Source: a virus
DNA length: 64,000 nucleotides
Strand: one strand, 5' to 3'
Virus record (IMG/VR): IMGVR_UViG_3300045988_099276
Location: 32,001 to 96,000 of that record
Shown here: piece by piece, positions 1 through 64,000 of the stretch
How positions within the stretch are numbered: the stretch's first letter is position 1
How the letters are laid out: every line of letters starts with the position of its first letter
Program-made: the position numbers and the translations under genes
The notes under the pieces: model-generated
Database searches by the model: none
Told to the model about the DNA's origin: nothing
The model's input: the letters and a program-made list of their open reading frames with translations, nothing else

Positions 1-72
1 GAGAATGTTAAGCTCTTTGATTTCATCGTTCAATTCGCCATTCAATTGAAATGGAATTGCCAATTTAATCAT
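1..72 (-). CDS. hypothetical protein (5' part only; gene runs off the window)
   Basis: ATG at 72 preceded by GAAAGGA SD; frame open to the window edge (MIKLAIPFQLNGELNDEIKELNIL...). Confidence 0.4.
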   Translation of the reverse strand, partial: MIKLAIPFQLNGELNDEIKELNIL

Positions 73-153
73 ATATCATCCTTTCATAATAACCTATTTT
101 ATATTATATAGCAAAAAAGGGCAATTGTCAAGAGACAATCACCCTAAAAATCA

Positions 154-369
154 TTAAAGATATGCGGCCAAACGATTCCACAACCATTGCGGCAAATCGG
201 AAGTCTCAACCTCATAAGAATCCAAGAGGTCATAGACAATATCGGCAGAAGCATGTCCGTCATATTCAGTTTCAATAGTCTGGATTACAGCATCTACCTT
301 CTGCTCCATCTCTTCCTCAGAAGCAAGAAGCACCATGGGATTGCCCACAGAATTGTCCATGTGCAGCAT
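154..369 (-). CDS. hypothetical acidic protein
   Basis: 71-aa ORF co-oriented with neighbours and tightly packed with the next gene. Confidence 0.5.
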   Translation of the reverse strand: MLHMDNSVGNPMVLLASEEEMEQKVDAVIQTIETEYDGHASADIVYDLLDSYEVETSDLPQWLWNRLAAYL

Positions 370-371
370 TG

Positions 372-554
372 TTAGTCCTCCATCAAAATGTCGGCAATCT
401 TATACATATCTGCGGAAATACGCTCTACGCGCACGCCGTAGATGTTGTGAATCATATCAATTGCACCATCAAGATAATACCCAGAAATATCATCATGATG
501 CTCAAGATAATAGTTTGCAAGGTGCAGAATAGCGGTATTATAAGAAGCCATCAT
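372..554 (-). CDS. hypothetical protein
   Basis: 60-aa ORF; SD AAGAGAGAGGA upstream; follows a consensus promoter. Confidence 0.5.
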   Translation of the reverse strand: MMASYNTAILHLANYYLEHHDDISGYYLDGAIDMIHNIYGVRVERISADMYKIADILMED

Positions 555-583
555 ATCTTTTCCTCTCTCTTGGCTATACCATA

Positions 584-613
584 ATTATAGCATATGATAT
601 AGCCAATCGTCAA
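584..613 (-). promoter_or_regulatory. sigma-A-like promoter (minus strand)
   Basis: TTGACG-18 nt-TGCTATAAT read on the minus strand. Confidence 0.55.
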
Positions 614-615
614 GA

Positions 616-1560
616 TTAATTTTCAAACCAGTTACGCAACTCGATTACCGAAGGGCAAGTTCCTCGACCTTGCTCGCGGCACTCTTCCACGAACTCAGGA
701 ATTGCATCCATAAGACGAGGTTCAAATGCCAGCTTGGTCTTGATGTTCTTGATAGTCTCAATATCGCGTCCAGTCCAAACCTGCTGCAAAACTCCACGAG
801 CCTGCTTCCAGTTCTTGTACCAAGGGGTCTTATATTTCACCATGAATCCGTCTGCATCCTCGAATACAAAGCCCTCGATGCTAGCACGTGCGGCCCACTT
901 GTCAATGAAGGCTTCAAACTCCTGCCAGTTAGCAATGACTTTGCTAAGAGCCTTGCAATAGAATCCAAAATGTCCAGCAACATCAATCAAAGTGTTATAC
1001 TCTGCATGGCTGTAGTCAAAATCATTGTACACCAAGTCCAGAAGCACAAGGTGAGGATATGAATACTCAACGATATGCGGGTCATGGATAGGGTCAATGC
1101 ACTCAAAGACAGCGGTGCAGTCGTTCTTGCGCAGATATTCCGCAAACTCTACCTGCTGCGCAGTGGTCAACGTCTTATCCAAAACATCACGGATATATCC
1201 TGCAAAGTCTCCCTCATTAGTGCTCTTGGATGCGATGAACAGCTTGCAGTCCTCGGTCGGGTCAGCAGAAATCATCGCAAGAAATCCGTTAGACTTGACA
1301 TATGCGCACACAGGGAAAACAAGGTTTTCGCGCAGGCTATCCATTTCAGTCTCAGGACGCTCACCGATGTTGAAGAACTTGTTGTACGAACGTGCAACAA
1401 CCTTATTGTCTTTCACAAAAAGTCCGCGTGCCTTTACGTTGATGGAGTCCCATGCTTGGTTGAAAAAGCACTTGTTTGAGAAATTAAAAGAAGAGATTCC
1501 ATTGGCAAGATGCTTCTCGCGCACGAGCGAGCTATTACGCAGCATATCGACTTCGTTCAT
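616..1560 (-). CDS. ATP-dependent RNA/polynucleotide ligase-like nucleotidyltransferase
   Basis: 314 aa; putative motif I KSNGF (KxNG) after ...PVCAYV; downstream EGFVFED and KYK motifs resemble ligase motifs IV/V. Family assignment rests on motifs only. Confidence 0.55.
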   Translation of the reverse strand: MNEVDMLRNSSLVREKHLANGISSFNFSNKCFFNQAWDSINVKARGLFVKDNKVVARSYNKFFNIGERPETEMDSLRENLVFPVCAYVKSNGFLAMISADPTEDCKLFIASKSTNEGDFAGYIRDVLDKTLTTAQQVEFAEYLRKNDCTAVFECIDPIHDPHIVEYSYPHLVLLDLVYNDFDYSHAEYNTLIDVAGHFGFYCKALSKVIANWQEFEAFIDKWAARASIEGFVFEDADGFMVKYKTPWYKNWKQARGVLQQVWTGRDIETIKNIKTKLAFEPRLMDAIPEFVEECREQGRGTCPSVIELRNWFEN

Positions 1561-1588
1561 TTATCTTCCTCTCTCTTGGTTTAATAAT

Positions 1589-1617
1589 ATTATATCATAT
1601 ATATAACTGTGCGGCAA
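1589..1617 (-). promoter_or_regulatory. sigma-A-like promoter (minus strand)
   Basis: TTGCCG-17 nt-TGATATAAT on the minus strand, directly after a terminator hairpin. Confidence 0.5.
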
Positions 1618-1630
1618 ATATTTTTTTCTA

Positions 1631-1660
1631 TAAAAAAAGGGAGAGGACTAGTCCTCTCCC
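1631..1660 (-). terminator. Rho-independent terminator
   Basis: GGGAGAGGAC/GTCCTCTCCC 10-bp stem followed by a T7 run on the minus strand. Confidence 0.7.
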
Positions 1661-1836
1661 TTTGTAGCATTTTCTTCAAATTCCATGCGCTCTAACTTTT
1701 CCTTACGTTTTGCTTTATAAGTATCGTCTTTGCGCTGACGAATTAGCTTTGCTTTGTGGGAAAACTTCTCAAAAGTATCATCATCGCTATACTCAAGTTC
1801 GTCCCAGTCACGAATTTTCACAATAAATCCTTTCAA
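1648..1836 (-). CDS. hypothetical basic protein
   Basis: 62-aa Lys/Arg/Glu-rich ORF that ends inside the terminator stem. Confidence 0.45.
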   Translation of the reverse strand: MKGFIVKIRDWDELEYSDDDTFEKFSHKAKLIRQRKDDTYKAKRKEKLERMEFEENATKGED

Positions 1837-1873
1837 AGAAAAATGCTGTCTAATATAAGTCTGACAATCTGTC

Positions 1874-1950
1874 TGGTGGGCTATACAGAACTTGAATCTG
1901 TAACCTAAAGATTAGAAGTCTTTTGCTCTGTCCATTTGAGCTAATAGCCC
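1874..1950 (-). tRNA. tRNA-Arg (anticodon UCU), CCA encoded
   Basis: Minus strand reads GGGCTAT-TA-GCTC-AAATGGAC-AGAGC-A-AAAGA-CTTCTAA-TCTTT-AGGTT-ACAGA-TTCAAGT-TCTGT-ATAGCCC-A-CCA. This folds as a canonical cloverleaf with a 7-bp acceptor stem and a TTCAAGT T-loop. Confidence 0.9.
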
Positions 1951-1975
1951 GTCAAACAGATTGTCTAGGACTTGT

Positions 1976-2266
1976 CTAATAAGTGATGATATAAACCTTG
2001 CGGCTAGTGTCGTGATAAATCTGAGTGGCTTTTGTCAAATTGTCATGTAAGATAGCGTTGCCAACAATCTTCTTAGCTTCATCGTCGCCATATACACGAA
2101 TAAAATGCGGAACAATTGCGTCATATACATCACGCTCAGGATAACGCTTACCATTTACAAAATCTACAATTGTTGTATATTGCTCGCACCATACAAAAGT
2201 AAAGTTTGGATTGAGCTTTGTAATATATAAATTCATTTCCTTGTCAGGAATAATAATACAATTCAT
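1976..2266 (-). CDS. hypothetical protein
   Basis: 96-aa ORF; its start overlaps the upstream stop (TAATG). Confidence 0.5.
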   Translation of the reverse strand: MNCIIIPDKEMNLYITKLNPNFTFVWCEQYTTIVDFVNGKRYPERDVYDAIVPHFIRVYGDDEAKKIVGNAILHDNLTKATQIYHDTSRKVYIITY

Positions 2267-2346
2267 TATTTAAATCGCTTTCCATAGTAATATGCGTATA
2301 CAGAAAAAAGAAAAATAGAAACAATTCCTATAATTACAATAAACAT
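2266..2346 (-). CDS. small hydrophobic peptide (26 aa)
   Basis: AAGGTGA SD then ATG; MFIVIIGIVSIFLFSVYAYYYGKRFK; stop overlaps the next ATG. Confidence 0.35.
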   Translation of the reverse strand: MFIVIIGIVSIFLFSVYAYYYGKRFK

Positions 2347-2355
2347 GTTATCACC

Positions 2356-2799
2356 TTAGTAAAGTTCTTGAAAAGCAAGACCATTGTCATCAGTATAATA
2401 GATATGGCGAATTCCTTTGTCTCTCAAAGCGTTAAGACATGCGGCACAAGGAAAACTTCTGCCCATGAGAAGCGGCTTACCGGGTGAAATACGATAAATA
2501 TAGATGTTTGCCTTGCTATAATTGATATTTATATCAATGCACTTTGGAATGTTTAGCAAACAATCCATTTCAGCGTGCAAATAATCATGGATAGGCTTTC
2601 CATTATACCTAAAAGTCCTATATTTGCGATTATACTTTTTCTGCAAAGGATTAGTCTTGCGACTATTATGACCAGTAGCAAGAACACGTCCCTTATATGA
2701 GATTACTGCCCCGAGTTTGAAAGGTTCATATGTAGATTCAAGTGCCGCCTTTCGCGCCAAATCAAACATCTTCATATCATGCTTACTAAACTCAGCCAT
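2356..2799 (-). CDS. dCMP (deoxycytidylate) deaminase
   Basis: Zinc motifs HAEMDCL and PCAACLNAL (HAE...PCxxC) in a 147-aa protein. Confidence 0.85.
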   Translation of the reverse strand: MAEFSKHDMKMFDLARKAALESTYEPFKLGAVISYKGRVLATGHNSRKTNPLQKKYNRKYRTFRYNGKPIHDYLHAEMDCLLNIPKCIDININYSKANIYIYRISPGKPLLMGRSFPCAACLNALRDKGIRHIYYTDDNGLAFQELY

Positions 2800-2830
2800 T
2801 TATTAAATCCTTTCACATCTTATATTATAT

Positions 2831-2859
2831 ATAATATCATAAGATGTATCCAGCGTCAA
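2831..2859 (-). promoter_or_regulatory. sigma-A-like promoter (minus strand)
   Basis: TTGACG-17 nt-TGATATTAT on the minus strand. Confidence 0.5.
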
Positions 2860-2864
2860 GAACT

Positions 2865-3077
2865 TTATTTCACCAAAGTAAAATTAGGATGATAACCAAT
2901 CGACTTGCCGCATAGTGTAAGCAAGTTTACACAATTAGAGATAATACGCTCATACTCTTTAGTGCTCTTGGCATTCTCCAATAGAGAGATAGAAGCGGCC
3001 ATAGAAGTTTTTGCAAACTCTACAGGGCTTAACTCAATATAGATTTTTGCTTCTGGTGATAAATCATTCCAATTCAT
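2865..3077 (-). CDS. hypothetical protein
   Basis: 70-aa ORF with SD AAGAAAGGATG upstream. Confidence 0.5.
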   Translation of the reverse strand: MNWNDLSPEAKIYIELSPVEFAKTSMAASISLLENAKSTKEYERIISNCVNLLTLCGKSIGYHPNFTLVK

Positions 3078-3106
3078 ATGACCGCATCCTTTCTTAAACT
3101 AAATAT

Positions 3107-3135
3107 ATTATAGAATAAAATAATTCAAAAGTCAA
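3107..3135 (-). promoter_or_regulatory. sigma-A-like promoter (minus strand)
   Basis: TTGACT-17 nt-TATAAT on the minus strand. Confidence 0.5.
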
Positions 3136-3138
3136 TAA

Positions 3139-4113
3139 TTATTTTTCATCGTATGCGGCAAAAGCATTTAACATTTTAGTGATAAGAGCGTGCCTTACAA
3201 CATCTGCTTCTGTCATGCGGATAACGCCAATACCAGATACATCTTTCAGACTATTGGCAAGATATTCAAGACCGCTTTCGCCTTTGGAATCTTGCTGAAC
3301 CAAATCGCCGCATAGAACAATCTTAGAATCTTCGCCTAGACGTGTGACTGCGAGCTTTCCTAGAATAGGATTCATGTTCTCTGCTTCATCCACGAGAAGA
3401 AAAGTCTTATATAATGAGCATCCGCGCATATATCCTAGCGGCAGCATTTTAATTTTACCTTTTTCAATATATGAATCAAGTTTCTCACGACCGAGGACTC
3501 GTTCAAATACATCCATCATAGGAAGTGCATATAGTGAAAACTTTTCATCGGCAGTTCCGGGAAGTGCTCCTAAATCAGCTTCACCTTTAGCTGAAACCAT
3601 TGGACGAGAAATGACAATTGTATCTACATTCTTGCTAATCAGCTGAGATAAGGCATAACATACAGCTGTGTAGGTCTTCGAGGTCCCGGCTGCCCCGATA
3701 CAAATAGTGATAGCATTGTGTCTCATACTATTAAGGTATTCAAGTTGACCTTCTGTGCGTACTTTGATTTCTTTCTTGCCATATTTTAGAATCGTAGTAG
3801 AAGAATCAGAGTTATCAAAGATGCCGCCATCTGCACTCTGCTTAGCAAGAAGTCGCACTTCATCTGTGCTGATTTCGTCTTTTGAACATGCAATTTCAAT
3901 CAGCTTTTCAAATACCTCTTGGGCTTGATATACAGATTTCTCTTTGCCAAAAATTACAATATTATTTTCTTCCTTAGAACGTCCAAGATTAACACGCAGC
4001 GTATCGTCAATTTGCTCTTTAATGGCTTTTACATATTTATCAGATGGGCCTAATACATTGACTGCATCAATACCACGAGGAATAGATACACTAGCTTGAA
4101 CACTGTTATTCAA
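3139..4113 (-). CDS. phoH: PhoH-like ATPase
   Basis: Walker A GAAGTSKT and Walker B LLVDEAEN; length and C-terminal region typical of PhoH. Confidence 0.88.
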   Translation of the reverse strand: MNNSVQASVSIPRGIDAVNVLGPSDKYVKAIKEQIDDTLRVNLGRSKEENNIVIFGKEKSVYQAQEVFEKLIEIACSKDEISTDEVRLLAKQSADGGIFDNSDSSTTILKYGKKEIKVRTEGQLEYLNSMRHNAITICIGAAGTSKTYTAVCYALSQLISKNVDTIVISRPMVSAKGEADLGALPGTADEKFSLYALPMMDVFERVLGREKLDSYIEKGKIKMLPLGYMRGCSLYKTFLLVDEAENMNPILGKLAVTRLGEDSKIVLCGDLVQQDSKGESGLEYLANSLKDVSGIGVIRMTEADVVRHALITKMLNAFAAYDEK

Positions 4114-4126
4114 TAAAATCCCACCT

Positions 4127-4720
4127 TTAATCTAATACTAGTTCCGTATTCTTCTTATATCGCTCATAATCCTCTTGCGGCACATCGAAGACAGTTAAGA
4201 TACCAGTTTTAATATATACTCCACCCATATTTCCATCACGTTTGATGCGGCTAAGAAGGTCTTTCCAACCTTCCTCAATTACTTCAACGCGCTGCTGGTC
4301 TGGCTTGACGATACAGGCAGATGAATATTTACATCCTTCGTCTCCAGTTGTTTCAGCACTCATATAGAGATATTGTGGAGTCTTGCTAATATCTTCTTTG
4401 TACGAACGATAGATAGAAACCATGTTATCCATGAGGTTGCCAAGGACATAGATTTGAAGCACAGGCCGCACATGCTTGTAATCACAGATAACAGTTGAAA
4501 GCCAGTCGTTCAAAGACATGTCCTCGCACTTAAACTCTGCACCAAAATCGTCCATCAACATAATTTCAAAGTCAAGTTCTACTTCATCATCTTCGATGTT
4601 AAAGTCAATAGCTTGAGAGATATAATAGTCAATTTCATCATACGAGATTAGATTGTCGAACTGTCCATAGAAAGTATATGGAACGTTATTTACAGTAGTT
4701 TTAATTTTGCAATAGCGCAT
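4127..4720 (-). CDS. hypothetical protein
   Basis: 197-aa ORF tightly coupled to its neighbours. Confidence 0.55.
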   Translation of the reverse strand: MRYCKIKTTVNNVPYTFYGQFDNLISYDEIDYYISQAIDFNIEDDEVELDFEIMLMDDFGAEFKCEDMSLNDWLSTVICDYKHVRPVLQIYVLGNLMDNMVSIYRSYKEDISKTPQYLYMSAETTGDEGCKYSSACIVKPDQQRVEVIEEGWKDLLSRIKRDGNMGGVYIKTGILTVFDVPQEDYERYKKNTELVLD

Positions 4721-4721
4721 A

Positions 4722-5312
4722 TTAACCTTTCATCCTATAACGTCGAGAGTATTCCATCATACAACATGCGGCCGCTTGTGCAACATTTAATGAACGAATG
4801 CTGCCATCTTGACGAATATAAATCATTTCATCACACTTGTCAATAATTTCCTGCGGCAAACCATCGCACTCACTGCCATAGACAAACGCTGACTTCATCG
4901 GAATGTCTGCATCGAAAATACTCTTAGGATTATATTCAGGAATATTATCTACAGCAAAGATACTATATCCAAGAGGATGAAGAATCTCAAGGACTTCATC
5001 AAAATTATCCGCATGATATACACGCTCTACATGAGTGCTACCCACAGCTCCCCTTCTATCAAAGCGCTTGCGGCCAACGACATAAGTTTCCTTTGCAAGA
5101 AAACAATTAGATGCACGGATGATTGAACCTACATTGAAACCGTGGTCGAGATTGATACAGATATTCACTAGCGGCATACGGTTAGGTTGAAGTGCCGCAC
5201 GAATTTCCTCAGCAGACCACTTCTTATAAATGTCAATTACATTGTTACTTGGCTTTGCTTCGGTATTGATACCATGCGAATATTGAGTAATCATAATATC
5301 CTTTACATACAA
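4722..5312 (-). CDS. SpoU/TrmH-family (SPOUT) RNA 2'-O-methyltransferase
   Basis: Motifs NLDHGFNVGSIIRASN, VYGSECDGLP and IRQDGSIRSLNVAQAAA match the three SpoU motifs. Confidence 0.8.
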   Translation of the reverse strand: MYVKDIMITQYSHGINTEAKPSNNVIDIYKKWSAEEIRAALQPNRMPLVNICINLDHGFNVGSIIRASNCFLAKETYVVGRKRFDRRGAVGSTHVERVYHADNFDEVLEILHPLGYSIFAVDNIPEYNPKSIFDADIPMKSAFVYGSECDGLPQEIIDKCDEMIYIRQDGSIRSLNVAQAAACCMMEYSRRYRMKG

Positions 5313-5542
5313 ATAAAGATAGTGAACATTAAATAACCATAATTCCTTTCTGTCTTAATACCAAAGTTAACTACTTCTGCCTGTAAGATTTCCTGGTGTT
5401 TTTCCGTGAGCCAATCCTTTAAATAAATTGACCCTGTTTTCAGTTCTGGAACATCATACAGCGCAAACTCAACATATACATTTTCTTTTAGTTCGTCTGT
5501 CATAGACGATAATAGACTATTTACATCCATATTACCACTCAA
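5303..5542 (-). CDS. hypothetical protein
   Basis: 79-aa ORF; the alternative start at 5530 (MDVNSLL) sits just after the upstream stop. Confidence 0.45.
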   Translation of the reverse strand: MSGNMDVNSLLSSMTDELKENVYVEFALYDVPELKTGSIYLKDWLTEKHQEILQAEVVNFGIKTERNYGYLMFTIFICM

Positions 5543-5720
5543 TCAATGAAAGCTGGTCAGTAAGGCGCTGGGACAGTTCATCATCTTCAATATAGAAAAT
5601 ATCTTCATTATCATTTACAAGATAGTTAGAGATAATCTGTCCAAAACGCTGGTCAGGATATTGCTCCCATAGGTCTTGGAATTTTACAAGAATATCATAG
5701 ATTCGATTTACATCACGCAT
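5532..5720 (-). CDS. hypothetical protein
   Basis: 62-aa ORF, co-oriented. Confidence 0.45.
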   Translation of the reverse strand: MRDVNRIYDILVKFQDLWEQYPDQRFGQIISNYLVNDNEDIFYIEDDELSQRLTDQLSLIEW

Positions 5721-5730
5721 AATACAATCC

Positions 5731-5865
5731 CTAAGCTAGAATCTGAATCATATCAAGAAATGCCTTATAGATTTCAAAACGAAACTTCTCAAATCGTGCG
5801 GCAAATGCAACATATGAATAGCCGCATACAAAAAGTACATATAGTACAAATAGACAATCTGCCAT
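5731..5865 (-). CDS. small membrane protein (44 aa)
   Basis: GGGAG SD then ATG; MADCLFVLYVLFVCGYSYVAFAARFEKF...; too short for the ORF track. Confidence 0.35.
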   Translation of the reverse strand: MADCLFVLYVLFVCGYSYVAFAARFEKFRFEIYKAFLDMIQILA

Positions 5866-5938
5866 TACTACTCCCTAGAATTAAACATTAGACATGCTAC
5901 AGTATATCCGAAAAAGAAACCAATAGCAAAACAAATCA

Positions 5939-6121
5939 TTATTTCTTCTTCCAAATATTATCACATGTGTACGGAACGTTGTCAATATTTTTCTGTTGCG
6001 GACTTGCATTTGCGCGAATTTTTCTAGTCTCTAGCGCTATATACTCCATATAGCATTTTCCAGCAATTGCCGCAATCACAAGAACAGTGATGCAAATAAC
6101 TGTAACAGACCCAATATCCAT
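5939..6121 (-). CDS. small membrane protein
   Basis: 60 aa with an N-terminal TM helix (GSVTVICITVLVIAAIAG). Confidence 0.5.
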   Translation of the reverse strand: MDIGSVTVICITVLVIAAIAGKCYMEYIALETRKIRANASPQQKNIDNVPYTCDNIWKKK

Positions 6122-6154
6122 TATTCTTCTTTCTCTTGGATTTTATTTAAATCT

Positions 6155-6183
6155 ATTATATAGCAAAAAAGTCCCAAAGTCAA
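6155..6183 (-). promoter_or_regulatory. sigma-A-like promoter (minus strand), -35 inside a terminator hairpin
   Basis: TTGACT-17 nt-TATAAT on the minus strand. Confidence 0.5.
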
Positions 6184-6198
6184 TAGAAACTTTGGGAC
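6165..6198 (-). terminator. Rho-independent terminator
   Basis: GTCCCAAAG/CTTTGGGAC stem followed by T6 on the minus strand, after the SPFH gene. Confidence 0.65.
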
Positions 6199-6207
6199 TG
6201 ATTTATA

Positions 6208-7140
6208 TTATTTTGTATTTACTACTGGTGTTGACCCTTGCGGCACAACTACAGTGTTGCCATTCTTTGACATTTCCTTTAGAGCATCAATGTACTCTTG
6301 GGTTAGAACATTATCAGTCAGAGATTCATTGAGAACACGGTTTGCTTCTGCTTCTTTAGTGGCTTCAATAACCTTAGTTTCACCCTTAATCTTTGCAGTC
6401 TCCTGCTGGTTCTGAGCCTTAGCTTTCTCTACTTCTGCGGCCTGAGAATCAGCATACGCATCAGTAATAGACTTGGCATAAGAAATATCCTGAACGCTTA
6501 CCTGCTCAACAGTAAGACCAATCTTAGACCACTTCTTTTCAAGAGCCTTTTGGACAGCCTTTGTATACTGCGCACGGTCAGTTAGCATTGTAATGGTATC
6601 GAATTGACCAGAAACTTCACGTGCAACAGAACGTAGGTCATTAGCTGCGTAATTCTTGGTGAAATTCTCTTGTGTACCGTATTCAGTATAAAGATACTCG
6701 GCAGTCTTTGGATCAAGACTATAATTAACAGAAACATCGAGCGAAGCTTTAGAGCCGCTATGGTCGTTGATTGTAACTGCTGGACCTTCGGCAGAACCAC
6801 CATCATAAGAATATTCTGTGTCTTTACCGTAAAAGTTGATTAGGTTATTGCGCGTATCAAATGTAATTACATCGTTCCAAGGTGCGGTAAAATGAAAGCC
6901 TGCATCTGTAGTAGACCCAGCTAGATTACCGCCAATAGAACGAAGAACAACTACCTCACCTACGTCTTGAGAATAAATGCTGCTAAGACCAATAGCTACT
7001 AGACCAAGTACGATAACTACAGCTCGTAGTCCTAGAGGAACACGCTCTTCGTGTTTATTTTCTTTGAAGAAAGATAGACATGCGGCAATTCCACCAATTG
7101 TAATGATAATACCGATAATAAAAATAAGAATTTTAAACAT
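6208..7140 (-). CDS. SPFH/band-7 (prohibitin/HflK-C-like) membrane protein
   Basis: N-terminal TM helix; band-7-like core (VVVLRSIGG...FHFTAPW...); Ala/Glu/Lys-rich coiled coil (AYADSQAAEVEKAKAQNQQETAKIK). Confidence 0.8.
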   Translation of the reverse strand: MFKILIFIIGIIITIGGIAACLSFFKENKHEERVPLGLRAVVIVLGLVAIGLSSIYSQDVGEVVVLRSIGGNLAGSTTDAGFHFTAPWNDVITFDTRNNLINFYGKDTEYSYDGGSAEGPAVTINDHSGSKASLDVSVNYSLDPKTAEYLYTEYGTQENFTKNYAANDLRSVAREVSGQFDTITMLTDRAQYTKAVQKALEKKWSKIGLTVEQVSVQDISYAKSITDAYADSQAAEVEKAKAQNQQETAKIKGETKVIEATKEAEANRVLNESLTDNVLTQEYIDALKEMSKNGNTVVVPQGSTPVVNTK

Positions 7141-7182
7141 TATAACCTTTCATCGTAGTTGATTTCAATATTCAATTGTAAA

Positions 7183-7695
7183 TTAAATTGCTTTTAGTTG
7201 GTCAATGATTGGCAAGATTTGCATATTGCTTGTGCCGATAGCGTAGTTTTGCTGCTCTGAAATAAATACAATTTTGTCAAAAGGTTCATCATCTTGCGGT
7301 GAGACTTTGTACATATACATTTCATCAATTTCTTTTTCGCTGATACGGTGGTATTTATCACGATTCTTATTGCGTTCAACTGCTACATTTTTTGGAGTCT
7401 CTACCCAAACACAAACAATTTCGCAACCATTGCAATTTACATTGTTGAAAAACTTATCGCGCTCTTCACGATTGATATTGCGGTCATTAGCCACAACATA
7501 GCGATGTGATTTCAAAGCAATATTTACTGCACCATAGAAACGCTTGTCAACTGTATCAGCATTTTCTGAATTATACATGCGGCAATTATCTCTCTTGATT
7601 GTCATACAGTCTTCATGTGAATCTTGAATTGCCTTTGCAAATACAGACTTGCCGCTCTGTGTTACGCCGCACATTAAAATTAGCGTATGCTTCAT
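7183..7695 (-). CDS. P-loop kinase, polynucleotide-kinase-like
   Basis: MKHTLILMCGVTQSGKS Walker A at the extreme N-terminus, followed by KRDNCR. The layout resembles the T4 Pnk kinase domain. Confidence 0.6.
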   Translation of the reverse strand: MKHTLILMCGVTQSGKSVFAKAIQDSHEDCMTIKRDNCRMYNSENADTVDKRFYGAVNIALKSHRYVVANDRNINREERDKFFNNVNCNGCEIVCVWVETPKNVAVERNKNRDKYHRISEKEIDEMYMYKVSPQDDEPFDKIVFISEQQNYAIGTSNMQILPIIDQLKAI

Positions 7696-7701
7696 TTTAG
7701 C

Positions 7702-8085
7702 CTACCAATAGATAGAATACTTACTAATAGTAATATCAATGCGGTCAATTCCGGCACGGAAAAACGTAGCTTGGTAATTTGAAATACATACTACCTTATA
7801 TCCAAGAGATTCTTCAATTGCAGCAAAGACTTCTTTCTGCTGGTAGGTAAAGTCCTTTTCGTTTGCTTGAACGATTTTACCACTTTGAATAATTTCATCA
7901 TAAAAATCAGACTCATGCGGGAAGAAGTCTACACTATTCTTACCATCATTGGCGGCGGCTTCAATAGCTTCCATTACAACTGTAAAATAGTCATATGTTT
8001 GAGCTTTATTGAACCGCTCTTCCCTTTTCTTCTTTAGAGCGACATAACGCATGTCACGTGCTTTTTCTGCTGTAATTGGTTCCAT
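7702..8085 (-). CDS. hypothetical protein
   Basis: 127-aa ORF; first gene of the leftward block. Confidence 0.55.
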   Translation of the reverse strand: MEPITAEKARDMRYVALKKKREERFNKAQTYDYFTVVMEAIEAAANDGKNSVDFFPHESDFYDEIIQSGKIVQANEKDFTYQQKEVFAAIEESLGYKVVCISNYQATFFRAGIDRIDITISKYSIYW

Positions 8086-8115
8086 GTAATATCCTTTCTT
8101 TTATGCGTTGGCTAT

Positions 8116-8145
8116 ATTATAAACTATAGCTATAGCGCCTGTCAA
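8116..8145 (-). promoter_or_regulatory. sigma-A-like promoter for the leftward block
   Basis: TTGACA-18 nt-TATAAT on the minus strand. Confidence 0.55.
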
Positions 8146-8181
8146 TACTTTTTTAGAAAGAATTTTAATTAAAAATTGTTC

Positions 8182-8210
8182 TTGACAAAAGATTTGAAAA
8201 TCATTATACT
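8182..8210 (+). promoter_or_regulatory. sigma-A-like promoter
   Basis: TTGACA-17 nt-TATACT. Confidence 0.5.
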
Positions 8211-8497
8211 TTTAACTGGGTTGTTAAGGGGTTTACCCCTTAAATATATATAATATAATTTATATTAGTTTATAATGTAATTAAATTAGTTTATATTAGT
8301 TTATATGTATATATTGATTTTTATATATATAAGAGATATTATATAATTGTTTTATATATAAGATTTTATTATAAAGAAATTCCTGTGCTACGCACAGTAA
8401 TTTCTATTAAAAGAAGAGAAAAAGGATTAAAGAAAAATAAACTACTTTGCTACGCAAAGTAGTAAAAAGAAACAGGAAAAAGAGAAGAAAAAAGTTC

Positions 8498-8526
8498 TTG
8501 CGTGTTGCCAAAAATTTGTGTATAAT
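8498..8526 (+). promoter_or_regulatory. sigma-A-like promoter with extended -10
   Basis: TTGCGT-17 nt-(TGTG)TATAAT. Confidence 0.55.
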
Positions 8527-8547
8527 GTAATTACGAAAGGAAACAAA

Positions 8548-9447
8548 ATGAAAACTATAAAGGAACAAATTATTGATTATGTAGAACAACATCCTAATTG
8601 CACTACATTTGAGTGTCAAGAATCCATTGGTTGTACGATTAATTACGTTAGAATTGTCTTTAAAAAAATTGGTTATAAAGCTCCAATAGTTCAACCAAAA
8701 AGAATTAAATACGTTGAAGGAAATGTTATAGGCGATAATAACGTATTTTTTAAACAACGTTTAGATAGTGAAAACGGAATCTTTATATGTCCTCTTTGTG
8801 GAAAAGAATTTGCTGGAAGTATTAGTGGCGTTGGTAAAGGACTTATTAAATCTTGTGGTTGTTTACATGATGCAGCTGCCAGAAATAATACATTTAAAGA
8901 TTTAACTGGACAAAAATTTGGAAAACTTACTGTTCAATATTGTCTTCCTTATAGTACTTCTGAAAATAGAGCGATTTGGCATTGTGTTTGTGAATGTGGT
9001 GGAGAAAAAGATGTGGTTGGTAAGTCTTTAAGACAAGGTCATACTATATCATGTGGATGCTCTAATTCAAAAGGAGAAGTAAAATTAAAACAGATATTAA
9101 CTTTGTTAAAAATAAAATTTGAAGAACAAAAAACTTTTGAAGATTTTATTACTGAACATAATCGTTATTATAGATTTGATTTTTATTTACCTGAATATAA
9201 TACTTGTATAGAATATGATGGCAAACAACATTATAAAGTTACTGGTTGGCAAACAGAAGAAAAATTAGCTGATACAAAATACAAAGACTCTATTAAGAAT
9301 AGTTATTGTATTGAAAATAATATAACACTTATTAGAATTCCATATACATATTATGATGATATAAATGAAGAAACTATTTCAAATTTATTGAAAGGAGTAA
9401 AAGATGGCACACTTCAACAAGTATGTACATTTGGAGAGGTCTACTAG
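8548..9447 (+). CDS. free-standing homing-endonuclease-like protein (Zn-ribbon repeats + DUF559/Vsr-like PD-(D/E)XK domain), paralog 1
   Basis: AAAGGAAAC SD then ATG. Repeats of type GxxFGxLTV...WxCxCxCG...SCGC. C-terminal RFDFYLPEYNTCIEYDGKQH...LIRIPY. Paralogous to 15627-16418 and 42742-43632. Confidence 0.7.
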   Translation: MKTIKEQIIDYVEQHPNCTTFECQESIGCTINYVRIVFKKIGYKAPIVQPKRIKYVEGNVIGDNNVFFKQRLDSENGIFICPLCGKEFAGSISGVGKGLIKSCGCLHDAAARNNTFKDLTGQKFGKLTVQYCLPYSTSENRAIWHCVCECGGEKDVVGKSLRQGHTISCGCSNSKGEVKLKQILTLLKIKFEEQKTFEDFITEHNRYYRFDFYLPEYNTCIEYDGKQHYKVTGWQTEEKLADTKYKDSIKNSYCIENNITLIRIPYTYYDDINEETISNLLKGVKDGTLQQVCTFGEVY

Positions 9448-10336
9448 GCAGGAAGTCCAAAATTTCGTTGGAAGAGACGTAATTTTACAAGTTAAATTAG
9501 ATGGTACGTCAGCTTCCATCTGGGTAGATGATAACGGAAATATCGCTTGCGGTAGCCGCACTCGTGAGATTTCTATTGAGAAGGATAATGCTGGCTTTGC
9601 TGATTATATCACCAACACTGACGATGCCGAGGTTAAGGCACTAAGGGATTGGTTGCTTGACCATCCTACCTATATCATTTATGGCGAGTGGCTTGGCGGT
9701 GTTGATGGCCGCAAGTTCACTGGTACTATCAAGACTTATCTTGAGGGCGGTTTCTTCATCTTTGATATTCTCAATACTGAGGATGGTGAGTATATTAATT
9801 ATGATGTATGGTATCCAGTAGTCAGCAAGTTCTATCATCGTTGCGTTCCTGTCATTTGCCGCATTAGCAACATGACTTGGGACGATGTGAACAAGCACGT
9901 TGACGAGTGTACTTATAATCTTCCGAAGGGAACCATCGGAGAGGGCATTGTAATCAAGGCTTATCCTTGCGTGCGCGACCCGTGGGGTAATGTTCAGATT
10001 GCCAAGATTGTCCGTGACGAGTGGCATCAGGATAAGTCTAAGAAGAAGCCTGTCTACACGGGCACTGACTCTTTGGAGAAGGAGTTTGTAGAGAAGTATG
10101 GCACCGATGCCTTTGTCGAGAAGGAGGTCAATAAGGTTCTTATCGCTCTTGATATGGATAAAATTGATTGTAAGAACGGCAAGTTCTTTGGTATGGCTAT
10201 CAATAAGGTTCTTGATGAACTTATGGAAGAGAACTTCTGGGATTTCTTCAAGAAGAAGAAAGCTGCTTCTGTCAAACTGGCCGCAATCAAGGGTCTTGCT
10301 CAGGAACGAGTGCGCGAGTATATTCTTAAAAACTAA
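9404..10336 (+). CDS. RNA ligase, Rnl2-like
   Basis: Motif I KLDGTS, then YGEWLG, GEGIVIK and KIVRDEW. AAAGGAG SD. Start overlaps the upstream endonuclease gene. Confidence 0.7.
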   Translation: MAHFNKYVHLERSTRQEVQNFVGRDVILQVKLDGTSASIWVDDNGNIACGSRTREISIEKDNAGFADYITNTDDAEVKALRDWLLDHPTYIIYGEWLGGVDGRKFTGTIKTYLEGGFFIFDILNTEDGEYINYDVWYPVVSKFYHRCVPVICRISNMTWDDVNKHVDECTYNLPKGTIGEGIVIKAYPCVRDPWGNVQIAKIVRDEWHQDKSKKKPVYTGTDSLEKEFVEKYGTDAFVEKEVNKVLIALDMDKIDCKNGKFFGMAINKVLDELMEENFWDFFKKKKAASVKLAAIKGLAQERVREYILKN

Positions 10337-10367
10337 ATAAAATTTTAAGTGGCTGTCAAAATTTTTC

Positions 10368-10396
10368 TTGACGGCTCACTTTTTATATGTTATAAT
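10368..10396 (+). promoter_or_regulatory. sigma-A-like promoter with extended -10
   Basis: TTGACG-17 nt-TGTTATAAT. Confidence 0.6.
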
Positions 10397-10420
10397 TATA
10401 CCAAAAGAAAGGATAATTTT

Positions 10421-10843
10421 ATGCGTATTATCAATATCAACTTAGAGGATGAATATCCTGAAAACTATGACAATCTATACGAAGCTAAAAAACGTGAGAT
10501 TGAAAAATATATGAACGATGAACAGGAAACTGCTAATCGTCATTATGAAAAGCATATCACCGCCGAGAACGAAGAAGAGCGAGAGTCTTATCTTGACCTA
10601 TATCGTCACGTTCAAGATGTTCTTATCGGTTCAAAAAATGCTTTTTCTATTATGCAAATCAAAGTCGAATACAATTGGAAAGATGACGGTAAGTGGCATC
10701 TAGCTACACGCGCTGATTACCAAGAGTACAATGGATTAACTGATAATTGCAATTGTGACCATGCGACAAAAGTAGAACCGTATAGTCAGTGGCCAACTCC
10801 AAAAGGTGGCCGCAAGATTCAAGATACAGACCAACTTCTCTAG
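10421..10843 (+). CDS. hypothetical protein
   Basis: ATG after AAAGGA SD (MRIININLEDEY...). The ORF-track start at 10349 lies inside the promoter. Confidence 0.55.
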   Translation: MRIININLEDEYPENYDNLYEAKKREIEKYMNDEQETANRHYEKHITAENEEERESYLDLYRHVQDVLIGSKNAFSIMQIKVEYNWKDDGKWHLATRADYQEYNGLTDNCNCDHATKVEPYSQWPTPKGGRKIQDTDQLL

Positions 10844-10852
10844 GGAGATTTA

Positions 10853-11065
10853 ATGACACTCGAAGATGCAATCATTCAAGGCCGACCTGAGTACAAGACT
10901 TTTGATTTGTTCGGTTTGGTAAATCAAGGTGGATATACGCATTTTGTATGGCTTGGAAATGTTGACCAAGTATATGATTACTATCAAGACCAAGAGATAG
11001 AAGCAATTAACAATTTCACTAAAGAAATTCGTTTAAAACATATCATAGAAGAATTGGAGTATTAA
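10853..11065 (+). CDS. hypothetical protein
   Basis: 70-aa ORF with GGGAG SD. Confidence 0.5.
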   Translation: MTLEDAIIQGRPEYKTFDLFGLVNQGGYTHFVWLGNVDQVYDYYQDQEIEAINNFTKEIRLKHIIEELEY

Positions 11066-11068
11066 ATT

Positions 11069-11272
11069 ATGTGGATGATTTACGGAAAGCGCACTAAAGA
11101 ACCTTACGTTGATAAGCAGTTCCGTATGCTTACAGCAAAAGGTATGCGCACAACTGATTCAAGCAAGGCAATGATGTTTGTCGAGAAGAAGGATGCCGAA
11201 GCATTCCTTGAGAAAGTCAAATCTGGCAAGACTTATTATGACCCTATTTTTGAAATCCGCAAGGCTCGCTAA
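11069..11272 (+). CDS. hypothetical protein
   Basis: 67-aa ORF with GGAG SD. Confidence 0.5.
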   Translation: MWMIYGKRTKEPYVDKQFRMLTAKGMRTTDSSKAMMFVEKKDAEAFLEKVKSGKTYYDPIFEIRKAR

Positions 11273-11514
11273 TGTATACATATATTGGTGAAGACTGGGT
11301 ATATAAAAATCTTGTGCCGCCAATGAATGTTGAATTGAAACATGGACAGCAATATGATATTCATATTGAATCTGATTCACAGATGATATATGTAAACGGA
11401 GTTCCTATAGTCACAGAGTCAGTAGAAGTAAGAGTAGTTCTGCCACCAGATTATCAAGCATGGATTCCATACAATCCAGCTAGATTTGTAAAAGACTGGC
11501 AACCAAGTGGATGA
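11272..11514 (+). CDS. hypothetical protein
   Basis: 80-aa ORF; start overlaps the previous stop (TAATG). Confidence 0.5.
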   Translation: MYTYIGEDWVYKNLVPPMNVELKHGQQYDIHIESDSQMIYVNGVPIVTESVEVRVVLPPDYQAWIPYNPARFVKDWQPSG

Positions 11515-11839
11515 TTATACAATCGTTAGCCTATATTGCCATGAGTGCGATAATGATTCATGCCCATTGTGCCGCATAGGTGAATACGTTCCAGAAGAAT
11601 CTAGGCAAGGATGCACTAGAAAATTAGACGATGATACGTATGCAGAATATGAGCATATAAACAATGAGATTCTGCCCTTTCTTTCTCTTGGTATGTATAA
11701 AAATGAGATTGAAAAGGTAGATGAATTTTTAAAATATGTCTATAAAAGATGTCCTATCGGTACAGTTTTAGATGAAAAAGGCAAGGCCATCGGCACTAAA
11801 AAGAAAATAATTGACAAATGCAACTCTGAAATGATATAA
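11507..11839 (+). CDS. hypothetical Cys-rich protein
   Basis: 110 aa with CHECDNDSCPLC near the N-terminus. Confidence 0.5.
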   Translation: MDDYTIVSLYCHECDNDSCPLCRIGEYVPEESRQGCTRKLDDDTYAEYEHINNEILPFLSLGMYKNEIEKVDEFLKYVYKRCPIGTVLDEKGKAIGTKKKIIDKCNSEMI

Positions 11840-11866
11840 TATAGTGGAACAAAGAAAGGAAACTAT

Positions 11867-12652
11867 ATGAATAAATCAGAGATGCTTAATTTTCTTGACA
11901 ATAGGTTTCGCAATTGTAATCCTGAGTTTTTGAAACTATCTCAGGTATATTTTGAAAATGAAGATGGTTACACATTTCGCACTTTTATCAAACAGATTGG
12001 TAAGACTATTGGTGCAGACTGGGTTGAAGGTGGCTGCTCTAAATCTGTATTTCATTTTAAGGAATTTAAAGACTATGTGTTCAAAATTCCTTATATTGGT
12101 GCTGCATTTATAGAAGATGAAGATTTGGTACATTATGAGATTTGTGCAGCAGAGAATAGAATCCCAATGTATTTTTGTTTCGATGATGTTACTCTATATA
12201 AAAATGCGAATAATAATGGCTTCTATCCAGTGGATGCAAACGATTATTGTGCGGCAGAAGAGTACATCTATCGAGTTGCCCGCAAGTATAAAGTTAATAA
12301 AATGCTTGCCAAGACTACATTCCTTGGTTTCGTATGCGGTATTCCGGTGTATGTCTCTTCTTGTGCAGGAACGACTTATAGTCCCAAAAAAATAGATAAT
12401 GAAACTAGTAAGATTGCAAATGCAATGATTGACAAAAGTCGCAAAGAGCACAAAGATAGCTATAGTGAATTTTGTACTACAGAGTGTGGCGTTTTCATTG
12501 AAACGTATGGTCGCAGGGCAACTCAACGTTTCATTGATTTTTTTTATAAAGAAAAGATTTCAGACTTGCATACTGGCAACTATGGTTATGATGCTTTTGG
12601 CAATTTGAAAATCATTGACTATTCTGGTTTTCATGACCTAGATGTTTTCTAA
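11867..12652 (+). CDS. hypothetical protein, possibly protein-kinase-like fold
   Basis: C-terminal ISDLHTGNYGYDAFGNLKIIDYSGF resembles a kinase catalytic loop (DxHxxN) plus a DFG-like IDYSG. Motif-level inference only. Confidence 0.5.
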   Translation: MNKSEMLNFLDNRFRNCNPEFLKLSQVYFENEDGYTFRTFIKQIGKTIGADWVEGGCSKSVFHFKEFKDYVFKIPYIGAAFIEDEDLVHYEICAAENRIPMYFCFDDVTLYKNANNNGFYPVDANDYCAAEEYIYRVARKYKVNKMLAKTTFLGFVCGIPVYVSSCAGTTYSPKKIDNETSKIANAMIDKSRKEHKDSYSEFCTTECGVFIETYGRRATQRFIDFFYKEKISDLHTGNYGYDAFGNLKIIDYSGFHDLDVF

Positions 12653-12661
12653 AAATTTTAC

Positions 12662-12691
12662 TTGACAAGTCATATAAACAGATGTTATAAT
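12662..12691 (+). promoter_or_regulatory. sigma-A-like promoter with extended -10
   Basis: TTGACA-18 nt-TGTTATAAT. Confidence 0.6.
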
Positions 12692-12728
12692 ATAGGAAAG
12701 TTTTCCTTCCAAGAGAAAGTGATAAAAT

Positions 12729-14153
12729 ATGTCTAAGTTTAATGAAAAGGTTAAGCCCGAGCGTTCTATGTCCTATGAGGGTGGTAAGAATTACAAGAAG
12801 GATGTTCTTGAGGATTGGATGAACTTCCTATTCTCTAGCAAGATGGACGATGGTTTCTACGAGAATGCCGCAACGCAGCAAACTCGTTTCATCGAGCTTA
12901 CCAATCTTGTAATTGATAAGTATGGCGCTGAGTTTGCTGGTAAGTGTGCTATGTTCACGCGAAATGCTCTAGGGCAGCGTAGCACTGCTCAGCTTGTTGC
13001 GGCTATGCTGAATGGTCAGAGCTTTGAACGCAAGCGTGATTTCTACAAGGCTTTTTGTCATCGTCCTGATGATATGTCTGAGATTTTCGCTGCTGTTGAC
13101 ATGCTTGGTGGAAAGCGTTCTCATGCTATGATTCGTGGTTTTGCAGATTATATGTCTTGTCTTTCTGAGTACAATCTTATGAAGTATCAGATGAAGGGCA
13201 AGCGTTATAACATGTATGACCTTATCAATATCATTCACCCCAAGAGTGAGATTGTTGATGATTACATGAATGGTAAGCTAGAAGCTGCTGATACTTGGGA
13301 AGTCAATATCTCCACTGGCAAGGACAGTTGGAAGAATATGGTCGAAGGTAATCGTCTCGGTTATCTCGCTCTTATCCGCAATCTCAACAACATTCTCGCA
13401 GAGAATGTTGATGATGAATGGATTAAGCGTAATCTTGTAGACCAACTTATTAACGAGGTTTCTATCAAGAAGTCTCTTGTATTCCCTTATCAGATTTATA
13501 CCGCTTATCGCAATCTTAATGTTCAGAACTTTGCGGTCATCACAGCACTTGATACTGCTTTCCGTATTGCTTGCGGCAACATGCCCAAGCTGGAAGGTAA
13601 CTCCGTTATCATGCTTGATGTTTCCGGTTCGATGGAAGACCGCTATGGTAACAAGTCAAATCTTACCATCAAGGAAGTAGGAGCTTGCTACGCTGCGGCT
13701 CTTTACATTAACGGTAATTGCGACTTTGTAAAGTTCGGCAATCGTGCTAAATCTGCAACTTTCAAGAAGGCTTGCGGTCCGTTCCAAGTCATTCGTGAAA
13801 TGTGTGAGAATGATAATTGTGGTTATGGAACTGATATTGCTCCTGCTTTCGGTCTTATCAGTGACAAGAAGTACGACCGCATCTTCGTTGTCTCTGATAT
13901 GCAGGTTATGGAGCGTGTTTCATGGTGGGGAAGTGCTAACGATATGAGCAGCTATAATAGCTACTGTGCCAACAATGGCCGCACGATTCTTTATAGTTTT
14001 GACCTTGGAAACTATTCTAGCCAGATTGCCAATCCTAACAATCCTGATGTTCACTTCATGACAGCTCTGAACGATAACGTCTTCAAGATGCTTGAATACG
14101 TAGAGAATGGCGGCAAGTTATACGACTACATCAATGATAACTACCACTTCTAA
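12729..14153 (+). CDS. Ro60/Rsr-like TROVE-domain protein with vWA domain
   Basis: N-terminal SYEGGKNYKKD...W.NFLF is TROVE-like. C-terminal vWA domain with MIDAS motif VIMLDVSGSM. 474 aa. Confidence 0.8.
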   Translation: MSKFNEKVKPERSMSYEGGKNYKKDVLEDWMNFLFSSKMDDGFYENAATQQTRFIELTNLVIDKYGAEFAGKCAMFTRNALGQRSTAQLVAAMLNGQSFERKRDFYKAFCHRPDDMSEIFAAVDMLGGKRSHAMIRGFADYMSCLSEYNLMKYQMKGKRYNMYDLINIIHPKSEIVDDYMNGKLEAADTWEVNISTGKDSWKNMVEGNRLGYLALIRNLNNILAENVDDEWIKRNLVDQLINEVSIKKSLVFPYQIYTAYRNLNVQNFAVITALDTAFRIACGNMPKLEGNSVIMLDVSGSMEDRYGNKSNLTIKEVGACYAAALYINGNCDFVKFGNRAKSATFKKACGPFQVIREMCENDNCGYGTDIAPAFGLISDKKYDRIFVVSDMQVMERVSWWGSANDMSSYNSYCANNGRTILYSFDLGNYSSQIANPNNPDVHFMTALNDNVFKMLEYVENGGKLYDYINDNYHF

Positions 14154-14171
14154 TTTTCTTTCTTTTGGTAA

Positions 14172-14198
14172 AGGCACCCTCGTGGGTGCCTTTTTTTG
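14172..14198 (+). terminator. Rho-independent terminator
   Basis: GGCACCC-TCGT-GGGTGCC followed by T7. Confidence 0.8.
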
Positions 14199-14200
14199 TA

Positions 14201-14229
14201 TTGACACTGGTAAATAAATCTGTTATAAT
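14201..14229 (+). promoter_or_regulatory. sigma-A-like promoter with extended -10
   Basis: TTGACA-17 nt-TGTTATAAT. Confidence 0.6.
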
Positions 14230-14254
14230 ACATATATAGAGAAAGGAAATAGAA

Positions 14255-15106
14255 ATGGCAGAAAATGTAAATAAGATTCAGAATAGGGTTGAAGAGCATC
14301 TTGGCGCTATCATTGATACAGGCAAGTATTCACAGTATCCATATCTTGTATGTGCCGCCAATGGTTCCATGAATTATAATCTATGGGACGAAGCATCTGA
14401 TGTTGATACCAAGTTGCTTATGATTCCAACAGCATATGATTTGTTCTTGGATAAGAAGCATCTTAATAAAGTTGAGATTATGGATAATGGTGAACATTGT
14501 ACAGTTAAAGATTTTCGAGATTATTTTAAGATTCTTCATAAGGCAAATATTAACTTCTTGGAGATTCTTTGCACTGAATATTATGTTGTTAATCCTCAGT
14601 ATAAGATTTACTGGGAATATCTCCGCAAACATTGTGATGATATCGCTAACCTTAATCCTCAGAAGCTAATCTTTTCTTCTCTTGGAATGGCTATGGAAAA
14701 GGCAAAGAAGATTTGCCATGATTCTCCTGCCAACCATGAGCTGATTGAAAAGTACGGATATGTGGCGAAGGAATTACAGCATATTATGCGACTGTATCTA
14801 TTTGTCAAGCGTTATCTTATTGATGGAGCGCCATTTTCTCAGGCTATATGGATTGATGGATATGATTCTTTTGGTAAAGAGAATCTATATCGTGATGAAA
14901 TGATGGCTATTAAACGTTATGGTATTATCTATTCGTCAGAAGATGCAAAGGCAAAGGCAGAACACTATGTAATGAAAATGGACGAGCTTATTGAGAATAA
15001 TTCTAAGTTTATTCCTGACCCGTCTAAAGATGCGGTAGATGCGCTTGAATCAACTCAGTTTGGTATCATGAATGCTTATATGTCCGCAGCCTATAATAAA
15101 CGATAA
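14255..15106 (+). CDS. Pol-beta-superfamily nucleotidyltransferase (possibly RlaP-type, RNA-repair associated)
   Basis: NGSMNYNLWDEASDVDTK fits the NTase signature GS-x(9-13)-DxD. Located next to the TROVE gene. Confidence 0.6.
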   Translation: MAENVNKIQNRVEEHLGAIIDTGKYSQYPYLVCAANGSMNYNLWDEASDVDTKLLMIPTAYDLFLDKKHLNKVEIMDNGEHCTVKDFRDYFKILHKANINFLEILCTEYYVVNPQYKIYWEYLRKHCDDIANLNPQKLIFSSLGMAMEKAKKICHDSPANHELIEKYGYVAKELQHIMRLYLFVKRYLIDGAPFSQAIWIDGYDSFGKENLYRDEMMAIKRYGIIYSSEDAKAKAEHYVMKMDELIENNSKFIPDPSKDAVDALESTQFGIMNAYMSAAYNKR

Positions 15107-15117
15107 GGAGAAAATAA

Positions 15118-15528
15118 ATGGCGCATTGTCAGCTTACAGATTGCTATTGGAATGAGGAAACTAAGGTAGCATCGGTTACTATTACTTCACAGTGGGGTAA
15201 GTTTACTGAATATGCTAAGCCGCATGATGAAGATATGGACGTTGCTAATAAGTGGATTGGTTGGAGCATTGCCGAATACAAATGCCGCATGAAGTTACAG
15301 CAGAAGCGTGCTGCGGCTATGCGTGAACGCTATTATGGTATTGTGGCTTATGAGGACCATCTTTGGTATTCATTCAAGTACAATGACGCGCTGCGTTATG
15401 CTAAAAAGGATTGGTATGATGCTCGTGACAAGTATCATGCTTTAAAGAATAATTTCCATGCATTCTGCAAAGACCAAGTGGAAAGCCGTAGGAAGTTCCT
15501 AGAAGATTTAGAAAAAAAGGGATTGTAG
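15118..15528 (+). CDS. hypothetical protein
   Basis: 136-aa ORF with AAGGAG SD. Confidence 0.55.
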   Translation: MAHCQLTDCYWNEETKVASVTITSQWGKFTEYAKPHDEDMDVANKWIGWSIAEYKCRMKLQQKRAAAMRERYYGIVAYEDHLWYSFKYNDALRYAKKDWYDARDKYHALKNNFHAFCKDQVESRRKFLEDLEKKGL

Positions 15529-15573
15529 TTTATAATGGGTGTCGATTGCTATAATCGGCATCCATTTTTTTTG

Positions 15574-15602
15574 TTGACAATTGAAAATGAAAATGATATA
15601 AT
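15574..15602 (+). promoter_or_regulatory. sigma-A-like promoter with extended -10
   Basis: TTGACA-17 nt-TGATATAAT. Confidence 0.6.
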
Positions 15603-15626
15603 ATCTATAAATAGAAAGGAGGACTC

Positions 15627-16418
15627 TTGAGTAAAATTAAAACTGCAAAAGGTTCTTATATAGAAGATATTACTGGTCAAACTTTTAATAGGTTAACAGT
15701 TCTTGAATTAACAGATAAAAAAAATAATGACAATCGTTGGCTTTTGAAGTGTCAATGTTCTTGTGGTAATATTGTTTACGTTTCAATGCATCAGCTAAGA
15801 GCGAAAAAATATGGAACAAAATCTTGTGGTTGTTTGCAGCGAGAATGGGCAGTAAAGAAAAATAAAATGGGAACTATTGACTTGACTGGTCAACGTTATG
15901 GTATGCTAACAGTAATTAGAGATTTAGGAACAATAAATAAAATTCATTACTGGGAATGTAAATGTGATTGTGGTAATATAACAAGAGTTTCTGTAAATGA
16001 TTTGAGACGTGATTTATATGGAGATAAAACACGACACGGTACATATAGTTGTGGATGCTTATCTAAATCTGTTGGTGAGAAAAAAGTAAAAACACAATTA
16101 GAATTATTACAAATAAAATTTAAAAGAGAAAAGACATTTAAAGATTGTATAAATCCAAAAACAGGGCGTAAATTGCGTTTTGATTTTTATTTACCAGATT
16201 ATAATTGCTGTATAGAGTACGATGGATTTACTCATTTCGTTGCAAGTGGCGGATGGAATACAGAAGAAAATTTAGCTGGAATTCAATATCGAGATAATAT
16301 AAAAAATACATTTTGTAAAGATAATAATATTAGATTGGTTAGAATTCCTTATACAGATTTTAATGAAATTGATACAGATTATATTTTGAGTAGGATTGGA
16401 GATAAGATTGAGCAATAA
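15627..16418 (+). CDS. free-standing homing-endonuclease-like protein (Zn-ribbon repeats + DUF559/Vsr-like domain), paralog 2
   Basis: AAGGAGG SD then TTG. ITGQTFNRLTV...CQCSCG...SCGC occurs twice. C-terminal RFDFYLPDYNCCIEYDGFTH...LVRIPY. Confidence 0.7.
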   Translation: MSKIKTAKGSYIEDITGQTFNRLTVLELTDKKNNDNRWLLKCQCSCGNIVYVSMHQLRAKKYGTKSCGCLQREWAVKKNKMGTIDLTGQRYGMLTVIRDLGTINKIHYWECKCDCGNITRVSVNDLRRDLYGDKTRHGTYSCGCLSKSVGEKKVKTQLELLQIKFKREKTFKDCINPKTGRKLRFDFYLPDYNCCIEYDGFTHFVASGGWNTEENLAGIQYRDNIKNTFCKDNNIRLVRIPYTDFNEIDTDYILSRIGDKIEQ

Positions 16419-18279
16419 ATATACAGAAGATTCTATTCAAAAAATGGACCCATTGACTTTTACTCGCCATAGGCCAGATAGTTATTTAGGTTCAAATGAA
16501 GATTCTACGCAACTTTTACGTGAAATTATTTCAAATTCTTCTGATGAATTTTTAATTGGAAATTGTTCTGAAATTACAATTGAATATGATAAAGAAAAAA
16601 ATATTGCGAAAGTTTTTGACAATGGCCAAGGTATTTTCCCTAATGTAATAAAAGATGGTAAGTCTGTTCTTGAATTGGTGTATGGAGATATTAATTCAAG
16701 TGGTAAGTATGACAAGTCAGAAGATGCTGTATATAAGATTTCCACTGGCGCGTTTGGCATAGGAGCGGCCATTACTTGCTTTCTTTCTCATTGGCTTATT
16801 GCTACTACAAAGCGTGACGGTCAATTTGAAACAGTTTACTTTGAAGAAGGTAAATTTTCTAAACGCAAATCTGGTAAATGTGATAAGACAGAGCATGGTG
16901 TTTCTGTAGAATTCAATCCAAGCGAAGAATTTTTTAGAGATGCACATCCTAATATTTCTAAATTGAAAAAAGAATTATTCAATCTTTCGTGTGTTTGCAA
17001 GGGTCTAAAGATTATTTTCAATGGAGAAGAATTTTATCATCCAGAAGGTCTTGAAGAAATTGTTAAAGATTGTATTAATAATAGTGTTGAAATTGTAAAA
17101 ACACATTGCTGCTTTGAGCAAAAACAATCTGATACGCAAATTTTTGATTTTTGTATGTCTGCTACATCCAAAAGTAATTGTGAAATTATTCCATTTTGTA
17201 ACTATGCTTTGATTGAAAATGGCACTCCTGTTTCAGCAGTAAAATCAACTATTACTCGTTGCTTCAATAATTGGGCAAGAGAAAATGGAATTATCAAAAA
17301 GAAAGAAAAGAATCTTGATGGTTCTTCTATTCAAGAAGGACTAGTTATTGCTTTCAATTTAGTATCTCAAAATATTAGGTATGATAGTCAAACTAAAGTG
17401 AGAGCCACTTCAACAGAAGATAATCCATTTATCTCTTCTGTTCTTGGAGAACAATTAGAGGTATGGCTAGACAGCAATCCAGAAGATGCAAAGGCTATTC
17501 TTGAAAAAGCTATCCTTGCGCGAAAAGCAGCAGAAGCAGCTAAACGCGCGCGTGCGGCAGTTAAGAATAATAAAAAGCGTGGTAATAAGGTTAAGATTCT
17601 TAATCCAGACAAGCTCAAAGATGCCGAATTCCTAGGTCAAGATTCTACTCTTCTCGTTGTAGAAGGACTGTCAGCTGGAGCTTCGATGTGTGTTGCACGA
17701 GAAATTGACAAATATGGAATTTTAATGTTGCGCGGCAAGCTCATCAATGCACTAGCAAATAAAGACGATAGACTATTAAAGAACGAAGAGATTCAATTAC
17801 TTTTTAAGGCATTAGGTATTAGACCATATGAAGACTATGAAGAGACAAGTTTAAGATACGGTAGGATTGGCATCTGTGTCGATAGCGACAGTGATGGTTT
17901 TCACATCGGATTGCTTATTGCATCAGCTCTAGAACACTTTTGTCCTAAGTTCATCCGAGAAAATAGACTATGTTGGTTACGTTCTCCTCTATATATCGTC
18001 AAGTATAAAGACAAGGAACAGTATTACTTTACAGAACAAGAAATGAATGCAGCTAGACCAAATCTTCCCGCAGGAGTAGAGGTACAGCGTTGTAAGGGAT
18101 TGGGTTCCCTCTCGGCAAGCCAAGCACGTAATTCTATGTTTGGTGAGAATCAGCATATGGACGTTCTTATCCCAACAGATAAAACAAAGAATAAACTTGT
18201 AACTCTTATGGGTTCAAATGCAGATGGCCGCAAAGATTTTATTTTCAATAAGATTGACTTTAGCGAGGTGAAAGAGTAA
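16396..18279 (+). CDS. type IIA DNA topoisomerase, ATPase/TOPRIM subunit (GyrB/ParE-like)
   Basis: YTEDSIQKMDPLTFTRHRPDSYLG; GHKL motifs DNGQGI and GAFGIGA; TOPRIM motifs LVVEGLSAG and DSDSDGFHI; C-terminal QRCKGLG. Confidence 0.9.
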   Translation: MEIRLSNKYTEDSIQKMDPLTFTRHRPDSYLGSNEDSTQLLREIISNSSDEFLIGNCSEITIEYDKEKNIAKVFDNGQGIFPNVIKDGKSVLELVYGDINSSGKYDKSEDAVYKISTGAFGIGAAITCFLSHWLIATTKRDGQFETVYFEEGKFSKRKSGKCDKTEHGVSVEFNPSEEFFRDAHPNISKLKKELFNLSCVCKGLKIIFNGEEFYHPEGLEEIVKDCINNSVEIVKTHCCFEQKQSDTQIFDFCMSATSKSNCEIIPFCNYALIENGTPVSAVKSTITRCFNNWARENGIIKKKEKNLDGSSIQEGLVIAFNLVSQNIRYDSQTKVRATSTEDNPFISSVLGEQLEVWLDSNPEDAKAILEKAILARKAAEAAKRARAAVKNNKKRGNKVKILNPDKLKDAEFLGQDSTLLVVEGLSAGASMCVAREIDKYGILMLRGKLINALANKDDRLLKNEEIQLLFKALGIRPYEDYEETSLRYGRIGICVDSDSDGFHIGLLIASALEHFCPKFIRENRLCWLRSPLYIVKYKDKEQYYFTEQEMNAARPNLPAGVEVQRCKGLGSLSASQARNSMFGENQHMDVLIPTDKTKNKLVTLMGSNADGRKDFIFNKIDFSEVKE

Positions 18280-20373
18280 TTGGATTTTGAAGTAAGTTTA
18301 GACGATGTTATTGATAACAGTTTTGGACAATACGCTGGAGCAGTTATTCAATCACGTGCGCTAGTAGACGTTCGAGACTGCGTAAAGCCATCTACTAGAC
18401 AAGTCCTTTACTGTATGTTCACAGACAAATTCACTCACGACAAGCCGTTTAAAAAGACGCTGAAAGCGATAGGCAGTTGCATGAGGCTATACATTCATGG
18501 AGACGCATCTTGCGAAGGTATTGTAATGCGTAGTGGACAGCCTTTCTCCATGAGGTATCCACTAATAGAAGTGGAAGGCTCATACGGGACTTTAACAGAG
18601 ACAGGCAACTGGGCCGCACCACGATACACAGCATCGCGTCTATCTCAGCTGTCTGATTATCTTCTTAAAGAAACAGATAAATATACTGTAGATGAATGGG
18701 TAGATAACTATGACGATACTGAAAAGTATCCTAGAATTCTTTCTTCTCTTGGATTCTATAATATCGTCAATGGTACAAGTGGCATTGCGTCTGGTCTGGC
18801 CAGCTCCGTTCCACAGTTTAATCTTAAAGAAGTAAATGCGGCAATGGTATATATGCTAGAGCATAAAGATGCAACGTTTGATGATATTTTATGTTATCCT
18901 GATTTTGCTACTGGCGGCACAATCCTTAACAAAGATGAAGTGCGTGAAAGTCTTAAAACTGGTAAAGGTAAAGGTTGCATCATTCGCGCAAAACTAGAAT
19001 ATGATAAAAAAGATAATTGTATTATCGTTCGTGAACTTCCTTATAGTGTTTACACTAATACTATTTGTAATGAAATTGAAAAGATTACAAATGATGAAGA
19101 AACTAATCCCGGCATTGTTAATATCAATGACCTTACAGGCGAAAACGTCTGCATTAAGATTTATCTTTCTAAATCTGCCAATCCAAAAGAAGTAGCAACT
19201 TATCTGTTTGAAAACACTTCTCTACAGAAGACTTATGGTATCAACATGACTATGCTTGAGAATGGTCGCTATCCTAAAGTCTTTGGTTGGCAAGAAGCAT
19301 TGACCGCACACTTAAAACATGAGAAGCAAGTGTATATCAATATGTATAAGCATCAACTTGATGTTCTCAATTACAAATTGAAAATTACAAATGGTATTAT
19401 TGCGGCAATTAATAAGATTGATGAAACAGTTGAGACAATTAAAAATTCTTCTTCGACCAAAGAAGCTAATGAAAAGCTACAATCTTTCTTAGGTATTGAT
19501 GAAGACCAAGCCAAGGCAATTCTAGAGATTAAACTTGTTCGTCTTGCAAAACTAGAAGTAAACAAACTGCTTAAAGATAAAGAAAATCTTGAGTCTGAGA
19601 TTGAACGAATTAGTTCTATTCTAAATTCAAATAAACTTCTAAAGCAAGAAATGATTAAACGTTTTAATGAAGTATCTGAAAAGTTTGGAGATGAACGCCG
19701 AACTAAGGTAGTACAAAAAGAAATTACAAAGACGAAAAAGGCAAAGTCTTCTGCGCCAAAAGAAAATAGGAACTTTGTCATTGCTTTTAATCCTCTTGGT
19801 TATCTACAGAAAGTATCACCTTCTAAGTACAAGAGTGACGGTAGCCTTGCATTTACTGTATCTGAGGATAAGAAAGTAGCTCTATTCTCGAACAAGGGAC
19901 GATTCTTTAGGATTGCTCTTTCAGATATTAAAGAATGCGGCCCAAAGGGCAAGGGAACAGCTATCGGTGCAATCATCAATCTTGATAATGATGAAAAGAT
20001 TATCACAATTCACAACGATGTATTTGTAGATAAGCCTTATATGTTCTTTGTTACAGAGGACGGTAAGGTTAAGAAATGCGAAGGCAAACAATTCGCTGGC
20101 GGCACACGTAACGTCAAAGGTTCTGTGGCATTTAAGACTGACAGCAAAATCATTAGCATCCAAGAGACAAATGGATGTGTTGTAACATTAACGTCAACCA
20201 AGAGACAGATTAGTTTCATGGCTGATAGTGTGCGGGCAAGCAGTATTCGTTCTGGCGGTATGTGCGGCATTAAGCTAGACGATGATGATAAAATTGTATC
20301 TATGACAATCACTGAGCCGCAAAACTTCACAGGTAAAATTGCAAACAAGGGTGGACGAGGGACAATTCTTTAG
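18280..20373 (+). CDS. type IIA DNA topoisomerase, breakage-reunion subunit (GyrA/ParC-like)
   Basis: YAGAVIQSRALVDVRDCVKPSTRQVLY; GDASCEGIV; catalytic-Tyr context AAPRYTASRL. Confidence 0.9.
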   Translation: MDFEVSLDDVIDNSFGQYAGAVIQSRALVDVRDCVKPSTRQVLYCMFTDKFTHDKPFKKTLKAIGSCMRLYIHGDASCEGIVMRSGQPFSMRYPLIEVEGSYGTLTETGNWAAPRYTASRLSQLSDYLLKETDKYTVDEWVDNYDDTEKYPRILSSLGFYNIVNGTSGIASGLASSVPQFNLKEVNAAMVYMLEHKDATFDDILCYPDFATGGTILNKDEVRESLKTGKGKGCIIRAKLEYDKKDNCIIVRELPYSVYTNTICNEIEKITNDEETNPGIVNINDLTGENVCIKIYLSKSANPKEVATYLFENTSLQKTYGINMTMLENGRYPKVFGWQEALTAHLKHEKQVYINMYKHQLDVLNYKLKITNGIIAAINKIDETVETIKNSSSTKEANEKLQSFLGIDEDQAKAILEIKLVRLAKLEVNKLLKDKENLESEIERISSILNSNKLLKQEMIKRFNEVSEKFGDERRTKVVQKEITKTKKAKSSAPKENRNFVIAFNPLGYLQKVSPSKYKSDGSLAFTVSEDKKVALFSNKGRFFRIALSDIKECGPKGKGTAIGAIINLDNDEKIITIHNDVFVDKPYMFFVTEDGKVKKCEGKQFAGGTRNVKGSVAFKTDSKIISIQETNGCVVTLTSTKRQISFMADSVRASSIRSGGMCGIKLDDDDKIVSMTITEPQNFTGKIANKGGRGTIL

Positions 20374-20401
20374 TCTACCCTTTCCTTTCTATTGGAGGAA
20401 T

Positions 20402-21436
20402 ATGTCTCTAAATATTTACACCCCAATGTTGGTTGGTAAAGCCCCTAAGAATTATGAAGATATGTTTAAGAATACTCCTATTATCGGCACAGTCAAGAAG
20501 GACGGATATTGGAGCCAATTAGTCAAAGATGAAAATGAAGTTCATCTTTATAGCCGCACAATCTCTAAGAAGACTGGCTATTATAGCGATAATATTGAGA
20601 AAGTGCCGCATATTAAAGATTGGGCTATGAATGAGCTTCCTAATGGCACATGTATCATCGGTGAAGTTTATTATCCTAATGGTACCTCTAAGAATGTAAC
20701 ATCGGTTTTAGGTGCTTTACCAGAGAAAGCTATTGAACGTCAGAAAGGCGAGTACGGCAAAATTCATTTCTATATGCACGATATTCTTGCATATAATGGC
20801 GAAGATTATGTTATGAATAATATAACATATGATTATCGTTATAGTAATCTTTGCGGACATATTGATATTGCTACTCCTTTAATTCCAGAACTTGAAGTAG
20901 CTCGATGCTACGATAACGCTTATCTAGACCTAGATAAAGTCACAACTGATAAACTTGCCGCAGGCGAAGAAGGTATGGTATTTCGTGTTGAGAATGGTCT
21001 ATATGCACCGGGTAAGCGACAGCCAAAAGTAATGTTCAAAATCAAGCAGGCACAAAATGATATTGATTTTGTGATTACAGAAGTTCTGCCGCCAGAGTAT
21101 CTTTATACTGGTAAAGAATCTGAGACTTGGCAGTATAAAGACAAAGAAGGAAATCTAATTACAAAGGCCGCATATTATGGTTGGGCTGGTGCTTTGCGTC
21201 TTGGCGCATATGATAATGCGGGAAATCTTGTGTCTGTTGGTCGTGTGTCTTCTGGTCTTACAGATAATCTTAAAGCTGACCTTGCGGCAAATCCTGATAA
21301 GTATATTGGAACGGTCGTAGAGGTAAACTGCATGAGTCTTGATAAGGAAAATAAAACCATGAGACATTGTTACCTATCTAGACTCCGCGCCGACAAACCA
21401 GCGCAAGATTGCAAGCTAGAAGAAATTTTTAGCTAA
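20402..21436 (+). CDS. ATP-dependent DNA ligase
   Basis: GGAGG SD then ATG. Motif I KKDGYW (KxDG), then GEVY, EGMVFR and FKIK. Confidence 0.85.
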   Translation: MSLNIYTPMLVGKAPKNYEDMFKNTPIIGTVKKDGYWSQLVKDENEVHLYSRTISKKTGYYSDNIEKVPHIKDWAMNELPNGTCIIGEVYYPNGTSKNVTSVLGALPEKAIERQKGEYGKIHFYMHDILAYNGEDYVMNNITYDYRYSNLCGHIDIATPLIPELEVARCYDNAYLDLDKVTTDKLAAGEEGMVFRVENGLYAPGKRQPKVMFKIKQAQNDIDFVITEVLPPEYLYTGKESETWQYKDKEGNLITKAAYYGWAGALRLGAYDNAGNLVSVGRVSSGLTDNLKADLAANPDKYIGTVVEVNCMSLDKENKTMRHCYLSRLRADKPAQDCKLEEIFS

Positions 21437-21439
21437 TGC

Positions 21440-21468
21440 TTGACTTCTAGAATATTTTATGTTATTAT
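21440..21468 (+). promoter_or_regulatory. sigma-A-like promoter with extended -10
   Basis: TTGACT-17 nt-TGTTATTAT. Confidence 0.55.
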
Positions 21469-21505
21469 ATATGTGTGAAATATAAAATGAAAGTAAAGGA
21501 GTTAT

Positions 21506-21778
21506 ATGATTACAATTACTAAGCCAGTATTTTCAGACAATGCTAAAAAGGTTCTAAAGCATCTACAGGAGAATCAGGGCAAAGATGAAACCTTTAAAGA
21601 CATTGCAAAAGCTGTTCATCTAACTGATAAGGTTACCAATTGCATTATCACTTCTTCACTTGTTCGTAAGGGCTATGCGGTTCGTGAGCTACAGCCTGAT
21701 GGCGGCACTAACTTTATTCGTCTTACCGATGAAGGTATGAAAGTTGACCCTGAAATCACTGTAACATACACCAAGTAA
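21506..21778 (+). CDS. hypothetical small protein, possible winged-helix DNA binder
   Basis: 90 aa with AAGGAG SD; the helix-turn-helix-like segment FKDIAKAVHLTDKVTNCIITSSLVRKGY is weak evidence. Confidence 0.5.
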   Translation: MITITKPVFSDNAKKVLKHLQENQGKDETFKDIAKAVHLTDKVTNCIITSSLVRKGYAVRELQPDGGTNFIRLTDEGMKVDPEITVTYTK

Positions 21779-21779
21779 T

Positions 21780-22670
21780 ATGGTTCTAGAATTTATTATA
21801 GCAGTCGTCTGTGCAATTACATTTATCATATGCGGCTATAGTGTTGGTGTTATAGCTGGTAGAAAAGAAACATGTGATATAGTTAAAGAGAACAACAAAG
21901 AAGTTCTTATGGCGCGAGAGCATATTGAATATCAAATTCAAAATGAAAAAGCGCATTTAAAATCTCTCCAAGAGAATGTGGAACAGCAGAAGCAGAGCTT
22001 TGAAGATTTTAAAAAATCTGAAAAAGAGAATATTATGAATAATCTTCGTGATTTTCAAGCTCAAGTTGATAAAGATAAAGCTGAATATATTGAACAGATT
22101 CAGATTCTTCAAAGCTCGCTTGATAAGCTACAGCGCCAGAAGGCTGCGACAATTGAAGCGTTTCAGCGTGAACAGGCAGTTCAAGATTCTAAAGATGATT
22201 ATCGTATCATTATCGAAGATAGCGACAAAGCAGATATTGATATTCTTAATTCTTTTAAGAACCGCCTTTCCAATCCAGAGATTCTTTCAAAACTAATCTG
22301 GTCAACATATTTCCAAAAGAAAGCAAAGGCTTTATTTGTTAATATTGTTGGTACTGAAAAGGTATGCGGCATTTATAAGATTACAGATATAAATGATATG
22401 AAGTGTTATATAGGTCAGTCTGTAGATATTGCAAATCGCTTTACGCAACATTGTCGTTGCGGATGCGGCATAAAGACTCCTAAAGATAATAAGCTGTATG
22501 CGGCGATGCTTAAAGAAGGTTTAGACCAATTCACATTTGAGGTTGTAGAACTTTGTCCGCAAGAAGAATTAAATGAAAAAGAAAAATATTATATTGATGT
22601 ATATAATTCAGTTAATTATGGTTTCAATTCACAGGATGGTGTAAATGGGAAAAGTAACGATAATGCCTGA
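21780..22670 (+). CDS. membrane-anchored coiled-coil protein with a C-terminal GIY-YIG nuclease domain
   Basis: N-terminal TM helix FIIAVVCAITFIICGYSVGVIAG; about 130 aa of heptad-like Q/E/K-rich sequence; CGIYKITD...CYIGQS...RFTQH...KLY...E..YI..YN. Confidence 0.7.
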   Translation: MVLEFIIAVVCAITFIICGYSVGVIAGRKETCDIVKENNKEVLMAREHIEYQIQNEKAHLKSLQENVEQQKQSFEDFKKSEKENIMNNLRDFQAQVDKDKAEYIEQIQILQSSLDKLQRQKAATIEAFQREQAVQDSKDDYRIIIEDSDKADIDILNSFKNRLSNPEILSKLIWSTYFQKKAKALFVNIVGTEKVCGIYKITDINDMKCYIGQSVDIANRFTQHCRCGCGIKTPKDNKLYAAMLKEGLDQFTFEVVELCPQEELNEKEKYYIDVYNSVNYGFNSQDGVNGKSNDNA

Positions 22671-23319
22671 GACAATTAAGAATCCTTATACGTTCATTGG
22701 CGCATGTTCAGGTGTTGCTTATGATTCTGATGTGACAGATGATAAGAAGAATTATAGACGCGGTAAGCAATGTGTAGCAGACGGGCATGGACGTGTACTA
22801 GAATTTGTAGACGTATATATGGTTATTGAAGGATACTCGACCAGATGTATGCGTGAAATTATGCGTCACGTCGGAGACGGCTTAACAGTCGTGCAGAGGT
22901 CTACTAGGTATTGCAATGAAGATGGATTTGAATACTATACTCCACCTTCAATTGACAAAAACGAGACAGCTCTAAAGACTTATCAAGACGCTATGGCCGC
23001 AATTGAAAAGAGTTATAATGACCTTATTAGTGCTGGTATTCCTAAAGAAGATGCGGCAAACCTACTTCCTCTTGGAATTAACACGAAACTTTCGATGAAG
23101 AAGAATGCTCGTTGTCTCATGGATATGAGCCGCGTGCGCCTATGCAATCGTGCGCTTAAAGAAGCACGTGATTTTATGAATGACGTTGTAAATGCTCTAA
23201 AGGATTATTCACCAGAATGGAATGAGCTGGCTAACCAGATTTTTATGCCTAAGTGTGAAGCTCTTGGTTTTTGTAATGAAAAATTTAGTTGTGGAAAATA
23301 CCCTAAAAAAAGTTATTGA
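22645..23319 (+). CDS. thyX: flavin-dependent thymidylate synthase ThyX
   Basis: ThyX-like signature MRHVGDGLTVVQRSTRY (RHxxxx...QxSxRY); 224 aa. The start may be the ATG at 22660. Confidence 0.75.
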   Translation: MGKVTIMPETIKNPYTFIGACSGVAYDSDVTDDKKNYRRGKQCVADGHGRVLEFVDVYMVIEGYSTRCMREIMRHVGDGLTVVQRSTRYCNEDGFEYYTPPSIDKNETALKTYQDAMAAIEKSYNDLISAGIPKEDAANLLPLGINTKLSMKKNARCLMDMSRVRLCNRALKEARDFMNDVVNALKDYSPEWNELANQIFMPKCEALGFCNEKFSCGKYPKKSY

Positions 23320-23344
23320 CTAATATTTAAAAAGATGTTATAAT
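23316..23344 (+). promoter_or_regulatory. sigma-A-like promoter with extended -10
   Basis: TTGACT-17 nt-TGTTATAAT. Confidence 0.6.
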
Positions 23345-23383
23345 ATATGATGTATATTGAAAGAAAAATTAGAAAGGATTTAC

Positions 23384-24343
23384 ATGTTTAAAACAAATAA
23401 TTCGTGCCACGTCGAGGGATATGTATTTTCAACTGACCGCCTTGCTCAGCGTGTTTCTAAAAAGACAGGAACTCCATTTATTAATGGAACAGTAAACATT
23501 GCAACTGATGACAAGGGTCTTAACGTTGTCCCTGTGTTTTTCCGTTATGTTACTGAGACTTTCAAGAGTGGTAAGCCTAATCCTACATGGGAAATTCTAA
23601 CTGCCCTTATTGACCATGATGGTTCAGATACTTTTGAAGCTTTTGGTACTTCTGCTCTTAAAGTTCGTATTGATGGTTCTGTCGGCACAAATGATTTTGT
23701 ATCTCGTGATGGTGAAGTTGTTTCTCCTAAGCGTGTCGAGGGTCAGTTTATGCACGTTATGACCAACGAGATTTCTGAGAATCCTGCGACATTCGATGTC
23801 GATATGCTGATTGCAAATGCGGCTGAGCAGGAAGTAGAAGATGGCGATGATTTCGTCAAGCTACGTGGTTATGTTTTTGATTATCGTGGAGACGCTCTTC
23901 CCGTTGATGTTAACGTTCGTTCCAAGGGCGGCATGGATTACTTCATTGACCAAGACATTTCCAATAAGAATCCTCTTCTAACTCATATTAAGGGTTCTAT
24001 TGTATCTCAGGCTATCACCACTGAGAAAACTGAGGAATCTGCATTTGGTGACCCTGTAGTTCATAAGGTTGTTCGTCATGTTCGCTCTTGGGATGTTACT
24101 TGGGCTGCTGTTGAACCTTATGAGTGGGATGATGAATCTACCATTACCAAGAAGGAATTCAAGCAGAAGCTAGACGAGCGTGAAGAGCGTATGGCAGAAC
24201 TTAAGCGTAATCATGACGAGTATCAGGCTAGTCGTAACGGTGGTCAGAATTTTGCGGCTGTTAAAGAATCTCCAAAGCCTGCGCCTAAGACCGAAGTACA
24301 GACAGATACAGACGAAGATGACGACGAGGATTGGCCTTTCTAG
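23384..24343 (+). CDS. single-stranded DNA-binding protein (phage SSB-like)
   Basis: AGAAAGGA SD then ATG. Acidic C-terminal tail ...DTDEDDDEDWPF resembles the SSB DDDIPF tip. OB-fold is inferred, not demonstrated. Confidence 0.55.
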   Translation: MFKTNNSCHVEGYVFSTDRLAQRVSKKTGTPFINGTVNIATDDKGLNVVPVFFRYVTETFKSGKPNPTWEILTALIDHDGSDTFEAFGTSALKVRIDGSVGTNDFVSRDGEVVSPKRVEGQFMHVMTNEISENPATFDVDMLIANAAEQEVEDGDDFVKLRGYVFDYRGDALPVDVNVRSKGGMDYFIDQDISNKNPLLTHIKGSIVSQAITTEKTEESAFGDPVVHKVVRHVRSWDVTWAAVEPYEWDDESTITKKEFKQKLDEREERMAELKRNHDEYQASRNGGQNFAAVKESPKPAPKTEVQTDTDEDDDEDWPF

Positions 24344-24370
24344 TCCAGTAATAGACAATTAAATAGATAG

Positions 24371-24394
24371 GGGAGAGATTAAGTTCTCTCCCTT
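24371..24394 (+). terminator. possible terminator hairpin
   Basis: GGGAGAGA-TTAAGT-TCTCTCCC with a weak T tail. Confidence 0.45.
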
Positions 24395-24416
24395 ATAAGA
24401 TAGAAAAGGATTTAAA

Positions 24417-24671
24417 ATGGAATTTAACTTTACGACATGTGCGGCTCCTGCCGATAACACTTTCGGCAAGACTGTTTCAAAGTATGCTGAGCCAGTAAAG
24501 GCTTTCTATGAGTCTGGCGATGAACATCAGTGTATGACATGTGCTGATGCAGATGAAGCAAAGCGCATCTATAAGGGTCTTTATTCATATGTTCATGGAA
24601 ATAGCTGTGAGTATAAGGATAAAGTTAGTACTTGCCGCCGAGACAATGTTATTTATCTAAATCGTATTTAA
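24417..24671 (+). CDS. hypothetical protein
   Basis: 84-aa ORF with AAAGGA SD. Confidence 0.5.
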   Translation: MEFNFTTCAAPADNTFGKTVSKYAEPVKAFYESGDEHQCMTCADADEAKRIYKGLYSYVHGNSCEYKDKVSTCRRDNVIYLNRI

Positions 24672-24718
24672 TAGCAGATAGCAAAAGATTAAACCAAGAG
24701 AGAAAGAGAAAGTAATAT

Positions 24719-24802
24719 ATGGCAATTGATATTTTTAATGTAGAACCTCACAAAGTCAGCCGTTCACTAGAGGGCTACACAGTCATGTTTTACGGTGAGC
24801 CT
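24719..24802 (+). CDS. Sak4-like (AAA_24) recombination ATPase, exon 1
   Basis: MAIDIFNVEPHKVSRSLEGYTVMFYGEP ends in the first half of a Walker A motif. An in-frame stop follows 18 nt later. Confidence 0.75.
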
Positions 24803-26116
24803 AAGTTTTGGGCATTTAACTAAAATAGTTATCTAAATTGTAGTAAAAAACTGGAAGCCTAAACCTTAAATATAAGGCATGGTAATCAGAGCGGAAGTCA
24901 TTGTTTAAAAGCATTGACACGCGCAACGCATAGGAATATTAAACATTTATTTAGAAAGGTTGTCTGGATGGAGAACCGCGAAAATCTAATTATTGAATTA
25001 TATCAAAGTGGATGCAGTCAAGCTGAATGTGCAAGAAAAGAGCATACAAATGTTAGAACCGTAAAGAAAGTTTTAAACAAAAATAATATTCATATTAGGA
25101 CTTCATCAGAAGCATCACGATTAGCTTATAGTTCTGGAAAGAAACAAAAAGGCCCAACTCCATATACTCAAGAGCAGGAGCAGATTGTTTTAGACTGCTA
25201 TGTAAATCAAAAACGTGGATTAAATTATTGTAAATCACAAGCAAAAGTTTCTCTTGCTACTTTAAATCAAATTTTAAAAGATAACGGTATTAAAAAACGA
25301 ACTTATGCAGAAGCAGCAGTTGAAAGTAATCAAAATAGAGCTTTGCATAAGAATAAAGAATATTTTAATATTCAGTCTAGTAACATGGCGTGGATTATTG
25401 GATTCTTAGCAGCAGATGGAAATGTGTCTAAAAGAGGAAACGAAATTAGTATTGGATTATCTTCTGTTGATAGAGAAATTCTAGAACGAATAAAAGCAGA
25501 AATTGAAATTGAAAATCCAATTCGTGATTTTACTTCTAGGGCAGGATTTGATTATTCAGAGTTAGTATGGACTTGTAAAGAGCATAGAGAAGAGTTAAAA
25601 AAATATTCTATTGTGCCGCAAAAGACTTTTATCTTAGAACCGCCAATTAATCTTGATAAAAAATATTGGCTTGATTACGTTCGTGGATATTTTGATGGAG
25701 ACGGTAGCGTTAATTTTATTGAAGTTAATGGAAAGAAACATTATACTGCATTAAGATGGCAAGTATGTTCTGCTACGCCATGTGTATTAGAGTTCATTCT
25801 AAATGTATTAGAATCATATGGTATTAAAAAGGTTAGTATTCAAAAGCAAAAGAGAGAAACAAGCGATTTATACTGTATTCAGTATAGCACAAATGCCACT
25901 AAAGAGATTTATAAAATTTTATATTCAACAGATAGCACGCTTTATTTAGCAAGAAAAAAGAAACACTTTGAAGAAATTATTCAAAAAATTGACAATAAAT
26001 AAATGAAATAGATTCCCACGAGACTACACTTGCCGAGAGCGGTGAGAAAAGATATGCTGAACTTATAGGAAACTATAAGAAGTAGAGGATAAAAAGCCTT
26101 TACGATAACACATTTG
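24803..26116 (+). mobile_element. group I intron carrying a LAGLIDADG homing endonuclease ORF
   Basis: Joining 24802 to 26117 restores GEPKTGKT. The 5' exon ends in U, which can form a G.U pair in a 4-bp P1 (GCCU 24799-24802 with GGGC 24810-24813). The intron ends in G (26116). The ORF is flanked by about 165 nt and about 114 nt of non-coding sequence. Confidence 0.75.
24968..26002 (+). CDS. LAGLIDADG homing endonuclease (double-motif) with N-terminal HTH repeats
   Basis: IIGFLAADGNV and YVRGYFDGDGSV motifs. Two HTH-like repeats (SQAECARKEHTNVRTVKKVL and SQAKVSLATLNQILKDNGI). Confidence 0.85.
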   Translation: MENRENLIIELYQSGCSQAECARKEHTNVRTVKKVLNKNNIHIRTSSEASRLAYSSGKKQKGPTPYTQEQEQIVLDCYVNQKRGLNYCKSQAKVSLATLNQILKDNGIKKRTYAEAAVESNQNRALHKNKEYFNIQSSNMAWIIGFLAADGNVSKRGNEISIGLSSVDREILERIKAEIEIENPIRDFTSRAGFDYSELVWTCKEHREELKKYSIVPQKTFILEPPINLDKKYWLDYVRGYFDGDGSVNFIEVNGKKHYTALRWQVCSATPCVLEFILNVLESYGIKKVSIQKQKRETSDLYCIQYSTNATKEIYKILYSTDSTLYLARKKKHFEEIIQKIDNK

Positions 26117-27049
26117 AAAACCGGAAAAACATCTACCGCCGCAAAATTTCCCAAGGCGCTTCTATTAGGCTTTGAAGTTGGTTATCTGACTATTGGCGGT
26201 ATTAAAGCTATTCCTATTAATAAGTGGTCTGAGTTTAAGCAGATTCTAAAGCAGCTTAAAGACCCCAAAGCCCATGAAATGTATAGTAACATCATTGTCG
26301 ATACTGCGGATATTGCTTACGACCTTTGTGAAAAGTATATCTGCAATCAAGCTGGAGTCTCGGCTGTAAACGAGCTACCTTATGGTCAGGGATGGTCTAA
26401 GACTAGTAAAGAGTTCGATGAATGTCTTCGTTCAATTCCTCAGATGGGCTATGGTCTAGTAATGATTTCACATAGTCAAGATAAGACTTTTACTGATGAA
26501 AATGGTAGTGAATATAACCAAATTGTTCCCACTCTTGGTAATCGTCCGCGTCTAATCGTTGACCGAATGAGTGACGTTATCGGTTACGCCCATCCAGTAG
26601 AAGAGGAAGATGGCCGCACTCATACTGTTCTGTATATGCGCGGAACCCCTCGATTCGTAGCTGGTTCTCGATTTAAGTATACTCCTGATTCTATTGACTT
26701 CACCTATGACAATCTTGTCAAGGCTATTGGTGATGCAATTGATAAGCAGGCAGAGGAAGATGCTGGAAAATTCGTGACTGATGCACGCACTACTGCTTAT
26801 GACATTAATGATGGACCTGACTTTGAAGCTATGAAGAATGAGTTCAAGGAACTAACTGTAAAGATTCAGCACAGCGTTTCTAAGGATGAATTCAAGAAGT
26901 CTTGGGCGCCTAAGATTATCGAAATTACAGATAAGTATCTTGGTGTCGGCAAGAAGGTTAATGACTGTACTGCCAAGCAAGCTGAACAGCTTTCACTTAT
27001 CCTCGATGACCTTAAAGACTTACTGTCTAATGGAATTGATGTAGCTTAA
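26117..27049 (+). CDS. Sak4-like (AAA_24) recombination ATPase, exon 2
   Basis: Begins KTGKTSTAAKFP (second half of Walker A). Walker B-like NIIVDTAD, then LVMISHSQ. Confidence 0.8.
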   Translation, partial: KTGKTSTAAKFPKALLLGFEVGYLTIGGIKAIPINKWSEFKQILKQLKDPKAHEMYSNIIVDTADIAYDLCEKYICNQAGVSAVNELPYGQGWSKTSKEFDECLRSIPQMGYGLVMISHSQDKTFTDENGSEYNQIVPTLGNRPRLIVDRMSDVIGYAHPVEEEDGRTHTVLYMRGTPRFVAGSRFKYTPDSIDFTYDNLVKAIGDAIDKQAEEDAGKFVTDARTTAYDINDGPDFEAMKNEFKELTVKIQHSVSKDEFKKSWAPKIIEITDKYLGVGKKVNDCTAKQAEQLSLILDDLKDLLSNGIDVA

Positions 27050-27056
27050 TTTTGAA

Positions 27057-27085
27057 GACCGTCCATAATTGGGCGGTCTTTTTTG
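27057..27085 (+). terminator. Rho-independent terminator
   Basis: AGACCGTCC-ATAATT-GGGCGGTCT followed by T6. Confidence 0.75.
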
Positions 27086-27114
27086 TTGACAAAATCTCCT
27101 GAATATGCTATAAT
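27086..27114 (+). promoter_or_regulatory. sigma-A-like promoter with extended -10
   Basis: TTGACA-17 nt-TGCTATAAT. Confidence 0.6.
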
Positions 27115-27138
27115 TATATTATAAAGTTAGGAGAAAAT

Positions 27139-27657
27139 ATGGTAAAGCAAAAACCTGTTAAATGCCCATATTGTGGTCAAATGATTGACCGTGATTATGA
27201 GTTTGATTGGAAAAAGATTGGCAACCGATATTGGCATGATGAATGTTATACCAAAAGCCAAGAGGAAAAAGAAAAAAATAAAGATAAACTAAAAAAGCAA
27301 CGAGAAGCGGTTATGAAAATGGCAGGCAAATATCTCGGTGCATATGTAGATTATCAGAAGGTTGCCTTAAATATGGGACAACTGATTAAGGCTGGCGTTA
27401 CATATGAGCAGATGGCTAAATCTTTAAAATATTGGTATGAAATAAAGCATAATGATCCGAGTAGGTCGAATGGCGGCATATGGATTGTCAAATCAATTTA
27501 TATCGAAGCAGAAAACTATTTCAATCGATTGGAACAGATTAGAACTCTACAGAGCGAAGAAAAAGTGAATACAGATATTACAGATGAACATCGTGTATTT
27601 GTGCGGCCAAGGGATGTAAATATCTATAGAAAAAAGCCACGTTTCAACTTGGAATAG
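27139..27657 (+). CDS. hypothetical Zn-ribbon protein (possible helicase loader or replication accessory)
   Basis: CPYCGQ...WHDEC near the N-terminus; sits directly upstream of the DnaB-like helicase. The function is a guess. Confidence 0.5.
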   Translation: MVKQKPVKCPYCGQMIDRDYEFDWKKIGNRYWHDECYTKSQEEKEKNKDKLKKQREAVMKMAGKYLGAYVDYQKVALNMGQLIKAGVTYEQMAKSLKYWYEIKHNDPSRSNGGIWIVKSIYIEAENYFNRLEQIRTLQSEEKVNTDITDEHRVFVRPRDVNIYRKKPRFNLE

Positions 27658-27669
27658 AAGGGAGGATAT

Positions 27670-29232
27670 TTGATTAGTAAATACTATGATTCTGTCGCGG
27701 CATTACAGGTAATTGGATGTTGTATGCGGAAACCCGAATACTTAGCGGCAGATGGACAATACTTCTTTTCAGAACACGATTTTTGCAATGATTTACATAA
27801 GGTAGTATTTGGTGCGTTATATAGTCTATATAACGCAGGTGTAACCGACCATCTTGCACGAGAAATTGAAAATTATCTTAAAGATAAGCCGAAAGCATAT
27901 GCAATCTATAAAGCAAACAAAGGTAGAGAGTGGATGTTTGAAACTCATGCAAATGCCCACTTAGATGCTTTTGAGTATTATTATAATCGTCTAAAGAAAA
28001 TGTCTCTACTTCGCGCATATGATGATGTTGGTGTAGATGTATCTGATATTTATGACCCTGATAATATTTTAGATTCTGCAAAGAAGCAAGCGCAAGACGA
28101 GTATCTTGACGGTACAACATTAGAGCAATTAGCAGATGATGTAGAAGGTAAGTTTTATTTTATTAGGGATTTATATGTAGACAATAACGATAATGACTCT
28201 GTTGCTATTGGTGATAATGTCCAAAAGATTGTAGATGAATTGGCACAGCATCCTGCGCGTGGTTGGGCGATGTATGATTTATATGAAGATGCAATCGCTA
28301 TGGGCGCACGACCTGGCCGCTTTTATTTAAGAAGTGCAGCTACGGGCGTGGGCAAAAGCCGAACTGGTGTTGCCGATGCTTGCTTTTTTTCATGTTCTGA
28401 ATATTATTCAGATGAAGGTAAATGGGAGCGTTTATATAATCGAGTACCTACTTTATATATTTCAGTAGAGCTAGATATTGAAGAGCTTACAACTATGGCG
28501 TTGGCTTTTATCGGTAATATTCCAGAAGACCATATCGTTGAAATGGATTTACTTACTTTTGAAGAAGAAGAGAGATTAAAAAGAGCTGTAAAGATTCTAG
28601 AAGAAGCGCCACTTCGTATGGAATATCTTCCTAACTATGGCATGAAAGATGTTGAGAATTGTATCAAGCGCAATATGCGTAAATACAAATATCCACGAGT
28701 AGATGAACAAGGCAATACAGATTACCTAACTTTTCAATGTGTTGTCTTTGACTATCTAACTTCATCCATTAAGATGATTGAAGAAATCTCACATGGAACT
28801 GGTGTAAAAATTCGTGAGGACCAGATTCTATTCCTTATGTCGTCTAAACTTAAAGAAATAGCTGTTGAAAATAATATCTTTCTCTTGTCAAGTACGCAAA
28901 TCAATAATAATTTTAAACAAGAGAAGATTCTAGACCAAAGTATGCTGGCTGGTGCAAAATCAATCGCAAACCGAATCGACTACGGTGAAATCATGGTCGA
29001 TTGCACAGATGAAGATATTCAAGATATTGAAGGCGTTTTGGCGCAGCATCCCGGCATGTGTCCACCAAATGTAAAAAGAAGTGTATATAAGAATCGACGA
29101 GGTAAATTCAATCGTGTTATTTGTTGGATGCGCGCAAACAAAGGCACTTGTCGATATAAGACTTTATTTGTAACTGACTTCTCTTTTAAACCAATAGACA
29201 AAGATGAAATCTTCCAGAAGAAGAAAGAATAG
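27670..29232 (+). CDS. dnaB: replicative DNA helicase, DnaB-like
   Basis: GGGAGG SD then TTG. DnaB N-terminal-like ALQVIGCCM...; RecA-like core with Walker A SAATGVGKS and Walker B VVFDYL. Confidence 0.8.
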   Translation: MISKYYDSVAALQVIGCCMRKPEYLAADGQYFFSEHDFCNDLHKVVFGALYSLYNAGVTDHLAREIENYLKDKPKAYAIYKANKGREWMFETHANAHLDAFEYYYNRLKKMSLLRAYDDVGVDVSDIYDPDNILDSAKKQAQDEYLDGTTLEQLADDVEGKFYFIRDLYVDNNDNDSVAIGDNVQKIVDELAQHPARGWAMYDLYEDAIAMGARPGRFYLRSAATGVGKSRTGVADACFFSCSEYYSDEGKWERLYNRVPTLYISVELDIEELTTMALAFIGNIPEDHIVEMDLLTFEEEERLKRAVKILEEAPLRMEYLPNYGMKDVENCIKRNMRKYKYPRVDEQGNTDYLTFQCVVFDYLTSSIKMIEEISHGTGVKIREDQILFLMSSKLKEIAVENNIFLLSSTQINNNFKQEKILDQSMLAGAKSIANRIDYGEIMVDCTDEDIQDIEGVLAQHPGMCPPNVKRSVYKNRRGKFNRVICWMRANKGTCRYKTLFVTDFSFKPIDKDEIFQKKKE

Positions 29233-29235
29233 GAG

Positions 29236-30315
29236 GTGCGGGAATTGGGATACGATAAAGCAAAAGTAAAAGAATCAATTGAACCAGAAAACGTATATGA
29301 TATTCTAGAATACTTTGGCGCAGAACCAGAAATGTATTCTGATTATATTATTTCCCGCACGATTTGTCACAATGGCATTGGTGAAGGTTCAAAGAAACTA
29401 TATTATTATTTTGAAAATAGTATGTTTAATTGCTATACTGAGTGCGGCGCATTTGATATTTTTGAACTTGTTGAGAAAGTTAAGAATGTAGATTTAAATT
29501 CCGCAATCTATTTCGTGGTTAATTTCTTAAATCTTCAAATTGATTTAGATAACGATATTGATTTAAAAGATAGTCAGGAAGACTGGAAAATATTCAATAG
29601 ATATAAAGAGCAAAAAGATGTAACTGTAAATGATAATACCATTGAGTTGCCAGAATATGATATCTCTATTATTCAGCATTATCCTCAACCTATTATTTCC
29701 TCTTGGTCTAATATCTCAAAAGAGGTATGCGATTTTGCTCAAATTCATTATGACCCTCTTGGCGGCAATATCCTTATCCCACATTTTGACCAGAATGATA
29801 GGTGTATAGGTATTCGACAGAGAACTATTATCCAAGAGCAAGAGAAAAAAGGAAAATACAAACCTTGGCGAGTTCATGGTCAACTTTATAATCATGCTCT
29901 TGGCTTTAACTTGTACGGTCTGAACTGGGCTAAGGAAAGAATCGGAGAAATACAGACTGCTATTGTGACTGAATCAGAGAAGTCTGTTCTGGCATACATG
30001 TCCTATTATGGTACAGGCAACAACATCTGTGTCGCAACGTGCGGCAGCTCCTTGTCTAAATATCAATTCAAACTTCTTAAAGATGCTGGATGTAAAGAAA
30101 TTGTTATCGCATTTGACCATGACTTTGATGAATATGGTTCAGATGAAAGTCTAAAGGTTGAAGAAAAGATTGCCAAGATTGGTAACAAATATAAACCATA
30201 TATGAATATGTCTGTGGTCTTTGACAGAGAGAATATCTTAGGATATAAGGCAAGTCCATTAGACCAAGGTAAAGATGTATTTATGTATCTATTTAAGAAT
30301 AGGATTATGTTGTAA
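29236..30315 (+). CDS. dnaG: DNA primase (Zn finger + TOPRIM)
   Basis: CHNG...(x19)...CYTEC zinc-finger-like segment; TOPRIM-like VTESEKSVLA and AFDHDFD. Confidence 0.7.
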   Translation: MRELGYDKAKVKESIEPENVYDILEYFGAEPEMYSDYIISRTICHNGIGEGSKKLYYYFENSMFNCYTECGAFDIFELVEKVKNVDLNSAIYFVVNFLNLQIDLDNDIDLKDSQEDWKIFNRYKEQKDVTVNDNTIELPEYDISIIQHYPQPIISSWSNISKEVCDFAQIHYDPLGGNILIPHFDQNDRCIGIRQRTIIQEQEKKGKYKPWRVHGQLYNHALGFNLYGLNWAKERIGEIQTAIVTESEKSVLAYMSYYGTGNNICVATCGSSLSKYQFKLLKDAGCKEIVIAFDHDFDEYGSDESLKVEEKIAKIGNKYKPYMNMSVVFDRENILGYKASPLDQGKDVFMYLFKNRIML

Positions 30316-30545
30316 TGGAATGGATTGTATGGCTATTTCTCATATTTGTTTCTCCACTTTTCTTTGTTGGATTTTTACGAATAACGTGGGTCCTTATAGA
30401 TATTTGGATAGATATTATATTCACACCTTTAGAGTTTCTTTATAATAAAATCAATAACTATTTAAAGCAAAAAGAATTAGAAAATGACCCGCATTATACT
30501 GAAAGTATTAACGATGCAGTCTGGTGGGAGGAAGACGATGATTAA
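30315..30545 (+). CDS. small membrane protein
   Basis: 76 aa with two hydrophobic helices. Confidence 0.45.
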   Translation: MEWIVWLFLIFVSPLFFVGFLRITWVLIDIWIDIIFTPLEFLYNKINNYLKQKELENDPHYTESINDAVWWEEDDD

Positions 30546-30831
30546 AAATGAAATTCCATTGATAATGTGTTTAACTCACTGTTGGGATAATTGTAATAAT
30601 GCTCAAAGCTATTTAGATATTATTGACCCAGAACATAAAAAAATTAGCCCACCTCCTTGGGAAGAACTTCTATATTGCTGTAAAAGTATTGAAAAATGTT
30701 ATCCGCATCTTTATGAAAAAATTCAACGCAACAGTAATCTAGATAGCTCTTGGAAAGAAAATTTGCTATCACCAGATGAATTTATAAAAGTAAATAGCCA
30801 AGAGGAAGATGTGCAAAGAGTTTGGAGTTGA
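30538..30831 (+). CDS. hypothetical protein
   Basis: GGGAGGAAG SD then ATG (MIKNEIPLIMC...). Confidence 0.45.
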   Translation: MIKNEIPLIMCLTHCWDNCNNAQSYLDIIDPEHKKISPPPWEELLYCCKSIEKCYPHLYEKIQRNSNLDSSWKENLLSPDEFIKVNSQEEDVQRVWS

Positions 30832-32582
30832 TGAAAATAGATTATAAATTATATAAGCCAACATTGGATAATTTGACACCTCAACAACAAATTTTGTATA
30901 ATAGAGATATTCCAGTAGAAGAACAAAGTAATTGGCTTAATGCCTATTGGAATGACGTAAATGATTTTCATTTGTTAAAGAACATTAAAGACGCGGCTGT
31001 AATGATTATCAATCACTGTATGTGGACAAGCTCAAAGATTACTATTCTTCAGGACTCAGACCCGGATGGCCTTGGCTCTACTTCTATTATGGCTAACTAT
31101 ATTCATCGTATTTGTAGCAAGGAGCCGACTATTCTAATCCACGAAGGGAAAGCTCACGGACTTACAGACATTGATTTAGACAATATTATAGACACTACAA
31201 ATCTTCTTATTATCCCAGATGCGGCAAGTAATGATTATGAGCAGCTTAAATATTTACATGACAATGGCGTAGATATTGTAATCGCCGATCACCATCATGC
31301 TGAGAAATATTCTGAGGATGCTATTGTAGTAAATAACCAATTAGACGATTATCCAAATAAGAACTTCTGCGGTGCAGGTATTACATGGCAACTTTGCCGC
31401 CAGATGGATGAACTTCTTCATTTTGATTACGCAAATGATTTAATTGATTTATGTGCGCTGTCTTTATGCGCGGATATGATGGATTATCGTGAAAAAGAAG
31501 TGAGAGCGCTTGTCAACATAGGTTACGCGAACGTCAAGAATAAATTCTTTAAAGCGTTCGTAGACAAGCAAGAGTTTTCTTTAAATAAGATGAACGGTCT
31601 TAACTATCTTAGCTCTAGCTTTTACGTGGTTCCTTATCTGAATAGCTGCTGTCGAACTGGTGAAATGGTAGAGAAACGTCTTCTTATTAATGCTCTATTG
31701 GATTACAAATGTGATACAATGATTCCATCATCCAAGAGAGGTGAAAAGGGTAAAGAAGTTCCTATCTGGAAAGAAGCCATTACTGTTATTGAACGAGTAA
31801 AACGCAGACAGACTAAGCTACAAGATGAAGCTATGGAATTCTTTGAATATCAAATTCAATCCAAAAAGCTAACAGATAATGCTATCATTACTTGCGTATG
31901 CGGCAAAGATGATGCTGAACCAGGTATTCTCGGATTGGTGGCGAATCGTATCCAAGCTAAATATCAGCATCCCACACTAGTCTTGCAGGAAGTTGAAGAG
32001 GAAGACGTGGTGCATCTAAAAGGGTCTGCTCGTAATTACTCTTATTGTCCTATTGAAGATATGCGTAGTCTTTGTGAAGATACTGGTGTTGTCGATTATG
32101 CTTCTGGGCACGGGTCTGCATTTGGTCTGTCCTTGCCTTTAGAGAACTTTTATGAGTTCTTAGACAAGACCAATGAGCAATACAAAGGTGTCGATTTTAA
32201 ACCTGTCTATCTCGTTGATTACGTTTGGAATTACGATAGAGTCAATCCAAAATATGTTCTTGATATTGCAGAACTTAATATTTATGGTCAGGGTATTCCA
32301 GAGTCTAAAGTTGTGGTAGAAGATATTGCATTAGACAATGTTAATGTACAGCTTCTAGGTGAAGCAAAAGGGCATCCTACTATTAAGATTTCTTTACCGT
32401 CTGGCGTTGATATTATGAAATTCAAATCTTCTAGAGAAGAATTTGAAGAATGGACAAGTGGTGAAAAGAAGCTAACCATTGTAGGAACGTGTTCCAAAAA
32501 TTCTTGGATGGGAAACATTACGCCGCAAATTCTAATTGATGATTTTGAATTAGAAGATTATGAAGAGGAATGGGTATTTTAA
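30822..32582 (+). CDS. recJ: RecJ-like DHH-family ssDNA exonuclease
   Basis: DHH motifs DSDPDGLGS, IPDAASND, ADHHH and GAGITWQL. Exact start uncertain (30822 TTG or 30831 ATG). Confidence 0.75.
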   Translation: MELMKIDYKLYKPTLDNLTPQQQILYNRDIPVEEQSNWLNAYWNDVNDFHLLKNIKDAAVMIINHCMWTSSKITILQDSDPDGLGSTSIMANYIHRICSKEPTILIHEGKAHGLTDIDLDNIIDTTNLLIIPDAASNDYEQLKYLHDNGVDIVIADHHHAEKYSEDAIVVNNQLDDYPNKNFCGAGITWQLCRQMDELLHFDYANDLIDLCALSLCADMMDYREKEVRALVNIGYANVKNKFFKAFVDKQEFSLNKMNGLNYLSSSFYVVPYLNSCCRTGEMVEKRLLINALLDYKCDTMIPSSKRGEKGKEVPIWKEAITVIERVKRRQTKLQDEAMEFFEYQIQSKKLTDNAIITCVCGKDDAEPGILGLVANRIQAKYQHPTLVLQEVEEEDVVHLKGSARNYSYCPIEDMRSLCEDTGVVDYASGHGSAFGLSLPLENFYEFLDKTNEQYKGVDFKPVYLVDYVWNYDRVNPKYVLDIAELNIYGQGIPESKVVVEDIALDNVNVQLLGEAKGHPTIKISLPSGVDIMKFKSSREEFEEWTSGEKKLTIVGTCSKNSWMGNITPQILIDDFELEDYEEEWVF

Positions 32583-32834
32583 ATGAAACTTCAAATTGAA
32601 GAAGCAGAGCTGCGAAATCTTGCGTATAAGGCATCACGTTATGATATTATCATTGATGCTCTTATTCGTGAGAAATTCGATAAGATTGACATTTATAGCG
32701 ATTGGGAAATGACTGAAAACTATATGCAAGACATTATCAATCAGCAGCAAAGTGATATTAAGCCTGCAAACGAAGATAAGATTAAAGCAGACCGAGAGTG
32801 GATGGATAAGCATCCTGACTTTGGTATAATGTAA
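32583..32834 (+). CDS. hypothetical protein
   Basis: 83-aa ORF; start abuts the previous stop. Confidence 0.5.
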   Translation: MKLQIEEAELRNLAYKASRYDIIIDALIREKFDKIDIYSDWEMTENYMQDIINQQQSDIKPANEDKIKADREWMDKHPDFGIM

Positions 32835-32841
32835 TTAAAAG

Positions 32842-32876
32842 CCCTCTAGTTTTTTGTTTGACTAGAGGGTTTTTTT
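32842..32876 (+). terminator. Rho-independent terminator
   Basis: CCCTCTAG/CTAGAGGG stem followed by T7. The next promoter's -35 lies in the loop and 3' arm. Confidence 0.7.
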
Positions 32877-32886
32877 ATGTTATAAT
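32858..32886 (+). promoter_or_regulatory. sigma-A-like promoter with extended -10
   Basis: TTGACT-17 nt-TGTTATAAT. Confidence 0.6.
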
Positions 32887-32928
32887 ATATTTATAAAGAA
32901 AATCCAGTAGAAAGGAGTAGCATAGATT

Positions 32929-33339
32929 ATGCGAATGGCGAAATGTCCTCTGTGCGGAAAGACGGCACCTAACAATTTTAAAAAAGGAAATAAGTGGTAT
33001 TCTAAGTGTTACAATAAGGAGTGCGGATATACTACCGAGGTTGGTATGCCAACACGTAAAATGAGTCGTTTTAATTGGAATCTAAACTATGAGCGTTTAA
33101 CTGGCGAGACTCTTCCTGATGAAATGACTGGTCGGCAGAAGGGTGCTTATATGAAAAAGGAAATTCGTTGCGGCGTGCCTGAATTAGTTCAGTGTTTCAC
33201 TCAAGAAGACTTTGAAAACTGGGAAGAAAAGTACGACTACAAAGACATCAACTGGGTTGCGCCAAAAGGCAAGAAACAGCGTGCGGCATATAGGAAGCGT
33301 AAACAAAAAGAACGTGCGGAAAATGAACAGAAATGCTAA
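32929..33339 (+). CDS. hypothetical Zn-ribbon protein with basic C-terminus
   Basis: CPLCGK...CYNKEC; C-terminal KGKKQRAAYRKRKQKER. Confidence 0.55.
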   Translation: MRMAKCPLCGKTAPNNFKKGNKWYSKCYNKECGYTTEVGMPTRKMSRFNWNLNYERLTGETLPDEMTGRQKGAYMKKEIRCGVPELVQCFTQEDFENWEEKYDYKDINWVAPKGKKQRAAYRKRKQKERAENEQKC

Positions 33340-33377
33340 ATATAACATTTTATGTATAACTAAGGCTAAGGACGGTG

Positions 33378-36300
33378 ATGCCAATGACAGTGCCGCGATT
33401 TGATATTCACAATCATACGCACTATTCTTAACCAACTTACGACTTATTGACTCAACTGTCAAACCAAAAGAACTAATTGATAGAGCTATAGAATTAGGTC
33501 TTGCGGGAATCGCAATCACCGACCATGAAGCGTTAGGCGGACACGTAGAGATTGACCGCATCCAAGAGGAATATAAAGATAAATATCCTGATTTTAAAAT
33601 CGTTCGCGGCAATGAGATTTATCTTACAGACACACGAGATTATGGTCAATATTACTATCACTTTGTTCTCTTGGCTTTAGATGCTATTGGGCATAAGATG
33701 CTACGTGAGCTATCTTCTACTGCTTGGATTAATAGCTATTTTGACCGAGGAATGGAACGTGTACCTACTCTAAAGTCAGACCTTGCGGCAATTGTTGAAA
33801 AGTATGGAAAAGGTCACCTGCATGGTAGCTGCGCCTGCTTAGCGGGAGAAGTCAATCATAACCTTAGTCTTATGATTAAAGCTGAAAAACAAGGAAATGC
33901 CGCACAAGTTAAAGTATATCATAAGAATATTGTTAACTTTATCAAGTGGTGTATATCAATCTTTGGCAAAGATTATTTTTCTTTAGAGGTTGCTCCCGGT
34001 CGCAATGAAGAACAATTCGCTGTCAACTCTAGAATGAATTCTTTATCTAAAGTATTCAATCTTCCAATTGTTATTGGATGTGATACACACTATCTTAAAA
34101 AGGAAGATAGATACGTACACAAGGCTTTCCTTAATTCTAAAGGTGGAGAGCGTGAAGTAGATTCGTTTTATGAGTATTGCTATTTACAATCTGAACAAGA
34201 GATTATAAAAAATCTTGAAGGCACAGGTCTTGATTATGAAGAACTATGCGCCAATTCAATGAATATTCTTGATAAGTGCCAGTATTATACTTTATATCAT
34301 AAACAGCAAGTGCCGCAAGTGGAAGTTCCTTCTTATCCAAAAGAGGAAAAGAATCATCACTTCTATGATGTAGATAAATATCCTACACTAGATTATCTTA
34401 TGCACTCAGATAATCCGCAAGAACGTTATTGGATAAACTATTGCCAAAACGAGCTGAATAAAAAGGGATTAAATAACGAAACCTATCTTGCAAGATTAGA
34501 GGAAGAAGCTGATATTAACAAGGTTATTGGCGATAAACTTGATACTTGTATGTTTGCTTATCCTATTTTTCTACAGCATTACATCAATCTTTTTTGGGAA
34601 TGCGGCTCAACGGTCGGTGCTGGTCGAGGGTCAGCTTGTTCTGGTCTTAACCACTGGCTTTTAGGTGTTACACAGCTAGACCCAGTTGTCAATGACTTGC
34701 CTTATTGGAGGTACTCGAATAAGGAACGTATCGAGCTAGGCGATATTGATATAGATTTAGCCCCGTCTAAACGCGAACTAGTCTTTGAGAAAATTAGGGA
34801 AGAACGTGGTCAATTAGGATGTGTGCAAGTCTGTACATATGGTACGGTTACATCTAAGGCAGCAGTAAAAATTGCTTGTCGAGGATATCGCTCAGATAAA
34901 TATCCAAATGGAATTGAGCTAGATGAAGCAGAATACCTTTCTTCTTTAATTCCTTCTGAACGTGGTTTTGTCTGGCCTTTATCTGATTGCTTTTTTGGCA
35001 ACGAAGAGAAGAAACGCAAGCCTAATAAAACTTTTGTCCAAGAGGTAAACAAATTCCCTCGTCTACAAGAAATCTTATTGAATATCTGCGGACTTGTTAC
35101 GCAACGAGCTATTCATGCTTCTGGTGTTAACTTTTATGGAGAAGACCCATACCAGACTGCTTGCTTTATGAAAGCTAAAAATGGAGCTATAATTACACAG
35201 TATTCTCTAGCGAATGCAGAGTACTGCGGTGATGTGAAGCTCGATTTCCTTGTGACGGAAGTGCAGGATGTAATTACTCAATGCCTTAATCTCTTACAGG
35301 AGAATGGTAAGATTGAATCTGGTCTAACACTTCGTCAAATGTATGATAAGTACCTACATCCTACAGTGTTACCGTTACATGATGAAAAACTGTGGAAAGC
35401 AGCTGTTTCTGGAAAGGTCTTAAAATTTTTCCAATTTGACACACAGGTCGGCGGTCAGACAATTAAGCTCTTAAAGCCGCACACACCTCTTGAAATGGCG
35501 AACTGCAATTCCATTATGCGTCTCATGGCTAGTGAACAAGGTGATGAAACACCAACAGAACGATACAAGCGCATGAAAGATGATATGTCGCAATGGTATG
35601 CGGAAATGGATAGATGGGGTCTTTCAAAGGAAGAACAAAAGAGTCTAGAGAAGTATTATCTGCCAACGTATGCGGCGCCTGCTCAGCAAGAAGATATGAT
35701 GATAATCCTAATGGAAGTCTGCGGCTTTTCTTTATCTGAGTCGAATTTTGCAAGAAAAGTTTGCGCAAAAAAGAAGATGGACAAGATTCCTGAGCTGAGA
35801 AAAATGGTATTACAAGGTGCTCCAAACGAAAATCTTGGTAAATACATTTGGGAGACTGCTATCAAACCACAGATGGGCTACTCATTTTCTCGAATCCATT
35901 CTCTGGCTTATTCCTATATCGGTCTACAAACGGTCTATTTAGCTACCTATTTTCCTGTCGTATATTGGAATACAGCTTGTCTTCGAGTCGATGCTGGTCT
36001 TGATGAAGATGCCGCATCTAACTATGGCAAGATTGCAAAGGCAATTGGTAATATGATTAACAATGGCGTTACAGTAAAGCCAGTTAATATCAATAAGTCT
36101 GGTTATCTATTTGAACCAGATGAGGAAGACAATGCTATCTTATATGGCATGAAATCGTTAAATGGAGTTGGCGGCGAAGTAGTTTCAAGAATTATTGCCA
36201 ATCGTCCATATGATTCATTCCAAGATTTCTTAGATAAAAACAATGAAAATAAGACTACAGTATTAGCTCTTATCAAAGGCGGCGCTTTTGATTCTTTCGA

Positions 36301-37231
36301 TAGCCGCAAGAATATTATGAAACAATATATTGAGATTGTAAGTAATCCCAAAAAGCGTATCACAATGCAAAACTTTAAATCTTTAATTGATTATAAGCTC
36401 ATTCCAAAAGAACTAAAGTTCCAAAAGCAAGTGTTTAATTTCGACAAAACAATGAAAAAACAATGCAAATATACAGCAGAAGAATTTGATTTAAGCAAAT
36501 CAGATATACATTATAAGTTTTATAATAAATACTTTGATACTGATAATCTATATATTAAAAATAATTCTATATGTCTAAATAAAACGACTTGGAAGAAAGA
36601 ATATGATAAAGTAATGCTTGCCGCAAAAGATTACATCCAAGAGAACAAAGAAGTTTTATTACAGAAGCTAAATAGGAAACTGTTCTTAGAGCAATGGAAT
36701 ACATATGCGACAGGTACATATTCAACTTGGGAAATGGATGCTCTTGGATATTATTATCATAAACATGAATTGTCAAATGTTGACGAATCTATTTATGATA
36801 TAGTATCATATAATAGTTTACCGACAACGCCACCTACCGATTATGTATTTAAACGTGGCGATAAAGAGATTAAAATTCCTAAGACTTGCAGAATTATTGG
36901 TACAGTGGTCGGCAAGAATAATACAAAAGGACAAGTTGATATTCTTACAACTGATTCTGGCGTTGTAACTGTTAAGTTTGCATTAGATTATTTTGCAAAA
37001 TATAATCGCCGTGTAAGTGAAAATGTAAATGGTGAAAATAAGGTTATGGAACAAGGATGGTTTCAAAAAGGAACACTGATTGTAGTTAATGGCTATCGAA
37101 ACGGTGATATGTTTAGAGCAAAGAAATATAAGAAAACCAACTCGCATCAATTATATAAAATTACGAAAGTAAATAAAGACGGCACTATAGAAATGACCAA
37201 TAACCGCTATGGCGAAAATGTTGACAATTAA
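33378..37231 (+). CDS. dnaE: DNA polymerase III alpha subunit-like replicase (PHP + pol core), reading frame broken near codon 17
   Basis: AAGGA SD then ATG 33378 gives MPMTVPRFDIHNHTHYS, followed by TAA at 33429. The rest of the PHP domain (NLRLIDSTVKPKELIDRAIELGLAGIAITDHEALGG...) and the 1186-aa core continue in the -1 frame, which is open from 33404. Confidence 0.85.
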
Positions 37232-37249
37232 ATAAAGTTATGTTATAAT
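37221..37249 (+). promoter_or_regulatory. sigma-A-like promoter with extended -10
   Basis: TTGACA-17 nt-TGTTATAAT; the -35 overlaps the last pol codons. Confidence 0.55.
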
Positions 37250-37296
37250 ATAGGAGTAAACAAAAGGAAAGGTTTACTCCTATATTTTTTGGAGGT

Positions 37297-37926
37297 TTGA
37301 TGTATCCAATAGTAATTGGCATTTGCGGTAAGTCGAGTGCTGGCAAAGATTTTGTTGCCACTCGATTGGTTGAAGAGTATAAGAAAATTGGTATCCCAGC
37401 AAAAAAGGTAATCAGTTATACAACTCGTCCTCCAAGAGAGGGAGAAGTTGACGGTGTTGATTATCATTTCGTTGATTTGGAAACTTTTATTGAAATGCAA
37501 TATGATAATAAGTTTATTGAGCATACTGAGTTTCGCGGTTGGCGATATGGCACTGCAATCAATTCATTCGATGATGATTGTGTAAATATCTGCGTTCTTA
37601 ATCCTACTGGTATGTACTCTTTACATAAATACTATCGTCATACTCGTTCAATTGCGGCATGTGAATTATTTTATCTTAAAGTGCCGTTCTTTACGCGACT
37701 TAAACGTTCTATCAAACGTGAACATACTTTTAAATGGGAGTTTATCAGACGAGCGTTCGCGGACAATCATGACTTCCTAGATTATGATGAATACTTTGGA
37801 CATATGGAACATGAACATCTTCTGCCCTATTGTCATGGTCGCATAGATTTTGTATCCAAAATTATGAATAATGATAGACTGATTTATGAAATTTCAAAGC
37901 TAAAACGTAAACATTTATCCAAATAA
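37297..37926 (+). CDS. gmk: guanylate kinase-like nucleoside monophosphate kinase
   Basis: P-loop GICGKSSAGKD and Gmk signature TTRPPREGEVDGVDYHFV. Confidence 0.75.
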   Translation: MMYPIVIGICGKSSAGKDFVATRLVEEYKKIGIPAKKVISYTTRPPREGEVDGVDYHFVDLETFIEMQYDNKFIEHTEFRGWRYGTAINSFDDDCVNICVLNPTGMYSLHKYYRHTRSIAACELFYLKVPFFTRLKRSIKREHTFKWEFIRRAFADNHDFLDYDEYFGHMEHEHLLPYCHGRIDFVSKIMNNDRLIYEISKLKRKHLSK

Positions 37927-37988
37927 ACGTATGGACATAAGTTTAGAAAGTTTATTAACCAATTTTTATATAAGAGAAAGAGGATAAA

Positions 37989-38441
37989 ATGATTTTTCAA
38001 GTACGGCAAGGAGTGTTTGAAACTAATTCAAGCTCAACACATACGCTAACTATCTGCTCAAAAGATGATTTTGACAAGTGGAAAAATGGCGAAGTATTTT
38101 GGCTTGACAATGATTGGCATAAATTAGATACAGATAAGAATTTTGTTACCCCAGAAGAGCTAAAAGAGCTTGCGGAAAAGTACAATGAAGAACAACAGAA
38201 GCGCATTGACGCAGGAGATAAGTACGCTAAACTGCTTGATATTGACAAAGTTCTCAATGAGCGTCCAGATTACGATAGTTGGGACGATAGCTATTGGGAC
38301 ACTGAGCGTAGTGCGCTGGAAGCATATACAACAGATGATTTTTATGTACGTAACGATGAACTTGAAACTTATAGTGAAACTTTTACTTCTCCTTCTGGTG
38401 ACGAAATGGTAGCGTTTGGAGCGTTTGGATATGATGACTAA
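37989..38441 (+). CDS. hypothetical acidic protein
   Basis: 150-aa ORF with AGAGGA SD. Confidence 0.5.
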   Translation: MIFQVRQGVFETNSSSTHTLTICSKDDFDKWKNGEVFWLDNDWHKLDTDKNFVTPEELKELAEKYNEEQQKRIDAGDKYAKLLDIDKVLNERPDYDSWDDSYWDTERSALEAYTTDDFYVRNDELETYSETFTSPSGDEMVAFGAFGYDD

Positions 38442-40557
38442 AGATTGGAATATGACAGCCAAAGGTTTTGACCCTCGCCCTTCCAATTGTGTTTCTTACA
38501 ATAACGGTAACTATACAGTTACGTTATCTCTTGCAGACGGGACTATGATTCGATACAGTAAAGACGACAAATTGGTCCCGTCTTTTCCTGACTCTATGGA
38601 TATTAAAATTACCAACTGCTGTTCGCTGAATTGCCGTTATTGTCACGAGAAATCGATAAAGGACGGACAGCATGGAGACATCTTATCAGACAGCTTTATT
38701 GACAAGCTACATCCTTACACTCAACTAGCTTGCTTAGCGGGAGATACAACCGTTCATACTGAATACGGTGCAAAAAATATTTCTGAGCTTAAAGTTGGTG
38801 ACAAGATTTACGATTCTGAATATAAATTACGAACTGTAATTTCTATTCAAACAAAACAAGACTCTTATCTAACAATTAAAGGTAATAGAGGTTTTAATGT
38901 TCAATGTTCAAAAGACCATCCATTCTATAGCAATAATGTTAAGACATTAGCTGAAAATATAAAAGCAAAAACTCAAATTGATGTTATTTCTTCTTTTGAA
39001 GATACAACTTTTACAAAAAATGAAAAGCCAATCATCTGTTATATGAACAAGTATATTCACCATTACACAAATCCAAGATATAAAAATACACATAGCGGCT
39101 ACATAACAGATGATAACAAAGTTGTTCTGTGTCCTAATACTCCAGCAATTCCTCAGCGCATCGTTCTTAATGAAGATTTAATGTGGTTATATGGATTATA
39201 TGTGGCCGAAGGGTCTTCAAAGAGTTTTGTTTTGCATGAAAAAGAAACTGACTTTGCAAATAGAATTAAACAAATATGGAAAGACAATTTTAAATTAGAT
39301 TGTGCTATTTACTATCATCCAGAAAGACACAGCCAAGCGATAGAGCCACAATCAAAATCTATTATGGATGCTTTCTTTGTAAAATATTTACAGGCAGGTC
39401 ATGGTGCTAGAAATAAAACTCTTAGCTTCTTATATAAAGTAAACAATAAAGAGTTTATTAGAAGTGCTTTGCGTGGGTTATATGATGGTGACGGTTGTAT
39501 TAGAACAAGAAAAAGAGGCGATTCTGTTTTCTATTCTTTAAGTTTAAAAACAACCAGTAAAACCTTAGCTTATGACGTAGCTTTTCTGATTGCAAAATGG
39601 TTTGGTATTTATGCTTCTGTTTTTCACGGCATCAGTCCAGAAAGAGAAATTGAGGGTAGAACTTTACAATCATCAGATTATTATATGGTTGATATTTATG
39701 GATTGGAATCTTGCAAGAAACTTTTTCCAGATTATATTGAATGGCAAGAACTAAAAGTAATACAACATCGTAGACAGCCTATTCTAAAAGCAAAAGAAAT
39801 CGTAGAAAGCTTAGACGAACAGACTCTTTATGATATTACGTTAGACGGCGGTACGCATATTTTTCCAATAAATGGATACGTATTAACACATAATTGCGGT
39901 GGGGGCAATGTTCTAGAGCATCCCGACCTTGTACCTTTTCTAAAGAAGTGTAAGGAACTAAAGTTAGTCCCATCTATAACAGTGAACCAGATTCATTTTA
40001 TGCAACAGCATAAGTTTCTCAAGCAGTTGACAGATGAAAAGCTAATCTATGGTCTTGGTATCTCTTTCCATCACCCTGATAAGAACTTCCTGCTTATGCT
40101 CCGCAGCTTTCCTAATGCGGTCATTCATACAATCGCAGGTATCACCAAGGAAAGAAATTATGAGTTCCTTGCCGACAACGGTTTAAAGATTCTTATTCTT
40201 GGATATAAGAAATTCGGTCGTGGAATTCAAGCCTACCAAGAGTCTCATCAGCATATTGATTACAGTATCATGAATCTCAAACACCTTTTGCCGTATATGG
40301 TCAAAGAAAAGTGGTTTGACAGCATTTCATTTGATAATCTTGCGCTAGAGCAGCTTGACGTAAAGAACCTTATGCCGCAAGATAAGTGGGATATGTTCTA
40401 TATGGGCGATGAAGGTAGTTCCACGATGTATGTTGATATGGTCAATCGAGAGTTTGCGGCGAATTCTACGTCTGAAACTCGTTATCCTCTTTTGGACAAT
40501 GTAGAAGATATGTTGAATGTAATTCACCAAGAGAAGAAGGGAAAAGATATTGACTAA
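38431..40557 (+). CDS. radical SAM protein interrupted by an intein
   Basis: Cluster motif CSLNCRYC (CxxxCxxC) in the N-extein; CGGGNVLEHPD (GGE-like SAM motif) at the start of the C-extein. The ATG at 38431 overlaps the upstream stop. Confidence 0.8.
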   Translation: MMTKDWNMTAKGFDPRPSNCVSYNNGNYTVTLSLADGTMIRYSKDDKLVPSFPDSMDIKITNCCSLNCRYCHEKSIKDGQHGDILSDSFIDKLHPYTQLACLAGDTTVHTEYGAKNISELKVGDKIYDSEYKLRTVISIQTKQDSYLTIKGNRGFNVQCSKDHPFYSNNVKTLAENIKAKTQIDVISSFEDTTFTKNEKPIICYMNKYIHHYTNPRYKNTHSGYITDDNKVVLCPNTPAIPQRIVLNEDLMWLYGLYVAEGSSKSFVLHEKETDFANRIKQIWKDNFKLDCAIYYHPERHSQAIEPQSKSIMDAFFVKYLQAGHGARNKTLSFLYKVNNKEFIRSALRGLYDGDGCIRTRKRGDSVFYSLSLKTTSKTLAYDVAFLIAKWFGIYASVFHGISPEREIEGRTLQSSDYYMVDIYGLESCKKLFPDYIEWQELKVIQHRRQPILKAKEIVESLDEQTLYDITLDGGTHIFPINGYVLTHNCGGGNVLEHPDLVPFLKKCKELKLVPSITVNQIHFMQQHKFLKQLTDEKLIYGLGISFHHPDKNFLLMLRSFPNAVIHTIAGITKERNYEFLADNGLKILILGYKKFGRGIQAYQESHQHIDYSIMNLKHLLPYMVKEKWFDSISFDNLALEQLDVKNLMPQDKWDMFYMGDEGSSTMYVDMVNREFAANSTSETRYPLLDNVEDMLNVIHQEKKGKDID
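38731..39894 (+). mobile_element. intein (388 aa) with LAGLIDADG homing endonuclease domain
   Basis: Block A CLAGDTTVHT; block B SKDHPF; LAGLIDADG motifs LYGLYVAEGS and LRGLYDGDGCI; terminal block INGYVLTHN followed by the +1 Cys (TGC at 39895). Confidence 0.9.
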
Positions 40558-42730
40558 ATATATTACAAAACGAAATGGAAATAAAGTAGAATTCGATATT
40601 TCTAAGATTGAAAATGCGGTATTTCGTGCGGCATGTGATGTTTCTGGTACTCTTGGATGGACACTGACGTTTTGCCATGAGGTTGCGAAAGATATTGCAC
40701 ATGACTTTGAAAAAGCTGAATATTATCATGACGGCATGACAGTCGAAGAAATTCAGGACGCTGTTGAAGAACTGCTCATGGGCGATTTTCCGCATGTTGC
40801 AAAATCATATATGATTTATCGTTATGAACATCAGATTGCACGTCAAGAAAATTTTGAAGACGAATTACAGAAAATTGTAAATAATGATACTTCGAGTGCA
40901 TATGCTTACGAAAATAGCAATAAAGATTTTACATCTGTGGCTATTCAGAGAGATTATATCGCTGGTATGATGTCAACAAAACTAGCTTTGAAATACGTTT
41001 TTCCAGATGACGTTGTGCAAGCTCATAAAGAGGGCTATTTATATATTCATGATTTAGATTATTCATTCCAGCACACTTTAAATAATTGCGGATTATTAAA
41101 TCTTGAAGATATGCTAAACAATGGTACTGTAATTAGTGGAGTTAAAATTGAAAAACCACACTCTCTTTTAACTGCTACCACTATTGCAACTCAAATTATG
41201 ATGCAAGTAGCAAATTTTCAGTTTGGCGGCCAAACAATTAATTTGGGTCATTTAGCTCCATTTGTAAGAGTCTCTTATGAAAAGTATTTAAAGAAATACA
41301 AAGATTATGGTTTAGATGAAAATCAAGCAAAATCTTTTGCAGAAAAGGATACCAAGAAAGAGATTAAAGATAGTATCCAATGTCTTAATTATCAACTAAG
41401 TACATTGTTCAGCGCTGGGTCAGGTCAAACTCCATTCGCCTCCGTGTTCATTTACCTGAACGATAATCCTGAATATACAAAAGAGCTTATTGCACTAACA
41501 GAAGAGTTACTTGAACAGAGACTTCTTGGTATGCCTAATGAAGATGGTGTGCGCATAACTCAGGCATTCCCCAAGATTCTGTATTGTTTAGATGAAGATA
41601 ATTATAAGCCTGGTACAAAATATTGGTGGCTTACAGCAAAAGCAGCCAACTGTTCTATTCATCGCCTTGTCCCAGATTTTATTTCAGTAAAAAAGAGCAA
41701 GGAGCTAAAAGAAGGCTATGTTGTACCTAATATGGGTTGTCGTTCATTCCTCGCTCCTTGGTACGATGAAAACGGTAAAGCAAAATTCTGGGGACGTTGG
41801 AATCTTGGCGTTTGTTCACTAAACCCACTTCTAATGGCTTACGATAGTAACAAGGACGAAGATAAGTTTTTTGAGATTTTAAGGGATAAAGCAGAATTAG
41901 CGAAGAAAAGTCTTGAAGTACGAGCAAAACGTCTAGCCAATACAAAATCAGATGTAGCTCCTATCCTTTGGCAACATGGAGTCTATGCGCGTTTAAAGCC
42001 AGGCGAGACATTAAAAGAAATGGTTTACAATGGTTATTGCTCTGCTTCTTTAGGCTTTATCGGCTTAGCAGAGGTAACACAATATATGAAAGGCGTTAGT
42101 ATTGCAACGCCAGAAGGCGAAGCATTTGCAACAAAAATTATGAGTTTCTTGAGTGATTTATGCGCCAAATGGAAAGAAGAAACCGGCATCGGATTTTCAC
42201 TTTACTCAACTCCCTCAGAAAATTACTGTGGTAAGGCTTGTCATGCTGTAAAGGCCAAATATGCAGAACAATTTAAATCTGATTTTGGGGAAACAAAAGA
42301 TTATTTAGAGAACTCTTATCATATTCCTTCGTGTGAAGAAATTGACCCGTTCTCAAAAATTACCATTGAAGGAAGGCTACAGGCACATAGTCTAGGCGGT
42401 TGCCTAAGCTATATTAACTGCGCAGATATTACAGCAAATCCATCTGCTATTTATAAGGTGCTTGAATGTATCTATAATAATTGTCTATATTGTGAAATCA
42501 ATGTTATTACTTCCTATTGCCATACGTGCGGACAAAAACAAACAATTCATGTCCATGAGAACGAAGATGGCAGCACTTGGTGGGAATGCGATAACTGTGG
42601 CGAAACAGACCAAAATAAAATGGATGTTGCAGCGCGTACGTGCGGTTATATCGGAACTAATTGGTGGAACAGCTCTAAGACTCAAGAAATTGCTAGAAGG
42701 TATTACAATTTAGATAATCATAAAATATAA
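40550..42730 (+). CDS. nrdD: anaerobic ribonucleoside-triphosphate reductase (class III)
   Basis: N-terminal ATP-cone (ITKRNGNKVEFDISKIENAV); C-terminal CHTCG...CDNCG zinc site; glycyl-radical motif RTCGYIG. Confidence 0.92.
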   Translation: MTKYITKRNGNKVEFDISKIENAVFRAACDVSGTLGWTLTFCHEVAKDIAHDFEKAEYYHDGMTVEEIQDAVEELLMGDFPHVAKSYMIYRYEHQIARQENFEDELQKIVNNDTSSAYAYENSNKDFTSVAIQRDYIAGMMSTKLALKYVFPDDVVQAHKEGYLYIHDLDYSFQHTLNNCGLLNLEDMLNNGTVISGVKIEKPHSLLTATTIATQIMMQVANFQFGGQTINLGHLAPFVRVSYEKYLKKYKDYGLDENQAKSFAEKDTKKEIKDSIQCLNYQLSTLFSAGSGQTPFASVFIYLNDNPEYTKELIALTEELLEQRLLGMPNEDGVRITQAFPKILYCLDEDNYKPGTKYWWLTAKAANCSIHRLVPDFISVKKSKELKEGYVVPNMGCRSFLAPWYDENGKAKFWGRWNLGVCSLNPLLMAYDSNKDEDKFFEILRDKAELAKKSLEVRAKRLANTKSDVAPILWQHGVYARLKPGETLKEMVYNGYCSASLGFIGLAEVTQYMKGVSIATPEGEAFATKIMSFLSDLCAKWKEETGIGFSLYSTPSENYCGKACHAVKAKYAEQFKSDFGETKDYLENSYHIPSCEEIDPFSKITIEGRLQAHSLGGCLSYINCADITANPSAIYKVLECIYNNCLYCEINVITSYCHTCGQKQTIHVHENEDGSTWWECDNCGETDQNKMDVAARTCGYIGTNWWNSSKTQEIARRYYNLDNHKI

Positions 42731-42741
42731 TAGAGGAAGAT

Positions 42742-43632
42742 ATGAAAAGAGCAATTCAGTATACTTACGGTCAAGAAATTGGTCCGTATCATAATAAATA
42801 TATCAAAGAAGCTGAACCAGATAAAGACCCAAAGCATCCCAATAGGAAAATTAGAAAAGCAGAATTTGAATGCGGAAATTGTGGCAAGCATTTTGTAGCA
42901 AGAATTGGTAATGTTAAGAATGGGCATACTAAATCATGTGGTTGCAAGAACTTGGAAAGTTGTATTAAAACAATTAAAGAATACAACGCTTTAAAATTAC
43001 CTCCTTGGAATCGAAAAGAATATATAAAAGGTCAAGCCATTGGAGATAATGGTGTTATATATATTCAAGAAAAAGAATCTAAGAGGCATGGTCAGCAACA
43101 AGGGATGACACGGTATGCTGAATTTAAATGCCCTATTTGCGGTAATCATTTTATTAGTATGATTGAAAACGTCAGTTTAAATAAAGTTAAATCCTGCGGA
43201 CAACATTCTTCACTAGGAGAAAATAAAATCGCAACGCTTTTACAAACAATGGGCATTTATTTTGAATCTCAAAAGTCTTTTGAAGGACTAGGTAAATATA
43301 GTAATCAGAGAAATAGATTCTTTTATTTTCCTTTCGATTTTTATATTCCAAACTTAAATCTATGTATAGAATATGATGGAATTCAACATTTCTCGTATCA
43401 TGAAAATTCAGAAGATAGTTGGAATAATAAAGAGAATTTTCAAGAGACAAGAGAACATGATGAAATTAAAAATAAATACTGTAAAGACAATGATATTTAC
43501 TTAGTTCGTATTCCATATATTGATTTTAATAAAATTGATGAAAAATACATTGAAAATATTCTATCCAATTATAGATTATACGATTATAATTATGATAATA
43601 AACGTGATATATATCAACAACTATACAAATAA
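42742..43632 (+). CDS. free-standing homing-endonuclease-like protein (Zn-ribbon repeats + DUF559/Vsr-like domain), paralog 3
   Basis: FECGNCGKHF...TKSCGC and FKCPICGNHF...VKSCG; C-terminal FPFDFYIPNLNLCIEYDGIQH...LVRIPY. Inserted between nrdD and nrdG. Confidence 0.7.
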   Translation: MKRAIQYTYGQEIGPYHNKYIKEAEPDKDPKHPNRKIRKAEFECGNCGKHFVARIGNVKNGHTKSCGCKNLESCIKTIKEYNALKLPPWNRKEYIKGQAIGDNGVIYIQEKESKRHGQQQGMTRYAEFKCPICGNHFISMIENVSLNKVKSCGQHSSLGENKIATLLQTMGIYFESQKSFEGLGKYSNQRNRFFYFPFDFYIPNLNLCIEYDGIQHFSYHENSEDSWNNKENFQETREHDEIKNKYCKDNDIYLVRIPYIDFNKIDEKYIENILSNYRLYDYNYDNKRDIYQQLYK

Positions 43633-43649
43633 AATAAGGAGTATTTTTA

Positions 43650-44174
43650 ATGAGATATTTTCAAATAAGGTCAATGGACATTAGCAACGGCATGGGCATT
43701 GGCGCCAGTGTCTTTCTATCTGGTTGTCATTTCCATTGTAAGAATTGTCACAACCAAGAGTTATGGGATTTTAATAGTGGCAATGAATATACCAATGATG
43801 CTAAGAATAAAATCTTAAAGACTATCCAACCAAAATGGGTAGAAAGATTTTCAATTCTAGGTGGAGAACCATTAGAGACAATTAACTTAAAAGAGCTATT
43901 AGCTCTTATCGAAAACATTAAGGTCTTACGTCCTGATATTAAAATTTGGATTTATACTGGATACACCTATGAACAGCTCCAAGAGAGAATTAAAAAGAAT
44001 AAAGACGATTATTATCTAGAACCTATTTTGCGATTCGCTGATGTTCTAGTAGATGGCCCATTTATCCAAGAGAAGAAAGATTTAACGCTTGCTTTTAAAG
44101 GCAGCTCTAATCAACGAGTAATTGACCTTCAAAAGACACATGCGGCAAATGATATTGTGCTTTTGGATATTTAA
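43650..44174 (+). CDS. nrdG: anaerobic RNR activating enzyme (radical SAM)
   Basis: DISNGMGIGASVFLSGCHFHCKNCHN (CxxxCxxC) and GGEPL; 174 aa. Confidence 0.88.
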   Translation: MRYFQIRSMDISNGMGIGASVFLSGCHFHCKNCHNQELWDFNSGNEYTNDAKNKILKTIQPKWVERFSILGGEPLETINLKELLALIENIKVLRPDIKIWIYTGYTYEQLQERIKKNKDDYYLEPILRFADVLVDGPFIQEKKDLTLAFKGSSNQRVIDLQKTHAANDIVLLDI

Positions 44175-44178
44175 GTAT

Positions 44179-44212
44179 GAGGGATAGATTTTGTTCTATC
44201 CCTCATTTTTTT
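44179..44212 (+). terminator. Rho-independent terminator
   Basis: GAGGGATAG/CTATCCCTC stem followed by a T-rich tail. Confidence 0.75.
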
Positions 44213-44213
44213 A

Positions 44214-44242
44214 TTGACTTTTGTAGAGCATTATGATATAAT
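44214..44242 (+). promoter_or_regulatory. sigma-A-like promoter with extended -10
   Basis: TTGACT-17 nt-TGATATAAT. Confidence 0.6.
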
Positions 44243-44273
44243 ATAATTACAAATAAAGAAGAAAGGAAAATAT

Positions 44274-44648
44274 ATGGATACAGCAGTAATTGATAATTAT
44301 GCTCTAAACAAACAAATGTACGCCAAGATTACGCCACCTTCACAGGATGAAGTAAATGCAATGTTTGTCAATGTAGGTGCATGGCTTTCAACGCATCATA
44401 AAAAACATTACTATATGCTACTTAATAATGAGCTTCATTATTATACTACCTTCAATCTTAAAAATCCAAATTACGATAAGATGATTCAAGAACTCAAAGA
44501 GTGCCTTGCGTTCCGTGGCCGTGTTCTTGATATTGAATATCAGCACGCAGAAGATACTTATCAGATTTGGATTAAAGAATATAAGACCGATAATGTCTAT
44601 ATGTTTATGCTATTTGAAGCAGAAGATTTTGTGATTGAGGTGGAATAA
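44274..44648 (+). CDS. hypothetical protein
   Basis: 124-aa ORF with AAAGGAAA SD. Confidence 0.5.
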   Translation: MDTAVIDNYALNKQMYAKITPPSQDEVNAMFVNVGAWLSTHHKKHYYMLLNNELHYYTTFNLKNPNYDKMIQELKECLAFRGRVLDIEYQHAEDTYQIWIKEYKTDNVYMFMLFEAEDFVIEVE

Positions 44649-44896
44649 TGAATAAGTTAATTATTGCTGCTTTTCCCGCAGCAGCTATTAAGTTTATGGT
44701 ACAAGGTGATACAGAGCAAGTCGATTCACAGAAGATGTGCTGGTTTCCTGAATTCGAGGAAAACTTCACGCCATACCTAGAGAAAGAATATGCTATTCAA
44801 GAAATTTATGTTCTTGGACCTAAGAGTTATATTCCAGAAGTAGTAAGTAAAATCAAGGGTCTTACGACTCTACCAGTTATCGAGGAAGGTATTTAA
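44648..44896 (+). CDS. hypothetical protein
   Basis: 82-aa ORF with a TAATG overlap. Confidence 0.5.
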   Translation: MNKLIIAAFPAAAIKFMVQGDTEQVDSQKMCWFPEFEENFTPYLEKEYAIQEIYVLGPKSYIPEVVSKIKGLTTLPVIEEGI

Positions 44897-44898
44897 TT

Positions 44899-45210
44899 AT
44901 GCGCCATTACGTTATCAAGAACACTGCCGAGTATCGTGTTGAAACGATTGAAGATGTAGTAGCTTTTCGTGAAGAGCTACAGAAGCAGGCCGCACAGGAT
45001 GGTTATTCTCTATCTGCCTTTAGCTATTCTGAGAAGCTAGTTAAGGAAAGGGGTATTGTGCTAGATTCGTTCTATGTTGTCAAAGCAGTCTTTACGGTCA
45101 ATGATGTTAAGGAACCTACTCTTCCTATCTTTGATGTAGAGCTACCTTATGCGGCAGAGTCTATGCGTTCTACTAATAACGATGATAGTGAGGATGATAT
45201 TTTTGAGTAA
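44899..45210 (+). CDS. hypothetical protein with acidic C-terminus
   Basis: 103-aa ORF. Confidence 0.5.
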   Translation: MRHYVIKNTAEYRVETIEDVVAFREELQKQAAQDGYSLSAFSYSEKLVKERGIVLDSFYVVKAVFTVNDVKEPTLPIFDVELPYAAESMRSTNNDDSEDDIFE

Positions 45211-45640
45211 TTCAGAGACTATTAAGATTCAGTATTGGCCCGGTATGCCGCGTCTAGAGGTTAATCCCAATGGCTCTTGGATTGACCTTTATACACGAGA
45301 GGATGTTACTCTTCAAGCAGGAGAATTTGCTATCATTCCTCTTGGGGTTGCAATGAAGCTCCCAGAAGGGTATGAAGCCAATTTCGTTCCTCGTTCTTCT
45401 ACCTTTAAGCGCTATAAGGTACTACAAACGAACGCTTTTTCCGTGATAGACCCAACGTATTGCGGACCCGGCGATGAATGGGGCTATCCAGTGTATGCTA
45501 CTTTTCCAGTAGTCATTCCTAAAGGCACTCGTCTTTGTCAGTTCCGTATTAACAAAGTTCAACCGCATATTATTTTTGATGAAGTTGCTTCACTTGCCGC
45601 AGAAAATCGCGGCGGCTTCGGTACGAGCAATACTGATTAA
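45194..45640 (+). CDS. dut: dUTP diphosphatase
   Basis: Motifs PRSS, VIDPTYCG, RLCQF and C-terminal NRGGFGTSN. The start is ambiguous (45182-45203). Confidence 0.8.
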   Translation: MIFLSNSETIKIQYWPGMPRLEVNPNGSWIDLYTREDVTLQAGEFAIIPLGVAMKLPEGYEANFVPRSSTFKRYKVLQTNAFSVIDPTYCGPGDEWGYPVYATFPVVIPKGTRLCQFRINKVQPHIIFDEVASLAAENRGGFGTSNTD

Positions 45641-45649
45641 GGAGCGGAT

Positions 45650-46483
45650 ATGGATAAGATAATTGAATCTACTATTAAAAAGCTAGAGACAGTTGCCATT
45701 GACCCGCATCTCACACTTAATCCTACTCTTGGTGTTATCTATCGAGCGGATGATGCAGCCGCAGGCTCGTATCTCCGCTCCATTACGCGCAATGCTGAGA
45801 AATATAAATCAACTACAATTTCAGCTCAATGCGATACAATTCAAGACGCAAGTCTACAAATTCGCAGATGGACACAAGACCCTAGTATCAATGGAATTAT
45901 TCTTATCTCAGATTATGGTGAAGCGACTCAATCATTATATAATCTGATTCCAATGCGACTTGATATTGATGGTCTTTCCAATAAATCTGCGGCGCATCTA
46001 TATGGTAGTAAAGACCCTATCGCATATCGTAAGGCTCCATGCACTGCCGTTGCATGTCTAAAAATTATTCAAACGCTTTACAATAATGACCTTGCAGGTC
46101 TTAATGTCGCCGTTGTTGGTCGGTCTATGCGAGTTGGGCGACCGCTTGCAGAGCTGCTTTTACAACAAGATTGCACCGTAACACTTTATCATACCAAGAG
46201 TAAGAAAACCAATTTCAGCGATAAAGACATACTTGTTTCTGCTATTGGACAGTCTAACTATTTTTCTTCTTCAAACGTTGATGCGAAAGATTTGAATATC
46301 ATTGACGTTGGAATCAACCATGATGAACAAGGACATATTTGCGGCGATGTTGATTATGATAGTGTTAAATACTTGGCTGACTATATCACGCCAGTTCCCA
46401 ATGGCGTAGGTGCTGTTACGAATACTGTGCTATTTGCCAAGCTATATGCAAACAAACTTGACTTCACAGGGATTGATGTTTAA
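45650..46483 (+). CDS. folD: bifunctional methylene-THF dehydrogenase / methenyl-THF cyclohydrolase FolD
   Basis: PCTAVACLKII, VVGRSMRVGRPLAELLL, TVTLYHTKS and PVPNGVGAVT match FolD hallmarks. Confidence 0.82.
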   Translation: MDKIIESTIKKLETVAIDPHLTLNPTLGVIYRADDAAAGSYLRSITRNAEKYKSTTISAQCDTIQDASLQIRRWTQDPSINGIILISDYGEATQSLYNLIPMRLDIDGLSNKSAAHLYGSKDPIAYRKAPCTAVACLKIIQTLYNNDLAGLNVAVVGRSMRVGRPLAELLLQQDCTVTLYHTKSKKTNFSDKDILVSAIGQSNYFSSSNVDAKDLNIIDVGINHDEQGHICGDVDYDSVKYLADYITPVPNGVGAVTNTVLFAKLYANKLDFTGIDV

Positions 46484-46977
46484 TGCGTCTCTTGGCATTA
46501 GACCAAGCTAGTAGAGTTACAGGAGTTGCTATTTTTGATGATGATAAGTTAGTCAAATACGGCACTTTTGAAATTAAGTCAAACCAAGAGCTAGGTAAAA
46601 GATTAACACAGTTTCTTGAGAATCTAGATAAGCTATCTGCGGCATATCATTTTGATGCTGTTGCCTATGAAGATATTCAATTACAAATGGGCAATGTTGA
46701 GACGTACAAGAAATTAGCATATATTCAAGCTATGATTCTCTTTTGGTGTGAGAAACATGAAAAGAATCTATATTGTCTTTCTCCATCGCATTGGCGAAAA
46801 ATCTTAAAAGATAAGTATGGTATGTCATTGGGTAGAAAGAGAGCAGAACAAAAACAAACTGCAATTGATTTTATCCAAGAGCACTACAAAAAAGAAGTAG
46901 ATAGCGATACTGCTGACGCTATTTGTATCGGGTGTGCGGCCAATATTGAAATCAACAAAAACGAATCGGCTTTCTAA
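46483..46977 (+). CDS. ruvC: RuvC-like Holliday junction resolvase
   Basis: MRLLALDQASRVTGVAIF (catalytic Asp), AYEDIQ, and C-terminal DTADAICIG. Confidence 0.78.
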   Translation: MRLLALDQASRVTGVAIFDDDKLVKYGTFEIKSNQELGKRLTQFLENLDKLSAAYHFDAVAYEDIQLQMGNVETYKKLAYIQAMILFWCEKHEKNLYCLSPSHWRKILKDKYGMSLGRKRAEQKQTAIDFIQEHYKKEVDSDTADAICIGCAANIEINKNESAF

Positions 46978-46983
46978 AGCCAT

Positions 46984-47030
46984 AAAAAAAAAGAGGGGTA
47001 TTCTCAATTAAGAGAATACCCCTTATTTTA
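46984..47030. terminator. bidirectional terminator between convergent blocks
   Basis: GGGGTATTCTC/GAGAATACCCC 11-bp stem flanked by an A run (5') and a T-rich run (3'). Confidence 0.8.
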
Positions 47031-47035
47031 TTTAA

Positions 47036-48082
47036 TTAAAAAGGATTAGCATCAGAAATACAGACTTGTAGACGGTCAAGAGCTTCGCCATACATACCAG
47101 CGAAATCATCACCACCGTATGTAGAGCCATCATCGCATACAGAGTTTAGCCAACCTTCACGGGCAACTGTCTGTGAACGATAGTATACTTGCTTATATTC
47201 TTCACCTTTGGGTGTAATATAATACATGCGTACACCGTCAATCGCATGACCACCAATACCAGCACAGCCGTTAACTAGGTCATTTTTATTACCCTGAGAT
47301 ATATAGTCTAGCCAGCCATCCTGCTGAGTGTGAACCTGATACTTGAGAGTACCACGGTCAGCCCAAGCGCATAGATAATCGTGCTTGCCGCAAGGCACAC
47401 CAGCAAAGCCGTTTGAATCAGAATTATTAAAGTTAGTTACTGTATCATTCCAGCCGCCATTAAGATTGCGCAGAGCATAGTGAACATTAACAAGAGCTTT
47501 ACCCTGCGGAGCCTTATTAGTAGGTGCAGGTGCAGGAATAGGTTTATTTGTAGAAGGAGCAGGAGCAGCTTCGGCGCCGTTCTTCATTGCATCATACCAA
47601 GCCTGCGCTCGACTCATATATTCAGCGTTTTGACTACCAGCTAGTTCGCCCGGACACGCCGTAGACGACCAATAGCGATGTGGGAAGACATTAACTAGCC
47701 ACTGAGGACGACCAAGATTGTAATAGAGACATAGAGCAGCGACTAGATGCGCACCAGACTCTAAAGCAGCAGGGAAGACAGTCCAAGGATTGCTGTTGTT
47801 GTTAGCGTGCTCAATAGAGATAGTATGAGTATTTGCATACCAATTACCGCAAGCCCAAGCGGTATCCCAGTCATTGACCATCTGACCGATTTTACCATCA
47901 GCCTGAACCGCATAGTGAGCAGAAGTCTGCGAATGGCTCCATAGATTATAGCACTGGTCGATAGAAAGATTACCAGCCATATGATGAATAGTAATACCAG
48001 TAATGTTAGCACCTTCACGACCTGCGGTATAGTCACAAGGTAGAATCTTTGTTACATCAGCTTGAATATTTTTCCAATCCAT
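47036..48082 (-). CDS. endolysin: N-acetylmuramoyl-L-alanine amidase (Amidase_2/PGRP) + ChW-like cell-wall-binding repeats
   Basis: N-terminal ITGITIHHMAGN...SAHYAV...ISIEH...CPG. Pro/Ala linker. C-terminal repeats (GWND...FAGVPCG, DGWLDY...CAGIGGHAIDGVRM, EGWLNS...FAGMYGEALDRLQV). Confidence 0.82.
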   Translation of the reverse strand: MDWKNIQADVTKILPCDYTAGREGANITGITIHHMAGNLSIDQCYNLWSHSQTSAHYAVQADGKIGQMVNDWDTAWACGNWYANTHTISIEHANNNSNPWTVFPAALESGAHLVAALCLYYNLGRPQWLVNVFPHRYWSSTACPGELAGSQNAEYMSRAQAWYDAMKNGAEAAPAPSTNKPIPAPAPTNKAPQGKALVNVHYALRNLNGGWNDTVTNFNNSDSNGFAGVPCGKHDYLCAWADRGTLKYQVHTQQDGWLDYISQGNKNDLVNGCAGIGGHAIDGVRMYYITPKGEEYKQVYYRSQTVAREGWLNSVCDDGSTYGGDDFAGMYGEALDRLQVCISDANPF

Positions 48083-48103
48083 AATTTTCCTTTCTATTGG
48101 AAA

Positions 48104-48135
48104 TAAAAAAAGAGCCGCAAATGCGGCTCTTTTTA
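48104..48135. terminator. hairpin/terminator between holin and endolysin
   Basis: GAGCCG-CAAATG-CGGCTC flanked by A and T runs. Confidence 0.5.
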
Positions 48136-48140
48136 TTTAA

Positions 48141-48422
48141 CTATTTAGTCTTGCCGCTCATAAGATTCTTAAATTGTTCGTAGACGGCTGTGCTCGCAAG
48201 ACCGCTCACAAGACTCCCAACGACAAGTTCAAGAGTAACTGGAGTACCAGTAGTAACAGCAGAGACAACACCTGCGACAAGACCGACAACACCTACGATT
48301 AGAGGAATGAAACGGTTAACAGAATCATTAGGAATAAGATTCTTGACAATGTAGCCGACACAAAGACCAAGAACAAGAATTGTTGGCATCAGCATTGTAG
48401 AGATAGTTGATAAATCAAACAT
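48141..48422 (-). CDS. holin (putative)
   Basis: 93 aa, mostly hydrophobic (2-3 TM helices), charged C-terminus, immediately upstream of the endolysin. Confidence 0.65.
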   Translation of the reverse strand: MFDLSTISTMLMPTILVLGLCVGYIVKNLIPNDSVNRFIPLIVGVVGLVAGVVSAVTTGTPVTLELVVGSLVSGLASTAVYEQFKNLMSGKTK

Positions 48423-48434
48423 TTGTTAAATCTC

Positions 48435-48590
48435 CTATTCAGATTTGTAATTCTTAAATTCTTCAAGAATTTCATCAGCCTGAGCCTGAGATAGCTTAGG
48501 ATAACTATTTAAAATATCATCAAGAGTTTCGCCACGTTCAAGACGAATTTGTACTGCACTTTTAACGATTTTAAAAGCCATTTTAGATAC
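48435..48590 (-). CDS. small protein (51 aa), XkdX-like position
   Basis: MAFKIVKSAVQIRLERGETLDDILNSYPKLSQAQADEILEEFKNYKSE; lies between the fibre-associated genes and the holin. Too short for the ORF track. Confidence 0.4.
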   Translation of the reverse strand, partial: VSKMAFKIVKSAVQIRLERGETLDDILNSYPKLSQAQADEILEEFKNYKSE

Positions 48591-48595
48591 TGCCA

Positions 48596-49117
48596 TTATT
48601 CATCACTTCCTGCAACGATTTCAGCTAACATGATAGTTAAATTACCGATAGATGTAGCATTGGATTCAAGCTGGTCAGGACCATTTTCCATAAAAGCAGT
48701 TTGCTTTGCTTGCTTTTCTTCCATTTCCTTACGCTCTTTAAGTTCGGCTTCGGTATATAGAACGTAACGCTGAATATCTTCATATTCATCATATGCGTCT
48801 TTATGTTCTACATGCTCTTGGTCAATTACAGATTTGATTTCTGCGCCATGATACACATTGCCTTCTCCCCTATCTACATATTCAAAGACACCTGCTTGGT
48901 CATCAATAACTTTGACGTGCGGGTCTTCGTTGCTTTCAATAAGCATTTGCGAGCCATCTTCAAAAGCAAATCGAATTACCTCATAATGCTTTTTTTCAGG
49001 AATTTCAGCCTGTTCCTCATGGTGTGCAACAAATTTCTTGTCAGACTTTAGATAGCCTTTTGTAGTATCAACGTCAGATTCTTTAATCTCAACGTCTTCC
49101 TCGTTTAAAATTTTCAT
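48596..49117 (-). CDS. hypothetical acidic protein
   Basis: 173-aa ORF. Confidence 0.55.
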   Translation of the reverse strand: MKILNEEDVEIKESDVDTTKGYLKSDKKFVAHHEEQAEIPEKKHYEVIRFAFEDGSQMLIESNEDPHVKVIDDQAGVFEYVDRGEGNVYHGAEIKSVIDQEHVEHKDAYDEYEDIQRYVLYTEAELKERKEMEEKQAKQTAFMENGPDQLESNATSIGNLTIMLAEIVAGSDE

Positions 49118-49144
49118 TTATACTCCTTTTATTTCCTAGGGTCT

Positions 49145-50122
49145 CTATCCCTTATTGATATATATAGCTTTAATTTTAGCTCCATCTGGAATATTTACAT
49201 AACAGATAGGCTGTGGATGCACCGCAATCTTTACCGCATTTGACCAACCAGAAGCGATTGAATTATCATAATTATATATCCTAGCACGAACATAACAATT
49301 ATTATTATTCTTCATACCCATAATAAAAGAGTTAAGCGAAGAATCAGATGAACTTACAGATATAACGTTACCAGATGCGGTATGTGTTGTAGACCAAGAA
49401 GACCCGCCATTAGTTGAATATTGCCATTCAACTTTATCAGAAGGATATAACGTACTAGAGTTATTCACGGAAAAATTAAAACTGCCCGCAGAAGGGAAAA
49501 TAACGCCAGCAGGATTGACAACCGTTGGAGCTACAGGTGCCGTATAAATTGTATTCGTGCTTTGATTGGCAGATTGACCAGCAGAGTTATATGAATTAAC
49601 TCTAAACTCATATTTATGGTTTGCGGAGACAGAATATGTTGTGCTAGTAGCTTTAGTATTTAAAATATTTTTCCAATCACTATCATCAACTCTTACATCA
49701 ACATGATTGCCTGTAGGATTGCTTGTGCCAGAACCATTATTCGTCCAAGAGATGGTTACAGTTGAACCAGACAATACCGCCTTTTGATTAGTTACTACAG
49801 GAGGCGTTGTAACAGACGGAGGTGTAGCAGGGACACTAACAGTTGTGCTTGCAGAGCTATTGTCAAAATTGCTCCAACTTGGCCCACCAGCGCTAACTGA
49901 ATACGAGCGCACACTTGTACTGTTTCCAACATTATATGAATGAGTCCAAGAAAAACTAGCACCATAAGGAATAGTACGATACATATATTGTCGCGTACCA
50001 TTACATTCAGTCCAAAAGGTTTCGGTAATACCACTATATGTATAGCCATTGTTTGTAAATGTACCTGTTACATTTACAGTATTCTGATTTGCGCTAGCAG
50101 AAACAGAATATCTACTTCCCAT
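49145..50122 (-). CDS. structural / receptor-binding protein with fibronectin type III-like domain
   Basis: Ser/Thr/Asn-rich. TVTISWTNNGSG...HKYEFRVNSYNSAGQS is FN3-like. Confidence 0.55.
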   Translation of the reverse strand: MGSRYSVSASANQNTVNVTGTFTNNGYTYSGITETFWTECNGTRQYMYRTIPYGASFSWTHSYNVGNSTSVRSYSVSAGGPSWSNFDNSSASTTVSVPATPPSVTTPPVVTNQKAVLSGSTVTISWTNNGSGTSNPTGNHVDVRVDDSDWKNILNTKATSTTYSVSANHKYEFRVNSYNSAGQSANQSTNTIYTAPVAPTVVNPAGVIFPSAGSFNFSVNNSSTLYPSDKVEWQYSTNGGSSWSTTHTASGNVISVSSSDSSLNSFIMGMKNNNNCYVRARIYNYDNSIASGWSNAVKIAVHPQPICYVNIPDGAKIKAIYINKG

Positions 50123-50167
50123 TCAGTTCCTCCTTCCATTTTTAAATTATATTTTACTAATTATACA

Positions 50168-50208
50168 TAAAAAATGGGCAGAACTATTTACATAATTCTG
50201 CCCAAAAA
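50168..50208 (-). terminator. Rho-independent terminator
   Basis: GGGCAGAA/TTCTGCCC stem followed by a T run on the minus strand. Confidence 0.6.
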
Positions 50209-50215
50209 TTTTAAG

Positions 50216-50509
50216 CTACTTGTACATATCAATTAATGTCTTGACATGTGCCGCACCGTCAATTAGTTTTTTGTTTTGCCAATCAAATAGATTCTGCACT
50301 ATATCAGTTTGTTCTCCAAGAGATTCATAAACCTTGAGTAAATGTGAATGTAATATCTGTATGTGAGAATACTCTTGTTTAGACAAATCATTATACATAT
50401 TAGATAGTTGCGGCGAATCGTTTTTCAATGATAGCGCTAGCTCCGCATATTCCTTTGCGCCGCATATTTCATCATCAACTTGGTCAAGTAGCGTTTTAAA
50501 AATTTCCAT
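50216..50509 (-). CDS. hypothetical helical protein
   Basis: 97-aa ORF; E..GA..Y...QE..H pattern is faintly ferritin-like. Low-confidence product call. Confidence 0.45.
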   Translation of the reverse strand: MEIFKTLLDQVDDEICGAKEYAELALSLKNDSPQLSNMYNDLSKQEYSHIQILHSHLLKVYESLGEQTDIVQNLFDWQNKKLIDGAAHVKTLIDMYK

Positions 50510-50916
50510 TACGCAATCTTTACTACAATAATATTGGCAATACGGACACTCGTAGCACTTAACGCCTTAACGTTAATTGTTGCTTGCGGAGCATTGCAAG
50601 GAACCGTGACAAGTGCGGAAAACGCCTGAGACACAAGATTACCTGCTGCGGCACCTGTGTCAATAGCATGTGCCGCAGGAAGAGCGTTGCCGTTGCGATA
50701 CATTTGTGTTTCTATTGGTCCTTCTGCTGTTGCGGCAAATGTGAAATTCGCCATAATCTGATAAAGACCGCTATTGTTAATAGTGATGTTCTTGCCATCG
50801 CACGAGACGCACTTATTGGATACTGTGGAGCTAGGTACTGGAATGGTGTCACCAGCAGCTAGTGTAAGCGCAGTAGCGCTGTCATAAGTGAATCTTCCTA
50901 CTGTTTTGATGCCCAT
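50509..50916 (-). CDS. BclA-C-terminal / C1q-TNF-like jelly-roll protein (putative fibre tip or decoration)
   Basis: 135 aa. The pattern ...NNSGLYQIMANFTFAA...MYRNGNALP...LVTVPCN...IANIIVVKIA resembles BclA_C/C1q-like domains. Pattern-level inference only. Confidence 0.45.
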   Translation of the reverse strand: MGIKTVGRFTYDSATALTLAAGDTIPVPSSTVSNKCVSCDGKNITINNSGLYQIMANFTFAATAEGPIETQMYRNGNALPAAHAIDTGAAAGNLVSQAFSALVTVPCNAPQATINVKALSATSVRIANIIVVKIA

Positions 50917-50941
50917 AATAAACTCCTAAAGATAGATAGGA

Positions 50942-51559
50942 TTAAAAAGTAGCTCCGTTGCAGCCACAGCCACAAGGAGTAGCGAAATTAGGCACTACGC
51001 CATAGCCATAAGGGGAAATACGAGGTACTCCGCAGAACATATTCTGGGTTTTAAGCTCGGAAACTTGAGCCTGTAGAGACTTAATCTTATCCTGTGCAAG
51101 AGCATCTAGAATCTTTTGGGTCTGTGCGGTGGTGTTCTCATTAATAGCAGCTGTGTTCATTGCAGCACTGTATTTAATGTCAGAAGATGCTAAGCGATTC
51201 TCGCAGCAACAATTCGCTAGCTGGCTAGAAAGCGCATAATTACCATCTTTGATCGCATCCTGAGTAGATGCGAAGTTGCGTAGATTCTCATAGCCAACAG
51301 ATGCTAAACCTTGTGAAGTCTGCATGAACTGTGTCTGCATTAGGTCAGACAGACGGCCAACGCTATTTTCGAGGTTATTGAAATTCATAGCGTTGCAAAG
51401 ACCTGCTTCGGTAACAGGCTGTTCAGCGGTGTTGCGATTCCAGCCATTACCATACATGAATAGGAAAAGAACAATAATCCAAATCCAGCCACCAGCACCG
51501 CCCCAATTGTCGTTGTCTTTGGTGACTGCCGCAATATCGGATAGAGACATATTTTCCAT
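50942..51559 (-). CDS. hypothetical membrane protein with Cys-rich C-terminus
   Basis: AGAAAGAAG SD then ATG at 51559. TM helix GGWIWIIVLFLFMYG; CCC motif; C-terminal PCGCGCNGATF. Confidence 0.5.
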   Translation of the reverse strand: MENMSLSDIAAVTKDNDNWGGAGGWIWIIVLFLFMYGNGWNRNTAEQPVTEAGLCNAMNFNNLENSVGRLSDLMQTQFMQTSQGLASVGYENLRNFASTQDAIKDGNYALSSQLANCCCENRLASSDIKYSAAMNTAAINENTTAQTQKILDALAQDKIKSLQAQVSELKTQNMFCGVPRISPYGYGVVPNFATPCGCGCNGATF

Positions 51560-51621
51560 AATAATCTTCTTTCTATCGTGGTGCATAGAAATATTTTATC
51601 CTGTGCGCACAAGTGGATAAA

Positions 51622-51831
51622 CTAATTGAAGAATTTGGCTATATTCATAGCTTGTTGCTTTAGTGTCTCAAATTGCTGTTGAGACATTTGCCCAGAAGAG
51701 ATAAGAGACTGAACCTTCTCTTGGGCTTGCTGAGGTGTGATGTTACTACTTTTAATGAAGTCCAACAACTCGGTCATTGGGTTGTTTTGCGGCATTTGTG
51801 TTTGCTGCAATGTTTGAAATAATTGATTCAT
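51622..51831 (-). CDS. hypothetical Gln-rich protein
   Basis: GGAAGGAG SD then ATG at 51831 (MNQLFQTLQQTQ...). Confidence 0.45.
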   Translation of the reverse strand: MNQLFQTLQQTQMPQNNPMTELLDFIKSSNITPQQAQEKVQSLISSGQMSQQQFETLKQQAMNIAKFFN

Positions 51832-52135
51832 ACTGCTCCTTCCATTTGTTGAATTCATCTTTTGTTATATAGTTATCCGCAGTTTGCGGCTCAACTTTTT
51901 GGAAGGAGTATTCTGAAATGGTAGATATACCATTCATATCAGTTTCTTTCAAATAAAAAATATCCTTATTTGAGTCCATAAGCAACGCTTTCGTTCCGCG
52001 AGGAACGGCACAGTTTTCCGCTTCTTGACGATTAGACACAAATCTAACGCCTTGAATTTGATTTGCGGGTGTGTAGGCGCTATTCTGCATAGGCATATAT
52101 GGCGCATATGGATTGAAATAAGGATATTCGTTCAT
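51752..52135 (-). CDS. hypothetical protein
   Basis: 127-aa ORF with AAGGAGAAC SD. Its 3' end overlaps the next gene by 80 nt. Confidence 0.5.
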   Translation of the reverse strand: MNEYPYFNPYAPYMPMQNSAYTPANQIQGVRFVSNRQEAENCAVPRGTKALLMDSNKDIFYLKETDMNGISTISEYSFQKVEPQTADNYITKDEFNKWKEQYESIISNIAANTNAAKQPNDRVVGLH

Positions 52136-52321
52136 GGTGTTCTCCTTAGTGATATGTAGTAATACATATATATAAAAGAAGATATGGTAAGAGTTAATCT
52201 ATTTTATTGCATGGAATCTGATTTAACTTCATTACCATATCTTCGTAGTGTCTTTAAGATTTTTCTCTCTATTGTACCTAAAAATTAGAGGGTAAAAATT
52301 ATAATACTTTGCCCAATAATT

Positions 52322-53053
52322 TTAAATTTTTATCCACAACTTACATCTTGAATCTGTTGGCTGAGTAGATGAAACTTGAACTGAATATTCAGTGTTTGCA
52401 CTTCCAGCAGTAGTGGCATATTTAACTGATTGAGAACCAATATCAGCTGATGTAATACATTGGCCGTAATATGAATCGTCTGAGTTATATAGAGAAACAT
52501 TCGGAGTACCATTTAAACCTTTGACGCAAAAGGCACCACTCTTATTATGGTCACCAATAGCAGCATCATCGCCAACGACATACCAAGTATTGTTTGCGAA
52601 ATACGGTTCTAGCTTAGAAGGAAAATCACTGATTTGAGACTTTGTATGTGTATGACTAGAAGGCGTATATGTATTTGGCTTTCCAGATATATTATTCCAA
52701 GCGACAGCATTCGCAGTGGCGGCTGTAGTCGCTGTTGTGGCACTTCCTGCTGAATCAGCATATCCCGCAGACATTTTATACCAAGCACTAGAATTTAGCG
52801 CTCTTTTGTATAAATAAGATGATGCTCCGTCTGGAATAGCAATTTGAAATGGAGTGCCAATATCTGCATCGGTGAACACACTTGCCCATGTGCCAACGGG
52901 AGAAGATGCGTTGCCACCAGTTGACGGCACTCCCCTGACAACATAATAACCAGTTTTGGTATGATTATCTAGATTCGTATCAGTTGTTACTGTTTCTGTC
53001 AACAGCGGTATTTTAGAAAATTTACTACCATCAGAAAGATAAAGTTCAGCCAT
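52322..53053 (-). CDS. tail fibre / receptor-binding protein (fibre C)
   Basis: N-terminal MAELYLSDGSKFSKIP; ISGKPNTYTPSSHTHTKSQISDFP module; conserved C-terminus SSTQPTDSRCKLWIKI. No SD; ATG overlapped by the leader stop. Confidence 0.72.
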   Translation of the reverse strand: MAELYLSDGSKFSKIPLLTETVTTDTNLDNHTKTGYYVVRGVPSTGGNASSPVGTWASVFTDADIGTPFQIAIPDGASSYLYKRALNSSAWYKMSAGYADSAGSATTATTAATANAVAWNNISGKPNTYTPSSHTHTKSQISDFPSKLEPYFANNTWYVVGDDAAIGDHNKSGAFCVKGLNGTPNVSLYNSDDSYYGQCITSADIGSQSVKYATTAGSANTEYSVQVSSTQPTDSRCKLWIKI

Positions 53054-53117
53054 TTAAATCAATTAAACTAGTTAATGTGGGCTTAAAGCCCCCCCCCCAA
53101 GAAGTGTAAGTTTGCAT
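53046..53117 (-). CDS. poly-G leader ORF C (23 aa, ON frame)
   Basis: GAAAGGA SD then ATG; MQTYTSWGGGFKPTLTSLIDLNG. The TGA overlaps the fibre ATG (AATGGCTGA). Confidence 0.5.
   Translation of the reverse strand: MQTYTSWGGGFKPTLTSLIDLNG
53089..53098 (-). repeat. homopolymeric tract, G10 on the coding strand
   Basis: C10 run on the + strand inside leader ORF C. Confidence 0.95.
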
Positions 53118-53134
53118 AAAAATTCCTTTCAATC

Positions 53135-54181
53135 TTAAATTTTAATCCATATCTTACATGTATTGCTAGTAGGCTTTGTGCTAGATATGGTTACAATGTC
53201 GCTCGCTGCCTTGGCATTGAGCTTTGTGTTCATTTCACTTTCAGTATAGTAGCGGTCATCGTGAGTGTGGCTAGAGTTGGCTTTGCCGTTTAATTTAGTA
53301 TTGATTTCGCTTTCAGTGTAATATCTATCATCGTGAGTGTGACTTGACGGAGCATACGTAGAAGGTTTGCCATTAACATTCCCCCATGACACACTATTGG
53401 CAGAACCAGCACTGCTGGCATATGCAACTTTACCAACATCATAACCAGTAGCTTGTGCAGTATATGCTCTTGTGTCCATTGCAGCTCGGGGTTCATCGTT
53501 CATTAACTGCCAAGAAGAGCCATTACCACCACGGGTGCTGTTTGCTAAAATTCGGATATTACACGAATTATATGTGCCAGTAGCATGAAAATATAAATCA
53601 GCATATCCAACAGTTGATTTAGCAGAATGTATTTTTAAAATAAATTGGTCTGGTTCATATCCATATCTACAAAGCCATTGAACGTTTCCATGAGTAGCCA
53701 CAGCGCTTTCAGATACATTATCATTGCGGAAACGGACTGCTAGAATGCCAAATCCACCACTTTCGTAACCAGAATCTACACACAATACAACGCTACCATC
53801 GAAAGAATTAGTTTTTGATTCAAGCTTTAAACAACGCCAATATGGTTTAGCAGCACTGCTTTGAGTAACATATCGGACAGTACCATTTAAATAATTAGCG
53901 ATATTAGCTGTACCAGAAATATTACATGATACAACATTTCCTACTGGATTATATTTAAAATTATCGCTATGAACTCTTTGATTATCTGCACTATTATTTG
54001 AAAACCAAACATGTCTTGCAGCATTGTCCGAAGCGGTACCATAACTTTTTACTTCTTTCGCGGCACCTCCTGCGGAATCTGCACCCGCATAATTATGGCT
54101 ATGACTAGCAGCTGCTGCTCCCACCATATCTGGCGTCCACTCTTTAAAAGACCCGCCACTGGGATAATACGCTTTAGCCAA
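53135..54181 (-). CDS. tail fibre / receptor-binding protein (fibre B)
   Basis: TTG start without SD; MAKAYYPSGGSFKEW; SSHTHDDRYYTESE(I/M)NTKL occurs twice; C-terminus SSTKPTSNTCKIWIKI. Confidence 0.72.
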   Translation of the reverse strand: MAKAYYPSGGSFKEWTPDMVGAAAASHSHNYAGADSAGGAAKEVKSYGTASDNAARHVWFSNNSADNQRVHSDNFKYNPVGNVVSCNISGTANIANYLNGTVRYVTQSSAAKPYWRCLKLESKTNSFDGSVVLCVDSGYESGGFGILAVRFRNDNVSESAVATHGNVQWLCRYGYEPDQFILKIHSAKSTVGYADLYFHATGTYNSCNIRILANSTRGGNGSSWQLMNDEPRAAMDTRAYTAQATGYDVGKVAYASSAGSANSVSWGNVNGKPSTYAPSSHTHDDRYYTESEINTKLNGKANSSHTHDDRYYTESEMNTKLNAKAASDIVTISSTKPTSNTCKIWIKI

Positions 54182-54193
54182 TTAAATCATTGG

Positions 54194-54253
54194 CTACTGA
54201 TGCCCCCCCCAGCAGACCTCACTAAAGGTGCGCTGTGTTAAAATATTCTTCAT
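54194..54253 (-). CDS. poly-G leader ORF B (19 aa as sequenced, OFF frame)
   Basis: MKNILTQRTFSEVCWGGHQ* with G8. With G9 it reads ...WGGASVANDLIG* and its TAA overlaps the fibre TTG (TTGGCTAA). Confidence 0.45.
   Translation of the reverse strand: MKNILTQRTFSEVCWGGHQ
54203..54210 (-). repeat. homopolymeric tract, G8 on the coding strand
   Basis: C8 run on the + strand inside leader ORF B. Confidence 0.95.
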
Positions 54254-54260
54254 ATTATCA

Positions 54261-55721
54261 CTATACCTTAATCCATAATTTACAAGTACTCGCGTTGGGC
54301 TGCGAAGAAGAAACGATAACTTCTTCTGGCCGCCAAGTGTTAGTGTCATTATCAGTAAGCGCAATAGTCGCATTGCCAGACTGGTTCAAAGTAAACGTAC
54401 CCTTTGTAGCGCCGTTCTGCGTAATTGTAATAGTACCATTGCCGACAGAAGGAATTGACGGTCTGTTAGAGATTTCAGACCAAGAATAGGAAGGTTTGCT
54501 TGAAGCCTTAGCCCAAGCATACACATCACTTGCTGGCATACTGGTAGGGAAATCTGTAATCTGGGACTTTGAATGAGTGTGTGAAGAAGCGGCGGCACCG
54601 ATACTAGAAGCTGTGATATTAATATTCTTGACTGCACTACCATCATATGCACCTTGAGAAGTACCATTTAAAGAAATGGTAAGCGCATTAGGATTCTTTA
54701 AAGAACTTGGAACAGTAGGAATAGTAGGCTTATTGGAAAGGTCATTATATGAGCCGCTTGTCGCAACGGTAGCAAAAGATGGCTTGCCAGATACCTGTGA
54801 CCAAGTAGGAGTATGATTGGAATCAAAATAATGCGCCCAAGCGCTCCAAGCGTTAACATTAAACTGGCGAATCCAAGTTTTCATAGCATTGGTATTGCCC
54901 TCAGTTAAAACTTGAACTAGATAACTGCCAGCTGTTCTTTTGACTTCAAGACCGAAAGCGTCTACGCCAGTGGGCTTATTCTTGACACTATTTGAACCAC
55001 CCGCAAAATAAAGGCCAACTGTTTTAGTATCATCAAGATTTTGTGTAGTAAGTTCTGTTACCTTTAGTGCGTTTGCGGTTGCAGCAGTAGTCGCACTGCC
55101 AGCACTAGCCGCATACTTTACACTCTTGGCAGAGTCAGCGGTATTATCAACATTACCTAGACCGACTTCTGCCTTAGAATATGAAGGTTTTGTGGCTGCT
55201 TTCGCCCATGCAGAAACATCTGATGCTGGCATTGAAGTCGGAAAATCTGTAATATCGGCTTTAACATGTTTGTGACCAGTATCAGACTTACCGTCAAGAG
55301 CAGATTTAACAACCTTACTCTGAACTGGATTGGTAGAATTAGTAACGAACGATGTATCTACAACTGTCTTGTTCGCGCCAGTAGCAACACCGTCAAGTTT
55401 AGCCTTATCTGCGGCAGACATAAGACCTGCGGCACTGGTAGTAGCATTGCCGTATACAGTATTTGAATCGGTAACATTAAATGTACTACCATCGCTACCC
55501 TTGAGGGTAATTGTATTGCCATTTTTGGTTAGATTATAAGTTGTATTTGTATTGATATTATCTTTAATCTGAATCAGAGAGGATGAAGAAATACCCATCC
55601 ACAAAGTGCCGGTATCGGTGGCAACATACAATGCACCGTCCAATACTTTATTTTCGGCAGTGAGTGCTTTGATATTAGGTTCTTTATCTCTGATAAATTT
55701 TACTCTTGCTATCTTGCTCAC
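54261..55721 (-). CDS. tail fibre protein (486 aa)
   Basis: GAAAGGA SD then GTG. Repeated KADITDFPTSMPASDVSAWAKA / KSQITDFPTSMPASDVYAWAKA modules with HTH/HKH motifs. C-terminus SSSQPNASTCKLWIKV. Confidence 0.78.
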   Translation of the reverse strand: MSKIARVKFIRDKEPNIKALTAENKVLDGALYVATDTGTLWMGISSSSLIQIKDNINTNTTYNLTKNGNTITLKGSDGSTFNVTDSNTVYGNATTSAAGLMSAADKAKLDGVATGANKTVVDTSFVTNSTNPVQSKVVKSALDGKSDTGHKHVKADITDFPTSMPASDVSAWAKAATKPSYSKAEVGLGNVDNTADSAKSVKYAASAGSATTAATANALKVTELTTQNLDDTKTVGLYFAGGSNSVKNKPTGVDAFGLEVKRTAGSYLVQVLTEGNTNAMKTWIRQFNVNAWSAWAHYFDSNHTPTWSQVSGKPSFATVATSGSYNDLSNKPTIPTVPSSLKNPNALTISLNGTSQGAYDGSAVKNINITASSIGAAASSHTHSKSQITDFPTSMPASDVYAWAKASSKPSYSWSEISNRPSIPSVGNGTITITQNGATKGTFTLNQSGNATIALTDNDTNTWRPEEVIVSSSQPNASTCKLWIKV

Positions 55722-55736
55722 ATCCTTTCTGATAGA

Positions 55737-56498
55737 CTATTTAATAGAAGACCAAGTTAAATCATCTGGCGTAGCAAAATCAGAAGCATCATGATATGCG
55801 GCAGATTTTAAACCATATACTGCCACAGATTTATCTTTAACTTTGATTGTACCATTTGTAGTGCCAGTAGTAATAGATGTAACTGTCAAAACATCAGATG
55901 GCAAAATGCCGCTTGCAACGGTATCGACATATGCTTTAGTGGCAATGTCATTATCGTCATTGATGGCTTGACCAGCCGCGTATTTAATTTTACCAGATAA
56001 AGTACCACCAGTAAGAGGAAGATATTTCGCTTTCTCTTGGTCGGTATATGCCTTTGCATCTTTAAGGGCTTTATCTGCCCTTACTTGTGCGTCTGTTGAA
56101 GACGCACCAGATGCAGTCTTAATTGCTGAATTCATCTCACTCTTGGTTGGATAGTTCGATAGGTCGGTCTTAGAACCACCTAGCTTTTCAAACTTACCAT
56201 TAACCCAAAAATATTCAGTATATTCATTGCTGGATTCAGTCAAATCTGGCAACATATAAATTGTATTTTCTTCGCCAGTAGAAGGAAGAGTTGACCCTTT
56301 TGCAAGCACAACACGTTTAAGATGCGGCGCACCTGCCACTGCATTGGCAATAGCTGTGTTCATAGCATCCTTTTTAACATATTCTGCTGGAATTTTGTTA
56401 CTTGGAATGTTAATATCCCAATTAATATCAGAAGCATCTACGAGTTTGAAAGTGCCGTTATTCTTTTGTTTGATTTTATCAATAAGTTGAACAGGCAT
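55737..56498 (-). CDS. tail fibre protein (253 aa)
   Basis: Shares modules with 57341-58987 (HLKR.VLA..., TEY..VNG.FE..G, GTTNGTIKVKDKSVAVYGLKSAAY). Confidence 0.68.
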   Translation of the reverse strand: MPVQLIDKIKQKNNGTFKLVDASDINWDINIPSNKIPAEYVKKDAMNTAIANAVAGAPHLKRVVLAKGSTLPSTGEENTIYMLPDLTESSNEYTEYFWVNGKFEKLGGSKTDLSNYPTKSEMNSAIKTASGASSTDAQVRADKALKDAKAYTDQEKAKYLPLTGGTLSGKIKYAAGQAINDDNDIATKAYVDTVASGILPSDVLTVTSITTGTTNGTIKVKDKSVAVYGLKSAAYHDASDFATPDDLTWSSIK

Positions 56499-57316
56499 TA
56501 TTTCACCTCCACCGTAGTTGCACCTAATCCTGCATTAGTTGACCTATAGATATTATAAGAAGCGGTATAGCCACTTGCATTTGTGAAATCAAAAGTCTTT
56601 ACTTTGTTGAAGCCACCCTCGAAACCTCCAACATAAAATGCGGGAGTTCCAAAAGAAGCAGGAATAGCAAAATAAATATGCTGCTCAGCATTAGCTGTGA
56701 CGCTCCATGAACCAGTGCGGCCAGACACTAGATTTTTAGTAAGCCCTTTGACAAATGTCGCATCCATCCTAGAAGTATCTGTTATATTGCTCACGCCATA
56801 GTATTTACCATTTAAAAAGTAAATTGTAGTCTGCTTAGTAGATGTGGCTTTGCGAGCATCAGTAGCGGTCAAAGTAAATGCGGTCGTTGCGGTAAGAGGT
56901 GCCGCAAATGTAATTGCCGCATTCCCAGATTGTGTCTTATTGATTTCAAATGATTGGCTACCTGTTGTAATTGTCAGTTTAGAAGGTTGTTTGTTCAAAT
57001 TCCAAGAGAAGTTGGAAGATGGAAGACGAGAACCTATTTCAAGTGTGCCGCTATTGTTAGAAAAACTATTAACGGACATCGCTTTATAAATTGAAAGTGT
57101 GCCGTCAGAGGTAATATCAAAATCTCCGCTTGGCTTGATAATACCTGCAGCAGAACCCGTGGCAATTTTAATATCGCCACAGCTATATTTGATATTATTT
57201 TTCATGATACTCGTGGTATCTGAAAGAAAATAGATGCCGTTGGGGTCTATTTTGGTAGACCCCAACGCATCATACTCTGATTGCACGCCTGTGTAAAATC
57301 TAATATCAGCAGACAT
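56498..57316 (-). CDS. tail fibre / baseplate-associated protein
   Basis: N-terminus MSADIRFYTGVQSEYDALGSTKIDPNGIYFLSD resembles the other fibre N-termini; Ser/Thr-rich beta-type sequence. Confidence 0.6.
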   Translation of the reverse strand: MSADIRFYTGVQSEYDALGSTKIDPNGIYFLSDTTSIMKNNIKYSCGDIKIATGSAAGIIKPSGDFDITSDGTLSIYKAMSVNSFSNNSGTLEIGSRLPSSNFSWNLNKQPSKLTITTGSQSFEINKTQSGNAAITFAAPLTATTAFTLTATDARKATSTKQTTIYFLNGKYYGVSNITDTSRMDATFVKGLTKNLVSGRTGSWSVTANAEQHIYFAIPASFGTPAFYVGGFEGGFNKVKTFDFTNASGYTASYNIYRSTNAGLGATTVEVK

Positions 57317-57340
57317 ACAATCTCCTTAATCTAATTTAAA

Positions 57341-58987
57341 TTAGAGCGTCTGCCATTCAATTAGGCTGTTAGCATATTCCTTCGCAGATTTAAGAGCGTT
57401 GTTAGCCTTGGTAGTAGCATCTGCGGCAGCAGCGTCAATAGCTTCGCTCTTCTTTGTGTCAGCATAAGTCTTAGCTTCAGAAAGAGCGCCAGCAGCGGAA
57501 CCAGAAGCATCAAAAGCACCACTGTTCTGATAGGCAGCAGAACCAAGACCCTTAACGGCAACGTCTGTACCCTTGACAGAGATTGTACCGTTAGCGGTAC
57601 CAGAAATAACGTCAGCAGCCTGTAGAGCAGTATCGGCCTTTGTACCCTGAGCAGAGGTAGCGAAAGCACCAGTGGCGGCATACGCGGCAGTACCTAGGCC
57701 ATGAACCTTGACGGGAGCGCCCTTAACGGAGATAGCACCGTTAACAGTACCCTCAACAACATCAGCAGCCTGTAGAGCAGAATCAGCTTTATCACCTTGG
57801 TCGGCAGTAGCATAATTCTTGGCTAGACCATCAGAATAAGCCTTAGCATCTTCAAGAGCCTTATCAGCCTTTTTACCAGCTTCGGTGATAGCAGCAGCTT
57901 GAGCAGCGTTAGCCTTTGTGGTGGCATCGGTTGCGGCAGCAGCAATGGCAGCATTCTTAGCAGCATCGGCCTTAGTCTGAGCATCGGCAGCAGCTACGCC
58001 CTTAGCGGTAGTAATAGCACTAGTTACTTGGTCTTTAGTGAAGTAATTGCTAAGGTCTGTATCAGAAGTACCAATGCGTTCAAAGGCACCATTGATAAGC
58101 ATATACTCAGTGTATACAGACTTATTAGAACCTGCGGCATCAGCGCTGCCAGAATCAGGAACCATATAAATTGTATCTTCATTGGCAGCAGAAACCTCGG
58201 GGAGCTGAGCAACGATTTCACGCTTTAGGTGATGTGCGTTAGCTACAGCAGAAGTGATATGGCTATCAACTTCGGTCTTTGTATAAGCATCTCCGATACC
58301 ATAGCCAGCAAGAGTAGTAGCCTTGTTAGCTTTTTTATCAATTTCAGCCTGTAGAGCAGTCTTTGCGGCACCAACCTGACGGGTTGTCTCAGCAGCAGCA
58401 GCTTCGATAGCTTCTGTTTTCTTGGTAGCAGAATCAGCCTTGGCATCCTCTAGAGCCTTATTGGCTTTAGTAGTAGCGTCTGCGGCAGCGGCTCCAATAG
58501 CAGCCTGCTTAGCATCAGCAGCAGCTTTCTTGATAGAGCCTTCGCCCTCACCGTTAATAACGCCAATAGCAGCTTCATTAGCATTAGCTTTGCCCTCAAC
58601 AGCGGTAACGCGGTCAGCTAGAGCACCTGTATTAAGATTAGCAATAGTATCCTTAACATAATCGGCAACAGACTTAGCAGTAGCAAGCTCAGCGGCAGTG
58701 CTAGCATCAGAAATAGTAGTAGCCTTGGGAAGAACTACGGTCTGAAAAGCAGAGCCATCATAAAAACGAACTTCACCAGTAGTCTTATGGACATAGAGGA
58801 CATTCTGCTTAGCCGTATCGGTTGCAGGGAAAGCATCAACAGTCTTGTAAACGCCACCAGAGAAGCACTGGTCACCCTTGAAGATTTGGTTGACACCGTT
58901 ACCGATAAAGTACAGAGTATTGGGGTCTTTTACAGCAAGAGAGTTATACTTTGCAAGGTCGGTAGCAATAAATTTTACTTGTGCCAT
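57341..58987 (-). CDS. long Ala-rich coiled-coil tail fibre (548 aa)
   Basis: MAQVKFIATDLAKYNSLAVKDPNTLYFI; three AAADATTKAN.AL(E/K).AK repeats; duplicated GT.NG.ISVKG..V.V.GLG.AAY modules. Confidence 0.75.
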   Translation of the reverse strand: MAQVKFIATDLAKYNSLAVKDPNTLYFIGNGVNQIFKGDQCFSGGVYKTVDAFPATDTAKQNVLYVHKTTGEVRFYDGSAFQTVVLPKATTISDASTAAELATAKSVADYVKDTIANLNTGALADRVTAVEGKANANEAAIGVINGEGEGSIKKAAADAKQAAIGAAAADATTKANKALEDAKADSATKKTEAIEAAAAETTRQVGAAKTALQAEIDKKANKATTLAGYGIGDAYTKTEVDSHITSAVANAHHLKREIVAQLPEVSAANEDTIYMVPDSGSADAAGSNKSVYTEYMLINGAFERIGTSDTDLSNYFTKDQVTSAITTAKGVAAADAQTKADAAKNAAIAAAATDATTKANAAQAAAITEAGKKADKALEDAKAYSDGLAKNYATADQGDKADSALQAADVVEGTVNGAISVKGAPVKVHGLGTAAYAATGAFATSAQGTKADTALQAADVISGTANGTISVKGTDVAVKGLGSAAYQNSGAFDASGSAAGALSEAKTYADTKKSEAIDAAAADATTKANNALKSAKEYANSLIEWQTL

Positions 58988-59053
58988 GTAACATCCTTTC
59001 TTTTACATCTTGCAATACATATATATTATAAGCGCATTTGCGCATATAACCAA

Positions 59054-59485
59054 TTAAGATTCCAACTGATTCCATTCAGTTAGATTTGAAACCATAATAT
59101 ATTCTTTTGTGGCCGCAGACCATTTATAAGTAGCTTTGTCGGCAACATATAGTGTCTTTGGATTCCCTTCTTTTGGAAAATCTAGAACGCTTGTGGCAAA
59201 CACGATAGGCTCTAGATTGTCTGGAGTCATTTGCTGCCAAGAGCCATTTGAAAAATTCCACATGACGTTCGTAGAAGTGACGTAATAATATCCTTCAATG
59301 ACAGCAGTATATTTAATTCTGTCTTCTTCTGTGGCAAATGTCTGAATTGTCTTGAATGGATAGCGACCGCCATTGAAATCTAGACAAACTGTGCCGCCGT
59401 CAGTTACAAAAATAATATTGCCGTCACGCACTGGGAGCTTTGAGAGGTTCTTCGCGCTAACAGTGTAGAGGTTAGTATAAGTCAT
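59054..59485 (-). CDS. structural protein (fibre-associated)
   Basis: 143 aa; N-terminus ...LPVRDGNIIFVTDGGTVCLDFNG resembles the fibre N-terminal motif. Confidence 0.5.
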   Translation of the reverse strand: MTYTNLYTVSAKNLSKLPVRDGNIIFVTDGGTVCLDFNGGRYPFKTIQTFATEEDRIKYTAVIEGYYYVTSTNVMWNFSNGSWQQMTPDNLEPIVFATSVLDFPKEGNPKTLYVADKATYKWSAATKEYIMVSNLTEWNQLES

Positions 59486-60307
59486 TTAATCACCCTCCCC
59501 TACAAGTTTATCGAAGTCTATCATTTCAAGGTGCGGAGTTTGAATATTTCTATCAATATATTCTTTAATTGTAGAAATATCATCTGTAAACGTAATGCCG
59601 CATTTATCAGCATCTAGTTTTGAATCAATGCGGGCATCGACAATCGCCAAAGATTTCTTAGCTTCTTCCAGAGCTGCATCGGCTTTATTGCCAATTTGCT
59701 CAACACGTTCCATAGCTTCGGTAGCCTTTTTTGCCGCATCGTCTGCCTTACTAGCAGCCGCATTAGCTGTATCTACTGCTTCTTTTGCATCGACCTTTAC
59801 CTTGCTAAACTCAAGCAGCATGTCTTCAAATTCAATTTTCTGAGCAACCATCTGCTTTTTCATTTGGTCACCGATACAATTTAGACGAATAACTGCATTC
59901 TGGAATAGCGTGAAATCATCAGAAACTACAAAAGAAGAGCCGTCATTTGGGTCTGATAAAACGTGTACGATGAAGTTTGTAGACTGAGCAATAGAAACGC
60001 TGTCTACTAATTCAATGCAGCATAGAACATCGCCTTCGAGCAACATAGCTTGCGGCCATTTGATTTCCCAGATAATTGGGTCATCATTCGTCTGCGTGAA
60101 GACATTATATCCCTTAATCTTCTTTTGGCGATGGAACCAACTCAGATATACTTTAGTCTCAGGAGTAATTTGAGCAGCAGCTTCTTGGTCAAAAATAATC
60201 CTAAAAGTACGACCGTTCGCATCCGCGCCACCAGCTACAATAGGGTCTTTAATATCTTGGTCAAGAGACTTTAAATTGACTGTAACTGTTTTCAATTCCT
60301 GACTCAT
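59486..60307 (-). CDS. baseplate upper protein (BppU)-like
   Basis: N-terminal TVNLKSLDQDIKDPIVAGGADANGRTFRIIF resembles the BppU N-domain; C-terminal Ala-rich coiled coil. Pattern-level inference. Confidence 0.45.
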   Translation of the reverse strand: MSQELKTVTVNLKSLDQDIKDPIVAGGADANGRTFRIIFDQEAAAQITPETKVYLSWFHRQKKIKGYNVFTQTNDDPIIWEIKWPQAMLLEGDVLCCIELVDSVSIAQSTNFIVHVLSDPNDGSSFVVSDDFTLFQNAVIRLNCIGDQMKKQMVAQKIEFEDMLLEFSKVKVDAKEAVDTANAAASKADDAAKKATEAMERVEQIGNKADAALEEAKKSLAIVDARIDSKLDADKCGITFTDDISTIKEYIDRNIQTPHLEMIDFDKLVGEGD

Positions 60308-60841
60308 TTATTCACTCCTTTCATTGTTCTTTTGGCTTACAATAAATTGTGGATTGGAAAGATTGATTCTCGGTAGTTCGCGTATCTCTTCCATTAAGCC
60401 ATCAATGAATGAGTTGCCGCCTGCCGCTTTATAATATAAATATCTACGCTCTAGAGATTCTAGGTTAAGGTCATCAATAGCCTTGATTTCATAGCAAAAA
60501 TAGTGATGCTTGTCAATGATATAACTGCGAGAATTTTCCTGCAATCTTTCAAGAGTAAGTTTTTCATGCTCTTGGAGTGTTTTAATATCATTCGATTGGT
60601 TGCTAATTTCTTGGCTAAGATTTTTAACGTCTGCTTGCAACGAAGCAATACTTTCCACAATCTCAGAGTGCTTTATATCTTTAATTGTCTGATAGTTGAA
60701 ATACTTTTTTAATTTATCATAACAATATTCCAATAGCTCACTTAAAAATTTAAAAGCGACAGCTAAAGTCACAACTAGCATAACGATAGCCCCAAAAGAG
60801 TATTGCGATACCAGTTGCGATAAAGCATCCATTCTCGGCAA
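60308..60841 (-). CDS. membrane-anchored coiled-coil protein
   Basis: TM helix FGAIVMLVVTLAVAFKF followed by a coiled coil. Confidence 0.5.
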   Translation of the reverse strand: MPRMDALSQLVSQYSFGAIVMLVVTLAVAFKFLSELLEYCYDKLKKYFNYQTIKDIKHSEIVESIASLQADVKNLSQEISNQSNDIKTLQEHEKLTLERLQENSRSYIIDKHHYFCYEIKAIDDLNLESLERRYLYYKAAGGNSFIDGLMEEIRELPRINLSNPQFIVSQKNNERSE

Positions 60842-60910
60842 TATCCCTTCTTCTCTACATAATCTATATAATATGAAAATAATTTGTATTTGATTTTAGG
60901 AATTTGCCCA

Positions 60911-60943
60911 TAAAAAAACGAGGGAAACATAAAGTTTCCCTCG
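60911..60943 (-). terminator. Rho-independent terminator
   Basis: CGAGGGAAAC/GTTTCCCTCG stem followed by T7 on the minus strand. Confidence 0.75.
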
Positions 60944-61008
60944 AATTAATAAACTATGTCTAGGAGATTAACAAAATTTGATATTATGCTGCACCTCCTA
61001 TCATATAA

Positions 61009-61395
61009 CTAGGCTGTGCGGAAATAGATATTAAAAGCCCTGTACTTTGGGCGGTTGTCAAAAGGTTGATTACCGCCTGTATTTTCCATCGAATCGTTTG
61101 GTGGATTCCAGCTTCTAGAACCGTTAAGAGCAGCTTTAAAATAGTTTTGTGAATTGCCAGTAAGCCATTCACCGAATCCAGCAAGCACGTGGTTATGTGA
61201 TGGCATTTGGTTAATTGTAAGTTTAATAGAGTTTGTGCCACCTGTTGTATTTGGCGTGCCGCAACAAATGAACGTGTCATTATCGAGCTTTGTCCATGTT
61301 CCGCCAATGGAATCTGCTGGCGAGACTGAATTGTTTGAAATAAAGACTGACCCAACTGGGTAGACAATATCCATGAGGTTAACGTAGTTAGACAT
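61009..61395 (-). CDS. phage tail-collar-domain protein, paralog 4
   Basis: MSNYVNLMDIVYPVGSVFIS...SPADSIGGTWTKL...MPSHNH...GGNQPFDNRPKY...YFRTA. Confidence 0.72.
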   Translation of the reverse strand: MSNYVNLMDIVYPVGSVFISNNSVSPADSIGGTWTKLDNDTFICCGTPNTTGGTNSIKLTINQMPSHNHVLAGFGEWLTGNSQNYFKAALNGSRSWNPPNDSMENTGGNQPFDNRPKYRAFNIYFRTA

Positions 61396-61413
61396 ACGCC
61401 ACCTCGCTCAGAT

Positions 61414-61806
61414 TTAAGCTGTACGATACCAGATAAAGCAAGTTGTATAGGGCGGCAGATTGTTGTGTGCTTGCCCCCCCCCAGTATTCTTTGCAGCATT
61501 ATTCCAATCTGGATTACCATCATTCCACGCAGGAGAATTAGTTGCAAAAAGTGTACGATATGTTGTTGCATTTCCACCGTTAACAACAGCAACAACAATG
61601 CCATGTCCATGAGACGGCATTTCATCAATTGTTAACGTATGCTTTGCTTCTCCGCCTGTTTGATTTGCGGTATTAGCTCCATAGAGGAAAGTCTTAATTT
61701 TCGTCCATGTACCACCAATAGAATCAGCAGGTGATGTTGCACTCATGCTCTGATAGATTGAGCCTACTGGATATACGATATCCAATAGATTTACAAAATT
61801 ACTCAT
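61414..61806 (-). CDS. phage tail-collar-domain protein, paralog 3 (contains an in-frame G9 tract)
   Basis: MSNFVNLLDIVYPVGSIYQS...GGTWTKI...MPSHGH...NTGGGQAHNNLPPY...WYRTA. The GGG GGG GGG codons encode the conserved GGGQ motif. Confidence 0.72.
   Translation of the reverse strand: MSNFVNLLDIVYPVGSIYQSMSATSPADSIGGTWTKIKTFLYGANTANQTGGEAKHTLTIDEMPSHGHGIVVAVVNGGNATTYRTLFATNSPAWNDGNPDWNNAAKNTGGGQAHNNLPPYTTCFIWYRTA
61474..61482 (-). repeat. homopolymeric tract, G9 on the coding strand, intragenic
   Basis: C9 run on the + strand, 23 codons before the stop of 61414-61806. Confidence 0.95.
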
Positions 61807-61850
61807 TTATATCCTTTCTAATTTAATAGAAAGAATATTATAAAATCTTC

Positions 61851-62303
61851 TTAGGCTGTTCTCTTATATACATTTAAAGAATAATGATAAGGAATATGCT
61901 TCTGCTGCTCGACTAATTGCCCATTTGAGTCTATTCGCCAAATGTCTTTAGTCCACAAATTCCAACCAGTATCACCACCATCTTTACCACCAACTGACAA
62001 TAATTGCCATAGATTACCAGCGGCAGCATTAGTATTCCAAAAACCAATACCCGAATATTGTTCCCTGTCATGATGCCAACCCACAACATTGTGCTGATGG
62101 TCTGGTATGGCTAGCTGAGAAATTATATTGCTACCAGAAAAACGTCCAGCTACGTTATAGGTATCACCACTTGCCGCAAGCAAACAATTTTCAATTTGTG
62201 TCCACGTACCACCAATAGAATCAGCAGGAGAAGTAGCATTTGTACTAATATAGATACTTCCTACTGGATAAATAATATCAAGAAGATTTACAAAATTAGA
62301 CAT
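61851..62303 (-). CDS. phage tail-collar-domain protein, paralog 2 (divergent C-terminal half)
   Basis: MSNFVNLLDIIYPVGSIYIS...SPADSIGGTWTQI...IPDHQH...YKRTA. Confidence 0.68.
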   Translation of the reverse strand: MSNFVNLLDIIYPVGSIYISTNATSPADSIGGTWTQIENCLLAASGDTYNVAGRFSGSNIISQLAIPDHQHNVVGWHHDREQYSGIGFWNTNAAAGNLWQLLSVGGKDGGDTGWNLWTKDIWRIDSNGQLVEQQKHIPYHYSLNVYKRTA

Positions 62304-62342
62304 GATAAATCACCATGCCTAGAACAGCCATTGAAGAAGAAG

Positions 62343-62399
62343 CTACATTACTGTAGCCTCCCCCCCCCAATGACTGTGATTAGTCATTAAGTTTTTCAT
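62343..62399 (-). CDS. poly-G leader ORF D (18 aa as sequenced, OFF frame)
   Basis: GAAAGGA SD then ATG; MKNLMTNHSHWGGEATVM* with G9. With G10 it reads ...HWGGGGYSNVASSSMAVLGMVIYHV* and its TAA overlaps the next ATG (ATGTCTAA). Confidence 0.45.
   Translation of the reverse strand: MKNLMTNHSHWGGEATVM
62360..62368 (-). repeat. homopolymeric tract, G9 on the coding strand
   Basis: C9 run on the + strand inside leader ORF D. Confidence 0.95.
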
Positions 62400-62434
62400 A
62401 ATATCCTTTCGTTTAGATATTATGATTTTAGACT

Positions 62435-62818
62435 TTAAGCAGTTCGCACCCAAACTTTGCAAGCATATGAATAAGGATAATAATCCTGTCCACCACCAGC
62501 ATCACCAGTATTACACCCTTGAGGATAGTTTTGTGCGCCAGCACTGCCTGAATCTTCACTATAGTCTTTACGAACAATATTAGGATTACCGTAATTTGCT
62601 GTAACATATTGAGCGTGTGCGTGAACTGGCATCTGTTTAACGCTAATAGTCTTACTACCAGTATAACCTACAATATCATCATATGCGGCCAAACATGCGC
62701 CATCTTTAATTTGAGTCCATGTACCGCCAATAGATGATGCAGGTGAAATACCGCTAGCAGTGATATATATACTGTTTACAGGATAGATAATATCTAGAAG
62801 GTTTACGAAATTGCTCAT
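62435..62818 (-). CDS. phage tail-collar-domain protein, paralog 1
   Basis: MSNFVNLLDIIYPVNSIYIT...GGTWTQI...MPVHAH...GGGQDYYPYSY...VWVRTA. Strong AAGGAGG SD. Confidence 0.72.
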   Translation of the reverse strand: MSNFVNLLDIIYPVNSIYITASGISPASSIGGTWTQIKDGACLAAYDDIVGYTGSKTISVKQMPVHAHAQYVTANYGNPNIVRKDYSEDSGSAGAQNYPQGCNTGDAGGGQDYYPYSYACKVWVRTA

Positions 62819-62931
62819 TATTCAACCTCCTTATTTGGGAGGTTATCTAAAATCATAATATCAAATTGATTTATAGATTCTAAGCTACCGCAGTAGCCCC
62901 CTAGAGAGGTCAATTCATTAAACTTATTCAC
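62818..62931 (-). CDS. leader-like small ORF E (37 aa) with a short G5 run
   Basis: AAAGGAG SD then GTG; VNKFNELTSLGGYCGSLESINQFDIMILDNLPNKEVE. Its TAA overlaps the next ATG (TAATG). LGGY aligns with WGGGGY of leader D. Confidence 0.45.
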   Translation of the reverse strand: MNKFNELTSLGGYCGSLESINQFDIMILDNLPNKEVE

Positions 62932-62975
62932 ATAAAACTCCTTTTCTTTCTCAGAATTATATTCTATATCTATAT

Positions 62976-63010
62976 GAAAAAAGGGCAAAACCCCTAATAG
63001 GATTTTGCCC
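62976..63010 (-). terminator. Rho-independent terminator
   Basis: GGGCAAAA/TTTTGCCC stem followed by T6 on the minus strand, after fibre A. Confidence 0.6.
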
Positions 63011-63019
63011 AAAACTATA

Positions 63020-63838
63020 TTAGATTTTAATCCACAATTTACAAGTAGAGGATGTAGGCTGAGAAGATGATACAGTGATAACATCATTTGCCGCATAATT
63101 GGAAGAAGAAGTATATGCGGCGCTACCAAGACCTAACCATTTCCTATATTCACCTTGTGATACGTCTTTAATTTTTCGTTCATCGTTCATACCAAGAGCA
63201 TACTTAAAATCGGCAGATGTAAATCCATCACCAGCATAACCGATTTTAATACCTTGATTAGTATTATTATAATCCGCTATCTCAATAGCTTTATCTGCTG
63301 AACCTGCACTTGTAGCTTTACCAGTAAGATTGCCTTTAAAATTATTAGCTTCAATCGTTGAATACGCAGTATTCGATGTATAATTACAAAACTTATATGT
63401 AATACCAGTAGTCCCACCATCTGATGCATCAGAGTCGGCATTTCTATAATTAAAATAACAAGTAGGTTGCTTACCACCAGAAAAGTTAATTTCATTTTGA
63501 TGAGTATAAATTACATTTATACACTTATTAGCGGTACCAGCTGAATTAGCATAATTTACTGACTTACTAGAATCTGCTGTATTATTGACGTTATTGATAC
63601 CTAGATATTGCTTTGCCGCATCTAGATTTACATCTTTAATATGATTGCCAGTTGAACTATATCCTGCAAGACAACCTAAATTCTTTTCAGCATCTTCTTG
63701 ATTTAATCTTAAAGATTCTGCTGCAAATCCTATTTTAATTGTTCTACCGGTAGGTGCATTATAATCTCGCACACCATCGGCTTTAGAAGGGACAAATTCA
63801 GAAAAATTCGTCCCATCGCTCACCATAAAATCAGCCAC
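63020..63838 (-). CDS. tail fibre / receptor-binding protein (fibre A)
   Basis: GTG start without SD; MADFMVSDGTNFSEFVP; C-terminus SSSQPTSSTCKLWIKI. Confidence 0.72.
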   Translation of the reverse strand: MADFMVSDGTNFSEFVPSKADGVRDYNAPTGRTIKIGFAAESLRLNQEDAEKNLGCLAGYSSTGNHIKDVNLDAAKQYLGINNVNNTADSSKSVNYANSAGTANKCINVIYTHQNEINFSGGKQPTCYFNYRNADSDASDGGTTGITYKFCNYTSNTAYSTIEANNFKGNLTGKATSAGSADKAIEIADYNNTNQGIKIGYAGDGFTSADFKYALGMNDERKIKDVSQGEYRKWLGLGSAAYTSSSNYAANDVITVSSSQPTSSTCKLWIKI

Positions 63839-63852
63839 ATCTATCAGCTAAG

Positions 63853-63897
63853 TTATCTAGCGGGGCAGATGCCCCCCCCCAGAAACGTATTATTCAT
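63853..63897 (-). CDS. poly-G leader ORF A (14 aa as sequenced, OFF frame)
   Basis: AAGGA SD then ATG; MNNTFLGGGICPAR* with G9. With G8 it reads MNNTFLGGASAPLDNLADRCG* and its TGA overlaps the fibre GTG (GTGGCTGA). Confidence 0.45.
   Translation of the reverse strand: MNNTFLGGGICPAR
63872..63880 (-). repeat. homopolymeric tract, G9 on the coding strand
   Basis: C9 run on the + strand inside leader ORF A. Confidence 0.95.
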
Positions 63898-63907
63898 ATC
63901 TACATCC

Positions 63908-64000
63908 TTAAATTTGTACCCACAGTTTAACATGTTCTTCTGTTGGCTTACTCACGCCAACATAAACAGTACCAACATCATCTGCAAGTTTACCATTGGT
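63908..64000 (-). CDS. tail fibre protein (3' end only; gene starts beyond the window)
   Basis: ...TNGKLADDVGTVYVGVSKPTEEHVKLWVQI*; the C-terminus is homologous to the ..QPT...CKLWIKI ends of the other fibres. Confidence 0.6.
   Translation of the reverse strand, partial: TNGKLADDVGTVYVGVSKPTEEHVKLWVQI

Follow-up and report, generated by a model that had tools for sequence, protein, structure and literature searches.

Expression of a putative tail fibre (fibre A) in this phage is probably gated by a hypermutable run of G: the length of the tract would set the register in which a short leader ORF (leader A) is read, and that register would in turn gate termination-reinitiation at a fibre start that has no Shine-Dalgarno (SD) motif. 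The window, which is the whole 64,000-nucleotide stretch analysed here, belongs to an uncultured 146 kb phage of the human gut with 37% GC, from a lineage of 140–146 kb. Searched with megablast and blastn, 50,697 phage records showed no DNA similarity to the module, and scans of 185,579 genomes for an exact pattern and for the DNA polymerase gave no match that would name a host. The lysin (Amidase_2) resembles those of Eggerthella, Lactococcus, and Enterococcus phages and is of the Gram-positive type; this and the tip proteins (below) give only an indirect hint at the host, for which low-GC gut Firmicutes are candidates. All features described below lie on the minus strand.

Leader A (63853..63897) is a 14-codon ORF that contains exactly nine consecutive G (G9; positions 63880–63872, feature 63872..63880). 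It begins at ATG 63897, 7 nt downstream of an SD-like AAGGA (63905..63909), and both TAAGG and the ATG are invariant in 16 relatives. The upstream fibre gene, whose 3′ end occupies 63908..64000 of the window, has a stop codon that the AAGGA overlaps. That gene encodes 519 aa in the full contig (L032; 146,342 bp, from ERR321583 of PRJEB4336), matches Pfam Phage_fiber_2, and ends ...VKLWVQI with a TAA at 63910–63908. In the G9 register of the window, the leader reads MNNTFLGGGICPAR and stops at TAA 63855–63853, which leaves 14 nt to the GTG of fibre A; the distance from the tract to that start is 33 nt. With one G fewer (G8), the leader reads MNNTFLGGASAPLDNLADRCG and its TGA at 63833–63831 overlaps the GTG at 63838–63836 as GTGGCTGA (63831..63838). 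G11 gives the same register and also places the TGA on the fibre start, and we refer to this as the coupled register. At G10 the leader ends ...LGGGHLPR, 4 nt before the G9 stop, and all three registers end within 25 nt of the fibre A start. The preliminary description of this locus had placed G9 one G away from the coupled frame, with G10 terminating earlier still; we reproduced every one of its G9 and G8 translations and stop coordinates, with G11 as a second length that restores the overlap. It had also pointed to a motif shared with a second leader, and we recovered GGAS...(N/D)L in the coupled register of leader A and in the leader at ATG 54253 (F3), where it appears in the coupled G9 register only, as WGGASVANDLIG.

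Leader A is an ORF separate from the receptor-binding coding sequence, with stops before or at the fibre start in all registers. We considered whether leader A and fibre A might be one gene with a 5′ tract, which is ruled out by TAA or TAG stops that every relative has in the fibre frame between the leader and the fibre start. We likewise ruled out a fusion of the two at G10 through TAG recoding; TAG ends ordinary genes, and most relatives have TAA as the first stop. No leader-fibre fusion was found among the relatives at leader A.

Fibre A (63020..63838) has 272 aa when read from the GTG, with an in-frame ATG alternative at 63826. The GTG is supported by N-terminal homology to two paralogous fibres (MADFMVSDGTNF, MAELYLSDGSKF, and MAKAYYPSGGSF). 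We found no SD-like motif in the 20 nt before GTG 63838 or before ATG 63826, and the earlier proposal of a fibre that uses a GTG with no SD holds. Gene callers place the start at the ATG. Fibre A had no match among Pfam, PHROG, and PDB sequences, and an AlphaFold2 model made from 22 sequences was unusable, with a pLDDT of 33.7. We regard the ORF at 63020–63838 as fibre-like, an assignment that is indirect and draws on shared segments and gene neighbourhood. Its NNTADS.KSV.YA.SAG segment and C-terminal motif also occur in ORFs with matches to tail-fibre PHROGs and the PTR repeat, its C-terminus SSSQPTSSTCKLWIKI is found in four other fibre ORFs, and the gene sits between the Phage_fiber_2 gene and Gp10_C-like genes. 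Directly 3′ of the fibre A stop is a terminator-like hairpin (62983..63010) with a 12-bp stem and a T run, which is predicted to close a transcription unit made up of leader A and the two fibre genes that flank it.

The arrangement at leader A recurs across the module. Leaders with a tract are 14–37 codons long, stand before three fibres and two tip proteins, and each has an SD of AAGGA or AAAGGAG at 5–8 nt. Leader T1 (62818..62931) has a GTG start, the SD AAAGGAG, and the product VNKFNELTSLGGYCGSLESINQFDIMILDNLPNKEVE. Its tract is down to G5 (62897–62901) in the coupled register, and its TAA overlaps ATG 62818 (TAATG) of Gp10_C-like (tail-collar-type) tip protein #1 (62435..62818; 127 aa). 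Leader T2 as it stands (62343..62399) reads MKNLMTNHSHWGGEATVM, with G9 at 62360–62368 in a non-coupled register; with G10, it would extend to TAA 62298–62296, overlapping ATG 62303 of Gp10_C-like tip protein #2 (61851..62303; 150 aa). Gp10_C-like tip protein #3 (61414..61806; 130 aa) has a G9 inside the gene at 61474–61482, in frame as the GGG of GGGQAHNNLPPY, and Gp10_C-like tip protein #4 (61009..61395; 128 aa) has no tract and its own SD. The tip proteins are ~45% identical to Streptococcus prophage proteins.

The other two leaders precede fibres. Leader F3 as it stands (54194..54253) follows a 486-aa fibre gene (54261..55721) that ends CKLWIKV, and reads MKNILTQRTFSEVCWGGHQ with G8 at 54203–54210 in a non-coupled register. 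With G9 it would read WGGASVANDLIG, and its TAA at 54177–54175 would overlap TTG 54181, the start of a 348-aa fibre gene without an SD (53135..54181). Leader F4 (53046..53117; MQTYTSWGGGFKPTLTSLIDLNG), with G10 at 53089–53098, is in the coupled register, and its TGA at 53048–53046 overlaps ATG 53053 (ATGGCTGA), the start of a 243-aa fibre gene that also has no SD (52322..53053). In the 47–64 kb block, the only credible genes without an SD are the three fibres behind polyG leaders; our script also flagged the 486-aa fibre (GTG 55721), and AAAGGA directly precedes that GTG. A 1088-aa ORF in contig L021 was considered as a fusion of the 486-, 348-, and 243-aa fibres of the window and rejected, because it is orthologous to, and longer than, the 486-aa fibre. 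We saw no invertase or reverse transcriptase in the module.

At T1, T2, and F3, the downstream SD or start lies within a hairpin. At T1, AACCUCC/GGAGGUU masks the SD of the following gene; at T2, a strong hairpin (z = −7.3) buries ATG 62303; and at F3, UAGCCAAU/AUUGGCUA contains the TTG start. These three do show a structure of the kind that we also considered as a mask over the start of fibre A, where only weak RNA structure is predicted around the GTG (z = −1.2 to −2.5).

The window has five G8–G10 tracts, all of them G on the coding strand and all within the receptor-binding module. The pattern GGGGGGGG (G8) has 10 matches at 5 loci, compared with an expectation of 0.08 (100 dinucleotide-preserving shuffles). 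Among Gly codons, GGG is used least (4.6%). At the five leader sites, exactly one register ends on the downstream start, as GTGGCTGA, TAATG, ATGTCTAA, TTGGCTAA, and ATGGCTGA. The remaining two registers stop 8–69 nt upstream, which is 42–69 nt at T1 and T2 and 14–18 nt at leader A. When the 33-nt gap of leader A was shuffled, 62% of shuffles also yielded one register reaching the start, and the joint chance estimate for the overlap across five sites, taken as a product, is 0.008. The overlap at leader A is not statistically compelling on its own and is significant only as a pattern at five sites.

Homolog-bearing contigs number roughly 144, and we then compared leader A among 31 related human-gut contigs. 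The tract is G6, 7, 8, 9, 10, 11, or 20, plus one interrupted G5AG3, with lengths taken from consensus assemblies of short-read metagenomes, in which long homopolymers can be miscounted and the G20 of L001 is suspicious. An uninterrupted run of at least 6 G is present in 30 of the 31 contigs, in an alignment whose mean column identity is 85%. The preliminary description had taken a consistent G9 in relatives, together with an expressed fibre A, as counting against its proposal; the relatives vary in length, and near-identical genomes differ by single Gs. L028 has G10 (non-coupled) and L031 has G11 (coupled) at leader A, with flanks that are 100% and 99.6% identical. Six contigs of one strain have 15 SNP columns in 6 kb, and their internal indels fall only in five polyG tracts, each of which is polymorphic at the level of the assemblies. 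L034–L037 carry 10/9/10/9 at one tract, and two assemblies of the window's own strain both carry 9/9/9. Across 37 related loci, the coding strand has no C run of at least 7, and every G run of at least 7 lies in the module.

At leader A, the open frame is kept in all relatives, as are the stops that end the two remaining registers and the TGA that overlaps the start; GTGGCTGA is retained throughout, with ATG replacing GTG in one lineage. The coupled register itself is found in only 4 of the 31 contigs (L001, L021, L025, and L031), and G9 and the non-coupled register of the window are the commonest state. The leader A peptide has many non-synonymous changes and no visible purifying selection. 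Leaders A, T1, and T2 together have 11 decayed or interrupted tracts (G6 or shorter, or interrupted), of which 7 are in the coupled register, against one third expected (binomial p ~0.04).

We infer that Gs are gained and lost at a high rate through slipped-strand mispairing as the phage DNA replicates, and each change in length would shift the register of a leader that has its own ribosome-binding site. Because its GTG start has no ribosome-binding site, fibre A would rely on ribosomes brought by the leader. At G8 or G11, the leader would be read across the fibre start and end at the overlapping TGA (GTGGCTGA), where the ribosome would re-initiate and the fibre would be ON. In the two remaining registers, the G9 of the window among them, stops 14–18 nt upstream would free the ribosome early, and the fibre would be OFF or low. 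Two further fibres and two tip proteins would come under the same design, a third tip protein has the tract in its own coding sequence, and a phage population would become a mixture of receptor-binding sets.

Termination-reinitiation drops steeply with the distance from stop to start (PMC10666635), which favours this reading. Alternatively, the tract may be hypermutable and G9 not OFF, if ribosomes that end 14 nt upstream still reach the GTG; levels would then be graded, or G9 would be the working state. We consider this unlikely, although several observations lean toward it. By lineage, leader A is in the window's register in ~14, coupled in 4, and in the third register in ~7, and the window's register recurs with four tract lengths (G7, G8, G9, and G10) on differing leader prefixes; it may therefore be favoured or functional. 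Every register of leader A ends no more than 25 nt from the start, and in E. coli a 14-nt gap cuts re-initiation by variable, gene-specific amounts that are not always to nil (PMC10666635). However, the excess of 14 over 7 is not significant, and the lineages are non-independent. A GTG without an SD 14 nt downstream should also be captured inefficiently, and interrupted tracts are enriched in the overlap register. Finally, the non-coupled registers of the paralogous leaders T1 and T2 stop 42–69 nt upstream, and therefore only the overlap register can couple there.

It is improbable, but conceivable, that the switch acts at the level of RNA or the ribosome, through polymerase stutter or a +1/−1 shift on GGG GGG GGG aided by the hairpin after every tract. 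This would give a fixed coupled minority from any genotype and could coexist with DNA slippage. The tracts are all G on the sense strand, and G GGG GGG fits the X XXY YYZ slippery pattern. A small palindrome (GCUAC..GUAGC or GCUAA..UUAGC) directly follows each tract, with one compensatory change, in one lineage, at leader A. However, the hairpins after the tracts are of 5–6 bp (5 bp at leader A) with almost no spacer, which would make a weak frameshift stimulator. The extended product that would complete a slippery sequence and spaced structure as programmed frameshifting does not arise at leader A, because all three registers have stops. Furthermore, length differences in the DNA itself are seen directly between near-identical genomes.

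We consider it very unlikely that cassette duplication left tract and leader behind as a neutral relic, with fibre A translated independently (for example, from ATG 63826 in an SD-independent manner) and tract length irrelevant. The ATG chosen by gene callers, the poorly conserved leader peptide, and a leader A that is not statistically distinctive on its own would all fit such a relic. Nevertheless, a run of nine G in a genome of 37% GC should be interrupted fast, and it is intact in 30 of 31 contigs, which span lineages with 72–96% identity between fibre A proteins. All relatives retain the TGA on the start and the stops of the other registers, and a credible SD is absent only from the three leader-preceded fibres. 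That the true length is fixed and the differences are sequencing or assembly noise is hardly credible: the data are all short-read metagenome assemblies, the G20 of L001 is suspicious, and the window strain's two assemblies agree, but the six one-strain assemblies have indels at five tracts only, called ORFs follow the tract (for example, a 277-aa fusion in L016), lengths run from 6 to 11 across lineages, and interrupted variants exist.

The closest precedent is in Fletchervirus phages of Campylobacter, whose receptor-binding protein genes contain hypermutable polyG tracts (Sorensen et al. 2021, Cell Rep 35:109214, as related in PMC12633550 and PMC10579305). In those accounts, as here, runs of ~7–11 G occur several per genome in the host-recognition module; there, length selects among receptor-binding proteins and progeny are mixed. 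Our module shares a G tract of at least 7 beside a fibre gene and lengths that vary, at assembly level, among near-identical genomes. The tracts so described lie inside receptor-binding genes, a feature that we find in the tip gene at 61414–61806, whereas the others here are in separate leader ORFs of 14–37 codons and three of the fibres have no SD. In T2/T4 and other coliphages, "contingency loci" are short homopolymers that mutate reversibly by slippage and serve as bet-hedging switches (Gomez, Barrick and Waters 2025 preprint, PMC12633550). Most of these loci are A/T runs of at least 6; they occur within ORFs from all functional classes and are under-represented among tail fibres, in contrast to the long G runs confined to the fibre/tip module here (PMC12633550). 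Invertible tail-fibre segments of Mu (Gin) and P1 (Cin) and the diversity-generating retroelement of Bordetella phage BPP-1 are tropism switches that, in the account given by PMC10579305, likewise let one genome yield virions with alternative receptor-binding proteins, but by site-specific inversion or mutagenic retrohoming.

Phase-variable homopolymers of Neisseria, Haemophilus, Campylobacter, and Helicobacter similarly tune expression through a slippage-varied repeat. The lysis gene of MS2 is reportedly expressed by termination-reinitiation after frameshifted coat translation (work attributed to Kastelein et al. 1982). Our model resembles MS2 and translational coupling in general (PMC10666635, PMC6728339) in that a start unable to recruit ribosomes unaided is served only by ribosomes terminating beside it and the upstream register decides. 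In MS2 this depends on a rare ribosomal error on a fixed sequence, whereas here the register would be heritable through the length of the DNA tract. H. pylori tlpB also has a slippage-variable G repeat outside the coding sequence, in the mRNA 5′ leader, but it is targeted by the sRNA RepG through base-pairing and does not act via the reading frame of an upstream ORF (PMC8295292).

In our literature search, no published case emerged of a leader ORF that bears a tract and is coupled by stop/start overlap. We see about an even chance that this is the first phase variation, in phage or bacterium, to work through an upstream leader ORF in which a G run sets the register and one register serves an SD-less gene by stop/start overlap, with at least five uses in one module. 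Switching of phage receptor-binding proteins by polyG is experimentally known only in Campylobacter phages. If our reading is correct, it would extend to widespread uncultured 140–146 kb phages of the human gut with a lysin like those of Gram-positive phages, and tract length would be read via the coupled leader register and not by gene truncation. An abundant gut phage lineage would then have a switchboard, combinatorial and reversible, for alternative fibres and tip proteins, and would offer a compact, testable case of phage populations hedging against variable gut host surfaces. Gene callers mis-annotate such loci, with leaders missed, wrong starts, and tip genes fused or truncated, and host-range predictions from single consensus assemblies are therefore unreliable. 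In L016, for example, the called ORFs shift with the tract.

Leader A is a short ORF starting at ATG 63897 on the minus strand, directly before fibre A, a 272-codon ORF (63020–63838, minus strand) with a GTG start. The minus strand reads ...AAA CTG TGG GTA CAA ATT TAA GGA TGT AGA T ATG AAT AAT ACG TTT CTG GGG GGG GGC ATC TGC CCC GCT AGA TAA CTT AGC TGA TAG ATG TGG CTG ATT TTA TGG TG..., and the G tract is exactly nine bases (63880–63872, minus strand). With nine Gs the leader encodes MNNTFLGGGICPAR and stops at a TAA (63855–63853). With eight it encodes MNNTFLGGASAPLDNLADRCG, and its TGA stop (63833–63831) lies inside GTGGCTGA, on the fibre A GTG (63838–63836); with ten it stops four bases before the G9 stop. 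We refer to the frame whose stop overlaps the downstream start as the coupled, or overlap, register. We reproduced the tract, ORF readings and stops, and every statement of the preliminary description about this site is therefore correct, including that G9 misses the coupled frame and that the TGA/GTG overlap needs one G fewer. It had also stated that the fibre A GTG lacks an SD, and our scan of the 47–64 kb block gave no motif. Among credible genes of this block, the crude scan found the SD motif missing only at three leader-preceded fibres; it also scored the GTG of a 486-aa fibre (55721) as lacking one, with AAAGGA directly 5' of that start, and listed three further, apparently spurious ORFs. 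The SD of leader A itself overlaps the stop codon of the upstream 519-aa fibre gene.

The same type of short ORF, bearing an SD and a G tract, directly precedes three fibres: fibre A, a 348-aa ORF (leader F3) and a 243-aa ORF (leader F4). Their N-termini are homologous (MADFMVSDGTNF, MAKAYYPSGGSF and MAELYLSDGSKF), which supports the GTG as the start of fibre A. One register of each leader terminates on the fibre start (GTGGCTGA, TTGGCTAA and ATGGCTGA). Two tip genes are arranged likewise: leader T1 (GTG 62931), with TAATG on ATG 62818, and leader T2 (ATG 62399), whose coupled-register end would be ATGTCTAA on ATG 62303. A sixth tract lies within tip gene 61414–61806, where it codes for the GGG of GGGQAHNNLPPY. 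In the window, leaders T1 (G5) and F4 (G10) are in register, leaders A (G9), T2 (G9) and F3 (G8) are out of register, and the in-gene tract (61474–61482, G9) is in frame. The chance of all five leaders having a register on the downstream start is jointly ~0.008 and for leader A alone 0.62, so the leader A site is persuasive only within the five-leader pattern. The tract itself is not due to chance, as GGGGGGGG has ten matches at five loci in the 64-kb window (37% G+C) against 0.08 expected from shuffles, G is on the coding strand at all five tract loci, and GGG is the rarest glycine codon (4.6%). The sole other long homopolymer in the window is an A9 run (46984–46992) in the gap that separates the plus-strand replication block from the minus-strand lysis/structural block.

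All 144 homologs of fibre A are metagenomic, and the contigs that carry them reach 146 kb; two are named "MAG TPA: hypothetical protein [Caudoviricetes sp.]". We retrieved 37 loci from relatives and scored leader A in 31 contigs. Coding-strand runs of at least 7 G are restricted to the receptor-binding module in 37/37 loci, which hold no coding-strand C runs of at least 7. The pattern that the preliminary description held to be at odds with its reading, G9 throughout the relatives, was not found: G9 occurs in 12 of the 31 contigs (counting the window and its second assembly), G10 in eight, G7 in three, G6, G8 and G11 in two each, and G20 and the interrupted G5AG3 in one each. Leader A is coupled in four contigs, L001 (G20), L021 (G5AG3), L025 (G8) and L031 (G11). 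The window's register, ending GICPA(R/K/T)*, is found in ~14 independent lineages and the third register in ~7.

There is direct evidence that tract length changes fast. Among six contigs of a single strain, which come from six samples, there are 15 SNP columns in 6 kb and internal indels only in five G tracts, all five of which are polymorphic; L028 (G10) and L031 (G11) differ at leader A, with flanking identities of 100% and 99.6%. In a second clade, four contigs read 10/9/10/9 at one tract, and the two assemblies from the window's own strain match each other. Despite a mean column identity of 85% in the surrounding alignment, the leader A tract is unbroken (at least 6 G) in 30 of 31 contigs, an argument for selection on the G run itself. 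At T1 the tract is G9–G10 in most relatives, and all intact T1 tracts are out of register. The window has a decayed G5 tract there (62897–62901), and interrupted forms are found elsewhere, e.g., GGGGGGAGGGG, GGTGGGGG and GGAGTGGGG (contigs L004, L011, L019, L021, L024 and L028); five of the eight decayed T1 forms are in the coupled register.

Fusion of leader to fibre fails in any register, since every relative keeps stops in all three frames. TAG recoding is excluded because TAG terminates ordinary genes of this phage. Speaking against a clean OFF state of leader A in G9, its register is the commonest and is attained with G7, G8, G9 and G10 on differing leader prefixes; also, a 14-nt gap causes variable losses in E. 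coli (PMC10666635). We nonetheless favor the view that the overlap register is ON. Stops of the remaining registers lie 42–69 nt upstream of the start at T1 and T2, which leaves the overlap register alone able to couple there. Of the 11 decayed tracts (G6 or shorter, or interrupted) found at leaders A, T1 and T2, 7 have the overlap register against one third expected (p ~0.04, our own binomial estimate), and re-initiation after termination drops steeply with distance in E. coli and Haloferax (PMC10666635). On the suggestion that the ON frame of leader A might be conserved, the overlap register stays open throughout the relatives and its TGA at the fibre start never changes, but the peptide is free to vary. 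Tract length would set the leader register and, through leader-ORF coupling, switch the fibre ON or OFF, a consequence that we consider reasonably likely. The in-gene tracts of relatives, too, are frequently out of frame, so beside the commonest, non-coupled leader A, a mostly-OFF repertoire seems normal for this phage.

The T2 leader has a very stable predicted fold (z = -7.3), with the tract region paired and the downstream AUG buried. Its hairpin at 62297–62321 (minus strand) covers the ATG of tip gene 61851–62303, is also scored terminator-like, and could both mask the start codon and act as a translation-dependent attenuator. At T1 (tip gene 62435–62818) the SD is covered by AACCUCC/GGAGGUU, and at F3 the TTG start lies within an 8-bp stem. 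Leader A structure is weak (z = -1.2 to -2.5); SD-less starts can depend on a leader without sequestration. A short palindrome follows the tract by 0–10 nt at four of the five window leaders (GCTAgataacTTAGC at 63860–63846, GCTACtgcgGTAGC at 62897–62880 and GCTACAgtaaTGTAGC at 62360–62335, all minus strand, and TAGCCAAT..ATTGGCTA at F3), and the 3' arms provide TAG stops of out-of-register frames. The small GCUAA/UUAGC hairpin of leader A has one compensatory change, C-G to U-A, in one lineage (L005, L018 and L019). Within fibre A codons 9–17 lies a conserved 10-bp hairpin (GGGACGAAUU/AAUUUGUCCC, 63790–63815, minus strand) whose pairing is preserved by synonymous changes in relatives (GC to GU, GU to GC). 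A terminator-like hairpin with a T run (63010–62983, minus strand) follows fibre A and is overlapped by a promoter-like TTGCCC-16-TAGAAT (62988–62961, minus strand) before leader T1; leader A and fibre A are therefore probably the last part of a transcription unit whose start is at the 519-aa fibre gene or ahead of it. With a second such hairpin and T run (60919–60943, minus strand), the first brackets the tip-protein operon, and both are strong.

The original observation is thus confirmed, and the sequence comparisons support its interpretation as to anatomy, hypermutability and design. PolyG contingency control is already known for receptor-binding proteins of phages, and its proposed reading through leader-ORF coupling would be new; the literature searched yielded no account of a leader ORF that bears such a tract and is coupled by stop/start overlap. 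Mechanistically, the arrangement resembles termination-reinitiation coupling, specifically the MS2 lysis gene, where re-initiation is frame-dependent. Unlike there, the frame here is set heritably in DNA. The nearest precedent, as related in later papers, is the 7–11-G tracts that Campylobacter Fletchervirus phages carry in their receptor-binding protein genes (Sorensen 2021, via PMC12633550 and PMC10579305). Leader A shares with these accounts the receptor-binding module and length polymorphism, but a third defining feature is missing because the leader A tract lies outside the fibre gene. Contingency loci of T-even phages are also close (2025 preprint, PMC12633550), and the G-repeat leader of H. 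pylori tlpB acts via an sRNA (PMC8295292).

The window lies within L032, a 146,342-bp human-gut metagenome contig of an uncultured tailed phage with genes for an SPbeta-YorL-like DNA polymerase, topoisomerase II, NrdD and an Amidase_2 lysin similar to lysins from phages of Gram-positive bacteria. The DnaE-like polymerase (1186 aa, 33671–37231, plus strand) best matches YorL of Bacillus SPbeta/phi3T phages (38% identity, full length), and no closer cultured relative was found. There is a single tRNA-Arg(TCT) at 1874–1950 (minus strand). Megablast and blastn against 50,697 phage records gave no DNA similarity of the module to deposited phages, and exact-pattern and DNA-polymerase scans of 185,579 genomes gave no host genome.

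The receptor-binding module is the minus-strand block at 52.3–64 kb, with fibre-like ORFs, tip proteins and several further structural ORFs. A C-terminal SS(S/T)(Q/K)P...CK(L/I)WIK(I/V), or the related VKLWVQI, is common to five fibre-like ORFs: the gene running off the window end (519 aa in L032, with a Phage_fiber_2 match), fibre A (272 aa), and ORFs of 486, 348 and 243 aa. Fibre A matched nothing in Pfam, PHROG or PDB and gave no usable AlphaFold model; it is taken as a fibre from this motif, from where it lies in the module and from an NNTADS.KSV.YA.SAG segment also present in the 486-aa fibre. Leaders and the conserved ...CKLWIKI 3' ends may act as recombination joints. Four tandem Gp10_C-like (tail-collar-type) paralogs of 127–150 aa (61009–62818, minus strand) all begin MSNF/YVNL.DI.YPVGS; two have putative gating by polyG leaders and one by its in-gene tract. 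Relatives have 1–6 copies, and in L016 a G11 tract fuses two neighbouring tip genes into a 277-aa ORF. In the 52322–55721 region, the leader-plus-fibre cassettes of the 348-aa and 243-aa fibres are optional, being missing from some relatives (compared in L018, L019 and L021). Other relatives have different cassettes downstream of fibre A, and in L021 the ortholog of the window's 486-aa fibre is 1088 aa long.
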